A stretch of 64,000 nucleotides of DNA from Gemmatimonadales bacterium (GCA_039794085.1 JBDIWC010000013.1:20401-84400), one strand, 5' to 3'; numbered from the stretch's first letter, positions 1 to 64,000 are shown. Program-made: numbers and translations. Notes: generated by a model not told the origin, from the letters alone.

Positions 1-263
1 CGGGGCACGTCTCGCCCGCGGGTTGGTTGAGGACTTCTCGTGAACCGGAGACAGGACCTCGTCTGACGCGGTGGCGGTGACAGAGCAGCCTACGCATCCG
101 ACCGCAGGGTCCCGGTGACTGCGAGAGCCCCGCCGATCTGAGCGTCCGCTCAAGATCGGGCTCGGCGGGCTGCGCCAGCAGAGGGATACGAATCGTCGGG
201 GGTGGAACGCAATCCCCGACGTGGTGGAACAAGCCTCGAAGGGCAGCGCCATCCGCCCCCCCG

Positions 264-1316
264 TCACCCAAGCCACACGTCCCGGTGCTCCTCCACGAAT
301 GCGTCATCTGTCAAATCAGGATACAACCCCCGCACCCGGGCGATCCCCTCCGCCTGACCCGGCGACAACCGCTCCGCCGGATCCAGGCACCACGTCCCCC
401 GGAGCAAACCCTGACCCCGCAACACCTCGTGGATCCCCGGGATGCACCCCCGGAACCCGTGTGTCACGTCGAAGATCGCCCCGTTGGCCTCCGTGAGCCG
501 GGCGGCCAGTGTCATGAGAGACGGGGCAATGGTCCGCCCGCGGAGGCGATGGATCCGTCGCAGCAATTCCACCGCGCGCCGAGTCCAGCAGGCCCACTGG
601 CCCAGCAGCCCGCCCGCCATCCGGATCGTGGGCGCGTTCCCCACCTTCCACGGGGTCAGGAGATCGAGCACGATCTGATCGTCGTTCCCGGTGTAGAGCG
701 AAACCTCCCGGGCCCGGCCGCTCTCCGCCACCGCCCGGATCACGTCGAGGGTCCGGTACCGGTCAAACGGCGCCACCTTGATCGCCACCAGCCGGTCGAT
801 CTCCAGGAAACGCCGCCAGAAGCCAATACCCAGGGCCCGGCCCCCGACCGCCGGCTGCAGATAGAATCCGACCAGCGGGATCACCTCCGCCACCGCCGCC
901 GCATGCCGGAGGAGCCGAGCCTCGGTCCACTCCCCAAGTCCGCCCAGGGAGAGAAGCCCCGCGTCATAGCCCAGATCCCGCGCCACGCGGGACTCGGCCA
1001 GCGCCTGCGGCGTGCCGCCACAGATGCCCGCGATCAGCACCGGCCGCCGGCGCCCCTCGGTGGCGGTGAGGGCGGCGAGTTCCAGCACCGGCCGGTAGAG
1101 ACCCACCCGGGGATCGTGGATCCCGAACTGGGTGGTGTGCACCCCGACGGCCAGTCCTCCGGCACCGGCCGCGAGGTAATAGCGGGTGAGGCCCCGCTGG
1201 TACCGCTCGTCGAGACGGCGACGCCTGGTGAGCGCCAAGGGGTGGGCCGGGATCACCTGACCCGCGGCCAGAGTCCGGCGGAGGGCAGGGAGACTCAACA
1301 CAGTGCGGGAGACCAT
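264..1316 (-). CDS. Dihydrodipicolinate synthase (DapA/NAL aldolase) family protein
   Basis: VIPAHPLAL, GVHTTQF, FYLQ, Schiff-base lysine in VAIKVAPF, YTGNDD; start trimmed to ATG 1316 (MVSRTVLSL). Confidence 0.85.
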   Translation of the reverse strand: MVSRTVLSLPALRRTLAAGQVIPAHPLALTRRRRLDERYQRGLTRYYLAAGAGGLAVGVHTTQFGIHDPRVGLYRPVLELAALTATEGRRRPVLIAGICGGTPQALAESRVARDLGYDAGLLSLGGLGEWTEARLLRHAAAVAEVIPLVGFYLQPAVGGRALGIGFWRRFLEIDRLVAIKVAPFDRYRTLDVIRAVAESGRAREVSLYTGNDDQIVLDLLTPWKVGNAPTIRMAGGLLGQWACWTRRAVELLRRIHRLRGRTIAPSLMTLAARLTEANGAIFDVTHGFRGCIPGIHEVLRGQGLLRGTWCLDPAERLSPGQAEGIARVRGLYPDLTDDAFVEEHRDVWLG

Positions 1317-1745
1317 TGTTGGCTCTTCAGGGTTTCGGGTGGGGTGGGGAAATGGCCACAAAAGGCACAGAAGACTTGTGGCTGGCGTTGGGGGGGGAGG
1401 GGAGCCGCTCCGGCGGAGCATGGATCCATGCCAGAACCTGAAGAATGTCATTGTTCACAAGGCGCCGTCCCGGGTGTCGTAAGGGGATGCGCCGGGATCA
1501 CGTGACCCGCGGCCAGGGTGCGGCGAAGGGCAGGGAGACTCAACACAGAGAGCCACAAAAGGCACAGAAGACACAAGAGGCGCGCCGCATCGCGCGAAGG
1601 GACCCATCGGCGATATCAGTCTTGTGCCTTTTGTGCTTCTTGCGGTTGGCTTCGGGGGGGGAGGGGAGCCGCTCCGGCGGAGCATGGATCCATGCCAGAA
1701 CCTGAAGAACCTCATTCTTCAGAACGAGCCGTCGCGGGTGTCGTA
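1245..1745. repeat. Diverged tandem duplication of the epimerase-stop / spacer / DHDPS-start junction
   Basis: 1245-1303 matches 1491-1548; 1391-1481 matches 1657-1745 (ggagccgctccggcggagcatggatccatgccagaacctgaagaa present twice). Confidence 0.85.
1551..1647. repeat. REP-like palindrome built from 9-mer units
   Basis: agccacaaaaggcacagaagacacaag ... cttgtgccttttgtgcttcttgcggtt; shortened copy at 1355-1382. Confidence 0.75.
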
Positions 1746-2735
1746 GTGCGTCGGCTTCTCCAGCGACCGTCCCCCACCCCTCACCCACTCCGCCACCATC
1801 GTCACCATCTCGTCGAGTGAGGTCTCGAGGGGGCCGAAGAGCGCCGCAGCGGCCCGGGCATCGCTGAGGAGCGCCGTGGGCCCCTCCGTCCCCGTGAACA
1901 CCGGCGGCGTGCCGAGATGTTCGCCGAGACGCGCCGCGAGATCGCGGATCCGGAGGATGCCGGGCCCTGTCACGTTCAGGATCGTGGCCGGACTGGTGAC
2001 ATGCTCCAGGGCGCGGAGTGCGATCGCGTTGGCGTCCCGCTGCCAGATCAGATTGACATGGCCGGTGGTGAGATCGATCGGCTCCCGTGCCACGATGCGC
2101 TGGGCCAGATCGTGCAGGATCCCGTACCGGCACTCCACCGCATAGTTGAGCCGGAGGATCGCCATCGGAGTGCCCGACCGGACCGAGAGAAACTCCAGCA
2201 CCCGTTCCCGTCCCAGCGCCGACTGGGCATATTCCCCGACCGGACCGACCGGATCGCTCTCGCGGGGCGAGCCGCGGGACACCTCCCAGAAGGGGTAGAC
2301 ATTCCCGGTGGAGAAAACCACGATCCGCGAGGTGGGAAACCGCTCAGCGACATGCACCGCCGTCAGGACATTGGTGCCCCAGGTGCCGGGCTGGTCGCTC
2401 GCGGTGCCGAACTTCTGGCCGGCCATGAGGATGACGAGGGGCGCCTCGGGGAGATCGTGCACCGCCTGCCGATCGGTGAGGTCACACGCCACGGTGCGCA
2501 CCCCCGCGGCCTCCAGTTGTTCCCGGGTTTCCGGGTCGCGGAATCGGGCCACCCCCATCACTTTCCGCTCCATGCCGGCGGCATCGCTGGCTCGGCGCGC
2601 CAGGAGTGCCAGACTCGGACCCATCTTGCCCGAGGCACCCAGGACAAGGAGATCCCCGGGGAACCGGGCAAGGAAATCGATCACCGCGCCGGTGGGGCGG
2701 GAGAGTTGTTCGTCGAGGTCCGCTTCGGAGAGCAT
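1719..2735 (-). CDS. NAD-dependent epimerase/dehydratase family protein
   Basis: Rossmann LVLGASGKMG, FSTGNVY, YAQS motif; ATG 2735; same strand and directly upstream of the DHDPS-like gene. Confidence 0.85.
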   Translation of the reverse strand: MLSEADLDEQLSRPTGAVIDFLARFPGDLLVLGASGKMGPSLALLARRASDAAGMERKVMGVARFRDPETREQLEAAGVRTVACDLTDRQAVHDLPEAPLVILMAGQKFGTASDQPGTWGTNVLTAVHVAERFPTSRIVVFSTGNVYPFWEVSRGSPRESDPVGPVGEYAQSALGRERVLEFLSVRSGTPMAILRLNYAVECRYGILHDLAQRIVAREPIDLTTGHVNLIWQRDANAIALRALEHVTSPATILNVTGPGILRIRDLAARLGEHLGTPPVFTGTEGPTALLSDARAAAALFGPLETSLDEMVTMVAEWVRGGGRSLEKPTHYDTRDGSF

Positions 2736-2841
2736 GGTCCACCACCCGTGGGGAAGACATGGAGAATTACTGCGATCCGGACCATGAGGGCAAGGTGACG
2801 CCTTCCTTTCCCCACCTCCTCCGGCGCCCGCCGGACGGCTG

Positions 2842-2932
2842 GGTCCTGAAGCGGAGCGGCCGCACCGGGGACGAGGTGCTGGAGGAGCTGGCGGACACGG
2901 CGGTGGCCTGGATGCGGGAACGCGTCGATTGA
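2842..2932 (+). pseudogene. Orphan C-terminal remnant, probably of an alpha/beta hydrolase
   Basis: VLKRSGRTGDEVLEELADTAVAWMRERVD* has coding-like codon use but no upstream gene body. Confidence 0.5.
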
Positions 2933-2975
2933 TCCCACCTCCGTACAGCTCCGTGGGCCCTCGGGAGAAACAGCT

Positions 2976-3171
2976 GCTCACGCGAAGACGCGAAGCCGCG
3001 AAAAGGGGTGCATTGCCAGGTTCAGCGGGAACCCCATCACATCAGAAATGGGTGACCCCACCCACCGCCACCAATCATCACCAGCGGTCCCGGTGCAGAT
3101 GGTGGATCCTCCATGGTACCAGATCCTCTCGTCTTCTTCGCATCTTCGCGTCTTCGCGTCTTCGCGTGAGC
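2976..3171. repeat. REP-like inverted repeat of CTTCGCGT octamers
   Basis: gctcacgcgaagacgcgaagccgcgaa ... ttcgcgtcttcgcgtcttcgcgtgagc. Confidence 0.8.
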
Positions 3172-3219
3172 CTTTTCCCATCTCAACGCATTATTGGATG
3201 GGCGTTTACCATGGAGAGA

Positions 3220-3248
3220 TTGACTAAGTCTATAAACTAGACTAGGCT
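3220..3248 (+). promoter_or_regulatory. Sigma70 promoter with palindromic operator of TA operon 1
   Basis: TTGACT-17 nt-TAGGCT; overlapping palindromes gactaagtc and agtcta..tagact; GGGAGG RBS before 3277. Confidence 0.65.
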
Positions 3249-3276
3249 TAAAGGGACTGAACCAAGGGAGGTTCCC

Positions 3277-3507
3277 ATGACCGACGACTTCGTCAACATC
3301 CACGACGCCAAGACCCATCTCTCCCGGCTCATCGAACGGGTCCGGCAGGGGGCCACCATCACGCTGGCCAAGGCGGGCACACCGGTGGCCCGGATCGTTC
3401 CCCTCGAACCGGCCAGCCCCCGGACCCCCGGGGGCCATGAGTTCACCCTGGGGGAGGAGTTCTTCGAGCCGCTGCCCGAGTCCGAGCTCGAGGCGTGGTC
3501 GCAGTGA
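3277..3507 (+). CDS. Phd/YefM family antitoxin
   Basis: VNIHDAKTHLSRLIERV..GTPVARIVP; acidic C-terminus; GTGA overlap with the toxin. Confidence 0.9.
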   Translation: MTDDFVNIHDAKTHLSRLIERVRQGATITLAKAGTPVARIVPLEPASPRTPGGHEFTLGEEFFEPLPESELEAWSQ

Positions 3508-3890
3508 GGATCCTGCTCGACTCGCATGCCCTCATCTGGTGGCTCTCCGATGACGTCCGACTCTCTCCCGTGGCCCGGGCGCTGATTGCCGACGTGTCGA
3601 ACACGGTGCTCGTCAGCAGCGCCTCCGCCTGGGAACTCTCCACCAAGGTGCGTCTCGGCAAACTGACGGATGCGACCCACGTCATCCCCCGTCTTCCTGA
3701 CGTTCTCCTGGAGCGCGGCATGACGGAACTGCCGGTGACGGTGGCGCACGCGGTGGAATCCGACGCGCTACCCGGCCCCCACCGCGACCCCTTCGACCGG
3801 ATGCTCATTGCCCAGAGCCGCATCGAACAGGTACCCGTGGTGACGATCGACCCCGTCTTCCAGACCTATGCCGTGGACGTCATCTGGTAG
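3504..3890 (+). CDS. vapC: PIN-domain (VapC family) toxin
   Basis: ILLDSHALIW, SAASAWE, HRDPFDRMLIAQ, VTID. Confidence 0.9.
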   Translation: MRILLDSHALIWWLSDDVRLSPVARALIADVSNTVLVSSASAWELSTKVRLGKLTDATHVIPRLPDVLLERGMTELPVTVAHAVESDALPGPHRDPFDRMLIAQSRIEQVPVVTIDPVFQTYAVDVIW

Positions 3891-3962
3891 ACACACCACT
3901 CCGAAACGGGGCGGCCGTGGGTATCTTGCGTTGACGCGACCAGCTTCACGGAAAGGCCCACG

Positions 3963-4985
3963 GTGACGACCGACAACTCAGAGAGCGAAGGCTTCGAAGC
4001 CTTCAAGAACAGCTTCTCCTACGGATCGCGCACCGATCTCAACTTCAAGTTCCTGAAGCACCTCCCCGCCGAGGAGGCCGCACGGTTCTTCCAGGATCTC
4101 CTCTGGAAGCTTGGGGAGACCCTTGACGATGCGGACGCCACCCGCCTCATCGACCATGTCCGGGAGTGGCAGGGCCGAGGTTATGGACACTTTTCGGGAT
4201 TCACCTACGACGACGGACCCTTCACGCCGTTGTCCAAGCCGCTGTCCGAGTCCTGCCTCACCCTCCTCACCTCCACGGGGCACTTCGTGGCGGGCCACGA
4301 TCCCGAGCCGTTCGGCGTGAAGGAGATGACCCAGGAGGAGGCGATCGCCCGGATCGGCGATTTCCTCAAGGCGGCCCCCGACCTCTCCCCCATTCCGTTC
4401 GACACTCCGCCCGACCAGCTCCGGGTCCGCCACGGTGGCTACGACATCCGCGGCGTCCAGGCCGATCCGGCGGTGGCCCTCCCGCTCGCCCCTCTCCGCG
4501 AATTACAGCAGGACGGCACGATCGGATCCCTCACCGACGCGGCGTACTCCTTCGTGGGGGCCACGGCCCAGACCCGGCTTCTCACCCAGAGCGGGCCCGC
4601 GTGGGTCGAGATTCTCCGGCAACAGGACGTGGACGCGGCGCTGCTGGTTCCGGTCTGACCCGTCTGTCACGTGTCGGTCGGACACGTCGCGCGGTTGCTG
4701 GAAGAGGCGGGGATCGCCACCGTGATCGTGGCGGTGGAGGCGTTCCGGCTCCGCCTGGAGTCGATGTCGGTTCCCCGGCTCCTCGTCACCCCTCATCCGA
4801 TGGGCCGGCCCCTCGGTCCTCCCGGCGACCACGCCCGGCACCGGGAAGTCCTCCGGGCGGCGCTGGGGTTGTTGGGGAGGGAGGAGAGATCGGAGACGGC
4901 CGCCTACCGCCTCCTGCCTATGATTCCCAACGCGTTCCCGGCGTACACCTTTCGTAACACGGCGTCCGGCAGGTCGAGCCCGTAG
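3963..4985 (+). CDS. Glycine/sarcosine/betaine/D-proline reductase selenoprotein B-like protein, Sec at TGA 4656-4658
   Basis: ORFs 3963-4658 and 4671-4985 are in one frame, joined by GTC-TGA-CCC-GTC-TGT (V-U-P-V-C); GrdB-like LLTSTG, HGGYD, DAALLVP and ARLLEEAGIATV motifs flank the TGA. Confidence 0.85.
4659..4694 (+). promoter_or_regulatory. Candidate bacterial SECIS element
   Basis: Perfect 7-bp stem ACGTGTC (4669-4675)/GACACGT (4681-4687), loop GGTCG starting 17 nt after the UGA. Confidence 0.7.
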
Positions 4986-6100
4986 AGCTTCCAGAAGGCG
5001 TGATAACCGCGATAGTAGTCGAAGTAATCGTCCGCCGTCTCCAGGACCCGCCAATAGTAGGGATACTCCTCCGTCTCGAAGGCATCCTTGCCGAAGAGAA
5101 TCCGGTCCTGATACCGGAGGAAGAACTCCCGCGCCGCTCGGGGTTGCCGCCCGAGGTCATACAGCACCGCGCCGATTTCGGTGTACATGTTGGGAAAGGC
5201 ATCCAGCATCCGGCCCAGGCGGGCCAGGTCGTTGGCATGCCACCCCATGTGGGCAATCACGAAGGTCGTGCGCGGGTTCCTCCGGAGGAGATTGTCCCGC
5301 TCCGTCATCAGTTCCTCAAACGCGGGAAAGCTGTCCGGCGGGTAACGGCGGCGGGGGAAGAGGGCGAGCTCGAGCCACCGTTCGTTCCGGTTGTCGATCG
5401 GCTGCCAGAACTCCTGGGGGTCGCCGGTGTGGAGGAAGACGGGGACGCCAAGCCGGGCCGCCGCCGCCCAGACTGGATCGAGATCGGGATCGTCGATCCG
5501 GAGCCGGGTGCCGTCGGCCCGGTGCGTGGTCAAGCCGAGCGACTTCCCAATTTCCCCGATCCCGACGGCCCCGGCGGCAATGTCACTCTCCAGTTGCGCC
5601 ACCGCCCGATCGGACCATCCGGGGCCCACGTTCCGGAAGTCCACACCCGACAGTACCCGGACTCGGTCGCGCATGGTCGGGGAGTTCCGCACCAGGTCGA
5701 GCACCCGCCGCAGCCGCTCTCCCGAGAGGTTTTCGGCCACCACCATCATGCCGAGGTTCAGGCTGTCCATCGAGCGGCCCAGTGCCTCCAGCGATTCCGC
5801 GGAATTGACCAGGCCCCGGGGGTGACCGTGAAAATCGATGGCGGGAAACCGGGCGCGGGGCACGGGATGCTCCGGCACGACGAGCGTGGACCGGGGGCGG
5901 TAGTCCACAATACTCGGTGGCGGGAGCACCGGTGCCTGGCAGCGATGGGGCCGGATCTCGGTGGTTCCCGGCGGACAGGGCTGACCCGGTTCGACCTGGA
6001 TTTCCGGCGGTGATCCCCCACGTCCCTCCGGAGGTCCCTGCGCCACGCCGGGTGTCGCCACCGTCAGGATAGTGCCGAGAAGCAGCGGAATGATTCGCAT
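4904..6100 (-). CDS. Secreted amidohydrolase family protein (Amidohydro_2-like)
   Basis: Signal peptide; IDFHGH, GIGEI, VFLHTGD, VIAHMG, RILFGKD. Confidence 0.85.
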   Translation of the reverse strand: MRIIPLLLGTILTVATPGVAQGPPEGRGGSPPEIQVEPGQPCPPGTTEIRPHRCQAPVLPPPSIVDYRPRSTLVVPEHPVPRARFPAIDFHGHPRGLVNSAESLEALGRSMDSLNLGMMVVAENLSGERLRRVLDLVRNSPTMRDRVRVLSGVDFRNVGPGWSDRAVAQLESDIAAGAVGIGEIGKSLGLTTHRADGTRLRIDDPDLDPVWAAAARLGVPVFLHTGDPQEFWQPIDNRNERWLELALFPRRRYPPDSFPAFEELMTERDNLLRRNPRTTFVIAHMGWHANDLARLGRMLDAFPNMYTEIGAVLYDLGRQPRAAREFFLRYQDRILFGKDAFETEEYPYYWRVLETADDYFDYYRGYHAFWKLYGLDLPDAVLRKVYAGNALGIIGRRR

Positions 6101-6195
6101 GCCAGTCCCTTTCATCATGCTCGATCCCCGGGGCACACCTCCGCGGCTTCTCAGCCAAACCTACCGTGATCCCCATCGGACAGGTATCGCCGCGC

Positions 6196-6675
6196 CTACG
6201 GAGAACCCCGAAGCGTCGCTTCCGGGGTACGGCCGCATTCGCACGGAGGAGATCCCTTGTCGAAGATGACCCGCCAACGGCCGTCGGATTCCAATCGCCA
6301 GATCGAGGTGAAGGTCCCCAGCGATCTGCCGTTGGGGCCGCGGATTGGACCGGTGCTCAGCGCGAGGGTTCCCGAATCCAGCACCTCCACCGTCTCGGGG
6401 CGCCAGGAAAACGGGGCATCCCGCGCCGTGAAGAACCGCCTCCAGGCCGCGAGCACTTCGGCTTTGCCCCGCTGGATGGTCGTCGTGCCAAAGAACACAG
6501 CTTCTTCAGCAACGAGCAACGCGAATGCGGGAAAGTCGCGGGCTGCCATGGACGCGGCAAACGTGCTTTCGGCCGCGAATACCTGGCGCGCGGGATCAAC
6601 CGGGACCTGGGAGGCGGCGGGGTCAACCACTCGTATCAGGAGGAGAACCGTGATCAGTACAGTGTGAGCGCGCAT
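6196..6675 (-). CDS. Secreted NTF2-like (DUF4440/SnoaL-like) protein
   Basis: Signal peptide; FTSIWRLESDGRWRVIFD. Confidence 0.8.
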   Translation of the reverse strand: MRAHTVLITVLLLIRVVDPAASQVPVDPARQVFAAESTFAASMAARDFPAFALLVAEEAVFFGTTTIQRGKAEVLAAWRRFFTARDAPFSWRPETVEVLDSGTLALSTGPIRGPNGRSLGTFTSIWRLESDGRWRVIFDKGSPPCECGRTPEATLRGSP

Positions 6676-6839
6676 ATCACCCCCCCTTCCGTGCGGTTCT
6701 GGGCAGTGCAATATCGGTTGGGCCGGCAATGTATCCCCACGATCGGGCGGGTACAAGACGACTTCATCAAGACATGAAGCACGCGATCTCCACACGAGCG
6801 ACGCTCGGCGACACTGCCCCTCGGTCCTCCCGGACGAAA

Positions 6840-7658
6840 TTAGTGCGGTGCGGGGAGTTCCTCGTGCGACTGAACGTCCTTGATGAACGCATTGATCCGG
6901 CGAGCATCGCTCTCGCTCGACGAGATCATCCCGGGACCGGACAACCGGATCACTCGTGACCCGTTACGGCCGGTCACGAAGTGAACCTCCACACCGCTCA
7001 TGCTGAGCCCGGCGAGGTGCTCGCTGATGCGGCGCTCGACCGTGCTCTCGGGGACAGGAGCGCTGAACTCCAGCTCCATCGCAACCAGAGCAGCCTGAAT
7101 CGCCGGCCGCCGGACTCTTTCCTGGACGGGCTCCTGCACCACGGAGATCACGCCCTTAACCCCGGAAAGCACCCGGGCCCGAGCCTCGGCCTGCCGCGCG
7201 TCCGAGTGCGGCAGGACCAGAGCGAACTTCGAGGTCGGCGTGATGATCTTACGACCGTCCACGACCGCCTCGCCCGATTCGACGTACGCTTCCACCGTTT
7301 CGGTCCCGTCGGGATGCTTCCACGTCACCTCACCGAGCACGGTGAGGTGCTCCGGGTTGACCCATGGTATCCCTGCCAGCGTGGTGCGCGCGGTGGCTGG
7401 AGGCTCGGCGATCCGGCCGGAAATAATGTAAGCGAGCGTCTCCTCCTGAGCGACGGGAACGCTGCACGCAGCAGCCAGCACCAGTACTCCGGTCACGAAG
7501 CGAAGGGGGTGATGGAACAGCGATCGGGCAAAGCGTGGCGGTTGCACCCGCCGCTCCGCCCGCTGGCTATGCATGGCCTGATCGAGCCAGGCGCGCACGA
7601 GCGGGAATGAATCCACCGCAGGAATCGCACGGAGCGCATCGAAGTGCGGGGAAAGCAT
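6840..7658 (-). CDS. Putative anti-sigma factor (single TM, extracytoplasmic domain)
   Basis: Directly downstream of the ECF sigma; hydrophobic FVTGVLVLAAAC after about 50 aa. Confidence 0.55.
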   Translation of the reverse strand: MLSPHFDALRAIPAVDSFPLVRAWLDQAMHSQRAERRVQPPRFARSLFHHPLRFVTGVLVLAAACSVPVAQEETLAYIISGRIAEPPATARTTLAGIPWVNPEHLTVLGEVTWKHPDGTETVEAYVESGEAVVDGRKIITPTSKFALVLPHSDARQAEARARVLSGVKGVISVVQEPVQERVRRPAIQAALVAMELEFSAPVPESTVERRISEHLAGLSMSGVEVHFVTGRNGSRVIRLSGPGMISSSESDARRINAFIKDVQSHEELPAPH

Positions 7659-7671
7659 GGCGTCACCCCGC

Positions 7672-8259
7672 TCAGCACTCGTTGTTGATGGCGTCGAGGG
7701 TCTCATGATCCAGGGTCCTGTGGAGAGTTGAAAGATGAGCGTCCGGGTCCTGAACCCGGAGCATCGGCGGTCTGAGTAGGAGTTTTCTCAGCCGCGAGCG
7801 AGCCCGGCTGAGGCGGCTCTTCACGGCTGAGAGCGTCCTCTCTCCTTGAATTGCGGCGATCTCCTCGATCGAGAAGCCACCGAGTTCGAAGAGCAGAACC
7901 GCCGCACGCTCTCTTGGTGAGAGCGCGGCGAGCGCCGCGAGGAGCCAGAGCCGTTCTTCGCACCAGTCCGGGCGGTGAAACACTTCTGGGAACGGCTCCC
8001 CAGAGCGCTCCATCGGGACCAGACGCTTCCAGAAGCCACGTCGCGCGGCCGTGTGGAAGGTGCGGGTGAGGATCTGGAAGAGCCACGGACGGAATCGGGC
8101 AGGGTCCTGAAGCCGGTCGTACCCGTGAAGGGCTTTGAGGAGGGCGTCGTGTAGAACGTCCTCGGCCTCGGAAGGCGACCACCCGGCGCACAGCGCCCGA
8201 CAGTATCGTAGCGCGTCGGCGTAGCAGGGTTCGAGCGCGTCGGAGAAGGAGTTGGTCAT
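7672..8259 (-). CDS. ECF RNA polymerase sigma factor
   Basis: EAEDVLHDALLKA, FRPWLFQI (region 2); LSPRERAAV..FSIEEIA..AVKSRLSRAR (region 4). Confidence 0.92.
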   Translation of the reverse strand: MTNSFSDALEPCYADALRYCRALCAGWSPSEAEDVLHDALLKALHGYDRLQDPARFRPWLFQILTRTFHTAARRGFWKRLVPMERSGEPFPEVFHRPDWCEERLWLLAALAALSPRERAAVLLFELGGFSIEEIAAIQGERTLSAVKSRLSRARSRLRKLLLRPPMLRVQDPDAHLSTLHRTLDHETLDAINNEC

Positions 8260-8300
8260 GGAATCTGCCCAAGACAGCGGTTGCTGACCGGCGTCAAAGA

Positions 8301-8330
8301 TAAGACGCGAAACGGGACGGAAAAGTCGCA
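8301..8330 (-). promoter_or_regulatory. Candidate ECF autoregulatory promoter
   Basis: Minus strand TGCGACTT-N15-CGTCTTA about 40 nt upstream of the sigma start, resembling ECF -35/-10 motifs. Confidence 0.45.
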
Positions 8331-8606
8331 CGCGTACCGCGGACCAAGGCGGGGCCCCTCCCTCCGCTGGGCCAACCCTCGGAACGTCCGGTTCGGACCG
8401 ACGAACGCAGGAGCCGCGGAGTACGGGACCATCTCCAGAATGGAATGACCGTCCAGGAGAAGATGGGCAATGTCGTCGCTGAACAGGAAATACACAGTTT
8501 TGGTAGATCGCGGGAGATGATCAGGTCTCTTGCACCCCGGATCTGGCCCTGATCTGGTTCAGGCAGTATCATCAGTTGTAAGTTACCCAACAAAAAAGGC
8601 CCGCTG

Positions 8607-11600
8607 GTGAATTCCGCCGAGGTTCATCCCCTGCTCGAGGTCGGCCTGCTCGGCGGTTTCCGCCTCGCCTCGGGGGGAAAGCCGGTGGAGGGCATCCAAA
8701 GCCCCCGGGCGCAGGGTCTGCTCGTCCATCTCCTGCTCAACCGGGATGGGCCACAGTCCCGGCAGCACCTCGCCTTCCTCCTCTGGCCTGACACCCCCGA
8801 ACGACAGGCCCGAACCAACCTGCGCCACCTGCTCCACGACCTTCGGCACGCTCTTCCCCAAGCCGACCGCCTCCTGTACATCGATGCCCGGGAAATCCGC
8901 TGGGGCCACGGAGCCGAGATTTCGCTGGATGTGGCCCGTTTCGAGGAGCATCTGGAGGGGGCGCGCGTGGCCGAGCGCGAGGGCATGGTCTCCGACGCGG
9001 TCGAACACCTGGAGAGTGCGGTGCGCCTTTACCATGGAGATCTCCATCCCGCCTGTTACGAGCCATGGGTGGAACCCGACCGCGTCCGTCTTCGGAATCT
9101 CTATCTCGGGTGCCTGGAGCGCTTGGTGCAGCTCCTTACCCACCAGGAGGCGATCCCCGAGGCGATTCACTATGCCACGCAACTGGTCCAGCGGAATCCC
9201 CTGCGGGAGCAGGGATACATGGCTCTCATGCGGCTGCACGAGGCGAGGGGCGATCATGCCGCCGTCTTCCGGGTGTTTCATCAATGCCGCTCCACCCTGG
9301 CACGCGAACTCCATGTCGAGCCGGGCCCCGAGATCCGGTCCATTCACCGGCGCGTGGAGCGGGCCGGTTCCGGGGACACCGCTCCGGCTCCAGCCGGCTC
9401 TCTTCCCGGCGAATCCGAACACCCACTCGTGGGTCGCGAGCGGGCCCTGGCACAGATCGAGAACTGCTGGCGTCGGACCTGTCGCGGTGCGCCGCACCTG
9501 GTCCTCATCACCGGAGACCCCGGGATCGGCAAGACCCGGCTCGCGGAGGAGTTCCTCTCCCTCACCATGGCGAGCGGCATTCCCTGTGTCCGGAGCCGGT
9601 CACACGAGGCCGAGGGTCGTCTGGCCTGGGGGCCGGTCGTGGGATGGATGCGAAGTCCGGTGTTGCGCGATGGAGTGAGAACACTCGACGCGGTCTGGTT
9701 GGGGGAGTTGGCCCGGATCCTCCCCGAACTTCGCGCGGAGCGGTCCGACCTGCCGAGCGCGGGTTCCCTGGGGACGGGCTGGGGACGGCGAAACTTCCTG
9801 GAGGCGGTGGATCGCGCCCTCCTGGCCGCCCCGCCACCCCTGGTGCTCCTCCTCGACGACATCCAGTGGACCGACTCCGGGACCCTGGAGTGGATCGGAC
9901 GCTTCCTGCGCTCCTCGGTGACCCTCCCCGTCCTTTTCCTCGCGACGATGAGAACGGAAGCCTCACCCGATTCCGAACCCGTCAACCAGCTCCTGCTGGA
10001 ATTGGAGGCCCGTGCCCAGATGACCCGGGTCGCCCTGGAGCCGCTCGATTTCGAGTCCACTTCCACGCTGGCCCGCCGTCTCTGCGCCGAGGATATCGGG
10101 GACTCCCTGGTCCACCGTCTGCATCGCGAAACCGAAGGCAACCCCCTCTTCATCGTGGAAACCCTCCGTTCCGGCGTGCTCGACGGCCCGGCGGGGGAGG
10201 ATCCCAACCACCCGCTACCGACCCCGGTGCCGGTACGGAACGTCATCGCTCATCGCCTGGGAAGGATCTCCTTCAAGGCCCGCGAGGTTGCGCACTGTGT
10301 CGCGGTGATCGGGCGGTCGTGCCCCCTCGATGTCCTCGCCCGTTCCAGTGCCTGCCCCGAGGATGAACTTGTCGATGCTCTTGATGAGCTCTGGCGTCGT
10401 CGCATCGTGTGTGAAACGGAAGGAGGGCGCTACGACTTCACGCACGACAAGATCCGGAGTGTGGCCCTGGCCGGGATCCCCCCGGCTCGCCGGAAGTGGA
10501 TCAACCGCCGCGTGGCCGAAGCGCTGACCGCACTGCGCGGATCGACCCCGGAGACGGTCGCGAGTCAGGTCGCGGCGCACTGGGAACATGCCGGCATGAT
10601 CGAACCCGCGATCGCGTCCTATGAGCTCGCCGCCGTGGACGCCCAGAGACGCTTCGCGGAGCGGGAGGCGATTGGTCATGCCCGGCGCGCCCTCGAGCTC
10701 GGCGCCACTCTCCCGGCCGATGCCAACGTGACCTCCCGGCGCGCCAGGCTCCACGTGTTGCTGGGCCGCGCGCTGGTCTCCCTGCGGGGCTGGGCGGCGC
10801 CTGAAACCGGGCAGGCGTTTCGGGAGGCGGCGATGAGCGGCAGTGAGGTCGATCAGGGAGATCACCGATTCAACGGCCTCTGGGGCCTTCAGGACTTCCA
10901 CCAGGTACGGGGTGAGTTTCGGGAAGCCACGAAGACGGCTCAACACATGTGGGTCCTCGCGGAGGAGAAGGACCGCTCCGATTGGCGTCAGGTGACGAAG
11001 CAGGAGATCGCCCTGAACACCTTCCACGCCGGTCGCTTCGCCGAAACAGTCGCGATCCAGAGTGAGATCGATACTGCACAGATCGGGACCATGGGGACGA
11101 TGGGTCAGGTCATCGCCGTGCTCCATCATGCCTACCGATCGCATCTGTCGTGGCATGGCGGGCACAGCGCACGCGCCCTGACCGAAAGCCGGGCCATGCT
11201 TGCGCTGGCGGAATCGCAAGCCAACCCACTGCAGCAAGGGGTCGCTCTGGCCTACGAAGCGATGCTGCGCCAGTTCCGCCGGGACATTCCGGAAACCCTC
11301 CAGACCGCCGAGGCGGCCATTGCGATTTGCGAACGACATGAGGTGCCCTATTACCAGGCGTGGGCCACCTTTCTTCGCGGCTGGGCGCGAGTCGTCACCG
11401 GGTCACGCGCGGCGGGGATCACCGAGATGGAACTCGCCCTGAGGGGTCTCGAGTCCACCGGCGCGGGACTCCGCATGCCCTATTACCTGGGACTGCTCGC
11501 GGAGGGCCATCTCCTCGATGACAACGCCACGCGGGCGGGGGAGCTGGTCGACGTGGCCCTCGATACGGGTCGGCGCACCGGAGAGCGGTGGTGCGAGCCG

Positions 11601-11927
11601 GAACTGCTCCGGCTGCGAGGAGGCATTCTCCAGCGGGAAGGGCGGCCCGAGGAGGCGGAGTCACACCTGCGTGAGGGAATCTCGCTGGCCCGAATCCAGG
11701 GGGCTCTCGCTCCCGAGCTCCGGTTGACCACGACCCTGGCCGGCCTCCTGAGTGCGCAGAATCGGACGACGGAAGCCCGGGTCCTGCTGTCGGACGTGTT
11801 CGACCGGTTCACCGAGGGTTGGGACACCCCCGACCTGGTCGACGCGGCCGCTCGTCTGGCCACCTTGCGGGTCGACTCGCAGGAGCCGGAGCCCGGACAC
11901 TGGAGAGGAGGGCGTCCCCTCCAGTGA
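8607..11927 (+). CDS. SARP/AfsR-like regulator: wHTH + BTAD + STAND AAA ATPase + TPR
   Basis: LLWPD..ARTNLR, NPLREQGY (BTAD), GDPGIGKT Walker A, LLLDDIQW Walker B, TEGNPLF, C-terminal FTEGWDTPDL. Confidence 0.9.
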   Translation: MNSAEVHPLLEVGLLGGFRLASGGKPVEGIQSPRAQGLLVHLLLNRDGPQSRQHLAFLLWPDTPERQARTNLRHLLHDLRHALPQADRLLYIDAREIRWGHGAEISLDVARFEEHLEGARVAEREGMVSDAVEHLESAVRLYHGDLHPACYEPWVEPDRVRLRNLYLGCLERLVQLLTHQEAIPEAIHYATQLVQRNPLREQGYMALMRLHEARGDHAAVFRVFHQCRSTLARELHVEPGPEIRSIHRRVERAGSGDTAPAPAGSLPGESEHPLVGRERALAQIENCWRRTCRGAPHLVLITGDPGIGKTRLAEEFLSLTMASGIPCVRSRSHEAEGRLAWGPVVGWMRSPVLRDGVRTLDAVWLGELARILPELRAERSDLPSAGSLGTGWGRRNFLEAVDRALLAAPPPLVLLLDDIQWTDSGTLEWIGRFLRSSVTLPVLFLATMRTEASPDSEPVNQLLLELEARAQMTRVALEPLDFESTSTLARRLCAEDIGDSLVHRLHRETEGNPLFIVETLRSGVLDGPAGEDPNHPLPTPVPVRNVIAHRLGRISFKAREVAHCVAVIGRSCPLDVLARSSACPEDELVDALDELWRRRIVCETEGGRYDFTHDKIRSVALAGIPPARRKWINRRVAEALTALRGSTPETVASQVAAHWEHAGMIEPAIASYELAAVDAQRRFAEREAIGHARRALELGATLPADANVTSRRARLHVLLGRALVSLRGWAAPETGQAFREAAMSGSEVDQGDHRFNGLWGLQDFHQVRGEFREATKTAQHMWVLAEEKDRSDWRQVTKQEIALNTFHAGRFAETVAIQSEIDTAQIGTMGTMGQVIAVLHHAYRSHLSWHGGHSARALTESRAMLALAESQANPLQQGVALAYEAMLRQFRRDIPETLQTAEAAIAICERHEVPYYQAWATFLRGWARVVTGSRAAGITEMELALRGLESTGAGLRMPYYLGLLAEGHLLDDNATRAGELVDVALDTGRRTGERWCEPELLRLRGGILQREGRPEEAESHLREGISLARIQGALAPELRLTTTLAGLLSAQNRTTEARVLLSDVFDRFTEGWDTPDLVDAAARLATLRVDSQEPEPGHWRGGRPLQ

Positions 11928-11930
11928 CAG
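11889..11930. terminator. Hairpin between convergent genes (duplicated at about 12616-12655)
   Basis: cactggagaggagggcgtcccctccagtg stem-loop. Confidence 0.45.
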
Positions 11931-11944
11931 GATGGACACCCGGC

Positions 11945-12568
11945 TCACGGTCGCCGCTCGAACACCGCAAAGAGCAGATCCGCACACGGTTCCGAGGGGG
12001 GGGCCTCGACGGTGCAGTTGGGACCCAGGAACGTCGTGCTCTGAGCCTGCTCCTGGCCGGGTACCGGCTGGCCATGCGTGCGCACAATCACGTGCACCTC
12101 GGCTCCGGCGGGGTTCAGAAGGCCCGGGCCTGACCTCACGTCGAACAGGGCGAGGATGTCTCCCGACGCATCTCCCACCATGAGTGAGCCGGTGTACCCC
12201 GTCGAGCCACCGCTCGCAATTCCGCTGCCGAGCCACACCAGACTCCCCTCCGCGATTTCCATATCGGGAAAATCACAGGCACTCACGCCGGGGCTACCCG
12301 CGGTGCACTTCGAGGGATCGTTGAAGATCGCCCCCCACAACGTGATGACATCACCCGCGGGAATGACACCGGCATCCACCGTGATGTTCGTGGTGATTCG
12401 ATCGGAGAACCGGGTCAGGGATCCGCTCCCCCTCGTGGTTCCGTCCGAGATCAGGATCAGAGCCGCTGCGGCGCTGGCATCCGGCTCGAGTGGGCCACCG
12501 GACTCCGAGCCGCACGCCATGGCCAGTGCCAGGCACCCGGCGAGAGCGAGTTTCCATCCGTACGACAT
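11945..12568 (-). CDS. Uncharacterised lipoprotein, paralog 1
   Basis: GGGAGG RBS; lipobox LAMAC; highly similar to 12673-13338. Confidence 0.8.
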   Translation of the reverse strand: MSYGWKLALAGCLALAMACGSESGGPLEPDASAAAALILISDGTTRGSGSLTRFSDRITTNITVDAGVIPAGDVITLWGAIFNDPSKCTAGSPGVSACDFPDMEIAEGSLVWLGSGIASGGSTGYTGSLMVGDASGDILALFDVRSGPGLLNPAGAEVHVIVRTHGQPVPGQEQAQSTTFLGPNCTVEAPPSEPCADLLFAVFERRP

Positions 12569-12672
12569 GACCAGCCTCCCTGTCGAGAAGAGTGACAAGC
12601 GAAGTTCGTGTCCGGGAGCCCGGACACTGGAGGAGGACGGGCCCCCTCCGGTGCCCGGATGAACACTCCGGT

Positions 12673-13338
12673 TCAGGGGACCAGCTCGAACGCCGCAAAG
12701 AGAAGGTCCGCACACGGCTCCTCGGGCTCGGCTTCGACGGTGCAGTTGGGGCCCAGGAAGGTCTTGCGCTGGGACTGCAGCGCGCCGGGGATCGGCTGGC
12801 CATGGGTGCGAATAACCACGTGCACCACGGCTCCGGCGGGGTCCAGAAGGCCCGGGCCAGACGAAAGGCCAAACAGACCAAGGATGTCTCCCGACGCATC
12901 ACCCACCATGACGTGACCGGTATACCGGGTCGAGCCACCGCTCGCGATCCCGCTGCCGAGCCACACCAGATTCCCGTTCGCGGCTTCGATATCGGGAAAA
13001 TCACAGACACTCACGTCCGGGATAGGGTGGGTGCACTTCGAGGGATCGTTGAAGATCGCCCCCCACAAGGTGATGACATCGCCCTCGGGGATGACTCCGG
13101 GGTCAACGGTGATGTGAGTGGTGATCCCGCTGGGGAGCCGGGTCAGGGTTCCGCTTCCGCCCGTGCTCAGGTCCGAAATCCGGAGCAGATCAGCCGACTG
13201 CGACCTGGACCCCCCCATGCTCGCGTTCAACGCCGGCTCCGCGCCGCTGTCCGGCCCGAGCGGCGTTCCGGCCTCCGTGTTGCACGCGGCGGCCAGCGCG
13301 ATGAACCCGGCCAGTGTGACTTTCGATCGGAATGACAT
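12673..13338 (-). CDS. Uncharacterised lipoprotein, paralog 2
   Basis: GGAGGA RBS; lipobox LAAAC; shared ITLWGAIFNDPSKC, RTHGQP, FLGPNC, PCADLLFA. Confidence 0.8.
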   Translation of the reverse strand: MSFRSKVTLAGFIALAAACNTEAGTPLGPDSGAEPALNASMGGSRSQSADLLRISDLSTGGSGTLTRLPSGITTHITVDPGVIPEGDVITLWGAIFNDPSKCTHPIPDVSVCDFPDIEAANGNLVWLGSGIASGGSTRYTGHVMVGDASGDILGLFGLSSGPGLLDPAGAVVHVVIRTHGQPIPGALQSQRKTFLGPNCTVEAEPEEPCADLLFAAFELVP

Positions 13339-13544
13339 GACAATCCTCCACGTAGGTGAAAATGGTTCCTCAGGGCAGCATCCCGACGTTTCGGCGGGGC
13401 GTGCAGGAACCCAGGCTGCAACGCCCCATCGATGTCGGGTGGCTGACGATAACTCGGAGGGCGTTCCGGAACCGTTCCTCTCTCCCGTGGTATTCACGCA
13501 ACAGGGGGGAGGGAGCCCGGCCACCGTCACGTCGGAGTGGTTAC

Positions 13545-14091
13545 GGGCAGGAGATCGACTTTCCCCGCCTTCCGGAGGGTTTTGCCCGGCTGGTCACACG
13601 GAAGCTCGATCCAGTACCTGGCGGGAAACACAGGCACTGGGATATCCTGAGGCACCTCCTGCCCCCGGAGGAACTCACCCCGGAGGAATGGTGGGCCGGG
13701 CGACAATGACGCCACCTCTTTCGTCCTGAATCAACTGGGTGTCATCGTCCGAGCCATTCGGGATCTTCATGAATACCTGGAGCGGAAATCGCACGAAATC
13801 CGGACAACGAAGCGACTACTGCAGAACTCGGCGGTTCTCCACGCGACCCTGAATCACCGGCAGCTCGCCCTGGTCCATCACGCGATGCGGAACGCCGGCT
13901 TCGTCTACTCGATCGAATCACACCGCCGTTCTCACGACGTGAGCTGTCAGACGGCGCGCACCGACCTCCTCGGCCTCAGCGACCTGACCCTGCTGGAAAA
14001 GAAGAAGAGGGGGAGACTCTTTCTGTTCTTCTCACCCCCCGACCTTGCCGAACGGCTCACGCGTGTGACTGACAGCACGATCCCGTCATGA
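13545..14091 (+). pseudogene. Fic-family gene remnant with the catalytic core deleted
   Basis: N-terminal HWDILRHLLPPEELTPEEWW joined out of frame to C-terminal DNDATSFV..LNHRQLAL..YSIESHRRSH..QTARTDL; no HPFxxGNGR motif. Confidence 0.65.
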
Positions 14092-16467
14092 TCTCGGTAG
14101 GGCGGTGCCCGGGTCCCATTGCCAGTCGCGAATCTCCGGCATGTCCTCCCCGTGCGTGACGACGTACTCCGCATGCGCGAGGAGCCTGTCCCGGATCAAC
14201 TGCTGAGTTCCGGCCGCGCGCTCCGCGAGGCCGGGCACGCGGTTGATGACGTCGTCCACCAGGTGGAATCGATCAAGGTGATTGAGGACCACCATGTCGA
14301 ACGGGGTGGTCGTGGTGCCTTCCTCTCGATAGCCGTGGACGTGCAGGTTGTGATGGTTGGCGCGGCGGTAGGTCAGACGGTGGATGAGCGGCGGATACCC
14401 GTGAAAGGCGAAGATGACCGGCGTGTCGGTGGTGAAGAACCGATCGAACTCCTCGTCGCTCAACCCATGCGGATGTTCGCTCGGTGATTGCAGTTTCATG
14501 AGGTCGACGATGTTGATCACCCGGACTCTCACCTCGGGGTGGTGGTCTCGCAGCAGCGCAACCGCCGCCAGCGTTTCCAGCGTCGGCACGTCGCCGCAGC
14601 ACGCCATCACCACATCCGGCCCGCCGCCCTCGTCGTTGCTGGCCCAGTGCCACACGCCCAGACCGGCGGTGCAGTGGGCCACGGCCGCGTCCATGTCGAG
14701 CCATTGCGGCGACGGCTGCTTCCCTGCCACGACGACGTTGACGTAGTTGCGGCTGCGGAGGCAGTGGTCCGTGACCGAGAGAAGGGTGTTCGCGTCCGGA
14801 GGCAGGTAGACCCGCGTGACGCTGGCGGTCTTGTTGGCCACCACGTCGAGGAAGCCGGGATCCTGATGGGTGAAGCCGTTGTGATCCTGCCGCCACACGT
14901 GCGAGGTGAGAAGGTAGTTGAGCGAGGCGATGGGACGGCGCCAGGGAATGTCCCGCGCCACCTTGAGCCATTTGGCGTGCTGGTTGAACATCGAATCGAC
15001 GATGTGAATGAAGGCCTCATAGCAGGAAAAGAACCCGTGGCGCCCCGTGAGAAGGTAGCCTTCGATCCAGCCTTCGCACTGGTGCTCGCTCAGCATCTCC
15101 ATGACCCGTCCGTCGGGCGCCACATGATCGTCACTCGGGAGGATCTCGGCGGTGGAACACCGATTCGTCACCTCGAACACCGCGTTCCACCGGTTCGAGG
15201 TGGTCTCGTCGGGGCTGAAGACGCGGAAGGTGTCGGGGTTGCGGGTGATCACGTCGCGGATGAACCCACCTTGGACCCGGGTGGCCTCCCCCACAACCGC
15301 CCCCGGCTGCGGCACCGTCACGGCATGCTCGCGGAAGTCGGGCAGCGTCAGGTCTCGCAGCACCAGGCCGCCGTTGGCGTGGGGGTTGGCGCTCATGCGG
15401 CGGTCGCCGGTGGGAGCCAGCTTGGCGAGCTCGGGCCGGAGCCGGCCCGTCGCATCGAACAGTTCCTCCGGACGGTAACTCCTCAGCCAGTTCTCCAGAA
15501 TGGCCACGTGGCCCGGACGGTTCATGTCCCCCATCGGCACCTGATGCGAGCGGAAGGTCCCCTCCGTCTGCTTCCCATCCACCGTCTCCGGACCGGTCCA
15601 CCCCTTGGGCGAACGGAGAATGATCATGGGCCACCGTGCCCGCTCGGTGAACCCGCGGGTGCGGGCCTCGTGCTGGATGTCCCGGATCCGGGCGAGAACG
15701 GTGTCGAGGGTTGCGGCCATCCGCTGGTGCATTTCCATCGGGTCATCCCCCTCTACCACATGGGGTTCGTACCCGTAGCCCCGGAACAACGCATCCAACT
15801 CGGGGGGCGGAATGCGCGCCAGGACGGTCGGACCCGCAATCTTGTACCCGTTCAGGTGCAGAATGGGTAGCACGGCGCCATCGTGGACCGGATTGAGGAA
15901 CTTGTTCGAGTGCCAACTGGTGGCGAGCGGTCCGGTTTCCGCCTCGCCATCGCCGACGACGCACGCGACGAGCAGATCGGGATTGTCGAACGCGGCGCCA
16001 AAGGCATGGGACAGCGAGTAGCCGAGTTCCCCGCCTTCGTGAATCGAGCCGGGCGTTTCCGCGGCCACGTGGCTGGGAATGCCTCCCGGGAAGGAAAACT
16101 GGGTGAACAGGCGCTTCATCCCCGCTTCATCCTGCGAGAGGTGGGGATAGACCTCGCTATACGTTCCCTCCAGGTAGGCGTTGGCCACCACGCCGGGACC
16201 ACCGTGGCCCGGACCGGCGATGTAGATGACGTTCAGGTCATGCGCCGTGATCGCCCGATTCAGTTGCACGTAGAGGAAGTTCAGTCCCGGCGTCGTCCCC
16301 CAATGCCCGAGCAGGCGCGGCTTGATGTGCGCCAGCGTGAGGGGCTCGCGCAGCAGCGGATTATCATACAGATAGATCTGGCCCACAGAGAGGTAGTTGG
16401 CGGCCCGCCACCAGGCGTCGATCCTCCGCAGGAGCGGGTCGGAGTGTGGTCGCGGTGGGACGGTCAT
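14086..16467 (-). CDS. xfp: Xylulose-5-P/fructose-6-P phosphoketolase
   Basis: [42 protein letters not shown]. Confidence 0.97.
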
Positions 16468-16473
16468 GGCCGG

Positions 16474-17697
16474 TCACGCTCCTCTGGTGTCGTCGCCGAG
16501 GTGGAGCACCCGGGCAACCGATCGGGCGATCATCAGTTCCTCGTTCGTGGGGATGACGCGCACGGTCACCCGGCTCGCGTCGCTGGAGATCACCTCGGCG
16601 TGCACCGCATTCCGGCCCTCATCCAGGGCGAGGCCCAGAAACCCCAGACCGCCGCAGATGCGGGACCGAATCGAGGCACTCCGCTCCCCGATGCCCGCCG
16701 AGAAGACCAGGGTGTCCAGCCCTCCGAGCGCGGCGGCGAATGCGCCCACCCATTTCTTCGCCTGGTAGCAGAAGAGCGAGACCGCGTCCGCGGCCCGGGC
16801 ATCGTCGGGCTCTCGGGCGAGGAGGTCCCGCATGTCGGCGCTGGTTTCCGACACGCCGAGCAATCCGGAGTCGTGATGGACCATGTCATGAAACTGCTCG
16901 ACGGTCATCTGCTCGCTCTGCGCGAGAAACGACAGCAGCCCCGGGTCCAGGTCGCCGGTTCGGGTGCTCATCATGAGCCCGGCCGCCGGTGTGAACCCCA
17001 TGCTCGTGTCGATGCTCCGGCCTCCCTGTACCGCGGCCAGGCTGGCGCCATTCCCGAGGTGGGCGAGAATCACCCGTCCGCGGGCGGCGTCCGGTCCCGC
17101 GGCACGGGCGAGCGCTTCCAGGAGGTAGGCGTAGGACAGGCCGTGAAAGCCGTAGCGTTTGACGCCCTGCGCCTGGTAGCGCCGCGGAATGGGCAGCAGC
17201 GAGGCAACGCGCGGCATCCCGGCATGAAAGGCCGTGTCAAAGCAGGCCACCTGGGGCAGCTCGGGGTGACACTCGCGGAAGGCCTCGATCAGCGCGATCT
17301 CGCCGGGCAGGTGGTCCGGGGCATAGCGCGTTGCGCCATGGAGTTCGTCGAGCACGTCGGGGGTGACGCATACCGGCTCCGTGCGCTCCATGCCATGGAC
17401 CACGCGGTGCCCCACGGCGACCACCGCGGCGAATTCCTCCCGCGCCTCGAGCCAATGGATCAGGAATCCGTGCCCCGGCTGGTCGGCGGGCACCTCGATC
17501 TGGCCGTCACCCGATCCGTCCTTCTCCGTGCGCCATGAAAGTGTCGAACCGTCCAGGCCCATCCGGTCGAGTTCCCCCGACAACACGCGCACCGGAGCTT
17601 CCCCGGCATGGTACACGGCGAACTTCAGACTCGACGAACCCCCGTTGATGGCCAGGACGGCGGCACGGCGGGGGACGGTCTCGCCGACCGGGATCAC
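16474..17697 (-). CDS. ackA: Acetate kinase
   Basis: INGGSSSLK, GHRVVHG, FDTAFH, RYGFHG, HLGNGAS, DTSMGFTP, PTNEE; GTG start overlaps the copB stop. Confidence 0.95.
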   Translation of the reverse strand: MIPVGETVPRRAAVLAINGGSSSLKFAVYHAGEAPVRVLSGELDRMGLDGSTLSWRTEKDGSGDGQIEVPADQPGHGFLIHWLEAREEFAAVVAVGHRVVHGMERTEPVCVTPDVLDELHGATRYAPDHLPGEIALIEAFRECHPELPQVACFDTAFHAGMPRVASLLPIPRRYQAQGVKRYGFHGLSYAYLLEALARAAGPDAARGRVILAHLGNGASLAAVQGGRSIDTSMGFTPAAGLMMSTRTGDLDPGLLSFLAQSEQMTVEQFHDMVHHDSGLLGVSETSADMRDLLAREPDDARAADAVSLFCYQAKKWVGAFAAALGGLDTLVFSAGIGERSASIRSRICGGLGFLGLALDEGRNAVHAEVISSDASRVTVRVIPTNEELMIARSVARVLHLGDDTRGA

Positions 17698-19736
17698 AGC
17701 GCGTTTCGCTTGAGGAGCTGGGCGTTGATCGCCACGATCACCGTGCTGGCGGACATCAGCACCGCGCCGATGGCGGGGGTGAGGAGAATTCCCCACGCGG
17801 CCAGTGCGCCGGCCGCCAAGGGGATGGCAACAATGTTGTAGCCCGCCGCCCACCACAGATTCTGGATCATCTTCCGATACGTAAGCCGTGACAGCGTGAC
17901 GATCCTGGGGATGTCGCGCGGGTCGGAGCGCACCAGCACGATGTGCCCGGCCTCCACCGCCACGTCGGTTCCGGCCCCGATGGCGATACCCACGTCGGCC
18001 GTGGCGAGGGCCGGGGCATCGTTCACCCCGTCTCCGACCATGGCCACCTTCTTCCCCTGCGCCTGCAGTTCCCGCACCTTGGAGGCCTTGTCCTCGGGAA
18101 GAACCTGGGCAAAGACGGTGTCGATCCCGAGATCGGCGGCCACCGCGTCGGCGACGGCCTGGGCGTCGCCGGTGAGCATGGCCACCTCGATGCCCCGACC
18201 GTGCAGCGCGCGGATCGCCTCGCGGCTTTCTTCGCGGATCGCGTCCGCCACGGCAAAGACCGCCACGGGTCGCCCCTCCCGCAGGAGATAGATCGCTGCC
18301 TGCCCCCGGCCCGCCGCGGCTTCGGCCGCTGTGTGGAGCACCTCCGGTACCTCGACCTTCTCCGCCTCCAGGAGCGCAGGCCCGCCCATGTGATAGTCGG
18401 TCCCATCCACCGAGGCGGCCACTCCCTTGCCGGTGATGGCCCTGAAGCCCTCGACGGAGGGGACGGTCAGCTCCCGGTCCTCCGCCGTCTTCACGATTCC
18501 CCGGGCAATGGGGTGCTGCGATTGCGACTCGACACCCGCCGCGATCCGGAGGGCCTCCTCCTCGGGAACGCCCTCCGTCACCGCCATCTCCACCACCCGG
18601 AACTCGCCGAGGGTGAGGGTGCCGGTCTTGTCGAAGATCACGGTGTTCAGGTTCCTGGCCTCCTCCAGACCCCGCCGATCCCGTACCAGGAGGCCGTTGC
18701 GGGCGCCAAGAGTGGTGGAAATGGCCACCACGAGGGGCACGGCGAGACCGAGGGCGTGGGGGCAGGCGATGACCAGAACCGTCACCACGCGGACGAGGGA
18801 GAAGTCGAGGGGGGCGCCCACGATCTGCCAGGCGACAAGGGTGACGACCGCGGCGACGATGGCAACGCCGGTCAGGATCTGGGCCGCACGGTCCGCCAGG
18901 TGCTGGGTGCGGGATTTGGAGGTCTGGGCGTCGGCCACCAGCCGCATGATTCCCGAGAGCTTGGTGTGCTCCCCCGTCCCCGTGACCTCCACGCGAAGGG
19001 CGCCCTCCCCGTTGATGGTCGCGGCGATGACCTCGTCGCCCTCGGTCTTCCTCACCGGCCTCGACTCGCCCGTGATCATCGCCTCGTCGAGGTCGCTCTC
19101 CCCCTTCCGGACCACTCCGTCCGCCGGTACACTCTCACCGGGACGGACCAACACCAGATCTCCATCCTTCAGCTCGCTCACCGGCACCGTTTCCTCCCCA
19201 CTGTCGGTGACGCGGGTCGCCATGTCCGGAAGGAGCTTCGCCAGTTCCTTGAGTGCGCCCTGGGCCTGGGAGATGGAGCGCATCTCGATCCAATGCCCCA
19301 GAAGCATGACGGTGACCAGGGACGCGAGTTCCCACCAGAGGGCGTTCGCCTGGATCAGGCCGAGCTGCACCACCCAGGAAAAGACGAAGGCCACGGCGAT
19401 GGCGAGGGAGATCAGCGTCATCATCCCCGGCAGGCGGTCCCTCAGCTCCCGCCAGGCCCCCCGGAGAAAGACCAATCCTCCATACAGAAACACCACCGTG
19501 CCCAGCACCGGGGGAACCCAGGCCGACCCGGGAAACTCGGGGGCCTCGTAGCCCAAAAGGTCCTGGATGTGGGCCGACCAGAAAACCACGGGGAGGGTGA
19601 ACAGGAATGAGAGCCAGAACTTGTCCCGGAACATCTTCGGGCTATGGCCCTCGTGCTTGCTGTGGCCCTGGCTCTTGTCGCGGGTCTCACGAGGGGTGCT
19701 TCCACCCTCGTGCACGTGATGGGTGTCAGCGCTCAC
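17694..19736 (-). CDS. copB: Copper-translocating P1B-3 type ATPase
   Basis: His-rich N-terminus, TGES, CPHALG, DKTGT, GDGVND, YN and MSAST motifs. Confidence 0.92.
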   Translation of the reverse strand: MSADTHHVHEGGSTPRETRDKSQGHSKHEGHSPKMFRDKFWLSFLFTLPVVFWSAHIQDLLGYEAPEFPGSAWVPPVLGTVVFLYGGLVFLRGAWRELRDRLPGMMTLISLAIAVAFVFSWVVQLGLIQANALWWELASLVTVMLLGHWIEMRSISQAQGALKELAKLLPDMATRVTDSGEETVPVSELKDGDLVLVRPGESVPADGVVRKGESDLDEAMITGESRPVRKTEGDEVIAATINGEGALRVEVTGTGEHTKLSGIMRLVADAQTSKSRTQHLADRAAQILTGVAIVAAVVTLVAWQIVGAPLDFSLVRVVTVLVIACPHALGLAVPLVVAISTTLGARNGLLVRDRRGLEEARNLNTVIFDKTGTLTLGEFRVVEMAVTEGVPEEEALRIAAGVESQSQHPIARGIVKTAEDRELTVPSVEGFRAITGKGVAASVDGTDYHMGGPALLEAEKVEVPEVLHTAAEAAAGRGQAAIYLLREGRPVAVFAVADAIREESREAIRALHGRGIEVAMLTGDAQAVADAVAADLGIDTVFAQVLPEDKASKVRELQAQGKKVAMVGDGVNDAPALATADVGIAIGAGTDVAVEAGHIVLVRSDPRDIPRIVTLSRLTYRKMIQNLWWAAGYNIVAIPLAAGALAAWGILLTPAIGAVLMSASTVIVAINAQLLKRNAL

Positions 19737-19772
19737 GGTGGAGATCCTTTCCCGTCCGGCGGGGGCGCGCGA

Positions 19773-19895
19773 TTACCGCTTGGACATCCTGCTGATTGCG
19801 ACAACCAGGAAGACCACCAGCAAGACTCCGATCACCGTCCACAGCCACATTCCGCCTCCCATCCAGCCATTCATCCAACCGCCATCATGATTCAT
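19773..19895 (-). CDS. 40-aa Met/Gly/Trp-rich single-TM peptide (absent from ORF track)
   Basis: MNHDGGWMNGWMGGGMWLWTVIGVLLVVFLVVAISRMSKR*; GGAG RBS; 36 nt upstream of copB. Confidence 0.7.
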   Translation of the reverse strand: MNHDGGWMNGWMGGGMWLWTVIGVLLVVFLVVAISRMSKR

Positions 19896-20170
19896 CGTCG
19901 ACTCCACTTGCGGGCGTTTCGGTCTCCCAACCCATGGACCACCCAGGCGGTCGCCGGTGATCGCGGTTCAGGCAGGGCATGTCGGTCCGCCGCCGAGTAC
20001 CGCTGCACCGCAGGACCAGCCACCGCGCAATTTTGGGCGCTCGGGCCGCGGAAGCCATCCATCAAAGGGATGAGAACCACACGGAGGGAATCCCACTGGA
20101 CAGCGAGGTGGAGCGCCTCCCCGTGGTTGAACCCCTGCCCCGGATCGCTGCCGGCCGGCAGAACCACAGG

Positions 20171-20262
20171 AACCACGAAAGACACGAAAAGCACGAAAGG
20201 GTCAGCCGTTCACTGTTCACTGTTCACTGTTCACTGTTCACTGTTCATTGTTCACTGTTCAC
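20171..20262. repeat. REP half-site plus (GTTCACT)x8 heptamer tandem repeat
   Basis: aaccacgaaagacacgaaaagcacgaaa, then 8 heptamer units at 20208-20262; the last unit contains the ppa stop. Confidence 0.9.
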
Positions 20263-20858
20263 CCCATTCCCGCATAGTCCGCGATCGCCGCCTCCACCAC
20301 CCGCCGCGCGTGCGAGAGTCCATACACCTCCTGGACCTGGATGTTGGCCTCCTGCCCCGGCACCAGCTTGTAGGTCGCGAAGTAGTGCTCGATCCGCTCC
20401 ACCAGAACCTGAGGAAGATCGGCGACCTCCTCCACGCCGTGCCACACGTAGTCCCCCTCCAACACCGCGATGATCTTGTCGTCGGCTTCCCCCCGGTCGA
20501 GGAGCTGGATCCCGCCCACAACCCTCGCCGGCACGATCAGTTCCGCCCGGGTGATCGGTCGTTCGCTGATGACGCAGATGTCGAGCGGGTCGTGGTCCCC
20601 CCGCTGGGCACCGGGGCAGAGAGCCGCCACGGTCGGCCCGCACCAGGTGCGGGGAATGAACCCATAGAGGGCGGGCGGCTGCGACGAGGTGCGCTGCGGA
20701 CGATCCACCCGCAGGTACCCGCTCCCCTTGTCGATCTCGTACTTGATCAGGTCGAACGGAGTGATCTCGATGTAGGCGTTGACGAAGACGGGAGGCTCAC
20801 GACCCACATCAAGACCGTGCCAGGGGTGCGGACGCCATTGGGAGAAGGTGTCTTTCAT
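20259..20858 (-). CDS. ppa: Inorganic pyrophosphatase, family I
   Basis: HPWHG, IKYEIDK, YGFIPRT, DHDPLDI, DDKIIAV, FATYK. Confidence 0.93.
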
Positions 20859-21022
20859 GAGGCAAAGGTAACAGAACACCCCCCGTGTCAGCCGTCTGAC
20901 GGTACCCGGCTCACATGTGAATCCAATCGCGCGTCTGTCGTCGTATGCTTGGTAGTCACACTCCCCAGGGGTAGGACTCTCGACCCGACGGGGGACCATC
21001 ATCAGCGCCATGGAGGACCCTC

Positions 21023-21919
21023 ATGACCCGCCCATCCACCCCGTTCCGCATCGCCGCGGCCCTTCTCGTCGTCGCGGCAGCTGCGGCCTGCCAGTCCGGA
21101 GACCAGGCGGTACCGGACGATTCGTTGACCCGGGACCTCCAGTTGGTGCAGGCTGAGCCCCTTTATGACCTGAACGACGTGGCGGGGGCCCCCCCGGCCG
21201 AACCCTCGCCCCAAACCGCGCCACCGGCCAGGCCACCGGCTCCGAAGGTCACCCCTCCGCCGGTACCGGCCCCGGAGCCCGAGCCGGAACCCGAGCCGGA
21301 GCCGCTCCTGGCACCGGTTCCAATCCCGGAACTCCCCGATCCGGTCCTCGCCGAGACACCAGCCGATGCCCCGGCCCCCCTGCCCACGGCCAAGGCCGGG
21401 ACCAGCTTCAACGTGCAGGTGGCCACCAACATCTCGTCGCGCATCAACCGCCCCGGCGACGCCGTGACCGGCCGGGTGGCCTCCGACGTGACCGACGAGA
21501 ACGGGCAGGTCATCATCCCCGCCGGGAGTCTCATTCTGGGACGGATCTCGGACCTCCGCCAGCCCGACAGTCAGGGCCGAGGCGGACGGATCGAGCTCAC
21601 GTTCAACAGTGTCGTTGTGAACGGGGAATCCCACCCGATCGACGCCGTCACCCAGAACCTCCCGGTCGAGGTTCGGGACGCCGGCCGGACCGGACCCAGC
21701 ACCGCCTCCCGCGCGGGAACCGGCGCGGTCATCGGGGGAATACTCGGCAGCATCTTCGGGGGCCGGAAGGGAACGATCATCGGCGCCGGTGCCGGGGCGG
21801 CGGCCGGGGCGCTTTCGAATGGCGGGGAAAAACTCTTCGAGGTGGCGCTCGCGTCCAGCAACGTGGCGTGCGTGCTGAACGGCCCCTTCTCGCAGGCGTC
21901 GATTCTCCGGAGTTTCTAG
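21023..21919 (+). CDS. Lipoprotein with Pro-rich linker, beta domain and glycine zipper
   Basis: GGAGG RBS; AAAAC lipobox; PEPEPE linker; VIIPAGS; GAVIGGILG..GAGAGAAAG. Confidence 0.75.
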   Translation: MTRPSTPFRIAAALLVVAAAAACQSGDQAVPDDSLTRDLQLVQAEPLYDLNDVAGAPPAEPSPQTAPPARPPAPKVTPPPVPAPEPEPEPEPEPLLAPVPIPELPDPVLAETPADAPAPLPTAKAGTSFNVQVATNISSRINRPGDAVTGRVASDVTDENGQVIIPAGSLILGRISDLRQPDSQGRGGRIELTFNSVVVNGESHPIDAVTQNLPVEVRDAGRTGPSTASRAGTGAVIGGILGSIFGGRKGTIIGAGAGAAAGALSNGGEKLFEVALASSNVACVLNGPFSQASILRSF

Positions 21920-21980
21920 CAGGGGCGGCAGGCTCCTCGGGCGATGCCCTCGGGATGACGCCGTGGCGGTACCAGGGGGG

Positions 21981-22193
21981 TCACTCCGTTCCCAGGATCC
22001 TCCGCGCCTCTCCCGCATCACTCGCCCGGACCGCAAGCCGGGTCTCGGCCAGCAGTTGGAGGCTGGGCAGCATCCCTCCGGCGTCATCCGTCATGCTCAT
22101 GGACGGAATGCCGTGGGCCTCCAGCACCGACGCGTCCATCTCCGCCTCCGCCGGAAGCCCGTACCAGCCAATGACCACCACGTCGGAATCCAT
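21981..22193 (-). CDS. Small DUF2007-like (putative signal transducing) protein
   Basis: EAEMDASVLEAHGIPS..RLAVRASDAGEARRIL; TACAAT 6 nt upstream of ATG. Confidence 0.7.
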   Translation of the reverse strand: MDSDVVVIGWYGLPAEAEMDASVLEAHGIPSMSMTDDAGGMLPSLQLLAETRLAVRASDAGEARRILGTE

Positions 22194-22245
22194 GCCTGAA
22201 TTGTACCCGGTTCCCGTTGCCGGTGACGATCCTTCCGCCGGAGGG

Positions 22246-25107
<2,862 letters not shown>

Positions 25108-25305
25108 TCAGCTCCGGAGAGACAGGACGGACCATTTCTTCAGCATGTCAACCAGTATAATCAGATTCTGCCTTCACGCGTCGAGTCCGGGCGGTCGGGC
25201 GGCAAGTCCGTCAGGGCACGACACAAGGTAGGAGCCTGTCACTCTGTGGGATACCAGGTCCGTCGGGTGCAGGTGGGGAGTCAGCAAGCCTCCGGGCCGT
25301 GTCCG

Positions 25306-26073
25306 TCAGGGCTGTCGGAGCCGTTCGATCTGCTGCCGGATGAACCCCTTCTGCTGTTCCGGCGCCAGGGCCAGCGCCCGTTCCATCGTCGCGATCCCTT
25401 CCGCACGGTTTCCGGCCTGGGACTGGGCCGAGCCGAGGGCCAGGAGGCCCTGCACCGACTCCCCGTTCGCCTCCAGCTCGAGCTGGGCCATCCGGATCGC
25501 CGCGGCCGACTTCCCCTCCCCCGCCAGGCGCTGAGAGAGGCCGACCAGGGTCGGGGTCGAGAAATCCCAGGTGAATCCGCCATAGGCCTGCTGACGGAGA
25601 CGTTGGTACTGGGCCACCGCCTGGTCCACCCCGGCGCTGTCGATGGTCGCGGCCAGCACCTCCCCCAGCATCACCGGCTTGCTGTTGCCCCGATGACAGG
25701 TGACGCAGGTGACCTCCACCCGGCTCGACGCGGGCACGCCGAGCTCGGTGAGCTTCTCCAGGTGGGTGCGGTTGATCGCGTCCACCATCTCGTACATGAT
25801 CCGGGCTTTTTCCTTGGCCGGTTTGTCGTCCGACTCGAAATCAAAGTTGGCGAGGTTTCCTCCCTCCCCCACGTGGCAGAACTCACAACGGACGCCGAGC
25901 GCCTGGGTGTAGCCCCGCATGATCTGGCCCAGGGCTTGGCCTTTCGCTTCCGCGGGGAGGACCTGGATGTTCTTCGGTTCCTCGGGCCAGCGGAACCCCT
26001 GGGCGGCCACCGGCCCTGCCAGGAGGGGGAGGAGGGTACACGCCGCGAACAGGGTGGGGACGAGCGGTCGCAT
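25306..26073 (-). CDS. Secreted diheme c-type cytochrome with TPR tail
   Basis: Signal peptide; CEFCH and CVTCH; KNIQVL and ARIMYEMV resemble the reaction-centre cytochrome c family. Confidence 0.8.
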   Translation of the reverse strand: MRPLVPTLFAACTLLPLLAGPVAAQGFRWPEEPKNIQVLPAEAKGQALGQIMRGYTQALGVRCEFCHVGEGGNLANFDFESDDKPAKEKARIMYEMVDAINRTHLEKLTELGVPASSRVEVTCVTCHRGNSKPVMLGEVLAATIDSAGVDQAVAQYQRLRQQAYGGFTWDFSTPTLVGLSQRLAGEGKSAAAIRMAQLELEANGESVQGLLALGSAQSQAGNRAEGIATMERALALAPEQQKGFIRQQIERLRQP

Positions 26074-26241
26074 CGGGTTCAGCTCCACAGACGGGGGGGA
26101 GAGGCCAAGGGCTTCTCTCTCCATTACGGCCGGAGGGGCCTCCACGTTTCGTCCGCCCTCCACTCCTGCCTCCTCATCCGGCCCCAATCCGGACGACAGT
26201 CCTCCACCCCGGGTACCTTCAGACCCTGGTGTACTGTTTTT

Positions 26242-26395
26242 ACATGGATGAACAGGATGAACAGGATGTTGATCACTCACGCATACTCTGGGTTTATCGA
26301 TCCTTACGGGTCTTTTTCTTGTGAAACGTGCGATCCCAGCGGGCCGGGGACGAGTTGTCGCACGTACGAATCCTGTTCATCCTGTGTATCCATGT
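26242..26395. repeat. REP-like inverted repeat of GGATGAACA 9-mers
   Basis: acatggatgaacaggatgaacaggat ... atcctgttcatcctgtgtatccatgt. Confidence 0.8.
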
Positions 26396-26487
26396 CTTCT
26401 CCTCGAAGGACAGGCACCCGTCTCCTCCGGGCGCCCCCGAGGCCCACATGCGCTGCGCATGGTGGGGGGGCGACGAGAAAAGCCTGC

Positions 26488-27729
26488 CTACGGGCGATGC
26501 TTGACCAGCCGATAGACCCGCACGTGCGGCACGTCGTCCTCGTCACGCCAGACTCCCACCACGCGATCGGTCCCGATCTCGGTGATCTGCACATTGGGCA
26601 GTTCCGCGGTCGCCAGGATGGCTCCCTCCGGGTTGAACACGAGCCATGTGGTGAGGGTGTCCTCCGCAGGGAAAGGCCGGTAATTCTCCACCCAGACATT
26701 TCCCGACCGATCGGTTCGGAGGTCCCCGTGGGGTGGAAAGGCCTCGGGAAGGGTCGAGTACTCTGCCACCGTCAGCACTGCAGGCGGGACCGGAGGTCCG
26801 GTGCGCAATCGTTCGAGGCGTTCATCGTGCTCCCGTTGCCATGCTTCCCTCGAGGTGGCCGAGACTATCACCGGCTCCACGCGCCTCCGAATGATTCGGT
26901 GGAGACGACCGCTCTTGAGATAGGCGCGGATCTCGTAGGAGTCCTGCGTACTCACGTAGAAGACGGTGTTGGCGTCGGCAATCACGGTTCGAAGTCCAAA
27001 GGGTGCAACGCCAGGGGCAATTACCCTCGGCCCAACTGCCCGAAGCTCCTGAGTTCCGGGGAACCGCCCCACTGATGTGCTGGAAGAACCATCCGGAGAG
27101 ATGAGCAACAACTCGATTGAGTCTCTGACCAGACCTGTAGTGAGCTTGGTGGGATCATTCTCAGCGGCCAGGCTGACGATGCGGCGCCTGAAGAGCACAG
27201 AGCCGTCCTCGAACTGACCCTGGACGGACCCCACCGGCACAGACTCCAAGGAAACGATCTTGTCCAAGGTCCCATCGGCGAAGAAGCGGGAGAGGCGCCG
27301 CAGGGAGAAGTCGTATGCTGCCATGCCTCCGGACGGATCGACACCGACCCAGGCCAGAGTCTCAAACTCACCAGGCCCCTTCCCCCTTCTCCCAAAACGC
27401 CTGGCGAGGCTTCCCGTTGAGTCGAATATCCGAAAGTCGCGCGTGTCCCCGTCCGCAATAAGCAGATCGCCCCGTGGTAGCATGCCCGCTTGGACGATTC
27501 TCGAGAAGAGGTATGCCTCGTCGCCTTCCGACTTGCCGACATCCAACAGGGACATCGGTTCGAGTGACCATCGCTCTACTCCCGAGGGAACCTCCGGGCC
27601 GTGCTCGATAATCACGACGCCGGCACTGTCGCGTACCGCCATTCCCGTGCGGCCTGGCTCAGAGTCACAACCTGCAATCGCAATCAGGACGAAGAGACAA
27701 CCGGATCTTGTAGTCGCCTTGAGGTTCAC
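26488..27729 (-). CDS. Six-bladed beta-propeller lipoprotein
   Basis: IAGC lipobox, VRDSAGVVI, FGRRGKGPGEF, RDEDDVPHVRVY; GTG start chosen tentatively. Confidence 0.8.
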   Translation of the reverse strand: MNLKATTRSGCLFVLIAIAGCDSEPGRTGMAVRDSAGVVIIEHGPEVPSGVERWSLEPMSLLDVGKSEGDEAYLFSRIVQAGMLPRGDLLIADGDTRDFRIFDSTGSLARRFGRRGKGPGEFETLAWVGVDPSGGMAAYDFSLRRLSRFFADGTLDKIVSLESVPVGSVQGQFEDGSVLFRRRIVSLAAENDPTKLTTGLVRDSIELLLISPDGSSSTSVGRFPGTQELRAVGPRVIAPGVAPFGLRTVIADANTVFYVSTQDSYEIRAYLKSGRLHRIIRRRVEPVIVSATSREAWQREHDERLERLRTGPPVPPAVLTVAEYSTLPEAFPPHGDLRTDRSGNVWVENYRPFPAEDTLTTWLVFNPEGAILATAELPNVQITEIGTDRVVGVWRDEDDVPHVRVYRLVKHRP

Positions 27730-28020
27730 GATACTCTCGCTCGGTAGAGTGAAGTGGATCGAGGGTAACCCATCAACCAACGGGCAAGGCTCCGTGCTGG
27801 TGGAACAGCACCAGTGCCATTTCACCTCGCTCCAGAACATGGGACCGCCATAAGTGCGAAACCTCGCAGGGAACAAGATGCCGAGCCGGTGGCGGCGACT
27901 CACACTCCTCTCCGTGGACCGTCTGTCTACGCGGCGAAGGCGCCCGAACGCACACGGTCGCGCATGGATCCGCTCCACCCCCCGCTCCCTCTGGATATCG
28001 GATCGCCATCCACCAACTCC

Positions 28021-28515
28021 TCAACCACCGGCTCCTCCCACACTCTTCGGTCGAGGGGCGCTTCGAACTGTGAACAGCAGGATGCTCCCCTCTCGCGTCA
28101 CCTCAAGCGGGAAGGTGTCATCAGTGTGCTTGGGAGATTGAAGCGCGATGAGAACGCCGGGGGCGTGGGGGGGAACCCCATTGACTGAAAGAATCTCGTC
28201 CCCTTCCCTCAGGCCGGTGGTGGCCGCAGGAGATTCGCAGAGGATGCTTCCAACGAAGAACCGAAGCCGCCGAGCGAGGTCAGCGCGATCGGCGTCACGC
28301 TCTACCGTGCCCGTGAAGCGGATGAAGATTCCAGTGTAGTATGCCAGGGGCGGTCCGTTCCTGCGCCCGATCACACCCCCCTCCAACCTCGCCTGGAACT
28401 CCTCCCACGTGACACACCCCGCGCGAGCCTCCTGGCCCTGAGCCGTCACGACGGAGAGCGTCAACAAGAACAGGAACGTCAGCAAGCCACATTGCGCAAT
28501 GACAGAACACCTCAC
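28021..28515 (-). CDS. Secreted PDZ-domain protein
   Basis: Signal peptide; ESPAATTGLREGDEILSVNG; start uncertain. Confidence 0.65.
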   Translation of the reverse strand: MRCSVIAQCGLLTFLFLLTLSVVTAQGQEARAGCVTWEEFQARLEGGVIGRRNGPPLAYYTGIFIRFTGTVERDADRADLARRLRFFVGSILCESPAATTGLREGDEILSVNGVPPHAPGVLIALQSPKHTDDTFPLEVTREGSILLFTVRSAPRPKSVGGAGG

Positions 28516-28778
28516 CGTCCACTGTTTCTGATATGCAGGTGACTGTGATGCCGTGAGTCTTCTGTCTGCAAGGAGAGCCTGCGGACATGTTCTCCGGCTC
28601 ACGCTTTTATCCATCCTTCCAGTATATCGCCCTCTCACATCCCGGTCCAGGCCCCCCTTTCCAGGTGATCGGACACCCCCTGGTTTGGTCCACTCCTGCT
28701 TCTGCACTCCGGGCTGATGCCCCGCAAGCGGCGCACCCCCTGAGGTACAGGCACGGCGCCGCCGTTACCCTTCTGCTT

Positions 28779-31106
28779 CTACATCCTGAAAAGGTAGCTC
28801 ACCTTCCCGAAGAACCCGTCACGGGTCCGCTGCAGATCCCGGAACCGGAACTCCTGCGCCTCCTCCAGCGTGGCCCCGTATCCCAACGTGAGCAGGGTGC
28901 CGGGGGTCGGGCGGTAGCTGAAGAGCCAGTCCATCCGGAACTCGTTGCTCACACTTCCCGTGTCCGCCACACCGCCCACCAGAATCGGGCTGCCCTCCCG
29001 GTCCCGGAGAGCGGAGCGGGACTGGGCGGTGTACTGGCCGATGAAACGCACGAACACCGACCGCGTCATCTGGTACTCCAGCTTGAGCCGCGGGATGGTC
29101 TCGGTGGAGAACCGGCTCCCGTCGGTGCGTCGATCGAGAGTGAGTCGGGTGAACTGCAGCGCCCCGCGGAGCGCACTCGTGGGCCGGAGGTCCACCACCA
29201 CGTCCACTCGGCTGCTCCGGCCCGGCGCCGCCTCCCGGAAAATCGGCGTCCGGCCGAGCGACACATTGGCCGTCGCGGTGAACTGCCGAAAGGTGGGAGT
29301 CGTGACCCGGAGCGACCCACCCCACTGGTTCCGTTCCTGGCCGGGAACAGTGAAGGGTACCTCGATGCCGTTCCGGAGTACCGTCACCCCCTGAAAGTTC
29401 CCGGGTTCGAAGGAGAAAAAGTTCCGTGAGACCGACCCGCCGAACTGCCAGCCACCCCGCAGTGTCATGGAGGGAGAGACCGACTCTCCCCCTTCGATCG
29501 CGCCGTCGCCCGGGGAGTCGTAGTCCCAGAGCCGGCTGAATGTGAAGAACGCTCCGTAGGTCTGCACCAACGCGTCCGGTCCCCCGTATCCGGTGAGCCG
29601 ATTGGAAAACCGTCCCTCCAGGAACCCGGTGCGGTTCACGAACCCCGACGCTGCCCGGAATCCCGGCGCGATCGCCTTGAAGGAATGGTTGAAACCCCAC
29701 GACCGGCCGGTCCGGTCCCAGGTGACATCGAACAGAGGCCCGTTGCTTGACACGCCGGCGCTGTCGGTCCATGCCTGCACGGCCTGCACCTCCACGAAAT
29801 AGAGGTCGTCGTGGTAGAGACGGACGTCGGCGCCCACGAGCCGCGAGTGATCCGGCCCATCCTCCCGCACGGTGGTGATCCCTCCCAGCGTCGAGTTGCG
29901 CCCGATGTCGCTCCGAAGCCGAACGATGCCGAACACCGGCGTGGAGGATCCGTTCCACGACTGGTTGTCGCTGTCGATCGCCGTGAGCGCCGCAATGTTG
30001 GTTCGGCCCAGCTTCCCCGCCACCTTCACACCGACGTCCGGATTCACCACCCGGCGCGTGTGAATCAACCGGTTCGGGGTGTCGAACAGCTCCAGGCCGT
30101 CCAGGAAGAAGGGGCGCTTGTCGGGAAAGAAGAGCGCGAACCGTTCGTTCAGCACCACCTGCCCCACGTCCGCCTCCACCTGAGAGAAGTCGGGGTTGGC
30201 CGTGGCATTGAGTGTGAGACTCTGACGGATCCCCCACCGAACGTCACCGCTGAACTCCTGTGCGGTGTCGTAGTCGTAGCCGCCATGGCCGTCCGGAGCA
30301 CCGTCGGCCCGAGCGGTGGAGGTGGGGGTGATCTCCAGCAGCAGACCGCGCCGGATGTCCCGCAGCCCTTCCAGAGCCCCCGACTGGCCGAGGAAGCTGG
30401 CATTGCCGCGCACCGCGGGCGCCCAGGTGTCCTGAAAACCACTGTGCTGGATCCGGCGCAACACCTGGATCCCCCACGTCTGCACCTGGGCCTCCTGGTA
30501 CCGGAGACTCTTGAAGGGGATCCGGATCTCCACCTCGTAGCCGTCCGCCACCAGCCGACCCCGGGACTCGAAGATGAAATCGGGATTGAGATCGGTATTG
30601 CCGTCGAGGAAGTTCCCGGTCCCGATCCCTCCGCCTGTTGTCGAGCCACCTCCGGCTCCCCCTCCGAACTGGTCGCTCCGGGTTCCGTCCTGCTGCACGC
30701 CAAGGGCATTCGCACCGAAGAGAAAGGCGAGGCGCCGGTCGTTGTTGGTGTCGAGGAGGATCTGGACATGGTCCTCGCTCCCGATGTTGTCTCGATTGGC
30801 CCGCGTGGCGCGGACCACGTCCCCATGGACCTCCGTGGCCCGGATCCCGAACCAGATCGCGTCCGGAGCATACCACACCAGAACCTCTGTCGGCTCCTCA
30901 GCGGGCCGCCCATCCACCGGCTGGAACTGGGAGAAGCCGGTGAGCCGAGCGGCACGCTGCCAGACCGGTTCGTCGAGGACACCATCCACGGTGGCGGTCG
31001 CCTCGATCCGTGGGGGTTGGACGCTGATTTCGCCTGCAGAGCCTCGGTAAACGGAACCGGTGTCCTGCGGGAGGAGTACCATCAAGGAGAGGAGGGCCGA
31101 TGTCAT
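28779..31106 (-). CDS. CBM9-like domain + DUF5916-like outer membrane barrel
   Basis: VDGVLDEPVW, EIRIPFKSLRY, NPDFSQVEAD, FFPDKRPFF; C-terminal SYLFR. Confidence 0.85.
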   Translation of the reverse strand: MTSALLSLMVLLPQDTGSVYRGSAGEISVQPPRIEATATVDGVLDEPVWQRAARLTGFSQFQPVDGRPAEEPTEVLVWYAPDAIWFGIRATEVHGDVVRATRANRDNIGSEDHVQILLDTNNDRRLAFLFGANALGVQQDGTRSDQFGGGAGGGSTTGGGIGTGNFLDGNTDLNPDFIFESRGRLVADGYEVEIRIPFKSLRYQEAQVQTWGIQVLRRIQHSGFQDTWAPAVRGNASFLGQSGALEGLRDIRRGLLLEITPTSTARADGAPDGHGGYDYDTAQEFSGDVRWGIRQSLTLNATANPDFSQVEADVGQVVLNERFALFFPDKRPFFLDGLELFDTPNRLIHTRRVVNPDVGVKVAGKLGRTNIAALTAIDSDNQSWNGSSTPVFGIVRLRSDIGRNSTLGGITTVREDGPDHSRLVGADVRLYHDDLYFVEVQAVQAWTDSAGVSSNGPLFDVTWDRTGRSWGFNHSFKAIAPGFRAASGFVNRTGFLEGRFSNRLTGYGGPDALVQTYGAFFTFSRLWDYDSPGDGAIEGGESVSPSMTLRGGWQFGGSVSRNFFSFEPGNFQGVTVLRNGIEVPFTVPGQERNQWGGSLRVTTPTFRQFTATANVSLGRTPIFREAAPGRSSRVDVVVDLRPTSALRGALQFTRLTLDRRTDGSRFSTETIPRLKLEYQMTRSVFVRFIGQYTAQSRSALRDREGSPILVGGVADTGSVSNEFRMDWLFSYRPTPGTLLTLGYGATLEEAQEFRFRDLQRTRDGFFGKVSYLFRM

Positions 31107-31268
31107 GAGGGTGACTAATCTACCATGACCCCATGGCCCGGGTCGATTGGCTTGGCCGGGAGATGCTGCACTGTACGAATATTGTACAGTACGGCTTTTG
31201 ATCTGGCGCGCCGAACGGAGATTTCGTATTGTCAGGGATCAAACTGATCCCTCTTTCAGGGAGGCACC

Positions 31269-31925
31269 ATGAGTACCGGAGAAACTTCAGGAACTGGGTC
31301 CAAGGCAAAGATCATCGCCATCATTCTGTCCCTCGCCGTCGTGGGGGTCGTGGCCGCCAACGTCATGACCGGAGGGGGACCGGGCGGCGGACCCTCCGAA
31401 GTTGATGTCACGATTTCGACCGGGGAGACCATCGTTGGGGCACTGGACCGGGGGATCACCACCGAGGGAGGGGAGACCGGTACCCCCGTCGGGCTGACCC
31501 TCTCCGAGCCCATGGATCTCGGGGGCGGACACTTCCTTCCCGAGGGGACCCGGGTCCGGGGTGAGGTGACCCACACCCAGGGCGGTGGCCGGATGGGCGG
31601 AGCTCCCGAGTTGACCATTCGCTTCAGCACCCTCGTGGTCGACGGGGAGGACTATTCCATCCAGGCCGAGCCATTCCGCCTCAAGGGAAAGAGTGACACG
31701 AAGGAGACGGTGGCCGAGATTGGCGGAGGGGCGATTCTCGGCGGGGTGGTCGGGGCTGTCACGGGAGCGGGAACCCTCGAAGGGGCTGCGGTCGGAGCGG
31801 TGCTGGGCACCGGGGTGGCGGTGGTCACCAAGGGAGACCAGATTGTCCTGCCCAGCGGCCAGAAGCTCCGGGTACGGTTGACCGAACCGGTCACGATCCG
31901 TCGGCCGGTGCCGTCGGAGGGCTGA
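31269..31925 (+). CDS. Membrane-anchored glycine-zipper protein (related to 21023-21919)
   Basis: GGAGG RBS; N-terminal TM; LPEGTRVRGEV; GGGAILGGVVG; LPSGQKLRVRL. Confidence 0.75.
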   Translation: MSTGETSGTGSKAKIIAIILSLAVVGVVAANVMTGGGPGGGPSEVDVTISTGETIVGALDRGITTEGGETGTPVGLTLSEPMDLGGGHFLPEGTRVRGEVTHTQGGGRMGGAPELTIRFSTLVVDGEDYSIQAEPFRLKGKSDTKETVAEIGGGAILGGVVGAVTGAGTLEGAAVGAVLGTGVAVVTKGDQIVLPSGQKLRVRLTEPVTIRRPVPSEG

Positions 31926-32019
31926 CGCTCAAGGGAACCACGGGGAGCCGGACATCGTGGCGGCTCCTCACCTTGCCGAACCGGTTCCGGGTGGCGACCT
32001 TCGGGGCAGGAGGAGTCCC

Positions 32020-32916
32020 ATGTCTTCACAGACCCCGATCGACCCCATTGTCGCCGCGCGTCACCCTCATCCCCAGGCCAAGGATGACGACCTCGACGTC
32101 GCCGGCCTCACCGACCAGGGGAAACGCCGCAAGACCAACCAGGACCATTTCCTGATCTGTTCGCTGCACAAGGCGATGCGGGTCCGTGGCACCAGTCTCC
32201 CCCACCCGGAGTCTCTGGAGATCCCGAGCGAGCGGCTCGCCCTCTTTGCCATGGTGGCCGATGGCGTTGGATCGACCAAGGGCGGAGGGGAGGCCAGCCG
32301 GGCCGCGCTCGAAACCGTGGCGACCTACGCCACTCAGACCATGAATTGCTATTACGCTTCCGACCCGGGATCGGTGGAATCGTTCCTCGAGGGTCTACGC
32401 CAGGTCGCTGAGGAGGTCCAGGCATCGGTTATTGCCCGCGGGGAGCGGGATCCTGACCTGGCCGGGCTTGCCACCACCCTTACCATCGCGATCAGCGTGT
32501 GGCCCTCACTCTACCTGCTGCACGTCGGAGACAGCAGGGCCTATCTCTTTCGGGATGGCGCCCTGCGGCAGCTCACCCGCGACCAGACGCTGGCGCAGGA
32601 GCTGGTCGACAGTGGTGCCATGCCACCCGACCGCGTCGAGAAGAGCCCCTTCGCGCACGTGCTGTCGAGCGCAGTGGGCGGGGAATCGCACCCCATCGTG
32701 GAGCGCTTCGATTCCGAACCGAAGGATGTCGTGATGCTCTGCACCGACGGGCTCACCAAGCATGTCTCGGATGCACGGATCGCCGAGGTACTCGGCTCGA
32801 TGGAGTCGGCCGAGCAGGCGTGTCGCATCCTCGTGGACGAGGCGCTGGAGGCGGGAGGGACCGACAACGTGACGGTCTTTGTGGGCCGGGGTCGCCGGGG
32901 CCGGATGCGGGGGTGA
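32020..32916 (+). CDS. PP2C-family Ser/Thr protein phosphatase
   Basis: TDQGKRRKTNQD, VADGVG, HVGDSRAY, LCTDGL, GGTDNVT. Confidence 0.92.
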   Translation: MSSQTPIDPIVAARHPHPQAKDDDLDVAGLTDQGKRRKTNQDHFLICSLHKAMRVRGTSLPHPESLEIPSERLALFAMVADGVGSTKGGGEASRAALETVATYATQTMNCYYASDPGSVESFLEGLRQVAEEVQASVIARGERDPDLAGLATTLTIAISVWPSLYLLHVGDSRAYLFRDGALRQLTRDQTLAQELVDSGAMPPDRVEKSPFAHVLSSAVGGESHPIVERFDSEPKDVVMLCTDGLTKHVSDARIAEVLGSMESAEQACRILVDEALEAGGTDNVTVFVGRGRRGRMRG

Positions 32917-32919
32917 CGG

Positions 32920-34194
32920 TCACGCCCCCTCGCCCCGAAGCCTCCGCCCCACCCGCTCCGCCTCCTCCATGACCCGCAGGAGGTTGCCGCTCCAGAGCTT
33001 CCCGATCTGCTCTTCCGTGTATCCGCGCCGCACCAGCTCCAACGTCACATTGAATGTTTCGGCGGCATCGCTCCACCCCTCCACGCCGCCGCCGCCATCA
33101 AAATCGGAGCTGATCCCCACGTGCTCCAGACCGATCAGCTTGACCGCGTAATCGATGTGATCCACGAACTCCGCCACCGTGGCCCGGGGCGGTGCCGGAA
33201 AGCGCCGGTTCACCTCGGCCATTCGCCGCTGGAACTCCGCTCGGCGCGCCTCGGACAGCCCCTGGGCGGCTCCGCGACCGGCGCCCACGCCGAACTCGCG
33301 ACCAAGCGCCGCGAGAGCCTCCTGCCGCGCCGGGGAATCGCTCTGGCACTTCACGTAGCTGTTGAAGGCCACGACCTGCACCACCCCTCCGTTTTTCTTG
33401 AGGGCCAGGAGCTGCTCGTCGTCGAGGTTCCGGCTGTGGTCACACAACGCCCGGACCGCGGAGTGGCTTGCGATGATCGGCGCCTGGGTGAGTTCCAGGG
33501 TCTGCATCATCGATTGCTTCGAGGGATGGGAGATATCCACCATGATCCCCCACTTGTTCAGCTCGGCGATCACCTGACGCCCGAGTGGACTGAGCCCGTT
33601 GTGAAGCCAGACGCCGTCGCGCTCGCCGGTGTTGGAATCGCTGAGCTGGCTGTGCCCGTTGTGGGCCAGGGAGAGGTACCGTGCCCCGAGTTCGGCAAAC
33701 CTCCGCACATTGCCGAGATCGTCGCCGAGCTGGTACCCATTCTCCACCCCGATGAGCGCCACCTTTTTCCCACTCGCGGCGATCCGCCTCACATCAGCCG
33801 CCGTGCGAGCCAGCTCGATCCGGTCCGGCGCGAGCTCCCGCGTCAACCGGTGGATCGCCTCGAACTTCTGCATGGCCTGAGCGGTGGCCGCGGCAAACCC
33901 GGCGGCGGTCAGGTCGGGCCGCTGGCCCACGTAGACGATCAGAAAGACGGCGTCGAGGCCCCCTTCCTCCATCTTCGGAACGTTCACCTGGGTCGGGAGC
34001 CGGGTGGCGTAGCTCTGGGCCGGCGTGAAGTTGGCGGGGTTGATGTCGACATGCGTGTCGAGCGTGATCACCCGCTCGTGGATGGCGCGGGCCCGAGCCA
34101 CCAGCGCGGCGTCGTCCTGCGCGGCGAGGGGCACCGTGGGCATCAGAACGCCGAGGAGGGAGGGAAGGATGAGGTGAGTACGAGGGGTCGGCAT
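32920..34194 (-). CDS. Membrane dipeptidase (peptidase M19)
   Basis: LDTHVD, IGVENG, VDISH, IASHS, SRNLDD, SSDFDGG. Confidence 0.92.
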   Translation of the reverse strand: MPTPRTHLILPSLLGVLMPTVPLAAQDDAALVARARAIHERVITLDTHVDINPANFTPAQSYATRLPTQVNVPKMEEGGLDAVFLIVYVGQRPDLTAAGFAAATAQAMQKFEAIHRLTRELAPDRIELARTAADVRRIAASGKKVALIGVENGYQLGDDLGNVRRFAELGARYLSLAHNGHSQLSDSNTGERDGVWLHNGLSPLGRQVIAELNKWGIMVDISHPSKQSMMQTLELTQAPIIASHSAVRALCDHSRNLDDEQLLALKKNGGVVQVVAFNSYVKCQSDSPARQEALAALGREFGVGAGRGAAQGLSEARRAEFQRRMAEVNRRFPAPPRATVAEFVDHIDYAVKLIGLEHVGISSDFDGGGGVEGWSDAAETFNVTLELVRRGYTEEQIGKLWSGNLLRVMEEAERVGRRLRGEGA

Positions 34195-34293
34195 GGAAGA
34201 GCCTCGGGACGGGGAGGGAAACCTGAGGAAGACGTGAAAGAACGGATCCGGCACGGGCAACGTCAAGGGCGGAGCAGGGTGGTCGGGATTCAG

Positions 34294-34372
34294 GTCCTAT
34301 GTCCTATGTCCTATTATGTCCTATGTCCTATGTCCTATGTCCTATGTCCTATGTCCTGTATCCTGTGTCCTA
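34294..34372. repeat. (GTCCTAT)n heptamer tandem repeat
   Basis: About 10 units, degenerating at the 3' end; intergenic. Confidence 0.9.
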
Positions 34373-34381
34373 CCGTCCTTG

Positions 34382-35308
34382 TCACTGTATCCGCACGCCG
34401 ACCCGGTGAATCGATCCCGTGCCACGCACCGGTTCGAAGGCGTAGTCGAGCCAGAAGCGGTCGACGCCGAATGACGCTCCGGCGGAGAGAGGATGCTCGG
34501 CGGGGGACCCGTCTCCCTCCACCCGCCGGACTCCGGCCCGCGCCGCAAAGGTCCACCCCTGCACCGGCACCCACGCGATCTCCGCCCCGCCCCCGGGGGA
34601 GAGGTCGCGATGCCACTCCCACGTCACTCCCGCCGCGAGCACCAGGTCGAACCAGACGCCGAGGGGGATGACGCCCGTCATGGCGGAGGCCGAAAGACGA
34701 GCCGGTTGATCGGCAACGGTGCCATCCCGGGAGATGTCGCTTCCGAGGTGCTGCGCCGCGAGCCCTACCGTCACCCGCCCCAGGCTCCGGGCCAGGCCGA
34801 TGTCCACACTGGCCTTGCCGCTCCGTTCCCCGTCCACTCGATCCTCCGCGTAGCGGATCGCGGCCCCGGCGCGCACCCCGAGCAGCGTGGTGGCCACCGC
34901 AGCAGAGGCGGCGAAGCTCGTGGCATCGAGGGGGCCGCGGACGGTGAGTTCCGCCGGGCGGACGGGAAAGCCGCCGGGAAAGGTTCCATGGTCCAGCCAT
35001 GCCACCCCGATGCCCAGGGCAAAACGCCCCGCACTCGTGCTCGTGGCCAGCATCCCGAGCGTGGCGGCGGCCCCGAACCGGGAGACCGAGAGGGAGTGCC
35101 CCGATCGGGCTGGCATCTGCGCCGGATTGTGGAAGATCATGTCGGGCCCGCTGGCGGCGGTCCAGGCGCGCCCGAATCCCGCGCCGCGAACCGAGGTGGC
35201 GGCCCGCAGGACCAGCGGGGCTGTCTCCTGTGCCGCCATCCCGGGTGCGATCCCGATCCCTGGCGCACCGACGAGGACGAGGGCCAGAGCCCAGCGTACA
35301 GATGTCAT
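34382..35308 (-). CDS. Outer membrane beta-barrel, PorV/FadL-like
   Basis: Signal peptide; SVRGAGFG..IFHNPAQM; LDYAFEP..HRVGVRI; ATGA overlap with the upstream gene. Confidence 0.65.
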   Translation of the reverse strand: MTSVRWALALVLVGAPGIGIAPGMAAQETAPLVLRAATSVRGAGFGRAWTAASGPDMIFHNPAQMPARSGHSLSVSRFGAAATLGMLATSTSAGRFALGIGVAWLDHGTFPGGFPVRPAELTVRGPLDATSFAASAAVATTLLGVRAGAAIRYAEDRVDGERSGKASVDIGLARSLGRVTVGLAAQHLGSDISRDGTVADQPARLSASAMTGVIPLGVWFDLVLAAGVTWEWHRDLSPGGGAEIAWVPVQGWTFAARAGVRRVEGDGSPAEHPLSAGASFGVDRFWLDYAFEPVRGTGSIHRVGVRIQ

Positions 35309-37236
35309 CGGACCTCCGGAGACAGGAATGCCGGCCTCGGACGCGACAACCCGACATCCGTTACGACCACGGTGCCGGCCACGGCGCGGTCGAACCTGAG
35401 CCCCAGGCTCCGGAGTGTTCCCGGATCGAACCCGGAATCGAGGGAAACGAAATCGGACAACGGAATGACGTAGGTTTGCAGCATGAGTTCGTACAGGGTG
35501 GGAAACCGAGACGCGTCGAGCCCCCGTCGCCGGTAGACCGTCATCTCGAGGGGCCGCCGGACCGGGCCGTACCGGCTGAGGGGGAGACGGACCTCGACTC
35601 CTCGTCCATCCGTGACCACGACCGAGAGATCGACCGGGAGAGTGTCGCGGTCGGCCGAGCCGCTCCGGCGCCCAGGAGATCGACCGGCCTCCGGCCTCCG
35701 GGTGGCTCCCGAATCGGACGCCGCCTTCCGCGGGGGCGGCGTCTGGTTGATCGGGGCAAGGGAAAGGACGATGGCGCTGGCGGGTCCGACATCCCACGCC
35801 GCGCGGAGCGAATCGGACAGGGAGAAAGTATATGCCGCCGGGGTCCCCCGCCGGGTCGTGTCATCGCCCGCGATCCTGTTGTTCCAGCCGAGCCAGACGG
35901 CGCCATGTCCCACGGTGCTGTTGCGGGATCGAAGCGGAAGGCGCCCCTCCCTCCAGGTGCCCAGGCTGTCTCCCCGCAGAGTCACCCCCGGCACCGCGCC
36001 GGTTGTCACATCCACGTCCTCGTTGTACCGGGCCAGGGCACGGAACCCGCTCTCCTCGAATCGCGTGAGATACATGGTGCGGGGAAGCCACCCGCCGATG
36101 ACCCGGTGATCCCGAAAGATCGGGAGGTACTCGTCCCGGCCTCGCAGAGTCGCGTCCAGAAAGGCCCCGACGTACACCTCCAGAAACCGGCGCTGTTCCT
36201 CCGCCGGGATCAGCCCCCTCAGATCGAGAAACCGGGCGCTACGGGGTCCCGCGTCCCGGGAGCCCCAGACCGTGTTCCACTGACCATGGTTGGCGCGGTA
36301 CATGTAGACCGCCGCCTTGAACCAGTGCCCGTCCCCGGTGAACCAGACTCGTTCATACTGACGAAGCCCCGAAAAGCTCGATACGTCCCCGTCGTGCGAC
36401 CCGTGGACCACGAGGTAGTTTACATTGGACAGCGGCGTCGGCTGGCCCACGGGCTCGTACTGCCCATCCACCGGTGCGATGGCCACCAGGGAGCGGATCC
36501 CGAAGCCGAAGTGGAAGGTGAGGGTCGCGTCGTCCGGGTAGTGCGTCAGGCGGTTGAAGAGACCCGCCACCGCCACCGCCTCTCCCCCACGCGAATGCCC
36601 CATCAACGCAATGCGCTCCAGATCCACCTTCTGATGAAAGGGGCCGCCCGCCGAATCGGCAAACTGCCGCCAGGCTTCGAGGTGCTTGAGCAGCATCCAC
36701 CCCCGCGCATCGTTCTCGCCGCGGATGTTCCCGTTCAGGAAGTTCATGTCCACACTGGCCACGATGTAGCCCCGGCTCGCCAGCAATGATCCCAGGTACG
36801 CATACCCGGGATCGCTGAAGTCCTTCATGTTGTGATTGCCGTGGACGACGAGTACCAACGGAAACGGTCCGATACCCTCCGGATACCAGACTCTCCCGTT
36901 GATCGGCATCGCGTCGAAACCGAATCCCCAGTACTCCTTCCGTTCGCGCCCCAGGGCCGGCGTGGGAGCGGAGGCCAGCTTGCTCCCATCCACAGACCCG
37001 GTGCGAATGCTCACCGAGTCGCGGAACTCGGCCCGGCGCCGGTCGGTCCCGCTCCCGTAGAACAGGGTGTGAACCGGAAAGGGGCCTCGCTCAGCCGGAT
37101 GAGGCGCCGTCAGGAGCTGGCGCCCCAGAACCGCATTTGAATCGTCCCGGGCCAGGCGAAGGGGCTGCACACATCCCGCCGCAAGCACCACCCCGGCAAC
37201 CGCCGTGCACCATCGGGTCCATCGATGTCCTGCCAT
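35305..37236 (-). CDS. Alpha/beta hydrolase lipoprotein
   Basis: LAAGC lipobox; PLVLVVHGNH; GHSRGG nucleophile elbow; HDGDV; ANHGQWN. Confidence 0.85.
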   Translation of the reverse strand: MAGHRWTRWCTAVAGVVLAAGCVQPLRLARDDSNAVLGRQLLTAPHPAERGPFPVHTLFYGSGTDRRRAEFRDSVSIRTGSVDGSKLASAPTPALGRERKEYWGFGFDAMPINGRVWYPEGIGPFPLVLVVHGNHNMKDFSDPGYAYLGSLLASRGYIVASVDMNFLNGNIRGENDARGWMLLKHLEAWRQFADSAGGPFHQKVDLERIALMGHSRGGEAVAVAGLFNRLTHYPDDATLTFHFGFGIRSLVAIAPVDGQYEPVGQPTPLSNVNYLVVHGSHDGDVSSFSGLRQYERVWFTGDGHWFKAAVYMYRANHGQWNTVWGSRDAGPRSARFLDLRGLIPAEEQRRFLEVYVGAFLDATLRGRDEYLPIFRDHRVIGGWLPRTMYLTRFEESGFRALARYNEDVDVTTGAVPGVTLRGDSLGTWREGRLPLRSRNSTVGHGAVWLGWNNRIAGDDTTRRGTPAAYTFSLSDSLRAAWDVGPASAIVLSLAPINQTPPPRKAASDSGATRRPEAGRSPGRRSGSADRDTLPVDLSVVVTDGRGVEVRLPLSRYGPVRRPLEMTVYRRRGLDASRFPTLYELMLQTYVIPLSDFVSLDSGFDPGTLRSLGLRFDRAVAGTVVVTDVGLSRPRPAFLSPEVR

Positions 37237-37435
37237 CGGTACCATCCTTTCGAACGCGCCGCAGCCTGCGTCGGGACCGGTGTCGGGCGAACAACGATAG
37301 CCAACTCCCAATCGGATTGCAGCCCCTGGCCGGTCGGCCCGGAGATCCTCCGTCACCTCCGGCGCTGGCGCAATGCGTCCCGATACGCCATCGTTGGGGT
37401 ATCCGGACCGCGACATCAACCCTTGCCGAGACCCT

Positions 37436-37759
37436 ATGCCCGAGACCCTCTGGCGGAACCTGGCCACCACCTGGCCCCTGGTCACCATCTCCGTGGCCCT
37501 TTCCCTTTTCGGGTATCTCTTCCGGAAGCCGGGGTTGCTCATCTTCGGAGCGTTTCTCCTGATCCCATTCGGCTGGTCAATCCGGAGTCATCCCGATTAC
37601 GATATCCTGGGACCGGCGCTCCCCGTTTTTCTCCTGGGAGCCGCCGTATTTGTCATGAAGGCGCGGTACTGGGCAGCCCTGGTTCTCGTGACTGTTCCGG
37701 TGGCCGTGGTCGTGAGGTATGTCCACATGCTCCTGCTGGAAAACGGGGTCACCCCCTGA
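37436..37759 (+). CDS. Small multi-pass membrane protein
   Basis: About four hydrophobic segments. Confidence 0.65.
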   Translation: MPETLWRNLATTWPLVTISVALSLFGYLFRKPGLLIFGAFLLIPFGWSIRSHPDYDILGPALPVFLLGAAVFVMKARYWAALVLVTVPVAVVVRYVHMLLLENGVTP

Positions 37760-37763
37760 TGTG

Positions 37764-38228
37764 ATGGAACTCTTGCGCGAATCCGGGACGATTCCGGCCG
37801 ACCTCCCTGATGTCTGGCGAGTGGTGTCCGACCCCGCTCGGTTCCCCGAGTGGCTCGACCAGATTGAATCGGTCACCCTTCCTCCCGGGTTGCCAGGACC
37901 GGGGTACCGGTATGCGGTGGTGTACGAACTCCAGGACATCCGCATGACCCTCGCGGCGGAGATGACCACCTTCGAGCCGCCCACTCGGCTGGTTTGCACC
38001 TGCACCGGTGGGTCCCTGGCCCCTGACGAACAGGTCCAGGAGGAGTACACCCTCTCCCCGGTGATCGGTGGAACCCAGGTGGATCGGCAGGTGTCCATCC
38101 TGGGACGGGAGGTCGGGTGGGCCGCCCGATTGCTGATGCGGGCCCTCGCCTCCGTCACCCAGGATTTGCAGCAGGAGTCCCGCGCGATCGTACGACTCGA
38201 GGCCCTGGTCGTGGCGAGTCGTGGGTGA
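37764..38228 (+). CDS. SRPBCC (START-like) family protein
   Basis: IPADLPDVWRVVSDPARFPEW; TTFEPPTRL. Confidence 0.8.
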   Translation: MELLRESGTIPADLPDVWRVVSDPARFPEWLDQIESVTLPPGLPGPGYRYAVVYELQDIRMTLAAEMTTFEPPTRLVCTCTGGSLAPDEQVQEEYTLSPVIGGTQVDRQVSILGREVGWAARLLMRALASVTQDLQQESRAIVRLEALVVASRG

Positions 38229-38307
38229 GGGGACAAAAAAGCGGGAGGGCGCTACTTTTCGGGTGACCCTGCCTCCTTCTCACCCGCTCACCCGGCCGGC
38301 GCAAACC

Positions 38308-38643
38308 ATGGACTCCCTCCTTCCGCTTCCTGACCAGAACACGCTCCGCAAGGCCCTCGCTGATCCGGTGAGCATCGTGCTGAAGCACAGCCCGATCTGC
38401 GGCGTGTCCTCCGCCGCCCACCGGGAAGTCCAGCGCTTCGCCTCGGCCCATCGGGATGTACCGTGCTACGTCGTCAACGTCTTCACCGCCCGGAGCATCG
38501 CCCGCCAGATGGCCGCGGACACCGGGATCGCCCATGCGTCTCCCCAGGCCTTCCTCTTTCGTCATGGGAAGACCGAATGGGTGGCCAGCCATTATTCGGT
38601 CACCGCCGAGGCCCTGGAGGAGGCGTTGGGAAAGACCCGATGA
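38308..38643 (+). CDS. ytxJ: Monothiol bacilliredoxin YtxJ/BrxC-like (DUF2847)
   Basis: LKHSPICGVS, GIAHASPQA, WVASHYSVT. Confidence 0.8.
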   Translation: MDSLLPLPDQNTLRKALADPVSIVLKHSPICGVSSAAHREVQRFASAHRDVPCYVVNVFTARSIARQMAADTGIAHASPQAFLFRHGKTEWVASHYSVTAEALEEALGKTR

Positions 38644-39017
38644 CCCGCCGACGCGCCGCGAACCCCGTCAACCTCAGGCAGAAGGCCTCGTCCATCCCCA
38701 CCCTGTGGACCCCCGGCATTGTGGGAGAGCTGAATGGGCAGTACCTCAAGCTTGCCCGTGTCAAGGGAAGGTTTGTCTGGCACCGGCACGAGCAGGAGGA
38801 CGAGTGCTTTGTGGTACTTCAGGGGAGGCTTCGAATTGAGTTCCGCGATGGAGAGGTGACCCTCGAGGAGGGTGAGATGTACATCGTCCCGCGCGGGGTT
38901 GAACACTGCCCGGTCGCCGAGGAGGAGGCTCACATCATGTTGTGTGAGCCCGTGGCCACCCAACATACGGGAACCGTCGACGATCCGCGGACTGTCCGCC
39001 ACCTGGAGTGGATCTGA
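38640..39017 (+). CDS. Cupin domain protein
   Basis: KGRFVWHRHEQEDECF, VPRGVEHCP; ATGA overlap. Confidence 0.9.
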   Translation: MTRRRAANPVNLRQKASSIPTLWTPGIVGELNGQYLKLARVKGRFVWHRHEQEDECFVVLQGRLRIEFRDGEVTLEEGEMYIVPRGVEHCPVAEEEAHIMLCEPVATQHTGTVDDPRTVRHLEWI

Positions 39018-39215
39018 ACGATGGCCGCCAGGGCCGAACACTTCGCGGGACCATCCAGCCGGACCTGACCTGGCCCTCCTCCAGAACCACCCGGACCCGG
39101 ATGACGTTCTCTCCCGGGGCTTCCGGGTGGTGTTGGCGAGCACCTCAGGCCACCTTTAGCTCCTCCTGACCCCCGCACCGCGAGGGCCGGGTTTCCCTCC
39201 ACCGTTTACAAGGAC

Positions 39216-39581
39216 ATGGTCATGCAGAAGGTCTTTGCCGCGATCGCGGGAATTCTGCTCGGCGCCGCGGGGATGTGGTTCCTCTCCCGGACTCCGGCCC
39301 CCGACGTGGACGCGGCGGCCGCCGCCCGAGGTGAATCTCTCTACCAGGTCTGCGCCGTCTGCCACGGCCCAACCGGCATGGGCAACCCCGACACCTTCGC
39401 GCCCCGGATCCAGGGACAGCACGCGTGGTACCTGGAAACCCAGTTGCGCAACTTCCGGGCGGGGCTCCGCGGAGTGGACAGCCTCGACCTGAATGGTCAG
39501 GTCATGCGGCCGATGGCCTTGGGTTTACCCAACGAGGAGGCCGTCCGGGACGTCGTGGCCTACATTCAGACGCTGCGATAG
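39216..39581 (+). CDS. Monoheme cytochrome c (c553/c4-like)
   Basis: N-terminal TM; CAVCH; PRIQGQHAWYLETQL; distal Met. Confidence 0.88.
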   Translation: MVMQKVFAAIAGILLGAAGMWFLSRTPAPDVDAAAAARGESLYQVCAVCHGPTGMGNPDTFAPRIQGQHAWYLETQLRNFRAGLRGVDSLDLNGQVMRPMALGLPNEEAVRDVVAYIQTLR

Positions 39582-39596
39582 TCACCCGTCCAGAAA

Positions 39597-39630
39597 ACGG
39601 GGGCCCCCCGAGAATGAGGAGGCCCCCGTT
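39597..39630. terminator. Probable bidirectional terminator
   Basis: aacgggggcc ... ggcccccgtt hairpin between convergent cytochrome genes. Confidence 0.6.
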
Positions 39631-39647
39631 GACACCATCCGGGAAGC

Positions 39648-40070
39648 CTACCTGGCCTGGAACTGCTTCTGCTCGACGTCCTCGATGTATGCGGAAAGCG
39701 CCGCCAGTTCCTGGGAACTCCAGGGCAGCGGCTCGGCCTTCATCGGGACGATCATGCAAAACTGAACCATCTGGGCCGCGTCGATCGACTCGAGGTCCGC
39801 CATGCCCTTGGCCATGGCCACCCGGTGCGGATAGGGTTCCTTGAACGTGCTCTTGAACTGTGCTCCGTTCATGTGACAGCTCTCACATGAAACCCCCGCT
39901 TTCCCCAGATTCGAGTCCTTCCAGAGCGTGGCACCCATGGCCACGAGTTCGGCGCGGTCCCCCTCGAACGGCGGCATGTTGGCGGGGCGCATGACCAGCT
40001 CAGGGTCGACACTCCCGCAGCCCGCCAGTACGAGGGCGGTCACCGCTCCATACAGCGTCTTCTTGATCAC
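39648..40070 (-). CDS. Monoheme cytochrome c lipoprotein
   Basis: LAGC lipobox; CESCH; MVQFCMIVPMKA (possible Cys ligand as in SoxA/TsdA-like domains). Confidence 0.8.
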   Translation of the reverse strand: MIKKTLYGAVTALVLAGCGSVDPELVMRPANMPPFEGDRAELVAMGATLWKDSNLGKAGVSCESCHMNGAQFKSTFKEPYPHRVAMAKGMADLESIDAAQMVQFCMIVPMKAEPLPWSSQELAALSAYIEDVEQKQFQAR

Positions 40071-40509
40071 GTTGCTTGCCTCCACGGCCTGATGGTTGTG
40101 AGATATGTCGATCTTCCCCTCGGGGAAAGCCAACACCCATGCCAGATCCTATCCCCATTGCCCCACGAATGCGAGGGGAGACCAATCGGGCCCAGTCCGG
40201 CCCTCGGCCTTCCCCGCACCCTGAAAGACGGCGGGAAGACGAAACTGGATCTCAACCCACCATGGGGCCCCTATGGTTCTTCGTCCTCCCCCTTGTCATC
40301 GTCATCGCGCCTTCCCAGGGTCTCCTCCCGGTTCGAGCGATCCACCGTCGCACCAGGGCTCACGTAAGCCGACGTGGCTCCATGGACATAGACCAACTCC
40401 CCGCCACTGTGGCCCACGGAGTAGCTGGCCGGGAGAACTCCGATGGCTCCCGCCGTGGCCACCACCATCCGCGCAATCTCTCCCACCCGCTCTCGGGCCA
40501 GTCCGACCG

Positions 40510-40600
40510 GGTGGAGGCCGACGAACCCACGACGGGTCCGGCCCATTTCGTGGTCGCGGATCCCGAGGGCAATCCCATTCTTGTGGACCAGCACGTGTGA
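40510..40600 (+). pseudogene. Orphan C-terminal remnant of a VOC/glyoxalase gene
   Basis: EADEPTTGPAHFVVADPEGNPILVDQHV* with no matching N-terminus. Confidence 0.6.
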
Positions 40601-40806
40601 CCCCGACGAGGGCGCCGGGGAAGGGGGGGAGCATCCACCGACCCCGGCGTGCGGGAGGTCCTTTTCTGGCCAACGATTCAAACTGGCAGTAGTTTATTCT
40701 CTGGAGCGTGAGAATCCGGCGGTGCGCACGGGCCTTGCGGCATACGCCGTGAAGCGGATCCGGACGGGTGAGGGCCGAGGGACCCCCTCAGGCGGCGAGA
40801 GTCATC

Positions 40807-43155
40807 ATGCTGATTGACCGGGTGCGACAGGCACTGGCCCCCCAGTTCGACATCGAGCGCGAGCTGGGGCGTGGGGGCACCGGTGTGGTATTCCTCGCCC
40901 GGGACCCCGTGCTGGATCGCGCGGTTGCCCTGAAGGTGTTGCTCCCGGAACTGGCCACTGCCGTGTCGGTGGAGCGGTTTATTCGGGAGGCCCGGATCCT
41001 GGCCCGGCTCCGGCATCCCTGCATTGTGAGCGTGCACCAGGCCGGGAAGGCAGGGGAGTTTCTCTACTTCACCATGGACCTGGTGCAGGGGGAAACCCTC
41101 GAGGCCCGGCTGCGGCGCGGGCCCCTGTCCGTGCCCGACCTTCACTCCCTCGCACGGGATCTGACCGAGGCCCTCGCTGCCGCTCACACCGAGGGTATTG
41201 TCCATCGGGACGTGAAACCGGGGAATATCTTTCTGCAGGGCGACCATGCCTTGCTGGCCGACTTCGGGATTGCCTGGAGCGAGTCCGACTCCACTCTCAC
41301 CCTCCCCGGAACAGCTCCCGGCACCCCGGCCTTCATGGCACCCGAACAGCGCTCCGGCAAGACCGCCACTCCCGCCACCGATGTGCATGCCGCGGGGCTG
41401 GTTCTCTACCATGCCGCCACCGGAGAACACTGGATGGAGGCTCCGCAGGGCGAGCGCCGCGTCCTGCGCGCTTTGCCCCGGACCCTCCGAGCCCCCGTGC
41501 GCCGGGCGCTCGCGCCCCACCCCGCCGATCGATGGACCGACGCGGCAGCCTTTCGGGAGGCGGTGATCCGGGCACGGCGCCCTTGGCGCAGGCTCCTCCC
41601 GCTGGCGGCTGCCCTCGCATTCCTCGGCCTTCCTGCGGTCCTCTGGCTTGGCCGGGAGCGCTGTGGATCACTGCAGGATCCCTGGATCACGGCCTCGATG
41701 CTTCCCGCCTCGATGGCTGCGCGATGCGCCGTGACCCGGGCAGAGGAGCACTACAACCAGGGACGATGGGAGGAGGCCGAGGCCGAGTTCCGGGCCGCCG
41801 CGGTGGACAAGACCTGCCCGCTCTGCACCTATCGCCTGCTGGACATCGAACGCTGGACGGTGCGCACCCGCAACCCCGCCTTCCGTGAGCTCCATGCCGC
41901 GGCCCTGAGCGCCGTGGATCGGTTTTCTCCCGCCTACCGCATGCTCCTCGCAGCCGAAGCCCTCTCCAACCCGGAACGCCTCGCACGCCTGGAGGAGATC
42001 ACCCGGAGCCACCGTGACTTCTACCTCCCCTGGTACCTCCTGGGTGAAGAGCAGTACCACCAGGGACCCCTCTTCGGACACACGGTCGAGGAGGCCGTTG
42101 TCAGCTTCCAGCGCGCCATCCAGCTTCGGGCCGATTTTGCGATTCCCTGGACCGACCTCGTCCTGGCCCACGTCTCTCTCGATGATTCCCTCGCGGCCCT
42201 CGACGCCAGCCGGCACCTCGCCGACCTTGCCCCCACCACGGGACTCGCCCTGGCCCAACGCGCCATGGCACAGGTCGCCTTCGCCTTTCGCTTCGGGGAT
42301 GGAGACCAGACCGCGTCCCGCATCGTGGCCGATCCTGCCACCGGAAACGTTCCGGAACTTGCGGCGGCACCACGGCTCCTTCCCGCCTTCGGTCAACCCG
42401 ACGGAGCGGTGAGGTTCGGGCGTCTCTTCGAATCCGGGGTGCCCGATCGACGCCTGCAGCTTTCCGGTCTCGCCGCCCAGCTCTTCGGTCACACGGCACT
42501 CGGTCGGCCCGATTCCATGCGGGCCGCGGCGATCCGCCTGGCCCAGCACGGAACCGACGTGTCCTGGTCCCGCCTGGCACTCGGACTGGGGCAGATCGAG
42601 TCTGTCTTCTTCCCCGACGAGGTCACCGGTGCCACAACTCTGACCGAGTCGATTGCCCGTTCGTCCCTCCTCGACGGGGCGGCGGAGAACCCGATGTTTC
42701 GGACCCTGTCCCGGGCATGGCGCGCCGCAGATGCCGGGCAACCCGCCGTCGCCGTCGCCGAGACCGACACCCTGATGCAGGATCCCGACCGGCTGGGCGA
42801 GGGGGATCCCTTCCTGCGATCCCTGGTCTATCTTTCGCGCGCGGTCTGGTTCGAACGATTGGGACAGGTGGACCGAGCTCGTCAAACGTATCGCTGGCAC
42901 CGGCACTTCCATGTTCCCCTCACCGGCTTCCCCCAGAGTGGCCCGGTGGCCGCCGAGGTGGACTGGGCTCTGGGAACCCTGGCCGAATGGCGCCTGGCCC
43001 GGCTCCTCAACCGAACGGGGCTTCCCGACCTCGAACTCTGCCGCGGCCTGAAGCAGGTGAGTCGTCTCTGGAAGGACGGGGACAGTGCCCACCAGACCCG
43101 GGCGGCCACGGCGGGCAGCCGCTTCGCCGCCCTGGGATGCGAGGCTCTCACCTGA
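40807..43155 (+). CDS. Hanks-type Ser/Thr kinase with TM and TPR-like domain
   Basis: LGRGGTG, VALK, HRDVKPGN, DFG, GTPAFMAPE. Confidence 0.92.
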   Translation: MLIDRVRQALAPQFDIERELGRGGTGVVFLARDPVLDRAVALKVLLPELATAVSVERFIREARILARLRHPCIVSVHQAGKAGEFLYFTMDLVQGETLEARLRRGPLSVPDLHSLARDLTEALAAAHTEGIVHRDVKPGNIFLQGDHALLADFGIAWSESDSTLTLPGTAPGTPAFMAPEQRSGKTATPATDVHAAGLVLYHAATGEHWMEAPQGERRVLRALPRTLRAPVRRALAPHPADRWTDAAAFREAVIRARRPWRRLLPLAAALAFLGLPAVLWLGRERCGSLQDPWITASMLPASMAARCAVTRAEEHYNQGRWEEAEAEFRAAAVDKTCPLCTYRLLDIERWTVRTRNPAFRELHAAALSAVDRFSPAYRMLLAAEALSNPERLARLEEITRSHRDFYLPWYLLGEEQYHQGPLFGHTVEEAVVSFQRAIQLRADFAIPWTDLVLAHVSLDDSLAALDASRHLADLAPTTGLALAQRAMAQVAFAFRFGDGDQTASRIVADPATGNVPELAAAPRLLPAFGQPDGAVRFGRLFESGVPDRRLQLSGLAAQLFGHTALGRPDSMRAAAIRLAQHGTDVSWSRLALGLGQIESVFFPDEVTGATTLTESIARSSLLDGAAENPMFRTLSRAWRAADAGQPAVAVAETDTLMQDPDRLGEGDPFLRSLVYLSRAVWFERLGQVDRARQTYRWHRHFHVPLTGFPQSGPVAAEVDWALGTLAEWRLARLLNRTGLPDLELCRGLKQVSRLWKDGDSAHQTRAATAGSRFAALGCEALT

Positions 43156-44309
43156 TGAAAACACGATTGTCCACGTACCCCGGCCTGTGGACCGCGGTCA
43201 GTGCTGCGTTGGTTCTCACTTCCTGCCAGGACCAGCGGAGTGACCCCGCGCCCTGGCGGGACGCCCCCCAACCGAATGTCGTCATCGAAAGCCAGAGCGA
43301 CCCCGACTACCAATTCGTCCGAATCGAGTCCGCCCTCCCACTGGGTGACACGCTCCTCGTCGTGGCCGATGCCAGGCGTCCCGAGCTCCGCGTGTTCCGG
43401 CGACGAGACGGTGCTCTGCTGCATACCATGGGCCGTGAGGGAGGCGGACCAGGCGAGTTTCGTCGCATCGCCACCGTGTTTCTGATCGGCGACACCATCG
43501 CGACCTGGGACGGGTCCCTTCGCCGCATCACCCTGCACGATGGCTCGGGCCGGCTCCTGGGCTCCATCCCGGTCAGAGCCGCTGGCATGGACGGAGGGGT
43601 ACAGATCAAGGGCCGACTCTCCGACGGCCGCTGGGTCTGGACCAGAACGTCGCTTCTTTCGTGGAACTTTGGACCAGGGATATTCCGCGACACGACCAGG
43701 GTCGGCTTTCTTCCCTTCCCGGGGAAAGGTGACTTGACCGAAATCACTCGATTTCCCGGTCTCCACCTCTATGCCCGGATGCCGGAAGGCCGCAAGGAAG
43801 AATGGCGGGTGGGACCCTCCATCCTTTCCCCCGACTCTCGCACCGTGGTGTGGCGGGACACGCTCATCATCGGTGACACCGGCGATTCCGTGCTGACTTT
43901 CCTTTCGGTTGACGGCACCGTGACACGGACCATCGATCTTCCCCTCTTTCCCTCCCCCGTCTCTACCGACGCGATCGATGAGTATCGCCGCGACTCCCAG
44001 ACCCGCGATCGAAGCGAGGCTGGTCGTCTCTACGTGGAGGAACTCCTGCAAGCAGCGTCCAACGCCCCTCGGGGACGAATCTGGGAAAACCTTCTCGTGG
44101 ACCATGACAGCGGGGACCTCTGGGTCGGTCTCCACGCGCCGACCCGCATCTCACCGGCCCGGTACCTCCATCTTGCCCCCGACGGCACTGTCCTGTCGCG
44201 CTGGCAATTCCCTCCCCGCACCCGGCTGCTGGCCGCGCGGGCGTCGTGGTGGATCGTCGCCCTTGTGGACGAGGATGACGTGGAAGCCCTTGGCATCATC
44301 GAGCGGTAG
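43155..44309 (+). CDS. Six-bladed beta-propeller lipoprotein
   Basis: LTSC lipobox; MGREGGGPGEF; VDEDDVE; start overlaps the kinase stop. Confidence 0.8.
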   Translation: MKTRLSTYPGLWTAVSAALVLTSCQDQRSDPAPWRDAPQPNVVIESQSDPDYQFVRIESALPLGDTLLVVADARRPELRVFRRRDGALLHTMGREGGGPGEFRRIATVFLIGDTIATWDGSLRRITLHDGSGRLLGSIPVRAAGMDGGVQIKGRLSDGRWVWTRTSLLSWNFGPGIFRDTTRVGFLPFPGKGDLTEITRFPGLHLYARMPEGRKEEWRVGPSILSPDSRTVVWRDTLIIGDTGDSVLTFLSVDGTVTRTIDLPLFPSPVSTDAIDEYRRDSQTRDRSEAGRLYVEELLQAASNAPRGRIWENLLVDHDSGDLWVGLHAPTRISPARYLHLAPDGTVLSRWQFPPRTRLLAARASWWIVALVDEDDVEALGIIER

Positions 44310-44312
44310 CAA

Positions 44313-44939
44313 ATGCCTCCCTTTCCCGCGAATATCGACCACCTCATCCTCGGCGCTCCCAACCTCGAAGCCGGAATGGTATTCGTAGCGGAGCGCCTTG
44401 GGATTACTCCGACAATCGGCGGATCGCACCCGCAGTGGGGTACCCGGAACGCCCTGCTCGCTCTGGATGATGGGATCTACTTCGAGATCATCGCGCCCGA
44501 CCCGGCGGCCGGTGGCCCCGACGCCTTCGGCTTCCACGCCTTCCCGGCCCCACGGCTCTTCACCTGGGTCATGCGCGACCCGAACCTCGAAACCCGCCTG
44601 CGTCTCGCCACCCGGCACGGCATCCCGCTCGGCGCCATCCAGCATGGGGGACGCCAGCGCCCCGACGGCTCCACCCTCTCGTGGCGGCTCACCGATCCAC
44701 TCGCCCTGCCTTGCCACGGGCTCGTGCCCTTCTTCATCGATTGGGGAGATTCCCCCCATCCCTCGACCACCGCACCCCGAGCGGGCCGACTTGCCGGCCT
44801 GACGGGATATCACCCCGACCCGGATACGGTCCGCCGCGACCTCGGGCACCTCGGCATCTCCATTCCAGTCGAGGCGCACGCCACGCCCCACCTCGAAGCC
44901 ACGATAGAAGGACTCCGAGGGACCGTCCGCTTCGCCTGA
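44313..44939 (+). CDS. VOC family (Glyoxalase_3-like) protein
   Basis: IDHLIL, GGSHPQWGTRNAL, YFEIIAPD, PFFIDW. Confidence 0.88.
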   Translation: MPPFPANIDHLILGAPNLEAGMVFVAERLGITPTIGGSHPQWGTRNALLALDDGIYFEIIAPDPAAGGPDAFGFHAFPAPRLFTWVMRDPNLETRLRLATRHGIPLGAIQHGGRQRPDGSTLSWRLTDPLALPCHGLVPFFIDWGDSPHPSTTAPRAGRLAGLTGYHPDPDTVRRDLGHLGISIPVEAHATPHLEATIEGLRGTVRFA

Positions 44940-44942
44940 GGC

Positions 44943-45347
44943 TCACGGAAGCAGCAGAGGTGCTCCCTGAAGCGCGACCGCTCCAAAGTGCCCCCGGTCG
45001 AGCGTGGCAATCGCCCGGGCCCGCAGCCGTTCCGCCACCGCCATCACCACCCCATCCACGAGGCCGAAAGCGAGGTCGCGATGACGGCGCGCCAAGTACC
45101 GGGACCGTGCAACGTCCCGCTCGTCGCCCCAGACCACCTCAAACCGTCCCTCGGCGACGTCACCCAGGAACGCAAGTTCCGCGTCCAGACCCACATGCCG
45201 GAGCAGGAGATAGTCCACTTCAGGGAGGATCGCCCACGGAAGGACCCAGGAGGCGGGGTCCTCCTCGAACAGCGAACGGACCGCCTCGTGGTGGTGGTCG
45301 TCGGCGTCGATCAGGGCCAGAAGTGCGCTCGTGTCCGCCACGATCAT
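44943..45347 (-). CDS. vapC: PIN-domain (VapC family) toxin
   Basis: IVADTSAL, ILPEVDY, LVDGVV, TLDRGHF. Confidence 0.9.
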   Translation of the reverse strand: MIVADTSALLALIDADDHHHEAVRSLFEEDPASWVLPWAILPEVDYLLLRHVGLDAELAFLGDVAEGRFEVVWGDERDVARSRYLARRHRDLAFGLVDGVVMAVAERLRARAIATLDRGHFGAVALQGAPLLLP

Positions 45348-45598
45348 GGATTGCGTGGCATCTCCGCCAGAAGATCTTCCGCCCTCTCGCTCAGATCCCC
45401 CCGGCCGCTTCGCCCAGCGCCCACCGAAGCCGGTCGTGCCCCAGTCCCCTTCCGCGCCACATAGAGCGCCACCGCTTCCCGGACCAGATCGGCCGCACTC
45501 CGCCCCTCGGACCGCGCCAGCGCCTTGAGGCGCCGGTAGTCCGACGAAACGAGATAGACCGTGGTCTTCTCAACTGGGCGTTCGCCGAGTTCATCCAT
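45344..45598 (-). CDS. CopG/RHH antitoxin
   Basis: KTTVYL..LKALARSEGRSAADLVREAV; ATGA overlap with the toxin. Confidence 0.85.
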   Translation of the reverse strand: MDELGERPVEKTTVYLVSSDYRRLKALARSEGRSAADLVREAVALYVARKGTGARPASVGAGRSGRGDLSERAEDLLAEMPRNP

Positions 45599-45605
45599 GG
45601 GTGGT

Positions 45606-45634
45606 ACCATAGCTGGCACGCTCTTGGTTGTCAA
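45606..45634 (-). promoter_or_regulatory. Sigma70 promoter of TA operon 2 (leaderless)
   Basis: TTGACA-17 nt-TATGGT-7 nt-ATG. Confidence 0.75.
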
Positions 45635-45776
45635 CCCGTCCCTGGCCGGACGGCTCTTCTCCCGGCGAGCTTCCCCCCCACCGCCCGGGCGACCTCCCAG
45701 GCTCCCCACTGATATCGACCATCCGGGGCGCACACTCTGAAACGAGGAGGATCACCGGGTTCGCCGGGAGGTGGCC

Positions 45777-46604
45777 TCAGGTCGTCGCTTCCCGACCCAC
45801 TCCGAGTCGCTTCAGCAACAGCGCCACGGCGAGCAACACCCCGAACGCGACCACAATCAGGGGGCCGGTGGGGAGGTCGTACTCGAACGAGACGATCAAC
45901 CCGCCGGCGGACGCGATGAGCCCCGAGGCCCAGGAGAGGAGAGCCAAGGTCCGCTGGTGAGTGGAGAACTGGAAGGCGATGGCGGCGGGAACCACGAGAA
46001 ACGAGAACACGAGCAACACGCCGGCAATCGGGACGCTGAAGGTGATCACGAGACCGAACGAGAGATAGAAGAGGAAGTCCCACCACCGGATGCTCCAGCC
46101 GTGCGACAGGGCGGTTTCCGGGGAGAAGGAGATGGTGAGAAATCGCCGTCGGAGCAGCACATGGAAGAGACCGACCGCGGCGTAGATGATGGCGAGCCGG
46201 ATGATCGTGGGCCAGGTGACCCACAGGATGCTGCCCACCAGAATGTCCTTGATGGCCTCTCCCCCGCGCGGAGACTGATCGGCCACCAGGATCGCGGCCG
46301 CCGAACTCACCACATACACGATACCGATGATCGCCTCCTGGGGAACCCGCCCGTGCTCCTTCGTGCGGCTCAGCGCAAAGAGCGCCGCCCCGAGAGTGGT
46401 GAAACCAAGTGCGTACACAAACGAGGTTGTTGAGTCCGGGGACGCGCCGGCCAGGATGCCCACCGTTGACCCCAGCGCGGCCATCTGTGCCAACGAGAGG
46501 TCCACGAAGATCACCTCCCGCGCGATCACATGCAGCCCCAGGTAGGAGTGAATGGCCACGATCACCAGGCAGGCGGCCAGCGGCGGGAGCATCAGTTCAA
46601 GCAT
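45777..46604 (-). CDS. Metal (Zn/Mn/Fe) ABC transporter permease, ABC-3 family
   Basis: IFVDLSLAQ, DILVGSILW, GVLLVFSFLVVPA, DLPTGPLIV. Confidence 0.9.
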   Translation of the reverse strand: MLELMLPPLAACLVIVAIHSYLGLHVIAREVIFVDLSLAQMAALGSTVGILAGASPDSTTSFVYALGFTTLGAALFALSRTKEHGRVPQEAIIGIVYVVSSAAAILVADQSPRGGEAIKDILVGSILWVTWPTIIRLAIIYAAVGLFHVLLRRRFLTISFSPETALSHGWSIRWWDFLFYLSFGLVITFSVPIAGVLLVFSFLVVPAAIAFQFSTHQRTLALLSWASGLIASAGGLIVSFEYDLPTGPLIVVAFGVLLAVALLLKRLGVGREATT

Positions 46605-46615
46605 GGGCCGAACTC

Positions 46616-47644
46616 CTAGCGATAGACGGCGGTGAGCGCCGACATCCAGAGGTTCATGAGATCGAAGTAGGTGTCGACGCCGGGAGCCCCACCCGTGTTT
46701 TCCGGCACCACCACCGCGGTAGCCCCGGTCCGGGCCGCCACCTGGTCGATCTGGTTCCGGCTGAAGTAGTTCGAGGCAAAGAGCGCCGGGACGTGTTTTT
46801 CCTTCATCAGCGCAATCACTTCCTGGACATGCCCCGGAGTGGGAGGGATTCCCGGCTTGGCCTCAATGAAGGCGATGCAGGGGATCTGGTATCGCCTGGT
46901 GAAATAGGCCCATTCCTTGTGATAGCAGGCCATTTCCTTGCCCTTGAGAACCTTCCCTTGCTGAAGCCACCCGCCGAGCCTTGCCTCCAACGGCTTTCCC
47001 TCGAACGGGGTTCGCGCCAGGAAGGCATCGAGCTGCCCGCTCCTGGTCAGGGTGAACGCGGTGGCGGGCGTGAGGATCCGAACCAGCTCCGGTCCCAGAA
47101 GAGCCTCGAGCACCCGGCGCTCGAAGTCCCCCTGCCGTTCCCTGAAGTACGCGGCATTTTCTGGAGACACCCGCGTGAGACCCACGAGAATATTCCGTGA
47201 GATGAGGATCGCATTGATCGGATCGGTGTGGATGTGGGGATTGCCGGAGACGTGGATGTCCCCCGCCGACCGGCTGACGGAGGTCGGCACCTCCATCAGG
47301 TCGATCCCGGTGTACGCCGTGACATAGCCCGGCCCCCCTTCGGACACCTTCCGGTTGTTCGCGCGGTCGAGCAGGGCCGGCACCCACAGTTCCAGGTCAA
47401 GCCCGGTGGTGACGAACAGGTCCGCGCCCCGAAGGAGCGACACGAAACTTGGCTTCGGTTGGACGAAATGAGGATCCTCGTCTCCCTGAGCGATCGAGAC
47501 AACGGTTCCCCGGTCCCCCACCAGCTCCCGCGCGATCGCTCCGTAGGTGGTGAGACTCGTCACCACCTTCACCGGAGCGGCGGTCGGCGTCGCCGGGCCC
47601 AGGAGGGCCAGGAGGATCGGCAAGAAGAAATGCGTCATGGTCAT
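46616..47644 (-). CDS. Metal ABC transporter substrate-binding protein (ZnuA/TroA cluster A-I)
   Basis: KVVTS, EDPHF, TGLDLE, GNPHI, YHKEWAYF, EAKPGIPPTPGH. Confidence 0.9.
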   Translation of the reverse strand: MTMTHFFLPILLALLGPATPTAAPVKVVTSLTTYGAIARELVGDRGTVVSIAQGDEDPHFVQPKPSFVSLLRGADLFVTTGLDLELWVPALLDRANNRKVSEGGPGYVTAYTGIDLMEVPTSVSRSAGDIHVSGNPHIHTDPINAILISRNILVGLTRVSPENAAYFRERQGDFERRVLEALLGPELVRILTPATAFTLTRSGQLDAFLARTPFEGKPLEARLGGWLQQGKVLKGKEMACYHKEWAYFTRRYQIPCIAFIEAKPGIPPTPGHVQEVIALMKEKHVPALFASNYFSRNQIDQVAARTGATAVVVPENTGGAPGVDTYFDLMNLWMSALTAVYR

Positions 47645-47667
47645 GTCCGATCGGCGCGATGCGCCGG

Positions 47668-49065
47668 TTAGTAGTTCTCGTGCTTGTGGGGACCCATGGC
47701 CCAGACGATCTGAAAGGTCATCTGGTCGAGGTTCTGTCCCGTCATGCGATGCCGTTGCCCCTCCAGCCGGAGGTAGACAAACTCGCTCTGCCACCACGTC
47801 ACGGCCGGCACCACCGCCCATTCGGAATCAAAGACCCCACGCGGCGACTCCGCGTAGTCGTACCGAAGGCCAAGCACCAGGCGCCGGCTGGTCTTGAACT
47901 GCCCCTCCACGAACGTGCCGTAACGCGTGCTCTTGAAACCATCCTCATGGGCCCGGAGCCGGTATCCCTCGGCACGAATGGTCAGATCCTGCCGGGTCCC
48001 CTTGTTGGGGGGACGGTAGGTGAACCGAACGTCCGCGCCGAGGAGACGGCTCTGGAGTTTGGCATCGGAGTTGTTTCCCGCGGCGCCCGTCATGCCCACC
48101 TGGAAATAGCTGCTGCGGGAGACCTGCCAGAAATTGTTGATGTGTCCGAGCACCGTGAGCTGGCGGCTCGCGCCGAAGAGGGGCTCACTCTCGGCGGAGG
48201 TGCCCTGCACGTACACCTCGTGGGTGCCACCGGCGAGACCGACCGGAAGCGCGGTGTAAAGGGAAAGCCCCACTCCGGTGAGTCCTTCCTCGCCGAGAAA
48301 CCGGCGATAGACCAGCGGGTACTCCGTCTCGGGCAGGCTGTGGAGGTGCCACCGGTTGAGCTCCCCCAGTTGCTGCCGGAACTTGCCGGCATCAACCCGG
48401 ATCTGCCCCGGCAACCCGGTATAGTAGATGTACCCCTCCTCCACCCCGACCTCCTCGTCCTCGAACGTCAGAAAGACCTTGGTGTGGGAGTACGGATCGA
48501 GGTCCGACTGAAAGGCGAATTCGAACTCCCGGGCAACCGCATTGTCCCGGGGGGGATTCTCCCTGCGACGGCCGATGAAACGGAGATCCCCTGTGGCGCT
48601 GATCTCCGGGTTCAGAGCATTGAGCCCCCGCTGACGACCGACGAATTGAACGTCCTCCGGCTTCTCCGGGGTCGAAACATCCGGAGTCCCGGCCGCCCCT
48701 TCCGCCGCGGCGACCGCCGCCGCCCGGAGCTCTGCCAGTTCGTCCCGCGCGGTGTCCGCAACCGCCGCCACCCGCGCCCCTGCGGCAGGAGCCTGGCAGC
48801 GAGCGGCTGCGAGCCGGTCGGTGCGGGACGCCAAGCGGCCCAACGCGACCAACACTGAGTCCATGGCAGGGAGCCCCGTGGGACCGGGAAGCCGAAGGGT
48901 TTCACCGGCCGGGCAGCGCCCCGCCTCCAGGGAATCGAGCCGCGCGCTCAGTTGCGAGATGACCACCTGAAGCGAATCAACCCGAACCGGAACCTGGGCA
49001 TGTGCCACGCTCGCGAGCCCTGGAAGCGACCCGACCAGCATGGCGCTCATCCTCATGACTGACAT
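47668..49065 (-). CDS. Outer membrane beta-barrel associated with metal uptake
   Basis: GGAG RBS; signal peptide; coiled N-terminus; NPEISA, EEGY, NRWHLH, C-terminal MGPHKHENY. Confidence 0.75.
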   Translation of the reverse strand: MSVMRMSAMLVGSLPGLASVAHAQVPVRVDSLQVVISQLSARLDSLEAGRCPAGETLRLPGPTGLPAMDSVLVALGRLASRTDRLAAARCQAPAAGARVAAVADTARDELAELRAAAVAAAEGAAGTPDVSTPEKPEDVQFVGRQRGLNALNPEISATGDLRFIGRRRENPPRDNAVAREFEFAFQSDLDPYSHTKVFLTFEDEEVGVEEGYIYYTGLPGQIRVDAGKFRQQLGELNRWHLHSLPETEYPLVYRRFLGEEGLTGVGLSLYTALPVGLAGGTHEVYVQGTSAESEPLFGASRQLTVLGHINNFWQVSRSSYFQVGMTGAAGNNSDAKLQSRLLGADVRFTYRPPNKGTRQDLTIRAEGYRLRAHEDGFKSTRYGTFVEGQFKTSRRLVLGLRYDYAESPRGVFDSEWAVVPAVTWWQSEFVYLRLEGQRHRMTGQNLDQMTFQIVWAMGPHKHENY

Positions 49066-49138
49066 GGCTTTCTCCAACTCCGTGCCTCCTACCCGCACCC
49101 GAGCGGTGCGAGCAATCACCCGCGTCGTGCAAGCAAAC

Positions 49139-49477
49139 TCAGCGGGGCGGGGCGCGAGGGGCTGCGGTGTGGTTCCGAGGATGGGAACGGAGCGGAGGGC
49201 AGCTCCGTGGCGCATGCGAGGTCGGCCGTGCACCGAGTGGCGTTGTCGCAGCAATGGGGGGGGGGGGCGGTCCGGGGTCCTGAAGCGCCATATCCGCGAC
49301 GCAGCGCTCGGCATGGCAGAGCGCGCCCTGCGATTCAACATGGACAATGCGCTGGCGATCCACCTCGTCCAACCCATGGTACAACAGGGCATCGAGCCCG
49401 GACCGGCCAGGCCCGCCAACCAAGAGGATGGCGAGAAGCAGGAGCGATCGCAGCCTCCGATACCGTGTCGGGTCCAT
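49139..49477 (-). CDS. DUF2946-like leader protein with C-terminal RAPP motif
   Basis: Basic + hydrophobic N-terminus, HVE..CHAERC, Pro-rich linker, ends AAPRAPPR*. Confidence 0.7.
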   Translation of the reverse strand: MDPTRYRRLRSLLLLAILLVGGPGRSGLDALLYHGLDEVDRQRIVHVESQGALCHAERCVADMALQDPGPPPPPIAATTPLGARPTSHAPRSCPPLRSHPRNHTAAPRAPPR

Positions 49478-49685
49478 GTCTTTAACATAGGCGGGGGAAG
49501 TGGAATTCAGCAATGCGAACCGACTTCTCCCCCGCAGCGGTCGTCCAACCCTCCCGAAACCGATATCGTGGGCAGTCCCGGCGGGGCTCGAAGGCACCCA
49601 TTCAATGGGCACCGCCACCCGATCTTCACCCCAATCCCCCAAAGGTGCATCTTTGACCACCACCCCGTCACCCGAGGAGCGTCCC

Positions 49686-50468
49686 GTGGCACCGGATTCC
49701 GTCCCCTTGCGCGAAATCACCGGGTATCTCGATACCCTTCTCCGAATCCAGGACACCCCGGACAGCGCCAACGCCCTGAACGGGCTCCAGGTCGAATGCC
49801 GGCGCCCCGTCGGGCGGATCGTCGCGGCCGTGGATGCGTCCCGGGCCACGATCGAGGGACTGGGTCCCCCGCAGCCGGACCAGCCCTGGTCCGACCTGCT
49901 TCTCGTCCACCACGGACTCTTCTGGGACGGGAACCGCCCCCTCACCGGACGACGATACCAGCGCATTCACGGCCTTTTTCTTCGGGATGCCGCTCTCTAC
50001 AGCGCCCACATCCCGCTTGACGTCCATCCCGAGGTGGGAAACAACGCCGTTCTGGCTCACGACTTGGGGCTCACCGATCTCCAACCCTTTGGCCGTTACC
50101 AGGGGATTCACCTGGGCGTCTCCGGCTCCCTCTCGACCAACCGCGACGCACTGGCGCGCACGCTCGAGTCCCACCTCCACACGCGGGTTCACGTCATCCC
50201 CGGGGGACCGGCTGAGCTCCGCAGGGTGGCCATCGTGACGGGCGCTGCTGCGGGCTACGTGGACGAAGCCCGCGCCTCCGGCTGCGACACCCTGATCACC
50301 GGCGAGGGAATGCACCACACCCACTTTGATGCGATGGAGGCGGGGGTCAACGTCCTCTTCGCCGGCCACTATGCCACGGAACAGGTGGGAGTGAAGGCGC
50401 TGGCGGAGCGGTTGTCGAACCACACCGGGATTCCCTGGACCTTCCACGACCACCCCACCGGCCTCTGA
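49686..50468 (+). CDS. Nif3-like dinuclear metal centre protein (YbgI family)
   Basis: GAGGAG RBS; NGLQVE, LVHHGLFW, HIPLDVHPEVGNN, ITGE, AGHYATE. Confidence 0.92.
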   Translation: MAPDSVPLREITGYLDTLLRIQDTPDSANALNGLQVECRRPVGRIVAAVDASRATIEGLGPPQPDQPWSDLLLVHHGLFWDGNRPLTGRRYQRIHGLFLRDAALYSAHIPLDVHPEVGNNAVLAHDLGLTDLQPFGRYQGIHLGVSGSLSTNRDALARTLESHLHTRVHVIPGGPAELRRVAIVTGAAAGYVDEARASGCDTLITGEGMHHTHFDAMEAGVNVLFAGHYATEQVGVKALAERLSNHTGIPWTFHDHPTGL

Positions 50469-51988
50469 TTTCCGCGCCCGCTCCCACCGATCCAACCGGA
50501 GGCATCGTCCTTCACCTCCGCGGCGTGACCCGGAGGTTCGGTTCCGTCCTGGCCCTGCGCGGGGTCGAGTTCCTCCTGCGGGCCGGTGAGGTCCACGCCC
50601 TCCTCGGGGAGAACGGTGCGGGGAAGTCGACCCTGATGCACATTGCCGCCGGGCTCATTCGGCCTGATGCGGGCACTATCGACGTTCACGGTCGGCCAAC
50701 CGACCTGCGCTCCCCCCGGGATGCCCGACGCGCCGGAATCGGCATGGTCCACCAACACTTCACCACCGTTCAGGCCCTGACCGTCGCAGAGAACCTGGCC
50801 CTCGCACGGGGTGTGGCCCCCGGAGAGTGGAACCGGGGAGCGGTCCTGTCACACCCGTTGATCCAGCGCTTGCAGCAGGGTTTGAGCCCCCACCGGCTGG
50901 TGAAGTCGCTCTCGGTGGGGGAGAAGCAACGCCTGGAGATCCTCAAGGCCCTGGTGGGTGGCCAGCGGATTCTCCTCCTCGACGAGCCCACGGCCGTCCT
51001 CGCTCCGGCGGAGACCGAAGAGCTCATCGCCTGGAGCAAGGCGTTCGTCGCCGAGGGGGGGAGCGTCGTGTTCATCACCCACAAGCTCGACGAAGCCCGC
51101 GCCGCCGCCGGCCGCGTCACCGTCCTCCGGGACGGATCCGTCCGCCTCTCCGGACCCATCTCGGATCATTCGGACCAGGATCTCGCTGCGGCGATGATCG
51201 GTGTACAAGAACCGGACTCTGATTCTGTTATATATTCCAAGTCACTGTCCCACAGAGAATTGCGTGTGGCCTTCAAGAACCTCAGATTCTCAGGTCACCT
51301 GCAGACCGTTCCTCGACCAAACGACACCGACACCGCATTTCACGTCAGGGAGGGAGAAATCGTCGGGATCGCGGCAGTCGAAGGGAGCGGACAACGGGAG
51401 CTGATGCACACCATCGCCGGCCTCATCGCCCCCGCTGAGGGGAGCGGAGAGTTGGAGGTCGCCGGCCCCGTGGCTCTCGTCCCCGAGGATCGGACCACCG
51501 AGGCACTGATCCTTGACCACTCCCTCGTCGAGAACCTGGTCCTCGCATCGGGTGCCGACGCACCGTGGATTCGATCGTGGGGACGGATCTCCTGGGACGA
51601 GGCCCGCGAGGCCACCCGGCGGCTCCTTCAGGAGTTCGACGTTCGGGCTCCGGGGCCGGACACTCCTGCCCGGGCACTGAGTGGGGGAAATCAGCAGAAG
51701 TTCGTGATGGGCCGAGCCCTCTCCCAGAGACCCCGTGTCCTGGTCGCCGAGAACCCGACCCGCGGTCTCGACCTCCACGCCACAACAGCCATCCATGCCA
51801 GGCTCCGGCTGGCCGCGGCGGAAGGCGCCGCAGTGATCTTCCACTCGGCGGACCTCGATGAGGTACTCGAACTGGCGGACCGCATCTGGGTCGTGGCCCG
51901 AGGACGGATAACCGAGGCACCTTCCCGGGACCGGGAGGCGATCGGTCAGATGATGCTGGGTGTTCCCGGTGCGTGGGGTGAGCCGTGA
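50465..51988 (+). CDS. ABC transporter ATP-binding protein with two NBDs (nucleoside/sugar type); start uncertain
   Basis: GENGAGKS, MVHQHF, LLLDEPT, ITHKL, LSGGNQQK, ENPTRGLD. Confidence 0.9.
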   Translation: MISAPAPTDPTGGIVLHLRGVTRRFGSVLALRGVEFLLRAGEVHALLGENGAGKSTLMHIAAGLIRPDAGTIDVHGRPTDLRSPRDARRAGIGMVHQHFTTVQALTVAENLALARGVAPGEWNRGAVLSHPLIQRLQQGLSPHRLVKSLSVGEKQRLEILKALVGGQRILLLDEPTAVLAPAETEELIAWSKAFVAEGGSVVFITHKLDEARAAAGRVTVLRDGSVRLSGPISDHSDQDLAAAMIGVQEPDSDSVIYSKSLSHRELRVAFKNLRFSGHLQTVPRPNDTDTAFHVREGEIVGIAAVEGSGQRELMHTIAGLIAPAEGSGELEVAGPVALVPEDRTTEALILDHSLVENLVLASGADAPWIRSWGRISWDEAREATRRLLQEFDVRAPGPDTPARALSGGNQQKFVMGRALSQRPRVLVAENPTRGLDLHATTAIHARLRLAAAEGAAVIFHSADLDEVLELADRIWVVARGRITEAPSRDREAIGQMMLGVPGAWGEP

Positions 51989-53022
51989 ACCGCCGGGGCG
52001 CGCTCCTGATCCAGACCTTCCTTACTCTCCTTCTCGGGTTCGGTGTGATGGCACTGGGGATTTCTCTGGCGGGTCATGACGCGGGTCTGGCACTCGGGGC
52101 CATGTTCCGAGGTGCGCTCGGCTCGTGGTTCGCCTTGACCTCCGCCACACTCCCGAGAAGTGTCCCCCTCATCATTCTCGGGTTGGGGTTCGCGCTTGCC
52201 TTCCGAGCGGGGGCGTTCAACATCGGTGGCGAAGGCCAGTTTCTGGCGGGGGCCATCGCGGCCACCTGGGTGGGGTTGTCCGCGGGCTCCCTCCCCCCGG
52301 TGGTGGCCATTCCGTCCCTCCTCGGCGCCGCGTCCGTGGTGGGGATGCTCTGGATCGCCATCCCCGTCTGGCTCCGGGCCCGGTTCGGGGTCCTCGAGGT
52401 CATCAGCACCCTGCTGCTCAACTTCGTCGCGGCCGCGCTCGTGAGTTACGTGGTTCAGGGTCCCCTGCAGGAGCCTCTCGGGATCTACCCCCAGAGCGAC
52501 CTGATCGCCACCAGCGCCCGTCTTCCTCTCCTTCCCGGCACTCGCCTGCACGGGGGATTCCTGATGGCCCTGGCCTTGGCGGGCGTGGGGGCATGGTTCT
52601 TTTCCCGAACGATCTGGGGCTTCCGCTTGAGAGCGGTCGGTGATGGACCGCGGGCGGCGCGGATCACCGGACGGATCAAGGCCGATCGGCTGTCGGCCGT
52701 CGCGCTCCTGCTCTCCGGCGCCATCGCGGGACTGGCCGGAGGCATCGAGATTGCCGGAGTCACCCGAGCCCTCTTTCAGAACCTGTCACCGGGATACGGA
52801 TTCACCGCGATTGCCGTGGCCCTCCTCGCACGGGGCCATCCGATCGGGATCCTCGGGAGCGGACTCCTGTTCGGAGCCCTGGCGGCCGGCGCGGGTGCCA
52901 TGCAGCGTGAGGCCGGTGTCCCGGCCGTCGCCGTGCACGTCGTGGAGGCCGTGGTCATCGTGACGGTTCTCCTCGCCGACCGGGTGACCCGGTCGCGCCG
53001 GGCGGAGGCGTCCAGTGCCTGA
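51985..53022 (+). CDS. ABC transporter permease (nucleoside type, BPD_transp_2)
   Basis: FNIGGEGQ, EVISTLLLNFV, GYGFTAIAVALL. Confidence 0.9.
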   Translation: MNRRGALLIQTFLTLLLGFGVMALGISLAGHDAGLALGAMFRGALGSWFALTSATLPRSVPLIILGLGFALAFRAGAFNIGGEGQFLAGAIAATWVGLSAGSLPPVVAIPSLLGAASVVGMLWIAIPVWLRARFGVLEVISTLLLNFVAAALVSYVVQGPLQEPLGIYPQSDLIATSARLPLLPGTRLHGGFLMALALAGVGAWFFSRTIWGFRLRAVGDGPRAARITGRIKADRLSAVALLLSGAIAGLAGGIEIAGVTRALFQNLSPGYGFTAIAVALLARGHPIGILGSGLLFGALAAGAGAMQREAGVPAVAVHVVEAVVIVTVLLADRVTRSRRAEASSA

Positions 53023-53935
53023 GACCGAAGTCGTCATCCTCGCCGGGGGGTTCCTCGCGGCCTCGGCCCGGGCCGCGACTCCGCTCCTCTGGGCCGCCCT
53101 CGGCGAGATGCTCACTGAACGAAGTGGAGTCATCAATCTCGGCGTCGAGGGAGCGATGCTGGCCGGAGCGCTGGCCGGCGCCATCGGGGGGATGGCCGGC
53201 GGCCCCTGGCTTGGCCTTGCCGCCGCCATGGCCGTGGGAGGGTTCGTCTCCCTGCTCTTTTCCCTCGTGGCCATCGTGGCCCGCGCCGACCAGATCATCA
53301 CCGGCACCGCCGTGACGCTCGGAGCCATCGGTGTCACCGGATTGGTGGCGCGCCGGGTCTTTGGCCCCGAAGGTCCGGGACTCGACCTCCCCCGCCTCGC
53401 CCCTCTCCCCATCCCCTTCCTGCACCGGATACCGATACTTGGAGAGGGACTCTTTTCCCAGGCGATCGTCTTTCCTCTCGGTGCGGTGGTCGCAGTCCTG
53501 CTCACCTGGGCTCTCTTCCGAACCCGGTGGGGATTGACGCTGCGGGCTGTCGGAGAAGAACCGGCCGCGGCCCGGACAGCCGGCGTGTCCGTCCCTGCCA
53601 CCCGCCTCCTCGCGACGGTGCTCGGAGGCATGGCCGCGGGGATCGGGGGAGGGTCCCTCGTTCTGGCCAACGTGGGGACTTTCACCGAAGAAATGACGGC
53701 GGGACGGGGGTTCATCGCCATCGCGATCGTGGTCCTGGGGCGCTGGCACCCCGTGGGGGTCCTCCTCGCCGCCTTCCTCTTCGGGATGGCGAGCGCCATG
53801 CAGTTTCTCTTTCAGGCCCTGGGGCTCGGGGTGCCCTACCAGATTTTCCTGATGTTTCCCTATCTGCTCGCTCTCGCGGCCCTGGCCGGCGCCGTGGGAC
53901 GGACTCGCGCTCCCGCGGCCCTCGGCAAGGCGTAG
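53015..53935 (+). CDS. ABC transporter permease (nucleoside type, BPD_transp_2)
   Basis: ERSGVINLGVEG, LRAVGEEP, GRGFIAIA, APAALGK. Confidence 0.9.
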   Translation: MPETEVVILAGGFLAASARAATPLLWAALGEMLTERSGVINLGVEGAMLAGALAGAIGGMAGGPWLGLAAAMAVGGFVSLLFSLVAIVARADQIITGTAVTLGAIGVTGLVARRVFGPEGPGLDLPRLAPLPIPFLHRIPILGEGLFSQAIVFPLGAVVAVLLTWALFRTRWGLTLRAVGEEPAAARTAGVSVPATRLLATVLGGMAAGIGGGSLVLANVGTFTEEMTAGRGFIAIAIVVLGRWHPVGVLLAAFLFGMASAMQFLFQALGLGVPYQIFLMFPYLLALAALAGAVGRTRAPAALGKA

Positions 53936-54079
53936 TCGACGACGTGGGACGGGGGAGGACCACCCCGGTGAGGGGTCCCTGACACTTTTTCCCGGGATCT
54001 TCGTCAGGGTTTCAATGGGTCCCGGGAGCCCAGGATACGGAGAGTCGTCCGCACCTCTTCTTCACAAGGACATCGAGAC

Positions 54080-54997
54080 GTGAGAACGCCTTCCTCGGCA
54101 TGGTGCCTGGTCGTGACGCTCCTTCCCATGCACTCGCCGACACTCCATGCAACGCAACCCCGGAGCGTGTCGGTGACCACCATCGCGAGCGACATCCCCG
54201 CCGGAACGGGAGGATTGGAGGTCGGTCCCGATGGGATGATCTACCACAGCGACTTCGGAGCCACGCTCAGCAGAGGCCCTCTGGGGACACGTGTGTTCCA
54301 GGTCACGCCCACCGGACAGGTGAGCGTGTTTGCGGAGGGACTTCAGGGAGCGTCGGGGAATGCGATGGCACCGGATGGCACCTTCTACCAATCGAACATC
54401 GGCGGGAATACCATCAGTACGATCGGGAGGGACGGTACGGTGCTCCCCTACGCGCAGGGACTGAAGAATCCCGTCGGCATCGTCGTCCACCCGGGCGGAG
54501 AACTTTCGGTGGCAAGTTGCGGAGACAACACCATCCGCCGCATTGATCGCTCCGGCGTGGTGTCGACTCTCTCGGCGGATTCGTTGTTGCAATGTCCGAA
54601 CGGTATCACCCTGGCGCCGGACGGGAACCTGTATGTGTCCAATTTCGGGAATGGAGACGTGGTGCGCATCTCGCCCGGGGGCGAAGCTACCCGTGTCGTG
54701 ACGCTTCCCGGCGGCAACAACGGCCACCTGCTCTTCGGCAACGGCGTGCTCTACGTCGTGGCCCGCAAGGCGCACCAGATCCACGTCGTGACCCTGAGTG
54801 GCCACGTCACCCTGCTGGCGGGGTCGGGCACCCGGGGCCACCGCGATGGCCCCGCACTCGAGGCCACGTTCTCGCTGCCCAACGACGTGGCCCTGAGTCC
54901 CGATGGCCGAACCCTCTATGTCAACGAGGTGGCTCCGGTGGTGGAGGGAGACCAGATCCTCACCCCCACCACGATCCGGGCCATCCATATGCCCTGA
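54080..54997 (+). CDS. Secreted NHL/SMP-30-like beta-propeller protein
   Basis: Signal peptide; PVGI, PNGITLAPDGNLYVSN, AGSGTRGHRDG, PNDVALSPDG. Confidence 0.8.
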   Translation: MRTPSSAWCLVVTLLPMHSPTLHATQPRSVSVTTIASDIPAGTGGLEVGPDGMIYHSDFGATLSRGPLGTRVFQVTPTGQVSVFAEGLQGASGNAMAPDGTFYQSNIGGNTISTIGRDGTVLPYAQGLKNPVGIVVHPGGELSVASCGDNTIRRIDRSGVVSTLSADSLLQCPNGITLAPDGNLYVSNFGNGDVVRISPGGEATRVVTLPGGNNGHLLFGNGVLYVVARKAHQIHVVTLSGHVTLLAGSGTRGHRDGPALEATFSLPNDVALSPDGRTLYVNEVAPVVEGDQILTPTTIRAIHMP

Positions 54998-55010
54998 GGC
55001 GAGATTCCAT

Positions 55011-55415
55011 TCAGGGACTCGAGAGCAGTCGGAAGCCCGCCTCCACGAAGTCGTCGTCGAACGCGAACGCGTCGGCAATGCCTTCGCCTGCCATCACCAC
55101 AAAGCTGGTGCAGTCCACCAGACTCACTCGGCGCCGGTCCATGTGCATCAACCGGTGCATCGCTCGATCATGCAGGGGTTCCGTAACCCAGCGAACGTCG
55201 AGCAAGGGGACCACCGCCCGATGCAGGTCGCTCACGGCGGACATGCCAATCCGCCGTTGTAGAAGTGCGATACTCTCCAGCAGAACGTAGTTCGTCGTGA
55301 CGAGACGCACCTCGCGGGTCACCAGTTCCTGGAAGAGTTCTGTGGCAGACGGGTGCACCACCTCGGTCCGCACCAGCAGCGCGTAGAGAGCCGACGTGTC
55401 GACAAAGACCGTCAT
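55011..55415 (-). CDS. vapC: PIN-domain (VapC family) toxin
   Basis: VFVDTSAL, TTNYVLLE, SLVDCTSF, FAFDDDF. Confidence 0.92.
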   Translation of the reverse strand: MTVFVDTSALYALLVRTEVVHPSATELFQELVTREVRLVTTNYVLLESIALLQRRIGMSAVSDLHRAVVPLLDVRWVTEPLHDRAMHRLMHMDRRRVSLVDCTSFVVMAGEGIADAFAFDDDFVEAGFRLLSSP

Positions 55416-55669
55416 TCGCCATACCCGGTATCCAGAAACTCGTCATGCCGCCGCGCAACATCGGACGATTCGGCCCGATCGGCATACTTGCCCAGGATGC
55501 TCCGGACCTCCCGGACACGATCGGCCCGGGACGGGGCTGCGTCGACTCCCGCCAGATGCCCCGTCACGCATCGCCGAACCGCCTCGGCCAGGGAAATACC
55601 CCGCTCCTGAGCCCACGACTTGAGCCTGCGGTGTTGAGCCTCCGTGAGCTGCACTTGGGTCCGAATCAT
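55412..55669 (-). CDS. CopG/RHH antitoxin
   Basis: MIRTQVQLT..GISLAEAVRRCV; SDVARRHDEFL. Confidence 0.88.
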   Translation of the reverse strand: MIRTQVQLTEAQHRRLKSWAQERGISLAEAVRRCVTGHLAGVDAAPSRADRVREVRSILGKYADRAESSDVARRHDEFLDTGYGE

Positions 55670-55675
55670 GATGGT

Positions 55676-55704
55676 ATTCTAATACCACCATGATGGTATA
55701 TCAA
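55676..55704 (-). promoter_or_regulatory. Sigma70 promoter and operator of TA operon 3 (leaderless)
   Basis: TTGATA-17 nt-TAGAAT-6 nt-ATG; near-palindrome taccatcatggtggta and repeated ataccatcatg. Confidence 0.75.
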
Positions 55705-55735
55705 CATGTCACGTGTACCTCGGAGAGAGCGAAGG

Positions 55736-55920
55736 ACCACGAAAACCACCAAAAACCACCAAATAGCATCAAGAACGCACCGGTTTTCGTGCGTTTTCGT
55801 GTCTTTCGTGGTTCCTGATCGACCTGCCCGGGTCGCCTGCCCCTGGGCTGTTGCGAGAACACGCCTGAGCGCACCCCGATTCCTCCTCCTTCGAACTTCA
55901 AACTTCCGCCTTCAAACTTC
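55736..55920. repeat. REP-like palindrome plus CTTCAAA-type heptamers
   Basis: accacgaaaaccaccaaaaaccaccaaa ... tttcgtgtctttcgtggtt; cttcgaacttcaaacttc (also at about 62209-62226). Confidence 0.75.
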
Positions 55921-55922
55921 CC

Positions 55923-56015
55923 TCAGCCCGAGGCGGACACCAGCACGATCACCGTCACCACCACACCGATCCCCACCTTGCTCCCGGTGGCCACCACCTG
56001 TCCGATGAGCGCTCC
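55923..56015 (-). pseudogene. Orphan C-terminal membrane-helix remnant (possibly DUF456-like)
   Basis: GALIGQVVATGSKVGIGVVVTVIVLVSASG*. Confidence 0.4.
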
Positions 56016-56023
56016 ACCTGGCC

Positions 56024-56247
56024 TCGCCATCGCGATCGTGGTCCTGGGGCGCTGGCACCCCGTGGGGGTCTTCCTCGCCGCATTCCTCTTCGGAATGGCG
56101 AGCGCCATGCAGTTCCTCTTCCAGGCGCTGGGGCTCGGGGTGCCGTACCAGATCTTCCTGATGCTTCCCTACCTGCTCGCTCTGGCCGCTCTGGCCGGAG
56201 CGGTCGGCGGCACCCGCGCGCCCGAGTCGCTCGGGAAGAAGGCGTGA
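56024..56247 (+). pseudogene. Second copy of the 3' end of permease 53015-53935
   Basis: Matches 53715-53935 with mostly third-position changes. Confidence 0.92.
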
Positions 56248-56392
56248 CCGTTGGCCGCGTGACGTGGAAAGCGCGGCCGGGTTAGTGGGTGACGATCGCG
56301 TTTCATTGCCCGGCGACCGCCGACTCCAACACATGGCCGTCCCGCGATCACCCCCACATTTCGTATACCCCGGGGCGTGGGGCGAGCGTCGC

Positions 56393-58771
56393 TCAGTGGT
56401 CCAGCGCCTCCCGCACCTGCCGCGCCAGAGCCTCCACCGAGTACGGTTTCGGGATCAGGCGAGCCCGCTGCTCCAGCAACTGGGTCTGGAGCAGCGTGTC
56501 ATCGGTGTAGCCGGAGGTGTACAGGACCTTGATCCCGCATCGGGCTGCGGTCACGCGTTCCGCGACCTCACGCCCGCTCATGTCTGGCATGACCACGTCC
56601 GTCAGCAACAGGTGGAGCGTCTCACCGGATGACTCGACCACTCGAAGCGCCTCGGAGCCGTTCGCCGCAGCGAGTACCTTATATCCAAGAGAGCGGAGCA
56701 GGCGCGTGGCCACCTTGCGGACGTTCTCGTCGTCCTCGACGACGAGCACGGTCTCGTGGCCCCGGGGCAGGTCCGTCGTCGAGTCGCGCCCTCGTTCCCC
56801 TTCCTCATCATCGGCCACCCGCGGGAGGAACACCCGCATGGTCGTTCCGGCTCCCGGCTGAGACTCGACCACGATGTCTCCGCCTGCCTGCTGCGCGATC
56901 CCGCGGCTGGTGGCCAGGCCCAGGCCCGTGCCCTTGCCGGGGTCTTTGGTGGTGAAGAACGGTTCGAAGACCCGCGCGCGTACCTCGTCGGTCATGCCGG
57001 CGCCGGTGTCGCTCACCGTGAGCGTCACGTAGGACCCGGCGGCCAGCCCCTCGCGAGCTTCGTCCAGATCCACCGTGCCCGTCTCCAGCGTGAGGCGACC
57101 ACCCCTGGGCATGGCGTCCCGGGCGTTGACGGCGAGGTTCATCACCACCTGCTCGACCTGGCCACGGTCGGCCAGGACGGACCCCGCGCCGGGAGCGAGC
57201 CGCGTGACCAGGTCCACCTGCTCACCCACCAGCCGCCGCAGCATGCTCCCCATCTCGCTGACCACGTCGTTCAAGGGGAAGGCCCTCGGCTCCGCGAGTT
57301 GGCGGCGGGAAAACGCCAGGAGCTGGCGCGTGAGTCCGCTCGCCCGCTCTCCCGCCCGGCGAATCGCCAGGACCGCCTCCTGGAACGGCGAGTCCTCGCC
57401 GAGATCCTCGCCCAGGAGCTCCGCCTCGGTGAGGATCACCGTCAACAGGTTGTTGAAGTCATGAGCGACACCGTCGGCCAGGAGCCCAACGGCCTCAAGC
57501 TTCTGGGCCTGCAGGAACTGAAGCTGGGCCAGCTTTCGCCCCGTGATGTCCCGGGCCACGCCCACGATGCGCTCCACGCTGCCGTCCCTGCCGAACACCG
57601 GGTACGCGGTATCGCGGATCCAACGCACCTCACCGTCGGGCCGGACGATGCGGTACTCTTCGTCGTACGACCCCTGAGTTTGCCGTGTGGCCGCCTCCTG
57701 GAGGACACGGTCGCGATCGTCGGGATGAATGGCCTCGACCCAGCTCAGTGACGATGCGTAGAGGGTCTCCCGCGGCCTTCCCCAGATCGCCTCGTAGGCC
57801 GGGCTCACATAGGACACCTGGTTCTTCACCGGGTCGGTGACCCAGAACACTTCCCGAATCGTCTCGGTCAGCTCCCGAAACCGTTCCTCGCTGGCACGCA
57901 GCTCGGCCTCGGCCCGGAGGCGGGCCGTCACGTCGTGGGCCAGGACCATCTCCGCCTTGAGCCCCCCGAAGTCGAGCGCGTGGGACGTGATCTCGACGTC
58001 GATGAGCGTCCCGTCGCGCTTGCGATGTCGCCACAGCACATCCCTGATGATCCCGGAGTCCACGGTTCCGACGGCCGCCATCAGGCTCGGCAGGTTCTCC
58101 TGTGGACCGATGTCCGCAATAGTCATGGCGAGAAACTCGTCGCGCGTGTAGCCGTAATGCGCGACCGCTGCGTCGTTGACCGCCAGGAAGCGGAGCGCTT
58201 CCAGGTCGTACACCCACATGGGGTTGGGGTTGGCTTCGAACATCTGACGGTACCGAGCCTCGCGGGCCCCCAGCTCCCGGTTGGCCTCCCCCAGCTCACG
58301 GGCCTTCTTTTCCAGCTTGCGAACGAGCGTCGCGCTGTACTGTTCGAGGTGGGCGCTCGGATCCATCATCTCCGAAACGGGACGTGCGGCGGATCCCATG
58401 TGCACCAGCGCCATGACCTCGTTGACGCTACTCAGGAAGGCGTCGGGCTCGGCGGGCTTCACGATGAACGCGTCGGCTCCCATGTCGCGGGCTAGTTGCT
58501 CGTCGCGGGGGTCGGTGTAGGTGGCCGTGTAGACGATGAACGGGATACCCGCCAGCTCCGGGTCCGCCTTCCACTGCCGCAGCAGGGTATAGCCGTCCAT
58601 GACCGGCATGAGAAGATCCGAGATCACGAGGTCCGGCACTTCCTGCCGTGCCAAGGTGAGGGCTTCGGCTCCGTGCCGGGCTTCCCCCACCTCCCACCCA
58701 TGGCCACGCAGAAGAACCCCCAGGAGGTCCCTGTTCTCAGCCCGGTCGTCGACGATCAGCGCCCGGCTCAT
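56393..58771 (-). CDS. Hybrid histidine kinase REC-PAS-PAS-HisKA-HATPase-REC
   Basis: ALIVDD, SDLLMP, VAHDFNNLL, NLAVNARDAM, GTGLGL, LTDVVMP. Confidence 0.95.
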   Translation of the reverse strand: MSRALIVDDRAENRDLLGVLLRGHGWEVGEARHGAEALTLARQEVPDLVISDLLMPVMDGYTLLRQWKADPELAGIPFIVYTATYTDPRDEQLARDMGADAFIVKPAEPDAFLSSVNEVMALVHMGSAARPVSEMMDPSAHLEQYSATLVRKLEKKARELGEANRELGAREARYRQMFEANPNPMWVYDLEALRFLAVNDAAVAHYGYTRDEFLAMTIADIGPQENLPSLMAAVGTVDSGIIRDVLWRHRKRDGTLIDVEITSHALDFGGLKAEMVLAHDVTARLRAEAELRASEERFRELTETIREVFWVTDPVKNQVSYVSPAYEAIWGRPRETLYASSLSWVEAIHPDDRDRVLQEAATRQTQGSYDEEYRIVRPDGEVRWIRDTAYPVFGRDGSVERIVGVARDITGRKLAQLQFLQAQKLEAVGLLADGVAHDFNNLLTVILTEAELLGEDLGEDSPFQEAVLAIRRAGERASGLTRQLLAFSRRQLAEPRAFPLNDVVSEMGSMLRRLVGEQVDLVTRLAPGAGSVLADRGQVEQVVMNLAVNARDAMPRGGRLTLETGTVDLDEAREGLAAGSYVTLTVSDTGAGMTDEVRARVFEPFFTTKDPGKGTGLGLATSRGIAQQAGGDIVVESQPGAGTTMRVFLPRVADDEEGERGRDSTTDLPRGHETVLVVEDDENVRKVATRLLRSLGYKVLAAANGSEALRVVESSGETLHLLLTDVVMPDMSGREVAERVTAARCGIKVLYTSGYTDDTLLQTQLLEQRARLIPKPYSVEALARQVREALDH

Positions 58772-59154
58772 GATGGCCCCCTTGCGGCGTCGGTGAGCTG
58801 GCTGCGGACCTCGTTCACAAAAGTGTCGGGGTTGATGGGCTTCTCGATATAACCGGTGCAACCTGCCGCCAGCGCCTTCTCGCGGTCACCGTGCATGGCG
58901 TGAGACGTAACCGCCACCATGGGAACCCCCGCGAGGGAGGGGTTGGCGCGCAGCGCCGCCGTCACGGCGTAGCCATCCATGCCCGGCAATTGGATGTCGA
59001 TGAGGATGATGTCGAAGGGCTCCCGGGACGCGCAATCGATCCCCGACGGACCGTCAGGCGCGTGGGTCACGTGGAAACCGTCGTGCTCGAGGAGGTACGT
59101 GGCCAGGTACCGGTTCGCCTCGTTGTCCTCGATCATGAGCACACGGCCGGTCAT
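58768..59154 (-). CDS. Single-domain response regulator (DivK-like)
   Basis: MIEDNEAN, IDIQLPGMDG, VTSHAM, YIEKPI; ATGA overlaps on both sides. Confidence 0.93.
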   Translation of the reverse strand: MTGRVLMIEDNEANRYLATYLLEHDGFHVTHAPDGPSGIDCASREPFDIILIDIQLPGMDGYAVTAALRANPSLAGVPMVAVTSHAMHGDREKALAAGCTGYIEKPINPDTFVNEVRSQLTDAARGPS

Positions 59155-61610
59155 AGGGTCTCCGCGTCGCGGGGGAGCCGGAGTGTGAAGGTGCTGCCCG
59201 TGCCCGGCGTGCTGCGGACCGTGAGCGTCCCTCCGAGCAGGTCCGCCAGGCTCCGGCTGATGGCGAGCCCCAGGCCCGTGCCCTCGTGGTGCCGCGAGAT
59301 CGTGCCGTCCACCTGCTGGAACGGGCGAAACACCCGGTCGAGATCGCCGGGGTGGATCCCGATCCCCGTGTCCTCCACGGAGACCTCCACCCACCGTCCC
59401 TCGCCGACGACCGCGCAGGTGACGTGTACGGACCCGGCATCCGTGAACTTGATGGCGTTGCCCGCCACGTTGAGGAGGATCTGCGCCACGCGCCGCCGGT
59501 CGCTCACCACGAGGCCGGTGCCCGGATCCACGCGCACGTGGAGGGCGAGGCCCTTCGCCCTGGCCTGCGGTGCCACGGACCGCCCCACGGTCTCCACCAC
59601 CTCGGCAAGCGGGAAGGGGGCGTGTGCGAGACCCAACTGCCCCGCCTCGATCTTCGAGAGATCGAGCACGTCGTTGATGAGCTCAAGGAGGTGTCGGGCA
59701 CCATTCTGCACCATGCCCAGTTGGCGTCGCTGCTCCTCGTTCAAAGGGCCGGGAAGTTCCTGCAGGAGCACCCCGGTGAAGCCGATGACCGAATTGAGCG
59801 GCGTGCGCAACTCGTGGGACATGGTGGCGAGGAACGCCGACTTGACCCGGTCCGCATCCTGGGCCCGCCGCATGGCCGCCTCCAGCTCCCGAGTCCGTGC
59901 GGCGATCCGCTGCTCCAGCTCGGCGTTGAGTTCCTGGAGGTCCAGCTCAGCCCGTTTGCGCTCCGTGACGTCCTCGGAGAAGATCACGATTCCGCCCACC
60001 ACGTCGTCTCTGAGGAACCAGGGACGGACCTCCCAGCGGAGCCACCGCATGGTGCCGTCGGCGCGCACGAAGACATCATCATCGGCCCGGACGACCTCGC
60101 CCGTCATGGCGCGCCGGTGGATCTTCCGCCATTCCTCTGTGATCTCCGGGAAGATCTCGTAGTGGGACCGGCCATGGACGTCCGCGCCATCGAGGCCATA
60201 ATCGGTGAGCCATCGCCTGCTCACCGCAAGGTAACGCATCTGTTCATCGAACATGGCCAGCGCCGCGGGCGCGTGCTCGATGAAGAGGCGGAGACGCTCC
60301 TGGCTCTGGCGGAGCGCACCCTCCTCGATGCTCCGCGAGATCGCGACGGCCGCCGTATGGGTCACCGCCTCGATGGCGTCCAACTGCTCCTGGAAAGGGC
60401 GGCCCGGTGCCCGATAGTACATCGCGAACGTGCCGAGGACGGTTCCCGCCCGGTCAAAGATGGGGGTGGACCAACACGCCCGGAGGCCGTGGGCCAGCGC
60501 GAGGTCCCGGTCGCCCGCCCAGAGCGGGTCGACGGCGATGTCCTCCACGATGACTTGCTCCCTCCGGAACACGGCGGTGCCGCACGCACCCGCCCGCGGC
60601 CCGATGGGCTCCCCGTCAATGGCGCTCCAGTACTCCCGGGGAAGGCTGGGCGCCGCGCCGTGCCGCACGCGTTGACCGTCGGGGTCCAGGAGCAGGATGG
60701 AGGCCAGCATGCCGGGGAATTGCTCCTCCACGATGCGCACCAGGGCGTCGAGTATCTCGCCAAGTGGGGCGCCCCGCACCACCATCTCCAGCACCTGGTT
60801 CTGTCCCTTCACCATCATCTTGGCACGGCGCCGCGCCGTCACGTCGGTGAAGTAGATGGCAACGCCGTCCTCGAAGGGATAGATCCGGTTCTCGTACCAT
60901 CGGGACCAGGGCGGGTAGTACTCCTCCAGCACTTCAGCGACCTGCGTCGCCAGGACCCGCAGGTAGGCTTTGTGGAAGGGCTGGTCCACACCTTCGGGGA
61001 ACTCCGTCCAGATGTGCTTGCCCACGAGATCTTCTGGGCTCCGACCGAATATGGCGGCGGCCTTGGAGTTGACGTAGGTGTATCGCCACCCTCCGTCCAG
61101 CGCCACGAAGCCATCCGAGGTGGCCTCGAGGATGGCCGACTGGCGCCGGTGGGCCGCGAGAAGGGCCTCGTCCGCCCGCCTCCGCTCCGTGACGTCCACA
61201 TGGGATCCGAGCATGCGGACCGCCCGCCCCTCATCGTCGAGTTCCAGAGCGGCCTGGCACAGGATCCAGCGGTACGAGCCATCCCGGTGCCGGAAGCGGA
61301 ACTCGACGTGGTAGTCGTCCCAGGGGTGCTCGATGAAGGCCTTGATCGTCCGGAGCGTCCGCTCCAGGTCCTCGGGGTGGACACGCTCCTCCCACTCGGA
61401 GAGGCCGTTTCCGAGCTCATGGTCCTCGTACCCGATCTGGCGCTTCCATTCCGGGGAGAAGAACACGGTGTTGGTGCGGAGGTCCCAGTCCCACAGGCCC
61501 ACGTTGGCCGCCCCGATGGCCAGGCGCAGCCGTGCGTGGTCCGTGCCCGCCGCGCCACCCTCACGCCCGGAGAGGGACGGTACAACTTCCTTCCTGTCCT
61601 CATGGTCCAT
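59151..61610 (-). CDS. Sensor histidine kinase PAS-PAS-GAF-PAS-HisKA-HATPase
   Basis: GLWDWD, ACWSTPI (GAF), MSHELRTPLNS, NAIKFT, GTGLGL. Confidence 0.95.
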   Translation of the reverse strand: MDHEDRKEVVPSLSGREGGAAGTDHARLRLAIGAANVGLWDWDLRTNTVFFSPEWKRQIGYEDHELGNGLSEWEERVHPEDLERTLRTIKAFIEHPWDDYHVEFRFRHRDGSYRWILCQAALELDDEGRAVRMLGSHVDVTERRRADEALLAAHRRQSAILEATSDGFVALDGGWRYTYVNSKAAAIFGRSPEDLVGKHIWTEFPEGVDQPFHKAYLRVLATQVAEVLEEYYPPWSRWYENRIYPFEDGVAIYFTDVTARRRAKMMVKGQNQVLEMVVRGAPLGEILDALVRIVEEQFPGMLASILLLDPDGQRVRHGAAPSLPREYWSAIDGEPIGPRAGACGTAVFRREQVIVEDIAVDPLWAGDRDLALAHGLRACWSTPIFDRAGTVLGTFAMYYRAPGRPFQEQLDAIEAVTHTAAVAISRSIEEGALRQSQERLRLFIEHAPAALAMFDEQMRYLAVSRRWLTDYGLDGADVHGRSHYEIFPEITEEWRKIHRRAMTGEVVRADDDVFVRADGTMRWLRWEVRPWFLRDDVVGGIVIFSEDVTERKRAELDLQELNAELEQRIAARTRELEAAMRRAQDADRVKSAFLATMSHELRTPLNSVIGFTGVLLQELPGPLNEEQRRQLGMVQNGARHLLELINDVLDLSKIEAGQLGLAHAPFPLAEVVETVGRSVAPQARAKGLALHVRVDPGTGLVVSDRRRVAQILLNVAGNAIKFTDAGSVHVTCAVVGEGRWVEVSVEDTGIGIHPGDLDRVFRPFQQVDGTISRHHEGTGLGLAISRSLADLLGGTLTVRSTPGTGSTFTLRLPRDAETL

Positions 61611-61712
61611 GGTCGCCACCCTGAGCGGCGCTCGGAATGAGAGACGGTGGCCTGGCAGCACGATAGTAGGGTGTCATGGATCCCGGCAAGCCCCCCAGGA
61701 TCTGGTGGAGGA

Positions 61713-61895
61713 CTCGCCGCATTCCTCTTCGGGATGGCGAGCGCCATGGAGTTCCTCTTTCAGGCATTGGGGCTCGGGGTCCCCCGTCAGATCTTCCTCA
61801 GGCTTCCGTATCTTCTGGATCTTCTGGCCCTTGCAGTCCTGGCCGGCGCCGTGGGACGGACCGGCGCCCCCGCAGCCCTGGGGAAAGGAAGTTGA
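61713..61895 (+). pseudogene. Third, more decayed copy of the permease 3' end
   Basis: LAAFLFGMASAMEFLFQALGLGVPRQIF..APAALGKGS*; 9-bp internal duplication. Confidence 0.9.
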
Positions 61896-61904
61896 AGGAA
61901 GGTG

Positions 61905-62206
61905 TGGTGCATTCAGTGGGTCGATGCAACATCTTCCTTCGAACTCCTCCACGCCTTCACGATCGCCACCGGGGTCCAGGTCTACTTCTGCGATCCGCAG
62001 AGTCCCTGGCAACGCGGGACGAACGAGAACACGAACGGGCTGCTCCGGCAATACTTTCCGAAGGGCACCGATCTGTCCCGCGTTCCCCAGCGCACGCTCA
62101 ACCGGGTCGCCGACGTGCTCAACGGCCGACCCCGGAAGACACTGGGGTTTCTCACCCCGGCGGAAGTCTTTCACCAAGAGCTGTTGCATCGATCCTTGAA
62201 CCCGCA
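61905..62206 (+). mobile_element. Internally deleted IS30-family element
   Basis: [39 protein letters not shown]; inverted ends tcgatgcaaca (61921-61931) / tgttgcatcga (62182-62192). Confidence 0.85.
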
Positions 62207-62401
62207 ACTTCGAACTTCAAACTTCCCCCTCGTGTCTTCGCGTGAGTTTTTGCACGCTCGACCATGGACCCCGGCGTCCGCGGGGGTGACGCGTCGGCAC
62301 GTGCTCCGGAGACCCGGATTTTCATTGCCCCCTGTTCATCGGTTATTGTTCCCTGTTCCTTTGTCCATTGTTCCTTGTCCATCCATCCGGGAGATCGGTT
62401 C

Positions 62402-63661
62402 ATGCGCATGCGTTCGCTGCTGTGGAGTCTGGCGTGCAGTCTGGTTCTCGTTCCCGCCCTCCCGGGCCAGGTCACCGTGATCCGGGCGGCCCGGTGGCTC
62501 GACGTGGAATCGGGCCGCGTGGTCCCGAATGCGGTCGTGGTGGTCGAGGAGGGCCGGATCCGGAGCGTCGGCGGGCCGGTTCCCCAGGGCGCCCGGGTGA
62601 TCGACCTCGGGGACCACACCCTCCTCCCCGGGCTCATGGACATGCACACCCACCTCTCGTACGCCATCGGCGGGGACTGGGTGAACCGGGCGGTGAGGGA
62701 ACTCCCCGCGGTCTCCGCCCTCCGGGGAGCCCACAATGCGCGGATCACCCTGCAGGCGGGGTTCACCACCGTCCGCGATGTCGGGTCGGCTGGCTTCATC
62801 GATGTGGCGCTGAATCAGGCCATCGAGATGGGTCTCGCCGAGGGGCCCCGCATCGTCCCGGCCGGCCACTCGCTGGGGATCACTGGCGGGCACTGTGACG
62901 CGACGGGGTACAACCCCGGAATCCTGGAAAACGGCCCCGAGGAGGGGATTGCCGATGGCCCGGACGGAGTGCTGCGCGCGGTGCGGTACCAGATCAAGCA
63001 TGGCGCCAAGGTGATCAAGATCTGTGCAACGGCCGGCGTGCTCTCCTTCGAGGGATCGGTCGGGGCCCAGCAGTTCACCCTCGAGGAGATGCGCACCATC
63101 GTGGAGGAGGCGGCGCGCCACGGCATGAAGGTGGCGGCCCACGCCCACGGAACCGAGGGGATCAACGCCGCCATCCTGGCCGGTGTGTCCTCCATCGACC
63201 ACGGCTCCATTCTGAGCGACGAGTCGATCCGCCTGATGAAGGCGAACGGCACCTATCTCGTTCCCACGACCTATCTCGCCGATGCCATCGACCTGGAGGC
63301 TCTTCCCGCCCCGATCCGGGCCAAGGCCGAGTCGGTCCTGCCGATGGCCAAGGCCAGTCTGAGCCGGGCGATCCGGGAAGGCGTCAAGATCGCGTTCGGC
63401 ACCGACGCGGCGGTGTATCCCCATGGCCAGAACGGCCGGGAGTTCACCGCCCTGGTGGCACGGGGGATGACCCCGCTCGACGCGATCCGCACCGCCACCG
63501 TGAACGCCGCGGATCTGCTGGGCGTGACCGACCGGGGCCGGATTGCGCCGGGTCTCCTGGCCGATCTGGTGGCGGTGCGGGGCAATCCGCTGGAGAACAT
63601 CCGGGTGATGGAGGAGGTCGCGTTCGTGATGAAGGGTGGCGTGGTGGCCAAGCGGCCGTGA
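62402..63661 (+). CDS. Secreted metal-dependent amidohydrolase (Xaa-Pro dipeptidase-like)
   Basis: [41 protein letters not shown]. Confidence 0.92.
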
Positions 63662-63670
63662 GGTAGGGCG

Positions 63671-63877
63671 TAGGACAGAACATAGGACGTAGGACGTAGG
63701 ACGTAGGACGTAGGGACTGGGCGAGGGTCGAGGACTTCGGGAATCTCACTGGGCGTCATCCCGAGCCGCAGGCGAGGGATCTGAGAAGGATGGTTGGTGC
63801 ACTTCCCGTTGGCTGCGTCCGCCGCGTTCTCAGATCCCTCGCGAGATTTCCGGGGGGCCTATGTCCTATGTCCTATC
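63671..63877. repeat. Heptamer tracts enclosing a REP-like hairpin
   Basis: (TAGGACG)x4 at 63683-63710; perfect 16-bp IR gcgagggatctgagaa (63772-63787)/ttctcagatccctcgc (63827-63842); inverted (GTCCTAT) tract at 63858-63876. Confidence 0.85.
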
Positions 63878-64000
63878 ACTACTGTCCGGTTAGAAGTCGA
63901 AGAGTGACAATTGGTTACGGTTGGGGGTCGTGTCCGAAGTGTGGGGGGACCCCGAAAAAGCCTGTGCCAACGGCACTTTTTCGAAGGCGCAGACGCTGAT

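Follow-up and report, generated by a model that had tools for sequence, protein, structure and literature searches.

Known arrest leaders of metal operons

CruR (Bp2923; Pfam DUF2946/PF11162) of Bordetella pertussis is a leader peptide encoded ahead of a copper TonB receptor, and it carries CXXC at residues 90–93 and RAPP at residues 139–142, with the first cysteine (C90) 48 residues from R139. An increase of this spacing by five residues weakens copper control, and the same paper remarks that riboswitches for copper or zinc are unknown and that protein leaders may fill this gap (PMC9426467). RAPP/RGPP arrest is robust and was demonstrated in vitro for CruR; RAPP peptides stall with two prolines in the P and A sites, and the motif is under-represented in proteomes and over-represented at the ends of uORFs (PMC12992588). 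CutF of Rhodobacter capsulatus ends in PPP, carries CxxxC and is stalled by copper to induce a detoxifying oxidase. Its function depends on the signal sequence and on a short region with a stem-loop (PMC9973294; bioRxiv 10.1101/2025.02.05.636593). CutF-like genes are also known upstream of efflux channels and TonB receptors, and His-only CutF-like leaders are found upstream of Ni/Co HupE/UreJ genes (PMC9973294).

DUF2946-like proteins head zinc-related RND efflux operons as well, namely CzcI in Cupriavidus metallidurans and CC2720 in Caulobacter. The latter (DUF2946) lies upstream of czrCBA, and CC2720-26 is activated by Zur (PMC4176598). CzcI is without a C-terminal proline motif (PMC9973294). 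The arrest peptides ApdA/ApdP and SecM resemble the leader described below in their RAPP/RAGP arrest core, export signal and stall-dependent control of the next gene, but they head sec genes, sense translocation and have no metal site (PMC12992588).

A literature search outside subscription journals found no test of a zinc-sensing arrest leader, the tested cases being copper ones. The word "zinc" is absent from the main texts of PMC9426467, PMC12992588, PMC9973294 and bioRxiv 10.1101/2025.02.05.636593, and "Gemmatimonad" is absent from the main text of PMC12992588. RAPP uORFs before "zinc-regulated" outer-membrane receptors are already in print, in the source table of Fujiwara et al. (PMC12992588). 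New here is a His-rich variant of the CruR/CutF-type leaders, which is CruR-like by anatomy and not a DUF2946 protein by score or by CXXC.

The leader and its operon in the window

The window is a stretch of 64,000 nucleotides from a Gemmatimonadales bacterium (GCA_039794085.1 JBDIWC010000013.1:20401-84400), and the features discussed here are listed in Table 1.

Table 1. Features of the leader and its operon (positions counted from the first nucleotide of the window).
Feature	Position	Strand	Basis or remark
Possible -35 hexamer	49508..49513	-	18 nt upstream of the -10 box; weak match, inferred by sequence reading
-10 box TATGTT	49484..49489	-	6 nt upstream of leader ATG; predicted leaderless mRNA
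Leader uORF peptide, 112 aa, CruR/CutF-like	49139..49477	-	Translation; 86/96 orthologous loci; dN/dS 0.27
Hydrophobic signal/anchor segment, leader residues 12–20	49418..49444	-	Translation; counterpart in relatives
Putative metal site H34, H46, E48, (C54), H55, C59	49301..49378	-	Positional conservation
C-rich, G-poor leader 3' end (48 C, 21 G)	49139..49230	-	Candidate Rho site and/or anti-SD
RAPP arrest motif, R108–P111, one residue before stop	49145..49156	-	RAPP in 76/84 leaders
73-nt intergenic region	49066..49138	-	11-bp hairpin 49115–49089, AGGAGG 49090–49085, GGAG 49075–49072
Outer-membrane beta-barrel, 465 aa, predicted plug-less porin fold, His-rich C-terminus	47668..49065	-	AlphaFold, Foldseek
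ZnuA-family substrate-binding protein; ligands H59, H137, H242, E315	46616..47644	-	PF01297, E 8.7e-44
ABC-3 (ZnuB-type) permease	45777..46604	-	PF00950, E 8.6e-34

An earlier note, made from the sequence alone, had described a 112-aa ORF (49477–49139) with a secretion-like N-terminus and a terminal PRAPPR*. Translation of the minus strand reproduced it, the N-terminus being basic and then hydrophobic and the C-terminus reading PRAPPR*. The 73 nt that the note had placed between the leader stop and the barrel ATG at 49065 and the TATGTT upstream of the leader ATG are both present. A promoter scan did not call the -35 candidate. The gene upstream of the leader is divergent, and the leader is the first gene of the operon. 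A 606-aa ORF (47668–49488) that runs in the barrel frame through the leader was rejected as a real gene, because relatives differ widely, from 0 to 241 codons, in how far the frame stays open ahead of the match, and because the barrel of a close relative is called from an ATG matching 49065.

No match for the window leader protein was obtained in Pfam or NCBIfam. AlphaFold predicted a helix at residues 3–21 (pLDDT about 90), with low confidence past the helices (pTM 0.34), and the leader beyond residue 34 is predicted to be unstructured. The properties used to filter CutF-like genes (PMC9973294) are all found in this leader: fewer than 150 aa, a signal (by hydropathy only), PP no more than 15 residues from the end, a same-strand neighbour within 1 kb and a Cys/His site. 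CruR and the window leader are alike in being the first gene of a metal-import operon and in having an export signal and a C-terminal RAPP. In contrast to CutF with its PPP end and oxidase target, the window leader has RAPP and precedes an importer.

Conservation and selection of the leader

A single-sequence search with the leader returned one close relative only, and orthologues were therefore gathered via the barrel gene. The 110 barrel loci came from a class genome sample (30 loci; 151 genomes, 68 with a barrel match) and from the genome collection (the best 80 of 572 confirmed there), and 96 of them had enough upstream DNA for the leader test, that is, an open frame of at least 85 codons with R[AGS]PP no more than 12 residues from the stop. 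Such a leader lies upstream of the barrel in 86 of the 96 orthologous Gemmatimonadota loci, a count that takes in the window, four duplicates and one frameshifted copy, compared to 19 of 488 control windows taken downstream, which bears out the earlier idea of a RAPP leader kept in orthologous operons. The ten misses comprise one RPPP-variant leader, one assembly gap and eight loci without a leader. Among 84 distinct leaders, the motif is RSPP in five and RGPP in three, the others having RAPP, and a tail of 1–5 residues follows it in 83. Hydropathy, the sole criterion applied to the signal, showed a hydrophobic 11-mer in 78 of 82 leaders.

The leader is under selection as a protein. Over 16 disjoint close pairs, shifted frames gave dN/dS values of 1.43 and 1.69 and the barrel 0.11, compared to the value in Table 1 for the leader frame; the linker gave 0.35, indicating purifying selection along the whole peptide. 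The promoter register is conserved as well: TANNNT stands 5–8 nt upstream of an in-frame start in 53 of 82 leaders, compared to 5 of 1147 internal start codons, none of 123 out-of-frame starts and 69 of 1689 long ORFs in the window's own genome. This register points to a leaderless mRNA. Two sets of RNA reads were set aside, as they are assembled contigs from a related strain and are silent on expression and start sites.

In the same genome, four of the 44 open frames that end in RAPP have a hydrophobic N-terminal segment, and three of these four are small leaders upstream of exported metal-transport genes; control endings with such an N-terminus numbered 0 of 37 for AAPP, 0 of 48 for RAPA, 0 of 40 for GAPP and 2 of 59 for RAPG. 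A profile built from 23 leaders matched in 106 of 151 phylum genomes and returned 1720 clusters at E 0.001, and 140 of the best 150 end in R[AGS]PP. Tallies for the 151-genome barrel and leader searches and for the 61-genome counts given below include the unpublished genomes G022, G142, G245 and G247. Because kinship makes the genomes dependent on one another, these counts measure how widespread the leader is and not significance, and p-values overstate.

Searches with Pfam DUF2946 (PF11162) gave no match for the window leader and no match over the cut-off in its own genome. Weak matches were obtained for 10 of 23 orthologues (best E 6e-4) and tie the family to CruR, even though the window protein itself fails the Pfam test. 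The CzcI model matched one of the 23 leaders, weakly (E 0.12).

The putative metal site and its distance from RAPP

By position, H55 is His in 80 of 82 leaders, C59 is Cys in 77, E48 is Glu in 68, H34 is His in 61 and H46 is His in 53, while C54 is Cys in only 31. The conservation of Cys and His expected in the earlier note thus holds for H55 and C59 and not for C54, and its CHxxxC ligand set has to give way to a core of His-x3-5-Cys, present in 80 of 84 leaders. The poly-Pro linker fared no better: the window leader has a run of five prolines, and four or more occur in 2 of 82 linkers. Judged by positional conservation, the family trait is one anchored cysteine with upstream His/Glu, and CHxxxC and poly-Pro are local. 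Some relatives retain only about two ligands in the core window. The alignment used for the AlphaFold model of the leader (A4) was selected for H34, H55 and C59, so their invariance within it is circular.

C59 stands 48 residues before R108 in the window leader, as the first cysteine of CruR does before its arginine; the C-rich 3' end and the presence of Rho are likewise shared (PMC9426467). The distance is exactly 48 in 57 of 84 leaders and 46–50 in 78. CruR has CxxC, whereas the window leader (C59-V-A-D) and 57 of the 84 do not, having His-x3-5-Cys and upstream His/Glu instead. Where CxxC exists (27 of 84), its spacing to RAPP is 43–47, and 45 in 18 of the 27. The earlier proposal of a CruR/CutF-type leader is thus upheld, the leader being conserved, protein-coding and in CruR's Cys-to-RAPP register.

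The leader 3' end and possible coupling to the porin gene

The intergenic region is short, as for CutF (73 nt in the window and a median of 75 in the family, compared to 162 nt for CruR; PMC9426467), and by itself it folds at z -2.0, which 7 of 200 shuffles equal. Across relatives, the synonymous C/G ratio around RAPP is about 3, compared to 1.31 in the barrel gene. This C-over-G bias suits Rho loading or anti-SD pairing alike.

Pairing between the leader end and the Shine-Dalgarno sequence (SD) of the porin gene was assessed in the 78 of 83 loci with a callable porin start. The predicted mean cost of opening the SD was 8.0 kcal/mol for a free leader end and fell to 4.3 kcal/mol once the ribosome-covered part was removed (n = 78), and the controls gave 6.4 kcal/mol with the leader end of another locus and 5.8 kcal/mol with shuffled ends. 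The pairing partners of the SD cluster 6–21 nt past the Arg codon. A subgroup of 23 loci was chosen in which the tail has five residues and the spacer is short; here 161 of 184 cells show pairing between the SD and the final leader codons, compared to 59–101 when slid, a count that anchoring at the SD favours; 10 of 5000 partner shuffles reach the observed total. One pairing column alternates between T-A (9) and A-T (7), and two of the 23 loci have the same nucleotides in a shifted reading frame. An RNAalifold consensus of the 23 loci gave only the inner hairpin, and the helix between leader end and SD was absent from it. In the CutF mechanism the stalled ribosome opens an mRNA structure that masks the following RBS; in relatives of the window leader, a predicted structure that may act likewise goes with the short intergenic region.

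In the window, SD occlusion was not above that of shuffled sequences (13–19 of 20 shuffles were as strong in 10 of 12 settings), the longest Watson-Crick run between leader end and SD is 3, and the fold of 49060–49170 gave z +0.8. The RBS-sequestering hairpin suggested in the earlier note therefore has support in relatives (the 78 loci and the 23-locus subgroup) and not in the window, where the pairing is no better than shuffled. Rfam returned no match in nine loci, leader-lacking ones included. With the 11-bp hairpin, the C-rich leader end and a genome that encodes Rho, Rho-dependent termination as in CruR fits the window at least as well.

Downstream genes and the metal probably sensed

Pfam and NCBIfam gave no family match for the barrel protein. 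AlphaFold predicted an all-beta barrel (pLDDT 78.9, from a 15-sequence alignment), and the best Foldseek matches of this model are porins (TM 0.5–0.67, about 10% identity). The copper TonB receptor behind CruR is thus replaced here by a predicted plug-less porin with a ZnuA-family protein and an ABC-3 permease, copper-homeostasis neighbours being absent from the locus. The operon is of the cluster-A metal-import type, in agreement with the earlier inference of a metal importer rather than a copper protein. The text of PMC9973294, apart from its Fig. 6B and File S1, does not name porin or ZnuA neighbours of CutF-like genes. The uORFs of Fujiwara et al. are similar to the leader in being small, exported, RAPP-ending and upstream of metal-homeostasis genes, and the "zinc-regulated" receptors of that study are possible homologues of the window barrel (PMC12992588).

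All 95 orthologues of the binding protein keep H59, H137 and H242, and 75 of the 95 keep E315; H242, the third ligand, aligns with a His in YcdH and 8svc. A His3-Glu/Asp ligand set, with His and not Glu as the third ligand, favours zinc over Mn/Fe in cluster A-I. Among PDB structures, nevertheless, the Fe/Mn protein YfeA matches the binding protein best overall, and the binding protein scores below all NCBIfam equivalog cut-offs.

No second ABC-3 permease turned up in the genome. No Walker-A ORF was found on the same strand within 4 kb downstream in any of 63 loci, and the operon has no ATPase gene; the best ZnuC candidate in the genome scores as a heme/corrinoid-type ATPase. A match at the level of this candidate was found in 61 of 61 family genomes and an ABC-3 permease in 45 of 61. 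The permease may borrow an ATPase or work without one. The genome has two Fur-family proteins above the cut-off, for which the top-scoring models are Fur and PerR, ahead of Zur. A search with Fur/Zur consensus boxes gave no strong match and no AT-rich operator upstream of 84 leaders, which, together with these scores, does not prove Zur absent. Two features of canonical ZnuABC operons, the ATPase gene and a strong Zur box, are thus not found in the window operon. The earlier range of Zn, Mn, Ni or Co narrows towards zinc on account of the His-His-His-Glu ligands of the binding protein and the paralogous leaders that precede ZnuD-like receptors.

Paralogous leaders and efflux operons

The 24 genes examined behind paralogous leaders all encode outer-membrane proteins, namely 15 TonB receptors, eight efflux channels and one porin-like protein without a family match. 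ZnuD was the top NCBIfam model for 9 of the 15 TonB receptors, with scores of 85–245 against a cut-off of 950 bits. Seven of the eight TolC-type channels lie behind leaders of the family and the eighth behind a His-only leader in the window's own genome. Five of five tested OMF-MFP-CzcA operons exceed the cut-off of TIGR00914 (CusA/CzcA pump). CzcI and CC2720 thus head efflux operons as these paralogues do, whereas the window leader heads an uptake operon.

The efflux leader L147 has nearly the same ligand signature as the window leader. Opening the SD at efflux loci is predicted to cost 7.8 kcal/mol free and 4.7 kcal/mol stalled (n = 8), the same predicted polarity as at importer loci, and the TonB loci show a weak form of it (5.7 and 4.0; n = 19). 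Since the same leader family heads CzcCBA efflux, the ligand set alone does not predict an importer switched off by metal. If a stalled ribosome means "on" throughout, either metal releases the stall at importers and causes it at pumps, the two directions known for copper from CruR and CutF (PMC9973294; bioRxiv 10.1101/2025.02.05.636593), or the signal is not metal.

Proposed mechanism and alternative explanations

Upon what is established here, namely the ORF, its selection as a protein, the conservation of motif and spacing, the gene order, the promoter register and the pairing potential in relatives, we build the inferred steps of stalling, metal binding, metal identity and switch direction. 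The leader is very probably a regulatory arrest peptide, and there are good grounds to regard it as metal-sensing. It is proposed that it stalls its own ribosome at RAPP under scarcity of a metal, probably zinc, and so keeps the porin and importer genes on; this full zinc model is given an even chance because of the efflux paralogues with the same predicted polarity. The predicted mRNA is leaderless and begins with the ATG of the leader. Its nascent peptide would be brought to the Sec translocon by the hydrophobic N-terminus, and during a stall at RAPP the His/Cys cluster, 48–73 residues back, would have left the exit tunnel, judging by the length of that tunnel. While stalled, the ribosome would mask the C-rich codons at the end of the leader; if left free, these could pair with the porin RBS, as in many relatives, or load Rho, the route of CruR. 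Metal binding would fold or pull the chain, free the stall and shut the operon. The eight barrel loci that run the operon without a leader count against a stalling switch.

If the leader senses metal, zinc is the metal to which the evidence leans. The same switch could answer to Ni, Co, Mn, Fe or Cu, or broadly to divalent metals, which we consider somewhat unlikely. More than one metal could suit a His/Cys/Glu site, about a third of the leaders (27/84) retain CxxC, YfeA is the closest structure to the binding protein, and the CzcA-type pumps behind paralogues export several metals. The zinc preference of His-His-His-Glu ligands and the ZnuD-like receptors speak against this reading. So do the published RAPP uORF rows with "zinc-regulated" receptors (PMC12992588), while the His-only CutF-like leaders before Ni/Co genes (PMC9973294) add to its support. 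The direction could also be that of CutF, with metal inducing the stall and the operon rising with metal instead of serving in starvation. CutF operates in this way, one rule would then fit the efflux paralogues, and the lack of an ATPase gene weakens the case for import; but a porin with ZnuA and an ABC-3 permease has the anatomy of uptake, most other targets examined are TonB receptors, and CruR, the RAPP prototype upstream of an importer, is released by metal (PMC9426467), which makes this direction highly unlikely.

Two further explanations dispense with a metal switch. An arrest peptide that monitors export, as SecM/ApdP do, or that ties outer-membrane protein synthesis to the translocon, with His/Cys serving folding, a disulfide or turnover, would account for a hydrophobic segment in nearly every leader (78/82), for outer-membrane products in 24 of 24 downstream genes examined and for import and efflux loci sharing one predicted polarity. 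It is nevertheless improbable, as every typeable downstream operon handles metals, His and Cys are kept at CruR's distance from RAPP, and Cys-dependent copper control is known for CruR and CutF (PMC9426467; bioRxiv 10.1101/2025.02.05.636593). The least weight is given to the reading in which the peptide is simply a small metal-binding protein, secreted or anchored, that acts in trans, RAPP being incidental. Purifying selection over the whole length, the linker included (dN/dS 0.35), would suit such a protein; against it stand the constant first place in the operon with fixed spacing, the predicted lack of structure past residue 34, the nucleotide-level constraint at the 3' end, and the avoidance of RAPP in proteomes and its enrichment at uORF ends (PMC12992588).

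A zinc-tuned RAPP leader, if true, would add a second metal to those sensed by nascent chains, in a phylum whose regulation is sparsely documented. A wider reading, which we regard as doubtful and offer tentatively, is that zinc homeostasis in Gemmatimonadota depends in large part on nascent peptides and not on Zur: one leaderless His/Cys-RAPP family would head ZnuD-like receptors, CzcCBA pumps and the zinc porin-importer operon, which encodes no ATPase itself, a stalled ribosome would mean "on" in all of them, and small changes in the ligand set would flip the effect of zinc. The family is large, and its natural members have or lack CxxC at one fixed register and include matched import and efflux loci, so that the choice of metal, and stall release (CruR) versus stall induction (CutF), can be tested cell-free. 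The unnamed porin family and the ATPase-less ZnuA/ZnuB pair are also flagged as likely parts of zinc uptake.

Leader Family Members at Other Loci

Members of the leader family also head heavy-metal efflux operons (L136, L139, L146, L147, L148, L149, and L154; L168–L174), and the mRNA polarity predicted for these loci, in which a stalled ribosome would turn the next gene on, is the same as that of the importer loci. The window's own genome carries two further RAPP leaders (see the table below). Behind the paralogous His/Cys leader L035, the TonB receptor had ZnuD as its best-scoring model, under the cut-off, and the operon behind the His-only leader L034 looks CzcCBA-like. At 10 loci (L039, L046, L051, L071, L077, L079, L083, L105, L108, and L111), a second family leader lies directly 3′ of the permease gene; in genome G099 (L164), such a post-permease leader sits ahead of a TonB receptor. 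Among published RAPP uORFs, the source table of PMC12992588 lists TraR/DksA C4 zinc-finger genes downstream of many actinobacterial examples.

Loci Without an Intact Leader

The leader was absent from four loci of one genus (L024, L025, L028, and L030), where the porin gene has its own −10 box approximately 8 nt 5′ of the ATG; a short inverted repeat also lies upstream. Three other leader-less loci (L085, L090, and L093) have in common a 25-nt stretch approximately 60–130 nt upstream of the porin start, which may be a promoter or operator; Rfam gave no match on these three loci. The leaders of L104 and L064 contain an apparent frameshift, which may reflect an assembly error or decay.

Importer Operon and Neighboring Genes

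The importer operon in the window contains no ATPase gene. None was found downstream of the operon in any of 63 relatives, and a search for ZnuC elsewhere in the window's own genome gave no clear candidate. The RHH/PIN pair that follows the permease gene has its own sigma-70-like promoter. An apparent second pair of this type was seen by eye, as were two small exported CxxCH proteins, which are probably c-type cytochromes.

Features of the window and further RAPP leaders of the same genome
Feature	Position	Strand	Remark
Porin, ZnuA, ABC-3 permease operon	45777-49065		
Nif3/YbgI-like dinuclear metal-centre gene	49500-50468	+	Divergent from leader; promoter region common to both
RHH antitoxin/PIN toxin pair	44943-45733	-	Directly 3′ of permease
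Promoter of this pair	45634-45606		
Apparent second RHH antitoxin/PIN toxin-like pair	55011-55669		
Small exported CxxCH protein	39648-40136	-	
Small exported CxxCH protein	39216-39581	+	
Leader L035	G000:C53:20152-20457		Own -10 box; upstream of TonB receptor
Leader L034	G000:C8:10294-10680		Upstream of OMF-MFP-RND operon
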